From the NCBI GenBank assembly GCA_011372825.1, contig DSAK01000093.1, forward strand, positions 1-30,307: a stretch of DNA of 30,307 nt, read 5' to 3'. Shown in pieces: positions 1 to 30,307 of the stretch. Origin of the DNA: Campylobacterota bacterium. Its GTDB lineage: Bacteria > Campylobacterota > Campylobacteria > Campylobacterales > Sulfurovaceae. Numbering within the stretch: position 1 is the first letter of the stretch; the number at the start of each line of letters is the position of its first letter. Under the pieces are notes generated by a model. The model was not told the DNA's origin, searched no databases, and saw only the letters and a program-made list of their open reading frames with translations. A program made the translations under genes and the position numbers.

Positions 1-503
1 ACCTCATATCGGCCACGATAAGTCATTGTCCGTCTTACTATATCTCCTAAATGGTACTCATCTTTACCGATTCCATCTTTTGAGATAGTTTTGATAAATT
101 TTTTAAAGGCTTTTGCCCCTTTAATAGCAGCTTTTGCAAGCAATTGTTGCTCTTTTGGAGTTTTTATAATCCTTTTTTGGTGCGAAAAAGCGAAGTGTTC
201 TATCCACTCAACATGGCAATTATTACTTAACAATGAAAATGAAGCAACACTCCACTCATTTGGGTCAAAAGTTACTTTTTTGATACGGTTTTGATTAAGT
301 ATATTGGCTGCTTGTTGCGCCAAATTTCTATCGACTATAACATCAGCTCCTTGAACATTTTCTCTAGCGTCAAGCTCATACCTGCTATCAGTTATAAAAA
401 ATGCTTCACTTCCTAGCTTTAAATACAAAGCATTATCACAACTATATCCACACTCATAATAAATCGAATTCTCATCACGAAGAATATAGTTTTGAGCTGA
501 CAT
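1..503 (-). CDS. M24-family Xaa-Pro aminopeptidase/dipeptidase (PepP/PepQ-like), 3' end runs off the window
   Basis: Hand translation from ATG 503 is open to the window edge: MSAQNYILRDENSIYYECGYSCDNALYL...FITDSRY...RIIKTPKE. FITDSRY and RxIKtxxE are typical of the N-domain and linker of Xaa-Pro peptidases. It starts 3 nt after the aroQ stop, and the aroQ-pepQ order is known from Helicobacter. Confidence 0.85.
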   Translation of the reverse strand, partial: MSAQNYILRDENSIYYECGYSCDNALYLKLGSEAFFITDSRYELDARENVQGADVIVDRNLAQQAANILNQNRIKKVTFDPNEWSVASFSLLSNNCHVEWIEHFAFSHQKRIIKTPKEQQLLAKAAIKGAKAFKKFIKTISKDGIGKDEYHLGDIVRRTMTYRGRYE

Positions 504-506
504 CAA

Positions 507-1004
507 CTACTCCAGATTGTTTGTTGGTTTCTCATCTTTAGCTTTTCTTTGAGCTTCTTGAATAGCCTGAAGCTCACCTAATATCTGTATCATAGCAATC
601 ATCGCTAGATGGTATCCCATAGGTCCCAAACCAACTATTTGTCCAGCACAAACAGGAGCAGTTAATGATTTGTGTCTAAACTCTTCTCGCTGGTGAATAT
701 TTGAGAGGTGAACCTCAATTGCAGGCAATTTCACTGCACTAAGTGCATCACGAATAGCAATTGATGTGTGAGTATATGCCGCTGGATTGATAATGATACC
801 ATCAGCATCTCCTAAGCACTCTTGGATACGATCTACAAGTTCGCCCTCAAAATTGCTTTGAAAAAACTCAATCTCTACTTGGTTTTGATCGGCTACATTT
901 TTCATTTGATTGTGTATATCTTCTAGCTTAATTGGACCATAAACACTTGGCTCTCTTAAGCCTAACAAATTGAGATTTGGTCCTTGAATTACAACGATTT
1001 TCAT
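507..1004 (-). CDS. aroQ: Type II 3-dehydroquinate dehydratase
   Basis: [32 protein letters not shown] and [14 protein letters not shown] motifs; RBS AAGAAGG upstream. Confidence 0.97.
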
Positions 1005-1077
1005 GTATCTGCCTTCTTAATAATTTTATAGTATTATTTTATCCTAATAGAAATTAAATCGTATTGAGGAGTGGGAT

Positions 1078-2283
1078 ATGAAAATTTTAACTGCACCTTA
1101 TATTTTTACCCCTCTTGGTTTCAAAGAGAATCAAGCGATTGTTTTTGATAAGAAAATTATAGAGATAGGAACACATCAAACTTTAGAAAAAAAATATCCA
1201 AATGCAATAGTAACTACTCTGCCCAAAAATAGCGTAATCTATCCAGGGTTTATTAATACCCATGTCCATTTAGAGTTCTCTTCAAACAAGACAACACTCA
1301 ACTATGGTGCATTTGTCCCGTGGCTTGAATCAATCATCGCTAACCGCGAAGTTCTTGCAAATAACTCCAAAGCCATGCAAGAGGGATGCAAAGAGATGCT
1401 CCATAGTGGCATAACCACTTTTGGGGCAGTTAGTAGCTATGGATTAGACCTAGATGTGTGTCGCACCTCACCACAAAGAGTTGTGTTTTTCAACGAGTGC
1501 ATAGGGAGCAATCCTGAGATAATTGAGGTACTTTTTAACGATTTTCTCTTGCGTGTTGATACATGCGAATCGGCAAAATCTGATATGCTAATCCCTGCTA
1601 TTGCCATCCATTCCCCATATGCTCTTCACCCTAATATAATTAAAAAGTGTATTGCATTGGCAAAAGAACGCAACTATCCAATAAGTGCACATTTTCTAGA
1701 AAGCCCAGCAGAGAAAGAATGGCTTACTGCTCATTCTGGACCATTTAAAAAGTTTTTTGAAAACTTTTTAGGGGTATCAAAGCCTGTCACGACAATTGAG
1801 CAATTCTTAAGCCACTTCAAAGATACACCAACCCATTTTATCCATGCGTGCGAAGCAAGCTACGATGAGTTACTTATACTCCAAGAAGGTAGTCACTCAA
1901 TCGGGCATTGCCCACGATCAAATAAGCTCTTGGGATGCAAGCGACTTGAGATAGAAAATATCCAAATACCGTGGACTTTAGCGACAGATGGGAAAAGCTC
2001 CAATTGGTCGTTAAATATTTTTGATGAACTTAGAGCCGCCTTAATGCTACATCCTACAGATGATATCAAGGAACTAGCCTATAGGCTCATGGGTAGTATC
2101 ACTCATCAAGCAGCAGATATTCTTGGGGTGTCTTGTGGTAAAATAAAACCAGATATGAGTGCTGATTTTGCTATTGTAACTCTCCCAAAAGCACCACAAA
2201 ATCCAGCAGATATTGCTCTGTGGACTATACTTCACACCAATAATGCAACACAAGTTTATATTCAAGGAGAACGATATGTTTAA
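1078..2283 (+). CDS. Metal-dependent amidohydrolase, aminofutalosine-deaminase-like (chlorohydrolase/COG0402 family)
   Basis: PGFINTHVHLEF (HxH), HSPY, HFLES, HCPRSN and TDGKSSN metal-ligand motifs; RBS GAGGAG; aroQ-divergent, sppA-upstream context as in Campylobacter. The substrate assignment is inference. Confidence 0.8.
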   Translation: MKILTAPYIFTPLGFKENQAIVFDKKIIEIGTHQTLEKKYPNAIVTTLPKNSVIYPGFINTHVHLEFSSNKTTLNYGAFVPWLESIIANREVLANNSKAMQEGCKEMLHSGITTFGAVSSYGLDLDVCRTSPQRVVFFNECIGSNPEIIEVLFNDFLLRVDTCESAKSDMLIPAIAIHSPYALHPNIIKKCIALAKERNYPISAHFLESPAEKEWLTAHSGPFKKFFENFLGVSKPVTTIEQFLSHFKDTPTHFIHACEASYDELLILQEGSHSIGHCPRSNKLLGCKRLEIENIQIPWTLATDGKSSNWSLNIFDELRAALMLHPTDDIKELAYRLMGSITHQAADILGVSCGKIKPDMSADFAIVTLPKAPQNPADIALWTILHTNNATQVYIQGERYV

Positions 2284-3127
2284 AACTATTAGTAATACAC
2301 TACAGTGGATTGGAAGGCATTTTTTGGGAATGCTTTTTGTTTTAATTGCTTTGGTTGTTTTTTTGCCAAAAAGTGAACCAAAAAGCAACGCCAATCTTCA
2401 AGAGATATCTCTTGTTGGTCCAATCGTAGATGCATCTTTAGTGATAAAGGAAATTGAATCTGCACAAAAAGATAGCGCCATAAAAGGGGTTTTATTTAGT
2501 ATTAACTCGCCAGGGGGAAGTGTAGCACCATCTATAGAGATAGCTTACGCTATCTCAGAGCTTAGCAAGCAAAAACCAGTTGTTGTATATGGAGAGAATA
2601 TTGTTGCAAGCGGGGGTTATTATAGTGCTATTTGGGCCGATTATATCGTTGCAAATCCTGGTGCAATTATAGGCTCTATTGGTGTTATCATGCAAAGCCC
2701 TAATTTTGAGACACTAATGGACAAAATAGGGATTCAAACTCAAGTTGTCAAACAAGGGGCATACAAAGAAGCTGGGACTGCTCTAAGGGAGTGGACTACA
2801 CAAGAGAGACACGAGCTCGAACAACTCACGCAAGATACTTATGATTTGTTTATTCAAGATGTTGCAAAAGCAAGGAAGCTTGATGTAAATAACTCATCAC
2901 TCTATGCTGATGCAAGGATTTTTTCTGCTAAACGGGCAAAAAGTGTAGGTCTCATCGACGAAATAGGCACCAAACAAACTGCAAAAGCAAAAGTGGCTTC
3001 TTTGGCTAATATAGATGACCCTAAGTGGAAAGAGAAAAATAAAATAGAAGCGATGATGGAACGATTTGCAACTCAAAATATACTTCGTATCATAAGCTAC
3101 GGATATGGGTTAAAAAGCTCATTTTGA
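2276..3127 (+). CDS. sppA: Signal peptide peptidase SppA (single-domain, S49)
   Basis: INSPGGSV, ASGGYY, GSIGVI and YKEAG motifs with an N-terminal TM. The likely start is ATG 2276 (MFKTIS...), overlapping the upstream stop, rather than 2213. Confidence 0.93.
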   Translation: MFKTISNTLQWIGRHFLGMLFVLIALVVFLPKSEPKSNANLQEISLVGPIVDASLVIKEIESAQKDSAIKGVLFSINSPGGSVAPSIEIAYAISELSKQKPVVVYGENIVASGGYYSAIWADYIVANPGAIIGSIGVIMQSPNFETLMDKIGIQTQVVKQGAYKEAGTALREWTTQERHELEQLTQDTYDLFIQDVAKARKLDVNNSSLYADARIFSAKRAKSVGLIDEIGTKQTAKAKVASLANIDDPKWKEKNKIEAMMERFATQNILRIISYGYGLKSSF

Positions 3128-4891
3128 GTCAAAATACCCATTTTTATGTAGCCATTTGTAGATATCAGCTGCAATTGGTCCTGCTGCACTACCACCATGT
3201 CCACCATGCTCCACCAATACAGTAACAACTATCTTTGGTTTTTCGTATGGGGCATATGTAGTAAGCCATGCATGAGATCTGTGGTAGTAGTCCATCTCCT
3301 CTTCTTTCATCCTCACTTTGACATCTTTTGGGATACCAACCACTTGAGAAGTCCCTGTTTTTCCAGCAACTACAATTGGTAAATTACGCATGTAATTATA
3401 TGCCGTACCCCCAGGAGTATTACACACATCATACATCCCCTTTCTTGCCTCAGGTAAAAATTCTTCAGGGAGTGAAATTTTTTCGATATGTTGCTGATGG
3501 ATATCTGCTAGTAATGGAGTTGGCAACGACGATGTAGCAATCAGTGCTGTATGGCGTGCCATTTGCAATGGGGTTGAGAGTGTATATCCTTGCCCGATAG
3601 AAGCATTGACTGTTTCCCCTAAATACCACGATTTTTTATAACGTTTCATTTTCCATTCAATATCAGGAACGATCCCAACACTCTCGTGTGGCAAATCTAT
3701 ACCTGTAGGGACACCTAGTCCCATAAGGCGTAAACCTTTTGCCATATTATTTATACCAACCTCTAAGCTTTTATTATAAAAATAGACATCACAACTCTCT
3801 CTGATGGCTTTTCTTAAATCAACACTACCATGACCCCTACTCTTCCAGCAACGAAATTTATGATTTGTTGCTCCAACTTCTATGTGCCCTTTGCAATACT
3901 CGTTACGATTTAAAATCCCTGGCTTTGCCATCTCAAAAGCTAAAGCCATTCCCATCTTAATGCTAGAGCCAGGCGGATACTGTCCATTGAGAAATTTGTT
4001 TGTAAATGGGCGATCAAAATCCTCTTGTAGCTCTTTCCACTGGGCATGAGAAATCCCAGTTGTGAATATATTTGGGTCATAACTAGGGGTACTAACAGCA
4101 GCCAAAACCTCACCTGTCGTTTTCATCACAACTACAGCTCCAGCACTTTTGCCAAAACGGTCATAAATCATTTTTTGCAATTCTATATCCAAAAAGAGAT
4201 TGAGATTTCTATTCTCTTTTGCTGGAATTGTTTGAATGATTTCAACCTCTTTGTTAGTTGCAGTTACTTTTACGACATTTGCCCCTAGCTCACCTTGCAA
4301 ATGGGTATTATATTGTTTCTCAAGGGAGCTTTTACCTATCCTTCCTACCTCCTTGACTGTAGTATCTTGTGCGTTTTCTTCCTGATTTGAGTGGCCGATA
4401 TAACCAATAACATGAGCAACATACTTTCCATAAGGATAGTACCTTTTTGCCTCAGCTTCTATAAGAATATTTTCATTCAAACTTAAGTGTGGATATACCC
4501 CTATCATATCCTTATAGGGGATAAAATCTGCAACTTTTATAAACTTATGATTATAAGGTGAATTTTTTTTGGTGTAAACGTTGTGCATGACAGTTTGATT
4601 TAAATCATTAAATGCGTTATGAAGTGCTTGTATCGCTTGAGTCAATTCAGAAGAATCTTTTTTTAGATGTGGCTTGATAGAGATAGAAAAACCTATTTGA
4701 TTCATTGCCAAAAGCTTCCCGTTGGTATCAAAAATCTCACCACGAATGGGGACAATAGGGATTGTTTTAAAGGTATTAGCTTTTGCTAATTTTTCATAGT
4801 ACAAATTTGACTGAACGCTTATATAATAAAGTCTACCTACCAAAACCATCCAAAAAACAAAAAAGATTGCAAAGACGATTTTATATCTCAT
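3119..4891 (-). CDS. mrdA: Penicillin-binding protein 2 (class B transpeptidase)
   Basis: N-terminal TM, RGEIFD and RYYPYG dimerisation-domain motifs, catalytic PPGSSIK (SxxK), SCD (SxN-like) and KTGT. Confidence 0.95.
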   Translation of the reverse strand: MRYKIVFAIFFVFWMVLVGRLYYISVQSNLYYEKLAKANTFKTIPIVPIRGEIFDTNGKLLAMNQIGFSISIKPHLKKDSSELTQAIQALHNAFNDLNQTVMHNVYTKKNSPYNHKFIKVADFIPYKDMIGVYPHLSLNENILIEAEAKRYYPYGKYVAHVIGYIGHSNQEENAQDTTVKEVGRIGKSSLEKQYNTHLQGELGANVVKVTATNKEVEIIQTIPAKENRNLNLFLDIELQKMIYDRFGKSAGAVVVMKTTGEVLAAVSTPSYDPNIFTTGISHAQWKELQEDFDRPFTNKFLNGQYPPGSSIKMGMALAFEMAKPGILNRNEYCKGHIEVGATNHKFRCWKSRGHGSVDLRKAIRESCDVYFYNKSLEVGINNMAKGLRLMGLGVPTGIDLPHESVGIVPDIEWKMKRYKKSWYLGETVNASIGQGYTLSTPLQMARHTALIATSSLPTPLLADIHQQHIEKISLPEEFLPEARKGMYDVCNTPGGTAYNYMRNLPIVVAGKTGTSQVVGIPKDVKVRMKEEEMDYYHRSHAWLTTYAPYEKPKIVVTVLVEHGGHGGSAAGPIAADIYKWLHKNGYFDSK

Positions 4892-5349
4892 AACGCTATC
4901 GCCAAAACCATATCAATAAATACTGAGTAAAATAAAAGGAAATTAAAATCGATACTAGTAGTATGAAAAACAAAATCATAAAAAATCAAACTCAAAAAAT
5001 ACAATATATCAATCAAGACTACACTCATAACAGCTTGACAAATACGACAACTAGCAAATATGGTTGTCCACCTAAAAAAATAGAGATAAAAAAATAGTGT
5101 CGATATAATAGAAAGTAAAAATGGCAAAGAGAGGTTAATCTCAAGGTTTAAAAGATAAAAACTACCCAGTAAAATAAGAACATAATTTTCTCTAGTAATG
5201 CCTAAAACTATCGCATACCCCGCAACTCCAATAAGAAGAGGTAAAAATACATAGATAGAGATTAACATCGGATAAAATATGATAAATATAGAGATACCAA
5301 GCCATATAAAAAAACTTTTTGGTGATGATAAAATAGGCTTTAAATACAC
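4888..5349 (-). CDS. Polytopic membrane protein upstream of mrdA (MreD-positioned, uncharacterised)
   Basis: About 153 aa and almost entirely hydrophobic. A probable GTG start at 5349 follows GGAG, and the stop overlaps the mrdA ATG (ATGA). The start is uncertain because the ORF is open to 5499. Confidence 0.7.
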   Translation of the reverse strand: MYLKPILSSPKSFFIWLGISIFIIFYPMLISIYVFLPLLIGVAGYAIVLGITRENYVLILLGSFYLLNLEINLSLPFLLSIISTLFFYLYFFRWTTIFASCRICQAVMSVVLIDILYFLSLIFYDFVFHTTSIDFNFLLFYSVFIDMVLAIAL

Positions 5350-5353
5350 GTAT

Positions 5354-5821
5354 CTACTCCCATAGTTTATAGACCAAAGCGCTTTCATTGCAAACAGGAA
5401 AATGGATACATTTAATGCAATCAGCCCAAATCTTTTGTTCTGGAATTGCCTCTTTTTGTATCTCAACAAACCCCAATTTATGAAAAAATTGTGGAACATA
5501 TGTAAGGGCTAAAACTTCCCTTTGTACCCCTATATCCTTTGCCTCATTGAGTGCAAAGAGCACCATCTTTCTTCCAATGTCTTGACCTCTATAAGATGGG
5601 TGAACAATCAAACTACGAATCTCTGCTAATGCTTTTGAGTGAATATGTAATGCTGTATAACCGACCAAAATATTTTCATCTTTTGCTAATACATAAGAGC
5701 GAATATTGGTTGCCATCTCGTCTTCACTTCTATACAAAATAGTCCCATCTTTAACATCTGAACGGACCAATAACTGCATTTGCTCAATGTCTTGAAGTGT
5801 TGCCTTAGATAGCAGTATCAT
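5354..5821 (-). CDS. Stand-alone GNAT N-acetyltransferase, short ArgA/N-acetylglutamate-synthase-like
   Basis: LAEIRSLIVHPSYRGQDIG acetyl-CoA motif A, VLALTYVPQFFHKLGF, and C-terminal KIWADCIKCIHFPVC. Likely start is ATG 5821. Confidence 0.8.
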   Translation of the reverse strand: MILLSKATLQDIEQMQLLVRSDVKDGTILYRSEDEMATNIRSYVLAKDENILVGYTALHIHSKALAEIRSLIVHPSYRGQDIGRKMVLFALNEAKDIGVQREVLALTYVPQFFHKLGFVEIQKEAIPEQKIWADCIKCIHFPVCNESALVYKLWE

Positions 5822-6431
5822 ATGGTACTCCAAAAATAGTAGAGAGTATCTCTTTGTGAATAGGCTCTAGCGTAAGTGGCTTGAGATTTGAAAATGTTAT
5901 AGCGTTAGGAAAATCACGCTTTAATGCTGCTTTTTCTTTTTGACCCAACTTATCAATCTTTGTAAAAAGGGCAAGATATCGTTGGTCTGGCTTTAGTATC
6001 TTCTCTATATACTCTTGGACATTATTATCTATTTGTGTTTGAGGGTGCCTTGCATCTCTTAGATGGATGAAAATCCGTATAGAAACCCTATCGTGTATAA
6101 AATCTAAAAGGTTTTTTTGCCACGCCTCTTTAAGTGTTTTTGAAACTTTTGCATATCCAAAACCAGGTAAATCTACAAAACGCAATGGATAAATTTGCTC
6201 ATTGTAACCATAGTCTATCTCAAAGAAATTTATCAATTGTGTTTTTCCTGGAGTAGAAGAGCTTTTTGCAAGGTTTTTTCTATTGCATAGAGCATTAATA
6301 GTAGAGCTTTTACCTACGTTTGAGCGACCCAAAAAAACAACCTCGCTGGTATTTTCCGGCAAACTATCTTTCAAGCTTTGTGCCGATTTAATAAAAGATG
6401 CTTGTTTGATCACGACATGACTTTTTCTCAC
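5805..6431 (-). CDS. engB: Ribosome-biogenesis GTPase EngB/YihA
   Basis: GRSNVGKSS (G1), SSTPGKT (G2), DLPGFG (G3) and TKID (G4). The exact start (GTG 6431 or a nearby GTG) is uncertain. Confidence 0.95.
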   Translation of the reverse strand: MRKSHVVIKQASFIKSAQSLKDSLPENTSEVVFLGRSNVGKSSTINALCNRKNLAKSSSTPGKTQLINFFEIDYGYNEQIYPLRFVDLPGFGYAKVSKTLKEAWQKNLLDFIHDRVSIRIFIHLRDARHPQTQIDNNVQEYIEKILKPDQRYLALFTKIDKLGQKEKAALKRDFPNAITFSNLKPLTLEPIHKEILSTIFGVPYDTAI

Positions 6432-6895
6432 TTTTTCTCACTTTTTTGAATATCAAAGATAAAACGCACTGGCTTATTCTTCTTGCCTTTGACTGTTGAA
6501 CGACCTGTTGTCATATCAAGCATTATCTCTGTACCGGCTAAATGTCGCTTATTTATCAAGTCATCAATGGTTGCTTGTTCGTACAAATGGTAACGAGAAA
6601 TAAGTGGAAAATATTGAACTTTTTGTGCTTTTCCCTTGAAATGTCTATTTGGCTCTTTGACCTCAAATTTTACATCACCCAAAGCTTGATACTCTTTGGT
6701 CTCATTATTTTCGTCAAAAAAAACTATCACTTTATCCGCATCTAACCAACTTTTATTTTGTTTAATTTTGACATTACCGATAAAATGTATCTCTTTTGTC
6801 TCTTCGTATGCTTCCATCTGCTCAGCTGTAACTTCAATTTTATCAGCAAAAACAAAGACCACTAAAAACAAAACAGATAGCCAAAAATGCCGCAT
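6428..6895 (-). CDS. lptA: LPS transport periplasmic protein LptA (OstA-like)
   Basis: Signal peptide, IEVTAEQM..., FIGNVKIKQ beta-jellyroll pattern and PVRFIF C-terminus; kdsC-lptC-lptA order. Confidence 0.85.
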   Translation of the reverse strand: MRHFWLSVLFLVVFVFADKIEVTAEQMEAYEETKEIHFIGNVKIKQNKSWLDADKVIVFFDENNETKEYQALGDVKFEVKEPNRHFKGKAQKVQYFPLISRYHLYEQATIDDLINKRHLAGTEIMLDMTTGRSTVKGKKNKPVRFIFDIQKSEKK

Positions 6896-6919
6896 CTATA
6901 CTCCAATTAATTTTTATAT

Positions 6920-6928
6920 ATTATACCA
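6920..6928 (-). promoter_or_regulatory. Internal extended -10 upstream of lptA
   Basis: TGGTATAAT in the 49-nt lptC-lptA gap, with GGAG RBS before ATG 6895. Confidence 0.55.
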
Positions 6929-6944
6929 TTTTATCAATTTTAAG

Positions 6945-7460
6945 CTACTTCGATGTATTCATATCTATAAGAGCATTAACCTCTTTTGCCTTTATTGTAC
7001 GCTTATTTGCATCATATATTAGACTAGAACCACGAAAAATATGCAAAGGTGTAGTTGCAACAAAAGGGGTAGGAATCTCTAGTTTTGACAACTCCTTGTA
7101 GTAGATGGCCTCTTGCGATTGACATCGCATACCATCTTTATAATACAAGTCAACATCTCCTCTTAAAGTCAAACTTTTAGTATCATATACCCCCTGCAGT
7201 GCTGTGAGTTTTTCTATATTATTATCTTTATAGTAAACATTATCAAGGGTTAAGATATTTCTCTGTCTAACCCCATAAGTTGCAAAAGTATATCCCAATA
7301 GACTTGTATCGTCAACCTCTATAAGGGTTGTATTGGTAAACTCTAAATCTCTATTATTATTCTCTTTTTTCATCTCTTTGGATGCACCTTTAACTAAAAA
7401 AGCGTAAATCAAAATAAATAAAATCATCCCTATTAGGGTATATTGTAATTTTATTCCCAT
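6945..7460 (-). CDS. lptC: LptC-like LPS export protein
   Basis: N-terminal TM followed by beta-rich repeats (LTLRGDVDL, FRGSSLIYD); lies between kdsC and lptA. Confidence 0.72.
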   Translation of the reverse strand: MGIKLQYTLIGMILFILIYAFLVKGASKEMKKENNNRDLEFTNTTLIEVDDTSLLGYTFATYGVRQRNILTLDNVYYKDNNIEKLTALQGVYDTKSLTLRGDVDLYYKDGMRCQSQEAIYYKELSKLEIPTPFVATTPLHIFRGSSLIYDANKRTIKAKEVNALIDMNTSK

Positions 7461-7948
7461 TGAGCCAAATACTCACTTGATAGCCCCTCATGAGCTATAA
7501 GATACTCTATCATTTCACGCACAGCCCCACTTCCACCCTTTGCAGTTAAGACATGAGAGACTCTACTTATTATATGCAAACTAGCATCAGATGGAGCAAA
7601 CGATATCTTTGCAAGTTCTAACATCGATAAGTCATTGAGGTCATCTCCAATAGCAGCTACATTTTCCCAAGACAAATCAAGCTCTTTTAGGATGTTAAGT
7701 AGGACGGTTTTTTTATCTTTTATCCCCTCATAAAAATGTCCAATGCCCAACTCTTTTGCTCTTCTAGCTATAATTGGAGATACTCTTCCTGTGATTATAG
7801 CAACCTCTTTGCCCAACTTAATCCAACTATCAATTCCAAGCCCATCTTTAACACTAAAAGATTTTATCTCATCTCCGCTACTGGTATATGATATGCGACC
7901 GTCAGTCATTGTCCCATCAACATCTAAAACAATTAATTTGATACTCAT
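7451..7948 (-). CDS. kdsC: KDO 8-phosphate phosphatase (HAD family)
   Basis: LDVDGTMTDG, FSVKDGLGI, AIITGR, IGDDLND and GGSGAVRE motifs. Confidence 0.95.
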   Translation of the reverse strand: MSIKLIVLDVDGTMTDGRISYTSSGDEIKSFSVKDGLGIDSWIKLGKEVAIITGRVSPIIARRAKELGIGHFYEGIKDKKTVLLNILKELDLSWENVAAIGDDLNDLSMLELAKISFAPSDASLHIISRVSHVLTAKGGSGAVREMIEYLIAHEGLSSEYLAQWE

Positions 7949-8517
7949 AGCACCCCTTTAGTGCTAGGTATACCAGCACTTTGGTTATACTTAACTGCCC
8001 TTCTTAATGCTACTGCTAGTGCTTTAAACGCAGCCTCAACTATATGGTGCTTATTGCTACCTCTTTGGTAGACCAAATGGAGTGTCATAGGCAAACTCAT
8101 AGTTAGAGCCTTGAAAAATTCCTCCACCAATTCTGCATCAAAATTCCCAATTTTTCCACCAATTGGCAAATCAAATACCAAATAGCCACGATTTGAAAGG
8201 TCAATATCGCACCCTACACTAGCCTCATCCATTACAACTATTGCATTTCCGTACCTCTCAATATTTGCTACTGGATAGATAGCCTCTCTTAGAGCTTGTC
8301 CTAAAACTATGCCCACATCTTCAACACTATGATGGTCGTCAATGTGGATATCGCCATCACAAAATACTTCAAGGTTCATATGCGAATGTCTACCAAATGC
8401 CTCAAGCATATGATCAAAAAAACCGATACCTGTTTTGATTTTTGTCTCACCCTTGCCATACAAATCCAAACGTACAACTATATCAGTCTCTTTTGTTTTT
8501 CTTGCTATCTCTATCAA
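7945..8517 (-). CDS. hisB: Imidazoleglycerol-phosphate dehydratase
   Basis: RKTKETDI, TGIGFFDHML, DDHHSVED, NKHHIVEA and PSTKG motifs; TTG start after AAGGAG. Confidence 0.97.
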   Translation of the reverse strand: MIEIARKTKETDIVVRLDLYGKGETKIKTGIGFFDHMLEAFGRHSHMNLEVFCDGDIHIDDHHSVEDVGIVLGQALREAIYPVANIERYGNAIVVMDEASVGCDIDLSNRGYLVFDLPIGGKIGNFDAELVEEFFKALTMSLPMTLHLVYQRGSNKHHIVEAAFKALAVALRRAVKYNQSAGIPSTKGVL

Positions 8518-8529
8518 TTTTTCTCCTTC

Positions 8530-9267
8530 TTATTGTCTGACGACAGACGCACCACTTAAGCCATTTCTAGCTATAAAATCTCTTGCTTCTTCTTCTGAAG
8601 CAAAGCCCATCATCCAAACACGATATATTTCCCCGTCTGCTATCTTAGATCTTTTGACCATTGTCTTGTACTTAGGGTGAGAACTCGCATAACGCAAACG
8701 GTAGACATGTGCCCCCTCAAGTCGTCTAAATGCTCCAACTTGTACCCCAAAATTGCCAGTAAGCACTTTTTGTTGTGGTACTGATGTGGAAGCTGCTTTG
8801 CCAGAAAAACCTATGACTTTAATTTCAACTTCAGCTAATCCTGTTTTATCAAGTCCAATCTCTTTGCCAGCAGCAAAACTACAATCTATAATCCGCCCGG
8901 CTACAAAGGGGCCTCTATCGTTGATTCTAACAGTAGTTTTTTGACCGGTTTTAAGATTTTTTACCTCAACTATTGTATCCATAGGCCAAGTTTTATGTGC
9001 TGCAGTTTTTGCATACATATTGTACACCTCTCCATTGCTTGTGCGTTTTCCATGGAAATTTGGCCCATACCAACTTGCAACTCCACGCATCTTTTGTCCA
9101 ACATGTACAGGAGTAGGATGGTATCTTTTGCCAGCTATGGTATAGCTTCTCATTGTTGCTTTGTGACGATTAGGTGTTATGTAGCCAGTGTTGGTTTTTT
9201 TTTGTGAACACCCTTGAAGCAATAACAATGCAAATAAAATTACTATCGACAAAGCAAGGGCTCTCAC
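8530..9267 (-). CDS. rlpA: Septal ring lytic transglycosylase RlpA lipoprotein with C-terminal SPOR domain
   Basis: Lipobox LQGC; GVASWYG, TAAHKT and RINDRGPF (DPBB) motifs; VQVGAF SPOR motif; GTG start after GGAG. Confidence 0.95.
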   Translation of the reverse strand: MRALALSIVILFALLLLQGCSQKKTNTGYITPNRHKATMRSYTIAGKRYHPTPVHVGQKMRGVASWYGPNFHGKRTSNGEVYNMYAKTAAHKTWPMDTIVEVKNLKTGQKTTVRINDRGPFVAGRIIDCSFAAGKEIGLDKTGLAEVEIKVIGFSGKAASTSVPQQKVLTGNFGVQVGAFRRLEGAHVYRLRYASSHPKYKTMVKRSKIADGEIYRVWMMGFASEEEARDFIARNGLSGASVVRQ

Positions 9268-9315
9268 ATAGTCTCCAATTTTAATTATTTGATTATCGCT
9301 TGATTTGACTTTGAT

Positions 9316-10095
9316 TTAGCTTGAGTGTAGCCCAAAAAGTCTATTTGCGTTTTTAGTTGTCAAATCTTCTATCTCCTCTACTTGACAGCCGCTCAAAGAT
9401 GCCATCTTATAAGCAATATCTACACAATAAGCAGGTTCATTTCTTTTTCCGCGGTGAGGATGTGGAGTAAGATACGGCGCATCTGTTTCTATAAGAAGTG
9501 TATCTTTGGGAATCTTAGGATAAATGTTTGCTAATTTTTTGGCATTTTGAAAGGTCAAAACACCCCCTATTCCAAAGAAAAAATTTCGTTTTGCTAAACT
9601 CAAAAGTTGCTCATCTGCGTTAAAACAATGCAATACACCACCCTTTGGTCCAGCATATTTAACCAAAATCTCCAAAGCATCCAAGCTTGCATCTCTTATA
9701 TGAACAATCAATGGCTTGTTGTGTTTGTTTGCAAAGAGGATTTGCTCTATAAAGACCTCTTTTTGCATCTTTTTTTCCAATGCCTTAGCATCATCATCTT
9801 CAGGTAGACGATGATAATCAAGCCCGCACTCTCCAATAGCTATACACTTAGGATGCTCTATAGCATCATCAAACATTTTATGATTAAATTCCTTTGCATA
9901 ATAAGGGTGCACCCCAATAGCAAAATAGATCTCATCATACTCCTCGCTTAATGCTATAGCTCTATGGAGTGTACTTGGATCAGCACCAGGGATAATATAT
10001 CGATTAACTCCGGCTTGTTTTGCAGCTTGAATAACATCATCTAAATCAGCTACATATCTCATATCATCAAGATGGCAATGGGTATCAATAATCAT
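9316..10095 (-). CDS. tatD: TatD-family hydrolase/nuclease
   Basis: IIDTHCHLD, GVHP, IGECGLDY, IVHIRDA, GVLHCF and LLIETDAPYL motifs. Confidence 0.95.
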   Translation of the reverse strand: MIIDTHCHLDDMRYVADLDDVIQAAKQAGVNRYIIPGADPSTLHRAIALSEEYDEIYFAIGVHPYYAKEFNHKMFDDAIEHPKCIAIGECGLDYHRLPEDDDAKALEKKMQKEVFIEQILFANKHNKPLIVHIRDASLDALEILVKYAGPKGGVLHCFNADEQLLSLAKRNFFFGIGGVLTFQNAKKLANIYPKIPKDTLLIETDAPYLTPHPHRGKRNEPAYCVDIAYKMASLSGCQVEEIEDLTTKNANRLFGLHSS

Positions 10096-10124
10096 CAAAT
10101 AAACCTAATAAAAAGTAGTGAGTA

Positions 10125-10133
10125 ATTATATCA
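10125..10133 (-). promoter_or_regulatory. Extended -10 for the tatD-rlpA-hisB-kdsC operon
   Basis: TGATATAAT about 30 nt upstream of tatD ATG 10095 and just past the upstream terminator. Confidence 0.6.
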
Positions 10134-10142
10134 AGAAGAGAT

Positions 10143-10175
10143 AAAAGAAGTAGCAACTCCCAAAATGGGGTTGCT
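10143..10175 (-). terminator. Probable rho-independent terminator after cytochrome c553
   Basis: On the minus strand, AGCAACCCC-ATTTT-GGGAGTTGCT forms a hairpin followed by ACTTCTTTT, starting 6 nt after the stop at 10182. Confidence 0.75.
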
Positions 10176-10181
10176 TATGAT

Positions 10182-10481
10182 TTAAAGACCAGCGATATAA
10201 TCAGCGAGTTCTCTCATAGTAGCATCATCCAAAGAAGCTACCATGTTTTTCATCACTCCACCCATACCATACTTGTTGAGTGTGCCTGCCTTATAACCTT
10301 GCAACTCTTGAAGAGTTGTAGCTGCATTGCGACCTGCAATTACAGCTGATTCTCCATGCGTAACTTGTTTTCTTCCATCAGCGCCATGGCAACTAGCACA
10401 TTTGCTAGCATATGTTACTGCTGGGTCAGCTAGCAAAAATGAAGTGCTAGCAAAAAGTGAAAGGGTAAATATTTTCTTCAT
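10182..10481 (-). CDS. Periplasmic class I monoheme cytochrome c (c553-like)
   Basis: Signal peptide, CASCH heme motif followed by GADG, LQGYKAG, and a candidate axial Met in MGGVM. Confidence 0.9.
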   Translation of the reverse strand: MKKIFTLSLFASTSFLLADPAVTYASKCASCHGADGRKQVTHGESAVIAGRNAATTLQELQGYKAGTLNKYGMGGVMKNMVASLDDATMRELADYIAGL

Positions 10482-10490
10482 GATATATCC

Positions 10491-10811
10491 TTAACAGCCG
10501 GGTATATTTCCTGAATCTGAAGCAAACTCATATGCAAAATCATACAAATCTTCGCTCCATTTATCTTGGTAGCTTTCTGCTACATTTGGGCAAATCTCTT
10601 TTACTTTATCTGCAAAAGTTCCTGCATCTTTTATCTCTTCCCACTTGTCTTGAGTGTAAGTAGCTGCAAATTTTGAACCGCCAAATCCACAACCATCTTT
10701 GAGAAATTTAGAGTAGAGTTTTTGACCTTTAGTAGCATCTGCAAAAGAACCTGTTGTCGCCATTGCAAGTCCAAGAAGAGTTACTAAAGCAAGAGTGGTT
10801 AGTTTTTTCAC
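10491..10811 (-). CDS. Secreted small protein with a cytochrome-c-like N-terminal helix but no CXXCH (uncharacterised)
   Basis: GTG start after AAAGGA, a signal peptide, then ADATKGQKLY. Cys at 41, 74 and 106 (C-terminal residue). The mature region has no His. Confidence 0.8.
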   Translation of the reverse strand: MKKLTTLALVTLLGLAMATTGSFADATKGQKLYSKFLKDGCGFGGSKFAATYTQDKWEEIKDAGTFADKVKEICPNVAESYQDKWSEDLYDFAYEFASDSGNIPGC

Positions 10812-10840
10812 TTTTAGTCCTTTTAATTTAATATTATCAG

Positions 10841-10882
10841 ATTATAACAATACAATTGTGAGAGTATTGTGGATAAATTAAG
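10841..10882 (-). promoter_or_regulatory. Extended -10 promoter with upstream 11-bp-periodic direct repeat (candidate response-regulator site)
   Basis: TGTTATAAT at 10849-10841; CACAAT at 10871-10866 and 10860-10855, plus a degenerate CTTAAT at 10882-10877. Confidence 0.6.
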
Positions 10883-10929
10883 AAATACTTTTTGTTGCAC
10901 TGCTCTAGCATTTTATGTATAGGGTATCT

Positions 10930-11265
10930 CTACTCTAATCTACCAATCACTTTATACTTTTCCCAGTAGATATTAATAGCTTCACGCAACTCCTCTTCAT
11001 CGATTTCAAGTGGCTCTTTTATCCCATAACGATCAATAAACAAATCGGGCATCACCGATATATCTCGAGCTGGATAACGAAAATAGTGTCTAAGTCCCAC
11101 TTTTACATTATTCTCTCCACCATATGCAGCCAAATATTTCATAAACATATTCTGTAAAGAAGAAGGGAGTGAGACATGACATGGAATGCAATGTTTTTCA
11201 TAGGCATTCTCTGCCAGAGCAAATCCACTTAAAAGCAACAGAAATAATATCTTTTTTATCACCAT
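10930..11265 (-). CDS. Uncharacterised exported monoheme c-type cytochrome
   Basis: Signal peptide ending ALA-E, CIPCH at residues 26-30, and a possible distal Met (SVMP). Its start overlaps the kinase stop by 7 nt. Confidence 0.75.
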   Translation of the reverse strand: MVIKKILFLLLLSGFALAENAYEKHCIPCHVSLPSSLQNMFMKYLAAYGGENNVKVGLRHYFRYPARDISVMPDLFIDRYGIKEPLEIDEEELREAINIYWEKYKVIGRLE

Positions 11266-12446
11266 CTTAACACCACCGTTGCACCTTGATTCTCTTTTGA
11301 GTGTACCTCAATAGATATATTATACTCATCTAAGATTTTTTTTACTATACTAAGCCCTATCCCAAACCCCCCTTCACTTTGATTGAAACGGATGTATCTA
11401 TCAAACATATAAGGAATCTGCTCTGGATTGATACCTATTCCTGTGTCGCTAATACTCAAAAATCCTTCTCGTAAAAAAACTACTATTTGCCCATTTCTTT
11501 TGTTGTATTTAATAGCATTTGATAGAAGATTATCAATAACCCTTGTTATCTTATGGGGGTTAATAGTAAGTATTGTTGGTGATAGAATCGCCTCAAAGAC
11601 TATCTCTTTTGATTTAGCTAAGGTATCAAAATACTCAATTCTATTTTCTAGCAATGCTTTTAGATCAACCTCTTCATTTTTACTTTCTAAATTATAATCT
11701 AAAAACAAATATGTCAAATCATTATAGAGCACTGAGACAGTTTTTGCTGCTGTACTGATGCGGTCAACCCTCTTTTTGTTGTTCTTGTCCATACTTGCAG
11801 TATCCATCATCTCAATATTTGCAAGTATAGTACTTAATGGGGTGTTTAGCTCATGGGTTGTATCTTTTATGAAACGGTCTAGTAGCATTATAGAGTTACG
11901 CATAGGTCCTAGAAAAAGCTTAGAAAAATAGAGTCCAAAAAGTGCGAAAACAAACCAACCAATTCCCCCGAACAAAAAAATCATCCTCCATGCTTCAGAC
12001 TGCCATAACTTATCATCTTCAATCTCCAAAAAAAGATATTTGGCCCCCAAATAATACTCATCTAGCATCTTAACAAAATAGATCTTATCCTCATGTATAT
12101 AAGTCTCTTTGTCAAAAATAACATTTTTTGTATCAAGAAGCGAAAATATCTCAACATACTCAAGATCATAAATGGCACTTTTAAACCGTGAATCTCTAGG
12201 ATAAGTGCGTCTTTCATCAAAGTAATGGTGGAGAGTTTTTAATTTTTTGATATGCTCATAGGCATAATTTGCCAAAATTCCCCTTTTGTTTGAAAGCATG
12301 ATTTTTTCTTGACTTTGATAATAAAAAATTGCAATTAAAACAATAATTCCAGTTGTCATCAAAAGATAAAGGATAAAAAAACGGACAAGAGATTGTTTTT
12401 CACTCTTGAGTAACGAACTTGTACCCCTGTTTTTTAATACTTGCAA
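11259..12446 (-). CDS. Sensor histidine kinase (HisKA + HATPase, two TM segments, periplasmic loop of about 110 aa)
   Basis: H-box FIKDTTHELNTPL, N-box NLLSNAIKYN, G1 DTGIGI and G2 GGFGIGLSIV; TTG start with AAGGA 5 nt upstream. Confidence 0.95.
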   Translation of the reverse strand: MQVLKNRGTSSLLKSEKQSLVRFFILYLLMTTGIIVLIAIFYYQSQEKIMLSNKRGILANYAYEHIKKLKTLHHYFDERRTYPRDSRFKSAIYDLEYVEIFSLLDTKNVIFDKETYIHEDKIYFVKMLDEYYLGAKYLFLEIEDDKLWQSEAWRMIFLFGGIGWFVFALFGLYFSKLFLGPMRNSIMLLDRFIKDTTHELNTPLSTILANIEMMDTASMDKNNKKRVDRISTAAKTVSVLYNDLTYLFLDYNLESKNEEVDLKALLENRIEYFDTLAKSKEIVFEAILSPTILTINPHKITRVIDNLLSNAIKYNKRNGQIVVFLREGFLSISDTGIGINPEQIPYMFDRYIRFNQSEGGFGIGLSIVKKILDEYNISIEVHSKENQGATVVLRW

Positions 12447-13086
12447 TCGAATCCTTACCTATAATTTTTCTAATATTCTTAATGTAAGTTCTTAGTGCTG
12501 TATCACTTGGCTCCTCATCATAATCCCATAAATGCTCATAGATAAACTCATGAGAAAGGACCTCTCCAATATGTTGCATAAAAAGCTTGAGAAGCTTGGA
12601 CTCTTTGTTTCCAAGTGAAATATGTTCCCCATTTACAATCAAATCATTTCCAGAGATATCATACGATATCCCTTTACCTAAAGATATCTCATTTTTTGAC
12701 TCATGAAAAAACTCTCGTCGCAAAAGTGTCTCTACCCTAATAAAAAGCTCTTTTAACTCAAAAGGTTTACGAATGTAATCATCGCAACCACTTACAAAAC
12801 CCTCCTCTAAATCATCAACACTATTTAGTGAAGTGATAAAAATTGCTGGAGTTTGCAGCCCTGCATCTCTAGCATCTTTTAAAAGTGTAAAGCCATTTAA
12901 ACCAGGGACATTTACATCAAGTAAAAGTAAGTCGTACCTAGTCTCATAAAGCTTATCTTGTGCCTCAATCCCATCATAAACACTCTCAACAAGATAGCCT
13001 TTAGATTCTAAAAAATCGACAATTGTTTCATTGAGCGTTGCATCGTCTTCAAGCAAAAAAATTTTACTTTTGTTTTTTGATTCCAT
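12400..13086 (-). CDS. OmpR/PhoB-family response regulator
   Basis: Receiver motifs LLEDD, LLLDVNVPG and DDYIRKPF; winged-helix LRTYIKNIRK and GYKF. Start is ATG 13086, because the ATG at 13116 sits inside the -10 box. Confidence 0.95.
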   Translation of the reverse strand: MESKNKSKIFLLEDDATLNETIVDFLESKGYLVESVYDGIEAQDKLYETRYDLLLLDVNVPGLNGFTLLKDARDAGLQTPAIFITSLNSVDDLEEGFVSGCDDYIRKPFELKELFIRVETLLRREFFHESKNEISLGKGISYDISGNDLIVNGEHISLGNKESKLLKLFMQHIGEVLSHEFIYEHLWDYDEEPSDTALRTYIKNIRKIIGKDSIASIKKQGYKFVTQE

Positions 13087-13114
13087 ATAGAGCCCTATCA
13101 AAAAAGTTAAAGCC

Positions 13115-13123
13115 ATTATATCA
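13115..13123 (-). promoter_or_regulatory. Extended -10 element for the response regulator-kinase-cytochrome operon
   Basis: TGATATAAT about 30 nt upstream of ATG 13086. Confidence 0.6.
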
Positions 13124-13205
13124 CAGTTAAATACAAAAGATTATCTCACTTTTATGTTTGAATAATTATTGAGTTCTGCTAAATTCACCCAATAAGAAAT
13201 ATTTA

Positions 13206-13607
13206 GTGTTACAAAAAAGTTTTATTTTTATTTTTTTACTCTTCATGCCACTCTTTGCAAAAGAGCACTAAGACAATTGTCTCCTTGAGACGCATACCAT
13301 CCCTAAGGATGCTATCATTATAGATGTAAGAACATCAAAAGAGTTTCAAAGTGGCCATCTAAAAGGCGCTATCAATATCACATATCTTTTGAAGAGAATG
13401 GAAAACGAACAGTAAATTCAAATTTTGTTGAGCAAGTCAATAAGCTAACAGACGAAGATTACGAAGTGCCAATTGTTGTTATATGCAGGATTGGTCACTG
13501 CTCTTTAGAAGTAGCAAAAGTTTACACAAAGAGAACTATGAAAATATCACCAATGTTAAAAAAGAATTTTTTAGAGACTGAAAAAAGCTGGACTACTTAT
13601 AGAGTAG
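13206..13607 (+). pseudogene. Decayed exported rhodanese-domain (sulfurtransferase) gene
   Basis: GTG 13206 gives a signal peptide MLQKSFIFIFLLFMPLFA-KEH and then TAA 13269-71. The same frame continues DAIIIDVRTSKEFQSGHLKGAINI. After a frameshift near 13381 comes ...PIVVICRIGHCS (Cys 13484-86), and after further shifts ENITNVKKEFFRD*K and AGLLIE* (TAG 13605-07). Confidence 0.85.
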
Positions 13608-13608
13608 T

Positions 13609-14700
13609 CTAGTTTTTCGTTTGATGTTTTGTGACAGTTTTTTCAATCTTTTTTCTCTCTAAGAGCATACGATCTTGAAAAAGTTTGCTCTTATCTTTTG
13701 CAAACGCTTGCATATCAACTACTTCGTCCATTTCATCAACTATCTCTACCCCAAGCAAAGCTTCAAACACATCTTCAAAGGTGACAACTCCACTTGTTTG
13801 ACCGTAGCTATCATGTACTATAAAAAGGTGGGATTTTCGTTTGACAAACAAATCTATCAAAGCAGAAACAGGTAAATTTTCTGAGATACGATGCACCTCT
13901 ATAGCTATATCACCTATCTTTGTGTCACCTCTTTCTTCAACACTCTCTTCTAAAATAGATTGACTCAAGACAATACCAACAATATCATCAATAGATTCAT
14001 TGTAAACTGGTATCCTGGAGTGAACATACATTCTGTCGTCTCCTAAGGCCTCTTCTACAGTTGTATCAACGCTCAAAGCAAAAACAACACTCCTTGGTGT
14101 CATAATCTCTTTTGATTTTATATTTTTAAGCTTCAAAAGATTCTCTATGAGCGTGCTCTCTTTGCTCAAAATAGAGCCATCTTTCTTGCCCATAGCAACA
14201 ATTGTCATTATCTCATCGCGAGAAAAATTGGTATCTGTTTTTTTCCCTTTTGAGATAAAATCTGTAATAAACCCAGAAAGCCAAACAAGTGGATAAGTAA
14301 TCTTGATAAAAAAAGATATCACAAAAGAGGCTGGTAATAGAAGTTGCTTCCAATAAAGTGCGCCAATGGTTTTAGGGATAATCTCAGATACATACAAAAT
14401 AAGCAGTGTGAGTACAAAAGCAATTAGTGCTTGCCATTGTGTCCCAAAAAGTATTTGTGCTTGAGCTCCAACTCCTGCTGCACCCATTGTGTGTGCAAAG
14501 GTGTTAAGAATCAAGATAGATGCAATTGGCTCATCGATATCAAGCTTAAATCGCTTCAGCCTCTCGACGGCTTTTGGGGATTGAGTTTTAGATAGACTCT
14601 CAATATACGAATTGGTACTTGAGAGTAATACCGCTTCTAGGATAGAACAAACAAAAGAGACAAAAAGAGCCAAAAAAAGATAGATAAAAAGAAGTGTCAT
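13609..14700 (-). CDS. CNNM/CorC-HlyC family transporter (DUF21 TM domain + CBS pair)
   Basis: SFVCSILEAVLLS, ILILNTFAH, SEIIPKTIG, EIMTPRSVV, HSRIPVY, DSYGQTSGVVTFED and EIVDEMD motifs. Likely start is ATG 14700 (AAGGTG 7 nt upstream); GTG 14709 is an alternative. Confidence 0.92.
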   Translation of the reverse strand: MTLLFIYLFLALFVSFVCSILEAVLLSSTNSYIESLSKTQSPKAVERLKRFKLDIDEPIASILILNTFAHTMGAAGVGAQAQILFGTQWQALIAFVLTLLILYVSEIIPKTIGALYWKQLLLPASFVISFFIKITYPLVWLSGFITDFISKGKKTDTNFSRDEIMTIVAMGKKDGSILSKESTLIENLLKLKNIKSKEIMTPRSVVFALSVDTTVEEALGDDRMYVHSRIPVYNESIDDIVGIVLSQSILEESVEERGDTKIGDIAIEVHRISENLPVSALIDLFVKRKSHLFIVHDSYGQTSGVVTFEDVFEALLGVEIVDEMDEVVDMQAFAKDKSKLFQDRMLLERKKIEKTVTKHQTKN

Positions 14701-14762
14701 GAATAACACCTTGGGGTATCAGAAGCAGAATAACGCCTACAGTCTGAATCGCTTGTATTCAT
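14697..14762 (-). CDS. Putative 21-aa upstream ORF/leader peptide MNTSDSDCRRYSASDTPRCYS
   Basis: ATG 14762 with AAGGG about 11 nt upstream. Its TGA overlaps the transporter ATG (ATGA). It lies downstream of an extended -10 at 14820-14812. Translation is not demonstrated. Confidence 0.4.
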   Translation of the reverse strand: MNTSDSDCRRYSASDTPRCYS

Positions 14763-14811
14763 AGATAATTTTTCCCTTGGGTAAAAAATAAATTTCAAAA
14801 CAATAAGGCGA

Positions 14812-14820
14812 ATTGTACCA
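14812..14820 (-). promoter_or_regulatory. Extended -10 for the CNNM transporter leader
   Basis: TGGTACAAT between the recN stop and the transporter; implies a leader of about 105 nt. Confidence 0.55.
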
Positions 14821-14845
14821 TAAAAAATAAAAAATAGATACTAAA

Positions 14846-16378
14846 TCAGCCAAGGAGTTTTTTAGCAAAATCAATTGCTTCAGTTGTTGCCTCTTTGCCA
14901 TCGATAATACGGGCTATCTCTTTGATGCGGCCATTTGCATCTAATGGAATTGCATGACTTGATTTTCCATCTTTATAAATCAATATATGCTGGTGTGCTT
15001 TTGACGCTAAATGGGGCTGATGTGAAATGGCAAAAATCTGATAACTACTTGAGAGTTTTAAAAGCATATTTGCAATAGCTATAGACTCATCTCCACTCAC
15101 ATTTGCATCTATCTCATCAAGTATGATAACCCCTTTGTTCTCCGATGTACTTGTTGTGGTGCTAGCAACCAGAAGTGCTAAACGGAGACGATTGAATTCA
15201 CCTCCACTCAGTGTAGATATGCTAGAATCTCCTAGCACTAAGTTTATCTCATCAAAACCATTATCACTTGGCTCAATTTGCACAACCTCAAAAGTGGCTT
15301 TTGGCAACTTAAGTTCGGCTAAAAATTGATCAAGTCTCTTTTTTAATTTATCTAACTCATTAATTCTAGCTTGAGAGATATCTTGACAAAGGGTCTTTAA
15401 AAGTTTGGTTTGTTTATCGATGAAGAGCTTAAGCTTACTTTTATCTTGTTCCATACTTTCATAGCTTTCAAGTTCTTTGCGTTTTTTATCTCTATAAAGG
15501 AGTGCATCTTCTATAGAACCATATCGATTTTTGAGTTCACTTATCGCTTCAATTCTATCTAGTACCTCTTCTATGTCGATATCTTGAAGCTCTAAACTTT
15601 TGGATGCAATCTCATCTATATCAATTCTAAGCTGATTCATTGCATCTTCAAAGAATTCACTTGATTTATCACTCAAAGAGTATAGATCAATCACCTTTTG
15701 CTCAAATTCAAATACCATTTCAGCTTTTTGCAACGCATCTTTTAGTTTATCAAGACGGGTGAGCTGCTGTTTCACACTCAACAAATACTCATCCTCACCA
15801 ATCTTAGGATTAATTGTGTCAATTTTTTTTATCTCAAAATTTGCCATCTCAATTTTATCAGCTAATTTCGATTCGTTATTGTAAATCTCTTCTAATTTTA
15901 GTTTGGCATTTTTCAACTCACTAAAAGTTTCTTGAAGCTTTGCAAGCAAGAAACTATGGTTTGGGTCTTTTGAGGAGATAGCTCTATCGATGATATCGAT
16001 TAAATCTTGACTTGTAATAGCTTTTTTATCTCTTACACTAAGATAGTGAACATAACGATCAAATAAATTTTTTAGACTTTTTTTGGGGATATTTTGATCA
16101 TTTAAATAGTAACGAACTTTATCTTTTTTGATAGATTTTACTACTATTATATCCTCAAGTTCATAAAGCTCGCTATCAAGCAATTTTGGTCTATTGATAG
16201 TTGCTTCGCACAAAGAGGCATAAGTTGGCAGAGAATAACCAAAATTTGACAACAATGCGCCCATAAGGACCGATTTACCAGCACCACTTGGACCTGTAAA
16301 AACTACCAGTGAATCATCAAAGTCCAACTTTAAGCTCTCAAAATCCAATAGCTCTTTAACAAGGAGTCTTTCAATCAT
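14846..16378 (-). CDS. recN: DNA repair protein RecN
   Basis: Walker A GPSGAGKS, coiled coil, signature LSGGE, Walker B IILDEID and ISHQPHLAS; adjacent to nadK. Confidence 0.93.
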   Translation of the reverse strand: MIERLLVKELLDFESLKLDFDDSLVVFTGPSGAGKSVLMGALLSNFGYSLPTYASLCEATINRPKLLDSELYELEDIIVVKSIKKDKVRYYLNDQNIPKKSLKNLFDRYVHYLSVRDKKAITSQDLIDIIDRAISSKDPNHSFLLAKLQETFSELKNAKLKLEEIYNNESKLADKIEMANFEIKKIDTINPKIGEDEYLLSVKQQLTRLDKLKDALQKAEMVFEFEQKVIDLYSLSDKSSEFFEDAMNQLRIDIDEIASKSLELQDIDIEEVLDRIEAISELKNRYGSIEDALLYRDKKRKELESYESMEQDKSKLKLFIDKQTKLLKTLCQDISQARINELDKLKKRLDQFLAELKLPKATFEVVQIEPSDNGFDEINLVLGDSSISTLSGGEFNRLRLALLVASTTTSTSENKGVIILDEIDANVSGDESIAIANMLLKLSSSYQIFAISHQPHLASKAHQHILIYKDGKSSHAIPLDANGRIKEIARIIDGKEATTEAIDFAKKLLG

Positions 16379-17244
16379 ATGCTATCGCCCCAATGTAACT
16401 TTTCTCTTAAAACATCAAAGTAATTCCGCTCCAATCGATGCAACATCATTGCTCCTCTTCTTGCACCACAAATATGGAGAATATCCCCTTTGTGCATAGT
16501 ATAATCATCTTGACCATCAATCACTGCTATGACGGTTTCATCAGGCGATGTAAGCTCTATGGTAAAATCTGCTGGCACCACAAGAGGTCTTTGTGTTAGA
16601 GAATGAGGAGAAATAGGACTCATGATAAAGGCTTGAGTAAGTGGATACATCACGGGCCCACCCACTGCTAAGTTATATGCTGTTGAGCCTGTAGGAGTTG
16701 AGACTATTAGACCATCCCCCCTATAAGTATTAAACCAATTACTATCGATAGAAGCATTTATCTTGACCATTTTTGAGATAGATGGGCGAGTGATGACCAC
16801 ATCATTAAAAGCAAAAAAAGTTACATCTTTTTTGCCATTTTTGCGAATAAAGCCCTCCATCATCATCCTCTCATCGATACGGTATTTGCCAGCTAATAAA
16901 CTATCCAAAAAGCTGCCTACTTGGGATATATTGATATCAGCTAGAAAACCTAAATTTCCTGCATTTATACCCAATACTGGCTTCTTAAAATGATAGCTTC
17001 GTCTCACAAGGGATAGCAGTGTTCCATCGCCGCCTAGAGAGACTAAAAAATTGACCTCTTTACACATAGTCTCAAAGGCAACACCATCATGACCTATGAG
17101 TTTGGCAGATTTAAGCGAGAGCAAAACTTCAATCCCTCTTTGTTCAAACATCTTTTTTATTTGTATAAAAAGGGTCTTTATGGTGCTATCGTTTGGCTTG
17201 AGCGTAAAACCAACTTTTCTAATTTGCCCCAATTGAAACGACAT
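16375..17244 (-). CDS. nadK: NAD kinase
   Basis: LGGDGT, GINAGNLGFL, FNDVV and GDGLIVSTPTGSTAYNLAVGGP motifs. Start is ATG 17244 or TTG 17247. Confidence 0.96.
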   Translation of the reverse strand: MSFQLGQIRKVGFTLKPNDSTIKTLFIQIKKMFEQRGIEVLLSLKSAKLIGHDGVAFETMCKEVNFLVSLGGDGTLLSLVRRSYHFKKPVLGINAGNLGFLADINISQVGSFLDSLLAGKYRIDERMMMEGFIRKNGKKDVTFFAFNDVVITRPSISKMVKINASIDSNWFNTYRGDGLIVSTPTGSTAYNLAVGGPVMYPLTQAFIMSPISPHSLTQRPLVVPADFTIELTSPDETVIAVIDGQDDYTMHKGDILHICGARRGAMMLHRLERNYFDVLREKLHWGDSI

Positions 17245-17327
17245 CAAATCTATCCTTAGTGAATAAAAGTATTGTTAGGATACCACAAAAGGGTTTAAAA
17301 ACTCAATCGAAACCTTTATATAACTTT

Positions 17328-17336
17328 TGTTATAAT
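17328..17336 (+). promoter_or_regulatory. Extended -10 for aspS-adk
   Basis: TGTTATAAT about 30 nt upstream of the aspS start. Confidence 0.6.
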
Positions 17337-17367
17337 CCATGCAAAATACAGAGTGTAAGGAATGCGT

Positions 17368-19131
17368 GTGAGAACACATTATTGTGCTACGATAGGTACC
17401 CAGCATATAGGTCAGAGTGTAACTTTGGCTGGCTGGGTAGCCAACAGAAGAGATCATGGTGGAGTTATCTTTATCGATATGAGAGACAATGACGAAGTAT
17501 TGCAACTTGTCTGCGACCCAACTGATGATGCAGCTGCTCACAAAATAGCAGAAGAGATACGAGACCAATATGTTATTATAGCCACAGGAATTGTAAGATC
17601 TAGAGGAGAGGGGCTAGAAAATCCGAATCTCAAAACTGGAAAAGTAGAAATAGTAGTAAAAAACTTAGTGATTGAAAATCGCTCTTTAACAATGCCTTTT
17701 GAGCTAGGAGACAACAAGGTCAACGAAGAGATTCGCCTCAAATATAGATATCTTGACCTTCGCACTCCAAGATCACACCAAATATTCAAGCTTAGAAGTA
17801 AAGTTACAATCGCTGCTAGAAACACACTTGACAGCCTAGGATTTCTAGAAGTCGAGACCCCTATTTTAACAAAATCAACACCAGAAGGTGCTAGAGATTA
17901 TCTAGTCCCTAGTCGTGTACACAATGGTGAATTTTACGCCCTTCCCCAATCACCACAACTCTTCAAACAGCTTTTGATGGTTGCAGGTTTTGATAGATAT
18001 TTTCAGATAGCCAAATGTTTTCGTGATGAAGATTTAAGAGCAGATAGACAACCAGAATTTACACAGATAGATGTTGAGATGAGTTTTTGCAACCAAGAAG
18101 ATGTCATCATGGTAGCCGAAAAACTGATACACAATATATTTACCCAATGTGGTTTTAAAAACATCCCTACCTCATTTAGGCGCATTAGCTACAACGAAGC
18201 TATGGAAAAATACGGCTCAGACAAACCAGACATGAGATACGATCTTGAGATGGTAGATGTAATCGATATATTTGCCAATTGTACAAACGAAATATTTTCA
18301 AATATTGCCAAAGATACCAAACGCAATCGAATCAAAGCACTCAAAGTGCCAAATGGGGACAATATCTTCTCAAAACGACAAATGCAAAGTTTCGAAAAGT
18401 TTGTCAAGCAGTTCGGCGCTGGCGGGCTTGGATATTTCCAGATGAAAGAAGATGGACTCAAAGGGCCGCTGGCGAAATTTTTTGCTGAAGATGACCTTGA
18501 GGCGATTATCAATAGATGTGACTTGAAGCTTGGCGATGCTGTATTTTTTGGTGCTGGAGAGAAAAAACTTGTATGGGACTACATGGGAAGATTTAGAATC
18601 TTTTTGGCAGAACAAATGGATATTATTCCAAAAGATAAATATGAGTTTTTATGGGTAGTCGATTTTCCAATGTTTGAAATCGAAGAGGGTCGCATTAAAG
18701 CCTTGCACCACCCATTTACAATGCCAAAACTAGACAATCAAGAGTTGAAGTATAACGATGTCGAAGAGATTAAGTCAATTGCTTATGATATAGTACTCAA
18801 TGGTTATGAGATAGGTGGCGGTTCTATCCGTATCCACAAAGAAGATATCCAACAGCAGATATTTAAAATCTTAGAAATAGAAGATGAAGAAGCAAATGAA
18901 AAATTTGGCTTTTTACTTGACGCACTCAAGTTTGGAGCCCCTCCTCATGGTGGATTTGCATTGGGACTTGATAGACTTGTTATGCTTATGGCAGGTGCTA
19001 CTAGCATTAGAGATGTTATCGCCTTCCCAAAAACACAACGAGCCCAATGCTTGCTCACTCAAGCTCCAAATAAAGTCGACGAAAAACAATTAGATGAGCT
19101 TGCTCTTAGAATTCGTAAAATCAATAAATAA
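17368..19131 (+). CDS. aspS: Aspartate-tRNA ligase
   Basis: OB-fold [24 protein letters not shown], motif 2 [25 protein letters not shown] and motif 3 [15 protein letters not shown] 17368 (MRTHYC) has AAGGA at 6-nt spacing; ATG 17362 abuts the SD. Confidence 0.97.
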
Positions 19132-19141
19132 AGGACAAACA

Positions 19142-19726
19142 ATGAAAAAACTTTTTCTCATCATCGGGGCTCCAGGCTCAGGTAAAACCACAGATGCACA
19201 AATGATAGCATCCAAACATGACAATATCACGCACTACTCCACAGGAGATATGTTCAGAGCTGAAATTGCAAGTGGTAGCCAAAGGGGCAAAACGATAGAT
19301 AGCTATGTAAGCAAAGGCAATCTTGTACCTATAGCAATCGTTATAGAGACTATTGTGGAAGCTATCAAAAAAGCCCCAACAGATGTTATAGTGATAGATG
19401 GATACCCTAGAAGTGTTGAGCAAATGGTAGAACTTGATAAATATCTAGCAAATGAGCCTAGTGTGGAGCTATCAAGTGTGATAGAAGTAAGGGTGAGCGA
19501 AGAGACTGCAAAACTTCGTATACTTGGTCGTGCAGCAGAGTCAGAAGTAGTTAGAGATGATGACAATATAGAAGTATTTTACAATCGTATGAAAATATAT
19601 ACAGATCCATTGGCACAAATCCAAGAGTTTTATACAAAAAAAGATTTACTAAAAGTGATAGATGGCGAAGGAACTATTGAAGAGATTGTGAACAATATGG
19701 ACGCTTTTGTTCAAAGCAAGATATAG
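19142..19726 (+). CDS. adk: Adenylate kinase (short-LID type)
   Basis: GAPGSGKTT P-loop, STGDMFR, DGYPR and RDDDN; ATG 19142 after AAGGA. Confidence 0.95.
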   Translation: MKKLFLIIGAPGSGKTTDAQMIASKHDNITHYSTGDMFRAEIASGSQRGKTIDSYVSKGNLVPIAIVIETIVEAIKKAPTDVIVIDGYPRSVEQMVELDKYLANEPSVELSSVIEVRVSEETAKLRILGRAAESEVVRDDDNIEVFYNRMKIYTDPLAQIQEFYTKKDLLKVIDGEGTIEEIVNNMDAFVQSKI

Positions 19727-19808
19727 TACAAGGGTGATTTCATAAGTTGTATCACAATTTATCCATTAATTTGCCATACAATGCTACAAATCAAAACAAG
19801 GAGTTTTT

Positions 19809-20339
19809 ATGCCACTACTTGCAAAACTATTGATGCTGATTTTTCTAAGTACCCCAATTTATGCTAAGCCAGCTCAGATCATTAGTGCTGAGGCAGATTT
19901 TGCATTGCGCCAATTTTATTCATCAGTTGAGGGTAGTGAGCCTTTTTTGTCAAAAGTGAAAGGCTATCTTATCTTCCCTAGTATATATAAAGGTGGATTT
20001 ATACTTGGTGGAGAGTATGGAGAAGGGGTACTTAGAGTTGCTGGCTCAAATCGAGGCTTCTATAGTTTTGGTGGTGGCTCTATAGGGCTTCAAGCAGGGC
20101 TGCAAAAGCGTTCTTTGGTTATCGCTTTTATATCTCAAAGGGCACTTGACTCGTTTTTAAATGGGAATGGATGGCAAGCTGGTATTGATGGATCTTTAAA
20201 TATCATTACATGGGGATCAAGTAGAGATTTGAGCACTATAAGCTTCCAGCAAGATGCGATTGCATTTGTATTCGGAGAGGCGGGTCTCATGGGTTCACTC
20301 TCTCTAAAGAGCACCAAAATAACACCTATAAAAAGATAA
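19809..20339 (+). CDS. Exported Ysc84/SYLF-domain lipid-binding protein
   Basis: Signal peptide; GYLIFPSIYKGGFILGGEYGEG and SIGLQAGLQ patterns typical of bacterial SYLF proteins; RBS AAGGAG. Confidence 0.8.
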   Translation: MPLLAKLLMLIFLSTPIYAKPAQIISAEADFALRQFYSSVEGSEPFLSKVKGYLIFPSIYKGGFILGGEYGEGVLRVAGSNRGFYSFGGGSIGLQAGLQKRSLVIAFISQRALDSFLNGNGWQAGIDGSLNIITWGSSRDLSTISFQQDAIAFVFGEAGLMGSLSLKSTKITPIKR

Positions 20340-20362
20340 GAGGAATCTCTCGTCTCAATATC

Positions 20363-20914
20363 TTAAAGTCTTTGAAGTTTTCTTAAGCCCTCTTTGACAA
20401 GCACAGGGGTATCTCCTGAGAGTCCAGTGAGGGCTTTGGATATCTCCTCTTTTTTAAATCCTAAACTCTCTAAAGCCATTGTTGCTTCATGTATATTAGA
20501 ATTTCCTGTCGTTTTGTCATTTACTATAAAATCTGCTAATTCAACCATGATTCGACTTGCTGCTTTTGGTCCTATGCCTGGAACTCTCTTGAGCATTGCG
20601 ACATCTTTTGACATAATAATCTTAGAAAAAGTCTCTGGTGAAAATGTAGAACAGGTAGCTAAAGCGACTTTTGGTCCAATGCCATTTATCTTCAATAGTG
20701 TATCAAACATCTTTTTTTCATCTCTTGTCATAAAACCAAACAACAAGTGGGCATCTTCACGGATAATATAAGTGGTTAATAGCCTGACATTTTGTGATGA
20801 AATTAAATTGGTAGTATGTAACGATACTAGCACTTCATAAACTAAGCCTTGTACATCGACATGCAAAAGAGTTGGCTCCTGATAGACAATCTCTCCTTGG
20901 ATACCGACAATCAT
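20363..20914 (-). CDS. ruvA: Holliday junction branch migration protein RuvA
   Basis: [16 protein letters not shown], HhH motifs INGIGPK and [12 protein letters not shown], and C-terminal [11 protein letters not shown]. Confidence 0.96.
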
Positions 20915-20988
20915 ATGTTAATCCTTTCTTAAAAAGTATAACCAAAAAATGACAAGATGGATAAATAATATGTCATATTAACACATTA

Positions 20989-22800
20989 TCAAAACTCCAA
21001 AAGTCCAAACTTTCTAATCAATTTCTCATCGTATGAAACTAGCCCTTTTGCTTTTAAGTTCTCAAGAACCTCTCTAGAACAAAGCGTATCTTCTGGCCAC
21101 TCTCTTTTAAAGCCATCTAATTCATTTTTGTTTGTCGCATCGATGACGATAAAAGGCTCTAGTTTGATATCTCTTAATGCATCGATATTGTTTACAACCC
21201 TCCAAATAAGCATATAGGGCTCATTTAAGTCATTGTTTTTTCTATCAACGACTACAAGTATCTTGATATGCTTGGCTAATGGATAGAGTTTGGCGATATC
21301 GCTCATCACCGAAGCAGTTTTCTCTATACTGACCACGCAAATTGGATTTTGTGTATCGATACAATACTGCTTACATTCCAATATATTTCTATCAATAAGC
21401 TGTAATTTATCAAGTAGCTCAATATCATTTAGTAGCTCAATTTCATTTTGTACGATATCGCCTGTAGCATCAATACCCAATTTTCCACCAACAAACTGCT
21501 CGTTTGAAGTATGGTCCAAATGGTCAACTATACCTTTTGAGATAAAAATCTTAGACTTGTCAATCCTATCAAGTATATGCTTAGCTATTTGTTCATAATC
21601 TGTAAGCAATGGGGCATCTTTATTTACAAAAAGAGCATGCTTAACAAAACTCATCTGCCCTACTCCCCAAAAAGCGTGCATAAACTGCATTGCATGTCCA
21701 CTATAAAGCGTCTCCATCTTAGCTAAAATGAGATTGTGGAATACACCATTTTCTGGCATATGATAGTCTATAAGCTCTGGTGCCATCGGTTTGAGAAGAG
21801 GTAAAAATATCCTCTCTGTTGCCCACCCCATATATTTATCCTCAAGGGGTGGTTTACCTACAACTGTCGCATGAAATACAGCATTTTTTTTCGTAGTTAC
21901 ACAGGTTACATTCATCGCTGGGAACTCTTCTTTGGGTGTATAATAACCTGTATGGTCTCCAAATGGTCCTTCTATCTGCATCTTGGACGGATCCACAAAA
22001 CCCTCAATCACTATATCTACATCATTAGGAACATAAATATCATTTGTCAAAGATTTTACAAGCTTTACTTTTTTACCACGGATGAGTCCATAGAGTAAAA
22101 GCTCAAACATACCACTAGGCATTGGTGCTTGTCCACACCAAATATAAAGAGGGTCACCTCCTATCGCAACTGATACTGGCATTTTTTTACCGGCTTTTTT
22201 ATACTCATGAAAAAAATGTGCCCCATCTTTGTGTATTTGCCAATGTAAACCTAAAGTTTTTTTATCATGCTGTTGCAACCGATACATCCCTAAGTTTTGC
22301 ATACTACCATCTAAACTTTGGGTATAGACCTGCCCCATAGTGATAAATCTACCACCATCTTTCTCCCATGTCTTGAGGATAGGTAGCTTATCTAAATCAA
22401 CTTCACTCCACACAACTTCCTGGCATTCTCCCCTACTTGAGAGTCGCTTAGGAAATACATTTCTAAGTTTCCATAATTTTGGCAAAGCTTGTAGTTTTGC
22501 CTTGATACCTTTTGGTGGCTTCATTTTCAAAAGCCAAGCTAAATTATTGGCTATCTCATCGAGATGGGCACCAAAAATATCCTCAGTAAGCTTTTTGTTG
22601 GCAAACAAATTCATCAAAACTGGTATCTCATACTTTATGCCTAAACTTTTTGAAATGGGCTTAGTAAAAAGTATCGGTTTTGGATCCTCTTTTTTGATAT
22701 CTAGATATGCAATATGTGGGATTTCTAACTCAACATCTAGTGGCTCGTCAATCACCTTGATTCCGCCATTTTCTTTAAACCATTCTAATAAATTTTTCAT
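20989..22800 (-). CDS. UbiD-family decarboxylase (MqnL-like, futalosine menaquinone pathway)
   Basis: NLGMYRLQ, WQIHKDG and EGPFGDHTGYY motifs, duplicated C-terminal WRVVNNID/IDAT domain, 603 aa. The MqnL role is inferred from family and lineage. Confidence 0.9.
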   Translation of the reverse strand: MKNLLEWFKENGGIKVIDEPLDVELEIPHIAYLDIKKEDPKPILFTKPISKSLGIKYEIPVLMNLFANKKLTEDIFGAHLDEIANNLAWLLKMKPPKGIKAKLQALPKLWKLRNVFPKRLSSRGECQEVVWSEVDLDKLPILKTWEKDGGRFITMGQVYTQSLDGSMQNLGMYRLQQHDKKTLGLHWQIHKDGAHFFHEYKKAGKKMPVSVAIGGDPLYIWCGQAPMPSGMFELLLYGLIRGKKVKLVKSLTNDIYVPNDVDIVIEGFVDPSKMQIEGPFGDHTGYYTPKEEFPAMNVTCVTTKKNAVFHATVVGKPPLEDKYMGWATERIFLPLLKPMAPELIDYHMPENGVFHNLILAKMETLYSGHAMQFMHAFWGVGQMSFVKHALFVNKDAPLLTDYEQIAKHILDRIDKSKIFISKGIVDHLDHTSNEQFVGGKLGIDATGDIVQNEIELLNDIELLDKLQLIDRNILECKQYCIDTQNPICVVSIEKTASVMSDIAKLYPLAKHIKILVVVDRKNNDLNEPYMLIWRVVNNIDALRDIKLEPFIVIDATNKNELDGFKREWPEDTLCSREVLENLKAKGLVSYDEKLIRKFGLLEF

Positions 22801-22802
22801 AC

Positions 22803-23753
22803 TTATATCCTTTGTGGCATCTCATCTTTAAATGCTAATTTTTCTGCATTTTCCAATATTTCCAAAGCACCTTTTTGTATCATCTCTTGCGCCAATTCAA
22901 ATCCGAGATTAGTGCAGCTATCTATACCGCATTTTAGAGTATGTTTTAAAATATGTGTGCCATCAGCATAGCCTACCATAGCCTTTATAAAAACAGTGTC
23001 ATTATCCAAAGTTGCATTTACCGCAACTGGCGCAGAACATCCTGCACCTATCTTAGAAATAAAATCCCTCTCTAGTTTGCTACACAAAAAACTTGTCGCA
23101 TCATTTAGGCTCATAGCTATCTTGTGCACCAGTGGATTATTATCTACAATCTCTATACCTAAAGCTGCTTGCCCCATAGGCGGAATCATGAAATCCAACT
23201 TTTCGACAAACGGAATATCTCGGAGTAAATCCAAACGATGCAATCCAATATATGCCAATATAATTGCATCATATTCCCCATCTTTTAATTTTCTAAGTCG
23301 CGTATTGACATTGCCCCTTAAGTCTTTAACATTTAAATCTGGCCTTTTGTGCAAAATTTGCATCCTGCGCCTAAGACTTGTTGTCCCCACAACTGCACCT
23401 TTGGGTAAATCCTTAAGAGTAGCGTACTTGTGAGAAAGGAGTACATCACTTTGATCTTCTCTAGTAGTGATAGCAACCAAACTTAATCTATCTGGGATAT
23501 AGGTAGGAACATCCTTGAGAGAGTGCACAGCCATGTGTGCTTTGCCTTCTAGCATTGCATCTTCAAGCTCTTTTGTAAAATGCCCCTTGCCACCAATAAG
23601 TGCTAGTGGACGATCAAGTATCTTATCTCCTTGACTAGTTATCTTACTAAGCCTTACTTTTATATCAAAAGATTTTTCAATCCTCTCTTTGATATGGTAT
23701 GCTTGCCAAAGAGCTAGACTACTTGCTCTTGTTGCTATTACTATCTCATCCAT
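22803..23753 (-). CDS. hemC: Porphobilinogen deaminase
   Basis: IATRASSLALWQ, GGKGHFTKELE, VHSLKDVP, GTTSLRR, LRGNVNTRL and cofactor Cys GAGCSAP; ATG 23753 after AAGGTGAGG. Confidence 0.97.
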   Translation of the reverse strand: MDEIVIATRASSLALWQAYHIKERIEKSFDIKVRLSKITSQGDKILDRPLALIGGKGHFTKELEDAMLEGKAHMAVHSLKDVPTYIPDRLSLVAITTREDQSDVLLSHKYATLKDLPKGAVVGTTSLRRRMQILHKRPDLNVKDLRGNVNTRLRKLKDGEYDAIILAYIGLHRLDLLRDIPFVEKLDFMIPPMGQAALGIEIVDNNPLVHKIAMSLNDATSFLCSKLERDFISKIGAGCSAPVAVNATLDNDTVFIKAMVGYADGTHILKHTLKCGIDSCTNLGFELAQEMIQKGALEILENAEKLAFKDEMPQRI

Positions 23754-23757
23754 AACC

Positions 23758-24597
23758 TCACCTTTTTGGTACAAGAGAGCGAAAACCTTCTCTTAACTTA
23801 TCCCATTTACCATCTATATAAACCGTAGGCGTCCCTGTCACCATCATCCTAAGAGCCACTTCTTCATCATGGGCTAAAGCATCTAAAACCTCTTTTGATT
23901 CGATTTTTTCAAGTGTGGTGCTAAATCCTGTTTGCTCTTCAACGGCCTTGAGTATAGTAGTTGGATTTGTCTCTTTTGGATCTATCTTCATTGCATAGAT
24001 TTTTTCAAGTACATCTATTTTTCCTTCATTTTGTGCTACATGCATAATTCGAGTAAGCACTTCTGAGGCTGGATGAAGCCGTTTTAGCGGGAGGTGATAA
24101 TAATAAAGTGCTATTGTTTTTGGATTATCAATGGCTACTTTGAGCATATCAGGGAAAATCTCTTGACAAAATGGACACAATGGATCAGAAAAAAGTATGA
24201 TTTTATGCTTAGCATCCATCTCTCCGGCTATAAGGTGAGATTTGTTATACAAATTGGAGGGAACTGAAGGCTTTAGCTCATCACGGTAGTTTTTACGAGT
24301 TTTTATATCAACCAAAGAGGGAGCAACAACCCCATCTTTGTAAAAAAACATTTCAGGCACTACTATCTCTTCGCCGTTATAATCAACTTTCATTTGGGCA
24401 AAAAACACTTCCCATCCCTTCACCTCATCAACACTTTTTTGCTCTAGTATAGTCACACTAGTTACTTTAACATCTGGATTTTTTACAACATGATCGCCAA
24501 AATAACGGACAAGCTGCTTTTGGTCTATCTCTGTTTTTGCACTAAGAGCGATGGTGCTCAGTAGAAGTATCTTCAATAATTTCAACATCAATGACAT
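23758..24597 (-). CDS. Periplasmic thioredoxin-fold disulfide oxidoreductase (DsbA/DsbC-G-like) with extra N-terminal domain
   Basis: Signal peptide, FSDPLCPFC active site, cis-Pro loop VTGTPT, and an N-terminal extension of about 90 aa; RBS AGGAG lies inside fxsA. Confidence 0.85.
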   Translation of the reverse strand: MSLMLKLLKILLLSTIALSAKTEIDQKQLVRYFGDHVVKNPDVKVTSVTILEQKSVDEVKGWEVFFAQMKVDYNGEEIVVPEMFFYKDGVVAPSLVDIKTRKNYRDELKPSVPSNLYNKSHLIAGEMDAKHKIILFSDPLCPFCQEIFPDMLKVAIDNPKTIALYYYHLPLKRLHPASEVLTRIMHVAQNEGKIDVLEKIYAMKIDPKETNPTTILKAVEEQTGFSTTLEKIESKEVLDALAHDEEVALRMMVTGTPTVYIDGKWDKLREGFRSLVPKR

Positions 24598-24952
24598 CTT
24601 TTTCTCCTTTTAGATTACTAATTGGTTTTATTTTAGCAACAAATTGTAAATAGATTACAAATGCAAGAGCTACACACCCTAACGCATCACTTACAACTCC
24701 TGGTAATATAAGCAATGCAGATGCAAATACATATCCCATACTATTTTGATAGAAACGATGCAGCCTAACACTACCAAATACATCTTTGATGCCATAAAGC
24801 ATCTTGTAATGGGTATATTTCAGCAACATCAAGCCTGCAAATGCTGTCGCAAATATCCAAACTAAACTTCCCCAAAATCCCAATATGGTAATAAACTTGA
24901 TAGAGGCAAAAAGCTCGAAAATGATACCAACAAAGAGAAACAATATTACCAT
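24542..24952 (-). CDS. fxsA: FxsA-family membrane protein
   Basis: Hydrophobic N-terminus, [13 protein letters not shown] motif and C-terminal DVIDVEII; proS-fxsA order as in Campylobacter. Confidence 0.8.
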
Positions 24953-26655
24953 TTAAACTCTTCTTTGAGTCTAGTTACTACATCTTTTGTTGCAATCTCT
25001 TGAGGTTGAAGATTTTGACGCATTACTATCTCTACTTTACCTTCATGAAGTTTTTGACCAACTACTACCGTACAGGGGATACCAATAAGCTCAAAATCTT
25101 TCATTTTGAAACCAAATCTCTCTTTTCTATCATCAAGTAAAACGGCAACACCCATTTCACTCAATTTGCTATAGAGTTCTTGTCCTACTTTACTTTGTAA
25201 CTCATCTTTGATGTTAGAGACGATTATTACTAAATCAAAAGGGCTACTCTCTTTTGTCCACATGCATCCACGCTCATCATGGTGCTGTTCGATAATCGCA
25301 GCCAACAATCGACTAACTCCTATCCCATAAGTACCCATGACAAATGGTTGCGTTTTGCCTTGTTCGTTAAGAAATTCGGCTTTTAATGGCTCGCTATACC
25401 GTGTACCTAATTGAAATATGTGTCCTACTTCTATCCCCTTAGTGTAGTACAGTCTACCACCACAACAACTACATCTATCATTCTCTTGGACTGCAACGAT
25501 ATCTTTATATAATGGATTTTCTATTTGATCCGAAGATGCCCCTACTAAATGGCAATCTGCTTCATTTGCTCCAGACACCATACCAGATGCATCTTTTAGG
25601 CTATCATCAACGACTATTCGGATATTTTTTGGGGTATTCAATGGACCCATATAACCAGCCACTAGCCCAGCATCAAACAACTCTTTATCTGAGATATCTA
25701 CTATCTCATTGGCGCATACAGCATTGCACGCTTTTGTCTCTTCAAGTGTATCTGAGCCTCTAATGACAAACAATACTATCTCGCTTCTGCCACCATCATA
25801 TAACGCTTTTTTGGCAACTGTTTTCATGATATAGTCTGCACTTATATCCAAAAATTTACTCACCTCTTCTATAGTAGTAGTATTTGGTGTGTGCACTTTT
25901 TTAAATTCACTATTTGTATCATAGGCAAACTCTTTTGGCTGTCGAATGGCTGCTTCGATATTGGCTCCATACTGACAATTTTCACATACAACTATGGTAT
26001 CTTCGCCACTATCTGCTAACACCATGAACTCTTTGCTTCCGCTCCCACCTATTGCACCACTATCGGCTTCAACTACACGAAAATCAAGTCCCAATCTTGT
26101 GAAAATCTTTTTGTATGTAGCCTCCATCAAGTCAAACTCTCTTTTCATATCTGCCTCATTGGCATGAAAACTATACCCATCTTTCATGAGAAATTCTCTA
26201 CCCCTCATAAGTCCAAAACGGGGTCGTATCTCATCTCTAAATTTGAGATTAATTTGATAAAGATTAAGTGGTAGTTGCTTATAGCTTTTGACAGTTTGTT
26301 TGACAAGATTTACCATCATCTCCTCATGGGTTGGACCAAGGACAAAATCGCTATCTTTGCGGTCTTTAAACCTGAGCAATTCTTTGCCATATTTTTCAAA
26401 TCTACCACTCTCAATCCAAAACGAAGCAGGTGTAACAAAACTTAAACTCACCTCTTGAGCACCAGCTTTGTCAAGCTCCTCTTTGATTACCTTTTGGACT
26501 CTATCAAGTGACCTTTTTCCAAGGGGGAGAAAATTATACAGTCCACTCCCAACAGATTGTATAAATCCTCCACGCAAAAGATAGATATGACTAGGTAAAG
26601 TTGCTTCATTTGGAGCCTCTTTAAGTGTTGGAATCAATAATTGACTAAACTTCAC
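24946..26655 (-). CDS. proS: Proline-tRNA ligase (bacterial type with INS editing domain)
   Basis: [41 protein letters not shown] and GTYGIGVSR motifs. Confidence 0.97.
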
Positions 26656-27959
26656 GCACTATATCCTTTTTGATGATGTTTGTCTTTGTATTGTTTTGGG
26701 TCGACATTTTCAGTATTAACCTCAAAAATAGCTTCGATTGCTTCTATCTTACTTAAGCCCTCTTTTTCATGGGAACTTTGACGCATTTTTTTGGTCGGGT
26801 TGTGTAAAAAATGGTTGAACATCTGGACTGCCATTTTCCGCAAATTGTCTTCTAATGTAGCTGGAACAAAACCTTTTTTAATCGCCCTTTTTAACTCTTT
26901 TTCTATAGCCAAATTGGCATGCTCCCTCACCCCTTTTATAACAGGCTCTATAGAAAGAGCCCTTAGCCATCTAAAGAATTCTTCTTTAAACTTTTCAACT
27001 ATCTCAGTTGCCTTTAAGGCTTGCTCTTGACGCAAAGCATGATTTGCATTAGAGATGTGCTGCAAATCATCAATCCGATAAATCGTAATCTTCTCATCAT
27101 AAATCTCATCAATATCTCTAGGGATTGCCATATCAAACCATAGTCGTTTAAAATCACACTCTTGAACCATCTCTTTTTTGAGCACACTCTGAGGCGATGA
27201 AGTGGCTGAAAAAACCAAACGGTATCTATTGATATATTTTGCTAGATTCTCAAAAGAATCTACCTTCACATTCTCGCCTAATGCACTAGCGGCTTGTTCA
27301 GCTTTTATCAAATCTCTCCCTAAAAGTATCACATCACACCCTGAACGCAAGAGATGTTTTACAGCTAAAGTCCCCATCTCGCCAGCACCTATAACAACTG
27401 CTGTCATTCCCGCCATAGTATCTTGTAAAATCTCTTCTGCTTGTGCAACAGCTACAGAAGCGATTGAGATTGGATTTTCAGAAATTAGCGTCGCATTTCT
27501 TACTTGTGCGGCACATTTTATAGCGTAAGAGACGACTCGATTTAGCCGTTTTCCAGCTGTTCCATGCTCATATGCATACTTAAAAGCCTCTTTTACTTGC
27601 CCTGTGATTTGAGACTCACCAATAACCAAAGAGTCAAGTGATGAGACAACAGAAAATATATGAAAAATAGCATCTTCGTCATCAACTCTTTGCATCATCT
27701 CTTTGAGTTGATAAAAATTTACCCCGCTATATTCACTCATCACGCCTAGAATAGTATGATAGGTTGCAAAATTATCTTTATTTGCAGTGATAATTTCAAC
27801 ACGATTGCAAGTATTCAGCATAAAAGCTTCATGGATAAAATCGAAGCTTACCAATCGTTGCAAAAGAGCTTCCTGATCTCCCTTAGCCTTAAGTGCCAAA
27901 CGCTCTCTACTTGCTAAATCGCAAGTTTTGTAATTGAAACTAATGACTTGATAGTACAT
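26652..27959 (-). CDS. hemA: Glutamyl-tRNA reductase
   Basis: TCNRVE catalytic motif, [14 protein letters not shown], Rossmann GAGEMG and DMAIPRDI. Confidence 0.96.
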
Positions 27960-28856
27960 CTAAAATTTCCTCACAATCATCTCTTTTGCTATTGCAACAA
28001 GCTTTTCTTCTTTGGCTTCCTCCATTAGCGCAACTGCTTCATCTGCCAAACCTTCAGCCTCTTTGTAGCATCTTTGTAATATGTTGTGCTTGTCCATCTG
28101 CTCCAATATCCATTGTAGCTCTTGATCGCTACATTGTTTCTTGTGTAAATTTTGCAATTTTACTTGCTCTTTATTTTCAAGTGCATGATAGAGATATATG
28201 TAAGGTAGTGTTGTTTTCCCTTCTTTAAAATCGTGCAAAGCTGGCTTTCCTAGTGTTTTGCTATCTGATGTGATATCTAGTAAATCGTCTATCATCTGAA
28301 AAGCTATACCAATATTTCTCCCATACTTCCCATAGAGTTTTGCATCTTTACCTGCTATTTGAGCAGCACTAAAAGCACTTGCTTCAATGAGTGATGCTGT
28401 TTTTTTATATATCATATCGATATAAACATCTCTATTAGTATTGAAACTATCGGCTAAATTTACATCATCCAACTCACCAATACTAAGCGAAGTAACCGCA
28501 TTGGAAATCTTATGAGCAACTACCCTATCAAATTCAACCAACTGGCTAAAACCTGTAGAGTACAAGATATCCCCTAACATAATAGCAACTTTATTGCCAT
28601 ATAGGTTGTTGAGAGAACGAATACCTCTTCTTGTTTGGGCATCATCTATCACATCATCATGGAGCAAACTAGCAGCATGTATCATCTCTACAATCGCTGC
28701 TAGCTTGCAACTCTCAAGTCCTCTACCTGCTATATACAAAATCAACTTTGCCCGCAATCGCTTTCCATGTGGCAGCAGACTATAAAGACGGCTAATCTCT
28801 TGATGAGATAGACTCTTAATCATTTGTTCTATTTGTCTCTCTACTGGTTCAAGCAC
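27960..28856 (-). CDS. ispB: Polyprenyl diphosphate synthase (octaprenyl-type)
   Basis: GKRLR, HAASLLHDDVID, KTASL, FQMIDDLLD and GKTTLP motifs. Likely start is GTG 28856 (ORF open to 28877). Confidence 0.9.
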   Translation of the reverse strand: MLEPVERQIEQMIKSLSHQEISRLYSLLPHGKRLRAKLILYIAGRGLESCKLAAIVEMIHAASLLHDDVIDDAQTRRGIRSLNNLYGNKVAIMLGDILYSTGFSQLVEFDRVVAHKISNAVTSLSIGELDDVNLADSFNTNRDVYIDMIYKKTASLIEASAFSAAQIAGKDAKLYGKYGRNIGIAFQMIDDLLDITSDSKTLGKPALHDFKEGKTTLPYIYLYHALENKEQVKLQNLHKKQCSDQELQWILEQMDKHNILQRCYKEAEGLADEAVALMEEAKEEKLVAIAKEMIVRKF

Positions 28857-28869
28857 AAAAACCCCTTTG

Positions 28870-29157
28870 CTATTCACACTGTGTTACTATATTGCCAACC
28901 AACTCTATAAAAAGGCTATTTGTTCTATTTTCAAGGTCACTTAAATCTGTTGATTTTATATATTTTAGTAGTTTTTCATACTCTGCTTCAAGCCCTTTTT
29001 CCTCAAGCATCTTTTCTGCTACTGCTAGCCTTTGGAGTATTTTTTCGATCTCCATATTGACGATATTTGCGTTAGCTGTTTTAGCAATTTCAAAATAGTT
29101 GTCGCGTGGATTTCCTACCAAAAAATCGTCTTCTTGATTAAAAATATTCATATTCAT
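28870..29157 (-). CDS. DUF2018-like conserved Campylobacterota protein
   Basis: Pattern F...P...YFEIAKTANANIV...GNIVTQCE; position directly upstream of ispB as in Helicobacter/Campylobacter; RBS GGGG. Confidence 0.75.
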   Translation of the reverse strand: MNMNIFNQEDDFLVGNPRDNYFEIAKTANANIVNMEIEKILQRLAVAEKMLEEKGLEAEYEKLLKYIKSTDLSDLENRTNSLFIELVGNIVTQCE

Positions 29158-29184
29158 ACTTTCCCCTATAATTAAAGTCTTTTG

Positions 29185-29193
29185 ATTATACCA
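29185..29193 (-). promoter_or_regulatory. Extended -10 for the DUF2018-ispB-hemA-proS-hemC operon
   Basis: TGGTATAAT 27 nt upstream of ATG 29157. Confidence 0.6.
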
Positions 29194-29218
29194 AACTTTT
29201 CTTTTTAAGCAGTTACTT

Positions 29219-29467
29219 CTACTCCTCTTGATTCATAACAAAGATAGGATCAGTAATTCGATTTTTAAACCGAAGTGCTTCTATGTGACTATTGAGCATA
29301 TTGTGCTCTGCTTGCAATGCCGTTGCTTCTTGACGTAATTCATTTATCTTGCGACTCTCATAGTATATTTGACTACTTAAAAAGATTTTCATTATCGCCA
29401 ACAAAATTACTATAACTGCACACATTAGCCCTAATAATGCAATTGACAATGAAACTCCTCGACTCAC
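29219..29467 (-). CDS. FtsL-like small bitopic coiled-coil protein
   Basis: One TM followed by a Leu/Ile heptad coil; GTG start overlaps the rsmH stop (GTGA) with GGAG 7 nt upstream. The FtsL identity is inferred from position and topology. Confidence 0.6.
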   Translation of the reverse strand: MSRGVSLSIALLGLMCAVIVILLAIMKIFLSSQIYYESRKINELRQEATALQAEHNMLNSHIEALRFKNRITDPIFVMNQEE

Positions 29468-30307
29468 AACTTAACTCCATCAAAACAAAATGAACGCAAC
29501 TTAGCACTCCTACTTCTTGGATTGAGCTTAGCCTCTTTGGGGGTTGCTGTGATTGGTTTGCGATTTATCATTTTACCCAAAGCATTATTTTTTCCACAAG
29601 TACATCTCCACACCTCAGGGGGACATATACACTCTTTGCTCCATCTGTTAAAACGGTTTTTAATCAATCTATCTTCAAGTGAGTGAAAAGTGATAAAAGA
29701 TACAATCATTCCATCGGTACGCTGCCTCTCTAAAGAATCCAATAAACTCTCTATCTCTCCTAATTCATCATTTACCTCTATACGAATTGCTTGAAAGATG
29801 AGCGTTGCGGGATGAATCTTGCCCCTTTTTGGAAAAATAGTGCTAATTATGTCCGCTAAATCCTTAGCACTTTGTATCGGCTTTTTTTCTCTTGCATGAA
29901 TTATCGCTTTAGCTACCAAAGAGGGTTGACGCACTTCTCCGTAATGTTCAAAAATATATCGCAGTTGCTCCTCTGTGTAGCTATTGACTACATCATAAGC
30001 ACTTAGCGATGCACTTGTATCCATCCTCATATCAAGCCTTTGACTATCAAAAGAGAAACCTCTTTCTGCTTTGTCAAGCTGCAGTGATGACACACCAAAA
30101 TCTGCCAATACACCTACTATTGGAGACTCATTGAGAACTGGAAACTGTTTAGAGAAAGAACCTTTATAAAGCTTAGTTTTGTATTTCTCTAGTCTTTTGG
30201 CTGAAAAGTCTAGAGCCTCTCTGTCTCTATCGATCCCAATATGCAAAAGATGTGGATAAGCTACAAGCATAGCCTCACTATGACCACCGTACCCAACGGT
30301 ACAATCA
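29464..30307 (-). CDS. rsmH: 16S rRNA m4C1402 methyltransferase, 5' end outside the window
   Basis: The frame extends to the window edge (DCTVGYGGHS); DFGVSSLQLD, RGFSF, FQAIRIEVNDEL, ITFHSLEDR and NPRSRSAKLR motifs. Confidence 0.96.
   Translation of the reverse strand, partial: DCTVGYGGHSEAMLVAYPHLLHIGIDRDREALDFSAKRLEKYKTKLYKGSFSKQFPVLNESPIVGVLADFGVSSLQLDKAERGFSFDSQRLDMRMDTSASLSAYDVVNSYTEEQLRYIFEHYGEVRQPSLVAKAIIHAREKKPIQSAKDLADIISTIFPKRGKIHPATLIFQAIRIEVNDELGEIESLLDSLERQRTDGMIVSFITFHSLEDRLIKNRFNRWSKECICPPEVWRCTCGKNNALGKMINRKPITATPKEAKLNPRSRSAKLRSFCFDGVKL

Follow-up and report, generated by a model that had tools for sequence, protein, structure and literature searches.

The window, that is, the whole stretch of DNA analysed, comprises 30,307 nt of contig DSAK01000093.1 from assembly GCA_011372825.1 (Campylobacterota bacterium, Sulfurovaceae), and the cluster described here lies at positions 10,182-13,607. 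Five co-oriented genes are carried on the minus strand. They encode an OmpR/PhoB-type response regulator, a sensor histidine kinase, a 111-aa protein with a CXXCH motif (p111), a 106-aa protein with three cysteines (p106) and a cytochrome c553. A terminator-like hairpin with a U-rich tail follows c553 (10152-10175, minus strand; -13.5 kcal/mol, z -3.35), and a rhodanese pseudogene (13206-13607, plus strand) is divergent from the regulator. This layout is as given in a preliminary description of the same DNA. Signal peptides of the cluster products were judged by eye, and no sequencing runs, RNA included, are listed as containing the stretch.

The regulator gene (12400-13116, minus strand) encodes Response_reg (PF00072, 1.5e-21) and Trans_reg_C (PF00486, 4.4e-19) domains, as expected for the OmpR/PhoB family. 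Its true start is probably the second ATG, at 13086 (228 aa), because the first ATG overlaps the extended -10 box TGTGATATAAT (13115-13125, minus strand), which we read from the sequence as belonging to the regulator-kinase-p111 transcript. The orthologue in the nearest relative, L142, is 228 aa long. Against curated models, the regulator scored 108.8 bits on NF008296 (CreB), versus a cut-off of 273, and it fell far under the cut-offs for CopR and other curated families as well.

The kinase gene (11259-12446, minus strand) starts with TTG and overlaps both of its neighbours, as had been claimed. The overlap is 47 nt with the regulator gene and 7 nt (ATGGTGA) with p111, whose ATG overlaps the kinase stop codon. 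HisKA (PF00512) and HATPase_c (PF02518) domains were identified in the product, together with two membrane segments and a periplasmic domain of ~105 aa (residues 44-152). His198 of the HisKA domain is invariant in 37 sequences (alignment A5), in agreement with a classical transmembrane histidine kinase.

Directly after the kinase gene lies that of p111 (10930-11265, minus strand), an exported putative monohaem cytochrome with the motif CIPCH. C26, C29 and H30 of this motif are invariant in 21 sequences (alignment A2), and Met72 is conserved among the closer orthologues (alignment A4). Nearly all of the top fold matches are cytochromes c, yet with Z scores of only 6.3-5.0 (rmsd 3.7 over 81 aligned residues for the best), and a Foldseek search with p111 returned no match at E <= 0.001. 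Pfam and NCBIfam assigned no family to p111 or p106, and profiles of the two proteins found nothing significant among the sequences of solved structures. Based on the CXXCH motif and the fold match, p111 looks like a class I cytochrome c.

The two remaining genes encode p106 (10491-10811, minus strand) and c553 (10182-10481, minus strand). The former is exported and has a weakly cytochrome-c-like fold (Z 4.4; alignment A1, 381 clusters). Its cysteines are Cys41, Cys74 and Cys106; three are conserved across alignment A1, including the C-terminal residue, which is invariant. CXXCH is absent from this alignment, and only CG(F/M)xG occurs at that position. The latter scored above the gathering cut-offs of both PF00034 (Cytochrom_C, 33.9 bits versus 21.3) and PF13442 (Cytochrome_CBB3, 32.8 versus 27). 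A fusion of c553 with p106 was also found (protein P0094).

The rhodanese remnant and the sulfur question

The decay of the rhodanese gene had been pointed out in the preliminary description and shows in one nonsense codon plus three or more single-base deletions when compared with L142. The remnant keeps the CRIGH active-site loop, and its reading frame is broken. L142 has an intact, exported 134-aa orthologue divergent from the regulator, and no rhodanese match was found in the loci of 40 other relatives (L013-L052). Given that the gene has no match in those 40 loci and is intact only in L142, we reject rhodanese as a member of the unit.

These findings bear on the earlier reading of the cluster as a module that senses sulfur species, with the rhodanese and the cytochromes acting jointly in periplasmic sulfur chemistry. 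The intact rhodanese of L142, the sulfur-oxidising metabolism of the host lineages and the invariant C-terminal cysteine of p106 agree with such a role. However, the gene has decayed in the window and lacks a counterpart in the 40 loci, SoxZ was not found in four of five genomes of the source genus, and the sox-regulating system is a separate paralogue (PMC12936845). We consider the sulfur module very improbable. The sensing and electron-transfer unit proposed in the preliminary description holds as a real, conserved gene cluster, but its sulfur link is not supported.

That paralogue is SulRS of Sulfurimonas hydrogeniphila, a thiosulfate-responsive regulator of soxABXY1Z1 with a SulR site of TTACA direct repeats (PMC12936845). 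Identity of the window's regulator-kinase pair with SulRS would fit the fact that both are OmpR-type pairs of Campylobacterota with direct-repeat sites of 11-bp period, but genome G040 holds both systems. Its sox-adjacent pair shares 44% identity (regulator) and 40% identity (kinase) with the pair in the window, and the genome additionally has a separate triad with p111. Moreover, the half-site here is (T/C)CACAAT versus TTACA in the SulR site, and there are no sox genes within the window, whereas SulRS is encoded immediately 5' of soxXYZAB. We give the identity almost no probability and reject it, since finding both systems in one genome, G040, refutes it.

Conservation of the core genes and their promoter

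In a sample of 401 genomes of the phylum, we detected p111 in 80, and in none of the 276 genomes of two large families, which are taken to be host-associated groups, probably including Campylobacter. The 80 named loci span Sulfurovaceae, Sulfurimonas and Arcobacteraceae. In 79 of them p111 is located directly 3' of the kinase gene, and the regulator-kinase-p111 core is likewise present in 79, so the neighbourhood comparison bears out a conserved unit. The relatives examined keep the triad, and so do divergent paralogue systems whose p111 shares only 22-27% identity. No fusion of p111 to a longer protein, the kinase included, was scored, which counts weakly against p111 as a partner of the kinase. 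A DUF1104 gene occurs 5' of the regulator in most lineages outside the source genus (44 loci), and its product could be the true accessory protein.

The genes that follow the core vary. Cytochrome c553 is the commonest output, coming after p111 in 56 of the 80 loci, and p106 is facultative (32 of 80). Neither the invariance of the regulator-kinase-p111 core nor the facultative nature of p106 had been recognised in the preliminary description. One paralogue triad adjoins an RND efflux pump and has no cytochrome output; this setting suits a chemical or metal signal more than a redox signal from the cytochrome pool.

As had been proposed, the last two genes have a direct-repeat promoter of their own. 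The repeat, CCACAAT (10872-10866)-N4-TCACAAT (10861-10855), spans 10855-10872 on the minus strand with an 11-bp period and occupies the -35 position, where we propose that the regulator binds. It is followed by an extended -10 box, TGTTATAAT (10841-10849, minus strand), again read from the sequence, as that of the p106-c553 transcript, and the spacing between the two is conserved. In the form CACAAT-N5-CACAAT, the repeat directly adjoins the -10 box in front of c553 or p106, and the combination of repeat and -10 box is conserved across three families upstream of whichever gene comes after p111. No CACAAT repeat is present upstream of the -10 box of the regulator-kinase-p111 transcript or upstream of the orthologues.

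The exact repeat pattern was found once or twice per genome. It occurs once in each of five Arcobacteraceae genomes, and in genomes G010 and G015 only at the operon site and at a separate p106 site. Eight further loci from other genomes (L053-L060), several without p111, have no CACAAT repeats upstream of their p106 homologues. The regulator-kinase-p111 system appears to control one promoter that drives c553, and with seemingly no more than one or two target promoters in each genome it should be readily testable.

In many loci the repeat reads TTCACAAT-N3-TTCACAAT, which contains TTCAC-N6-TTCAC, versus CCACAAT-N4-TCACAAT in the window itself. TTCAC-N6-TTCAC is the cre/blr tag (PMC13214185), and this match would suit a metal or envelope-stress response like that of CrdRS of Helicobacter or DccRS of Campylobacter, with c553 and p106 as stress-adjusted periplasmic proteins. 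The RND pump beside the paralogue triad points the same way, as does the small regulon of periplasmic and membrane proteins controlled by DccRS of Campylobacter jejuni (PMC7118207). On the other hand, p111 was found in none of the 276 genomes of the two families taken to be host-associated, the regulator scores far under the CreB, CopR and other curated cut-offs, and the output is a respiratory carrier. Taken together, a metal or stress response is improbable.

The p111-kinase complex model and the proposed mechanism

Pairwise complex prediction, which had been suggested in the preliminary description, gave a positive result for p111 and the periplasmic domain of the kinase. Modelled without haem and from self-made unpaired alignments, the pair scored 0.62, versus 0.01 for the best of three controls; of 80 solved complexes, 58 attained the same mark, as against 2 of 110 mismatched pairs. 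Between runs, at least 98% of contacts are shared, with a partner pLDDT of at least 74. Nine of the 13 invariant residues of the kinase periplasmic domain fall within the interface of 21 residues (hypergeometric P = 3e-5), an enrichment that is not independent of the complex model, as both use the same alignments. The model supports binding of p111 to the periplasmic domain at its invariant residues, and p111 is probably the sensing partner of the kinase, acting as a haem co-sensor.

Alternatively, p111 may do no more than carry electrons in the periplasm as a co-transcribed protein, or belong to the regulon, without contacting the kinase, which may sense alone via its own periplasmic domain. 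An ordinary class I cytochrome c fold and adjoining genes that also encode small cytochromes are what this predicts, and conserved adjacency is expected for a co-expressed carrier too, so adjacency alone is no proof of binding. However, p111 stays with the kinase in divergent paralogue systems that have other outputs, its gene is translationally coupled to that of the kinase and lies upstream, not downstream, of the regulated promoter, and the complex model passed its controls. We regard a carrier-only role as unlikely.

It is also conceivable, if quite unlikely, that p111 reports on cytochrome c maturation or haem supply, such that, under limited haem attachment, unmatured apo-p111 would bind the kinase and reduce the production of c553, much as apo-TorC is reported to act on TorS in E. 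coli. The output is indeed a c-type cytochrome, and the modelled complex that passed its controls was free of haem. Against it, nothing here separates apo-p111 from holo-p111, and the pump-adjacent paralogue triad lacks a cytochrome output.

On balance we lean towards a three-component, periplasmic, haem-based sensor that serves the supply of c553, with one promoter driving c553. As a dedicated periplasmic monohaem cytochrome c, p111 would bind the small periplasmic domain of the kinase, and its haem would report a periplasmic condition, most likely how oxidised or reduced the c-type cytochrome pool is, or a small molecule that binds haem. The phosphorylated OmpR-type regulator would then bind CACAAT-N5-CACAAT, with the repeat standing in for a -35 box, and activate one promoter to produce c553. 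We infer activation rather than repression, as well as binding to the repeat and the nature of the signal. In the source lineage the same promoter would also drive p106, and a second site precedes a p106-porin locus.

A broader and more tentative proposal, to which we give somewhat less than an even chance, is that an entire subfamily of histidine kinases in free-living Campylobacterota depends on a dedicated periplasmic c-type cytochrome as an obligate sensing subunit. Through this cytochrome the cell would read cytochrome-pool redox or a haem ligand such as O2, NO or sulfide and adjust c553 synthesis, and paralogues would reuse the design, for example for an efflux pump. To our knowledge, what has been learnt about respiratory regulation in Campylobacterota comes almost solely from Campylobacter and Helicobacter. 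If p111 is a co-sensor, it would show how their sulfur-oxidising and microaerophilic relatives in vents, sediments and the sea match the main periplasmic electron carrier to conditions, and a c-type cytochrome would join the few separate haem proteins known to control kinases.

Comparison with known systems

No description of a regulator-kinase-p111 system was found in the literature searched, and, in line with the preliminary description, which could match the cluster to no characterised pathway, none of the systems compared here is the same. The proposed role of p111 resembles that of the haem proteins in H-NOX/HnoK and NosP/NahK, where a histidine kinase is bound and modulated by a separate haem protein from a neighbouring gene. 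H-NOX and NosP are cytoplasmic proteins with b-type haem and unrelated folds, whereas p111 is a periplasmic c-type protein that would bind an extracytoplasmic domain.

In TorS/TorT/TorC of E. coli and PrrBCA (RegB/SenC) of Rhodobacter, the sensor kinase receives information on respiration from an accessory protein of the periplasm or from a cytochrome. As in the window, the accessory gene is inside the regulatory operon. The protein families are different, however: TorC is itself the target of regulation and PrrC a copper protein, and we know of no dedicated monohaem cytochrome coupled to the kinase gene in either system. Periplasmic c-haem sensor domains are known from Geobacter chemoreceptors and from DcrA, and a Cache-type c-haem sensor domain has been described (preprint PMC12889525). 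Like p111 as proposed here, they sense outside the cytoplasm by means of c-type haem, but their haem domain is part of the receptor polypeptide, whereas p111 is a separate small cytochrome.

The DccR box is reportedly TTCAC-N6-TTCAC-like (Wosten, 2010), and text searches for it yielded only the cre tag. CreBC and DccRS would share with many of the loci described here direct repeats of this kind upstream of their targets. DccRS also has a similarly small regulon of periplasmic and membrane proteins (PMC7118207). CreBC differs in that the window's regulator falls well below the CreB cut-off, and DccRS in that p111 was not found in the two families that probably include Campylobacter. SulRS is from the same phylum and likewise combines an OmpR-type regulator, a kinase with two membrane segments and a repeat of 11-bp period beside the controlled operon (PMC12936845). 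Unlike the system in the window, it lacks a cytochrome gene 3' of the kinase gene, uses TTACA half-sites and controls sox rather than c553 (PMC12936845).

Gene arrangement in the window

The preliminary description of this region proposed five co-oriented genes, and these follow one another in tandem on the minus strand. They encode an OmpR-type regulator (12400-13116; receiver and Trans_reg_C domains), a kinase (11259-12446; HisKA and HATPase_c domains), the 111-aa CXXCH protein p111 (10930-11265), the 106-aa protein p106 (10491-10811), which has three cysteines, the last being the final residue, and a cytochrome c553 (10182-10481; PF00034 and PF13442 matches). The N-terminus of p111 resembles a signal peptide and is followed by CIPCH; here, as for the other signal peptides ascribed to the non-regulatory products, the assessment was by eye only. 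The kinase gene overlaps both neighbors, as had been noted. Its overlap with the regulator gene is 47 nt, as TTG 12446 is the sole possible start of the kinase frame, and its stop codon overlaps the ATG of p111 by 7 nt (ATGGTGA). The first ATG of the regulator gene falls within a -10 box, TGTGATATAAT, so the true start is probably ATG 13086. This gives 228 aa, the length of the regulator in the nearest relative.

Between p111 and p106 we identified the direct-repeat promoter proposed for the last two genes, CCACAAT-N4-TCACAAT (10872-10855, minus strand), with the extended -10 box TGTTATAAT read in the window 8 nt after the repeat. A hairpin with a U-rich tail (-13.5 kcal/mol, z -3.35) lies 3′ of c553, in line with the proposed terminator. 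Relative to the intact 134-aa orthologue of the closest relative, the decayed rhodanese gene (13206-13607, plus strand) contains a stop codon (CAA to TAA) and has lost single bases in at least three places. In combination, the layout, overlaps, repeat, hairpin and rhodanese damage confirm the earlier observation. A 16-bp palindromic hairpin (13583-13617) between the convergent ends of a CNNM transporter gene and the rhodanese remnant could be a two-way terminator.

The conserved core and its predicted sensor

Co-occurrence across relatives, the check suggested for the module, revealed regulator-kinase-p111 as the conserved core. When the window's proteins were searched against 40 loci by tblastn, p111 was directly 3′ of the kinase gene wherever the contig permitted. 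The same adjacency occurs in second, divergent systems of these genomes (p111 22-27% and kinase 33-39% identical). A scan of species-representative genomes found 141 loci, of which 80 were retained, from Sulfurovaceae, Sulfurimonas and Arcobacteraceae (including Malaciobacter halophilus, Poseidonibacter lekithochrous and Halarcobacter). In 79 of these, p111 directly adjoins the kinase gene, and the regulator is 5′ of the kinase in 75, with four more ended by a contig edge. Even sampling of the phylum (401 genomes) showed p111 in 80. Five families had it in 16/20, 17/23, 18/19, 8/8 and 4/4 genomes, and within the same sample it was not found in two large families (0/118 and 0/158), which, judged by size and genome length, appear to be the host-associated ones.

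CXXCH is present throughout an alignment of 21 p111 sequences, and a set of 13 closer sequences shares Met72. The predicted structure (pLDDT 86) resembles class I cytochromes c, with moderate Z values (6.3, with rmsd 3.7 over 81 aligned residues, and 5.9, with rmsd 2.5 over 72). A complex of mature p111 with the periplasmic domain of the kinase (residues 44-152), modeled without heme, scored 0.62, versus 0.01 for the best of three controls. Among 80 solved complexes 58 reach this mark, as against 2 among 110 mismatched pairs; these counts are a rough guide only because our own alignments were used. Runs agreed on at least 98% of contacts, with a partner pLDDT of at least 74. The kinase domain has 13 invariant residues among 37 sequences, nine of which (His73, Phe76, Tyr82, Asp94, Ile100, Phe101 and Tyr132-Gly134) are within the 21 interface residues (P = 3e-5, a value not independent of the model). 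The modeling supports a predicted binding of p111 to the kinase periplasmic domain.

We lean slightly toward a mechanism in which kinase and p111 together would form a periplasmic heme-based sensor, the signal would be the periplasmic redox state or a heme ligand, and the regulator would activate the c553 promoter. Two of the main rivals concern p111 itself, which might be a mere carrier or might report cytochrome maturation; the third has the system react to metal or envelope stress.

Two features of the neighborhood bear on this mechanism. A paralogue triad adjoins a TolC/adaptor/RND efflux system, the same in two genomes (L048:51-6333 and L049:4207-12003), on the upstream side of the RND system in one genome and on its downstream side in the other. 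The gene for a small exported DUF1104 protein, wherever detected (44 loci: L036:3957-4199, L041:3965-4186 and 42 others, from Arcobacteraceae, Sulfurimonas and other groups), is immediately 5′ of the regulator; none was detected in the window or elsewhere in its genus. Both the adjoining pump and the DUF1104 gene weigh against a pure redox-pool model.

The repeat and the output genes

Across loci, a (T/C)CACAAT-N4-(T/C)CACAAT repeat with an 11-bp period is found upstream of whichever gene comes after p111, ending 6-8 nt before the -10 box and located some 57-64 nt upstream of the start codon. The strict pattern was matched by 43 of 69 evaluable loci, and about 11 more have a one-base variant. 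Exact YCACAATNNNNYCACRAT occurs once per genome in five Arcobacteraceae genomes (2.6-3.6 Mb), always at the site after p111. TCACRAWNNNNYCACRAT occurs twice in each of two genomes, G010 and G015, once at the operon site and once before a second p106 gene; when one mismatch was tolerated, counts in these genomes were not above control. The repeat is absent from the regulator's own promoter. Direct repeats replacing the -35 box are a known layout of PhoB-type activators, and the repeat and -10 box here have the same layout. The regulator may bind the predicted CACAAT site.

Among the 80 loci, c553 comes after p111 in 56 and p106 does so in 32; the order is p106-c553 in Sulfurovaceae and c553-p106 in Arcobacteraceae. 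Twenty Arcobacteraceae loci continue with a 180-aa glycine-zipper protein. Apart from the operon copy, G010 and G015 have no stand-alone c553 of high similarity. A metagenomic protein of 206 aa (P0094) fuses a c553-like CXXCH domain to a p106 domain, in the Arcobacteraceae gene order. The p106 family comprises 381 clusters and its domain is always C-terminal in the protein. All 20 aligned sequences keep Cys41, Cys74 and the terminal Cys, and His52, nearly invariant in the family, is Tyr in the window's copy. The fold has a weak cytochrome c likeness (Z 4.4), and p106 lacks CXXCH.

Upstream of a DUF3373 porin (1.8e-114) related to C. jejuni Omp50 (E 9.4e-6) is a second p106 copy. This pair occurs in several families of the order, including genomes without the p111 system, with p106 directly before the porin at L014:8001-10007 and at L016, L018, L020, L021, L027, L029, L032, L053, L055 and L056. 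Operon and porin-linked copies of one genome are 92-98% identical in DNA (L013/L014, L019/L020 and L026/L027), while copies of different clades are about 60-67% identical, which points to gene conversion or repeated duplication. The window's genome is a metagenome assembly, 69% complete, that the source names of homologues assign to Sulfurovaceae. Its second p106-porin locus (L061:100-900, contig C83) has decayed to a remnant: stops and frameshifts interrupt p106, the porin is reduced to its last ~150 residues, and the CAC repeat 5′ of p106 is still recognizable. This remnant and the rhodanese pseudogene suggest that gene loss is under way.

Comparison with known systems

The regulator scored far below every cut-off of the curated NCBIfam families, and no description of a kinase-linked cytochrome of the p111 kind was found in the literature searched, whose coverage was incomplete. 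The repeat resembles the DccR box as that box is reportedly written, a likeness to DccRS that is a lead only. It also resembles the cre tag of CreBC, TTCAC-N6-TTCAC (PMC13214185), again only as a lead.

The proposed sulfur link was not supported, with SoxZ not found in four of five genomes of the window's genus. SulRS, a thiosulfate-responsive OmpR-type pair, is encoded 5′ of soxXYZAB and recognizes TTACA repeats (PMC12936845), whereas the system in the window has CACAAT repeats. In genome G040 (L027:8001-14446), a porin-linked p106 and DUF3373 gene are directly upstream of a SulRS-like pair and soxZ, and the CACAAT repeat is absent before them. Identity with SulRS was rejected, as G040 has both a sox-adjacent pair, whose regulator and kinase are 44% and 40% identical to those of the window, and a separate p111 triad.
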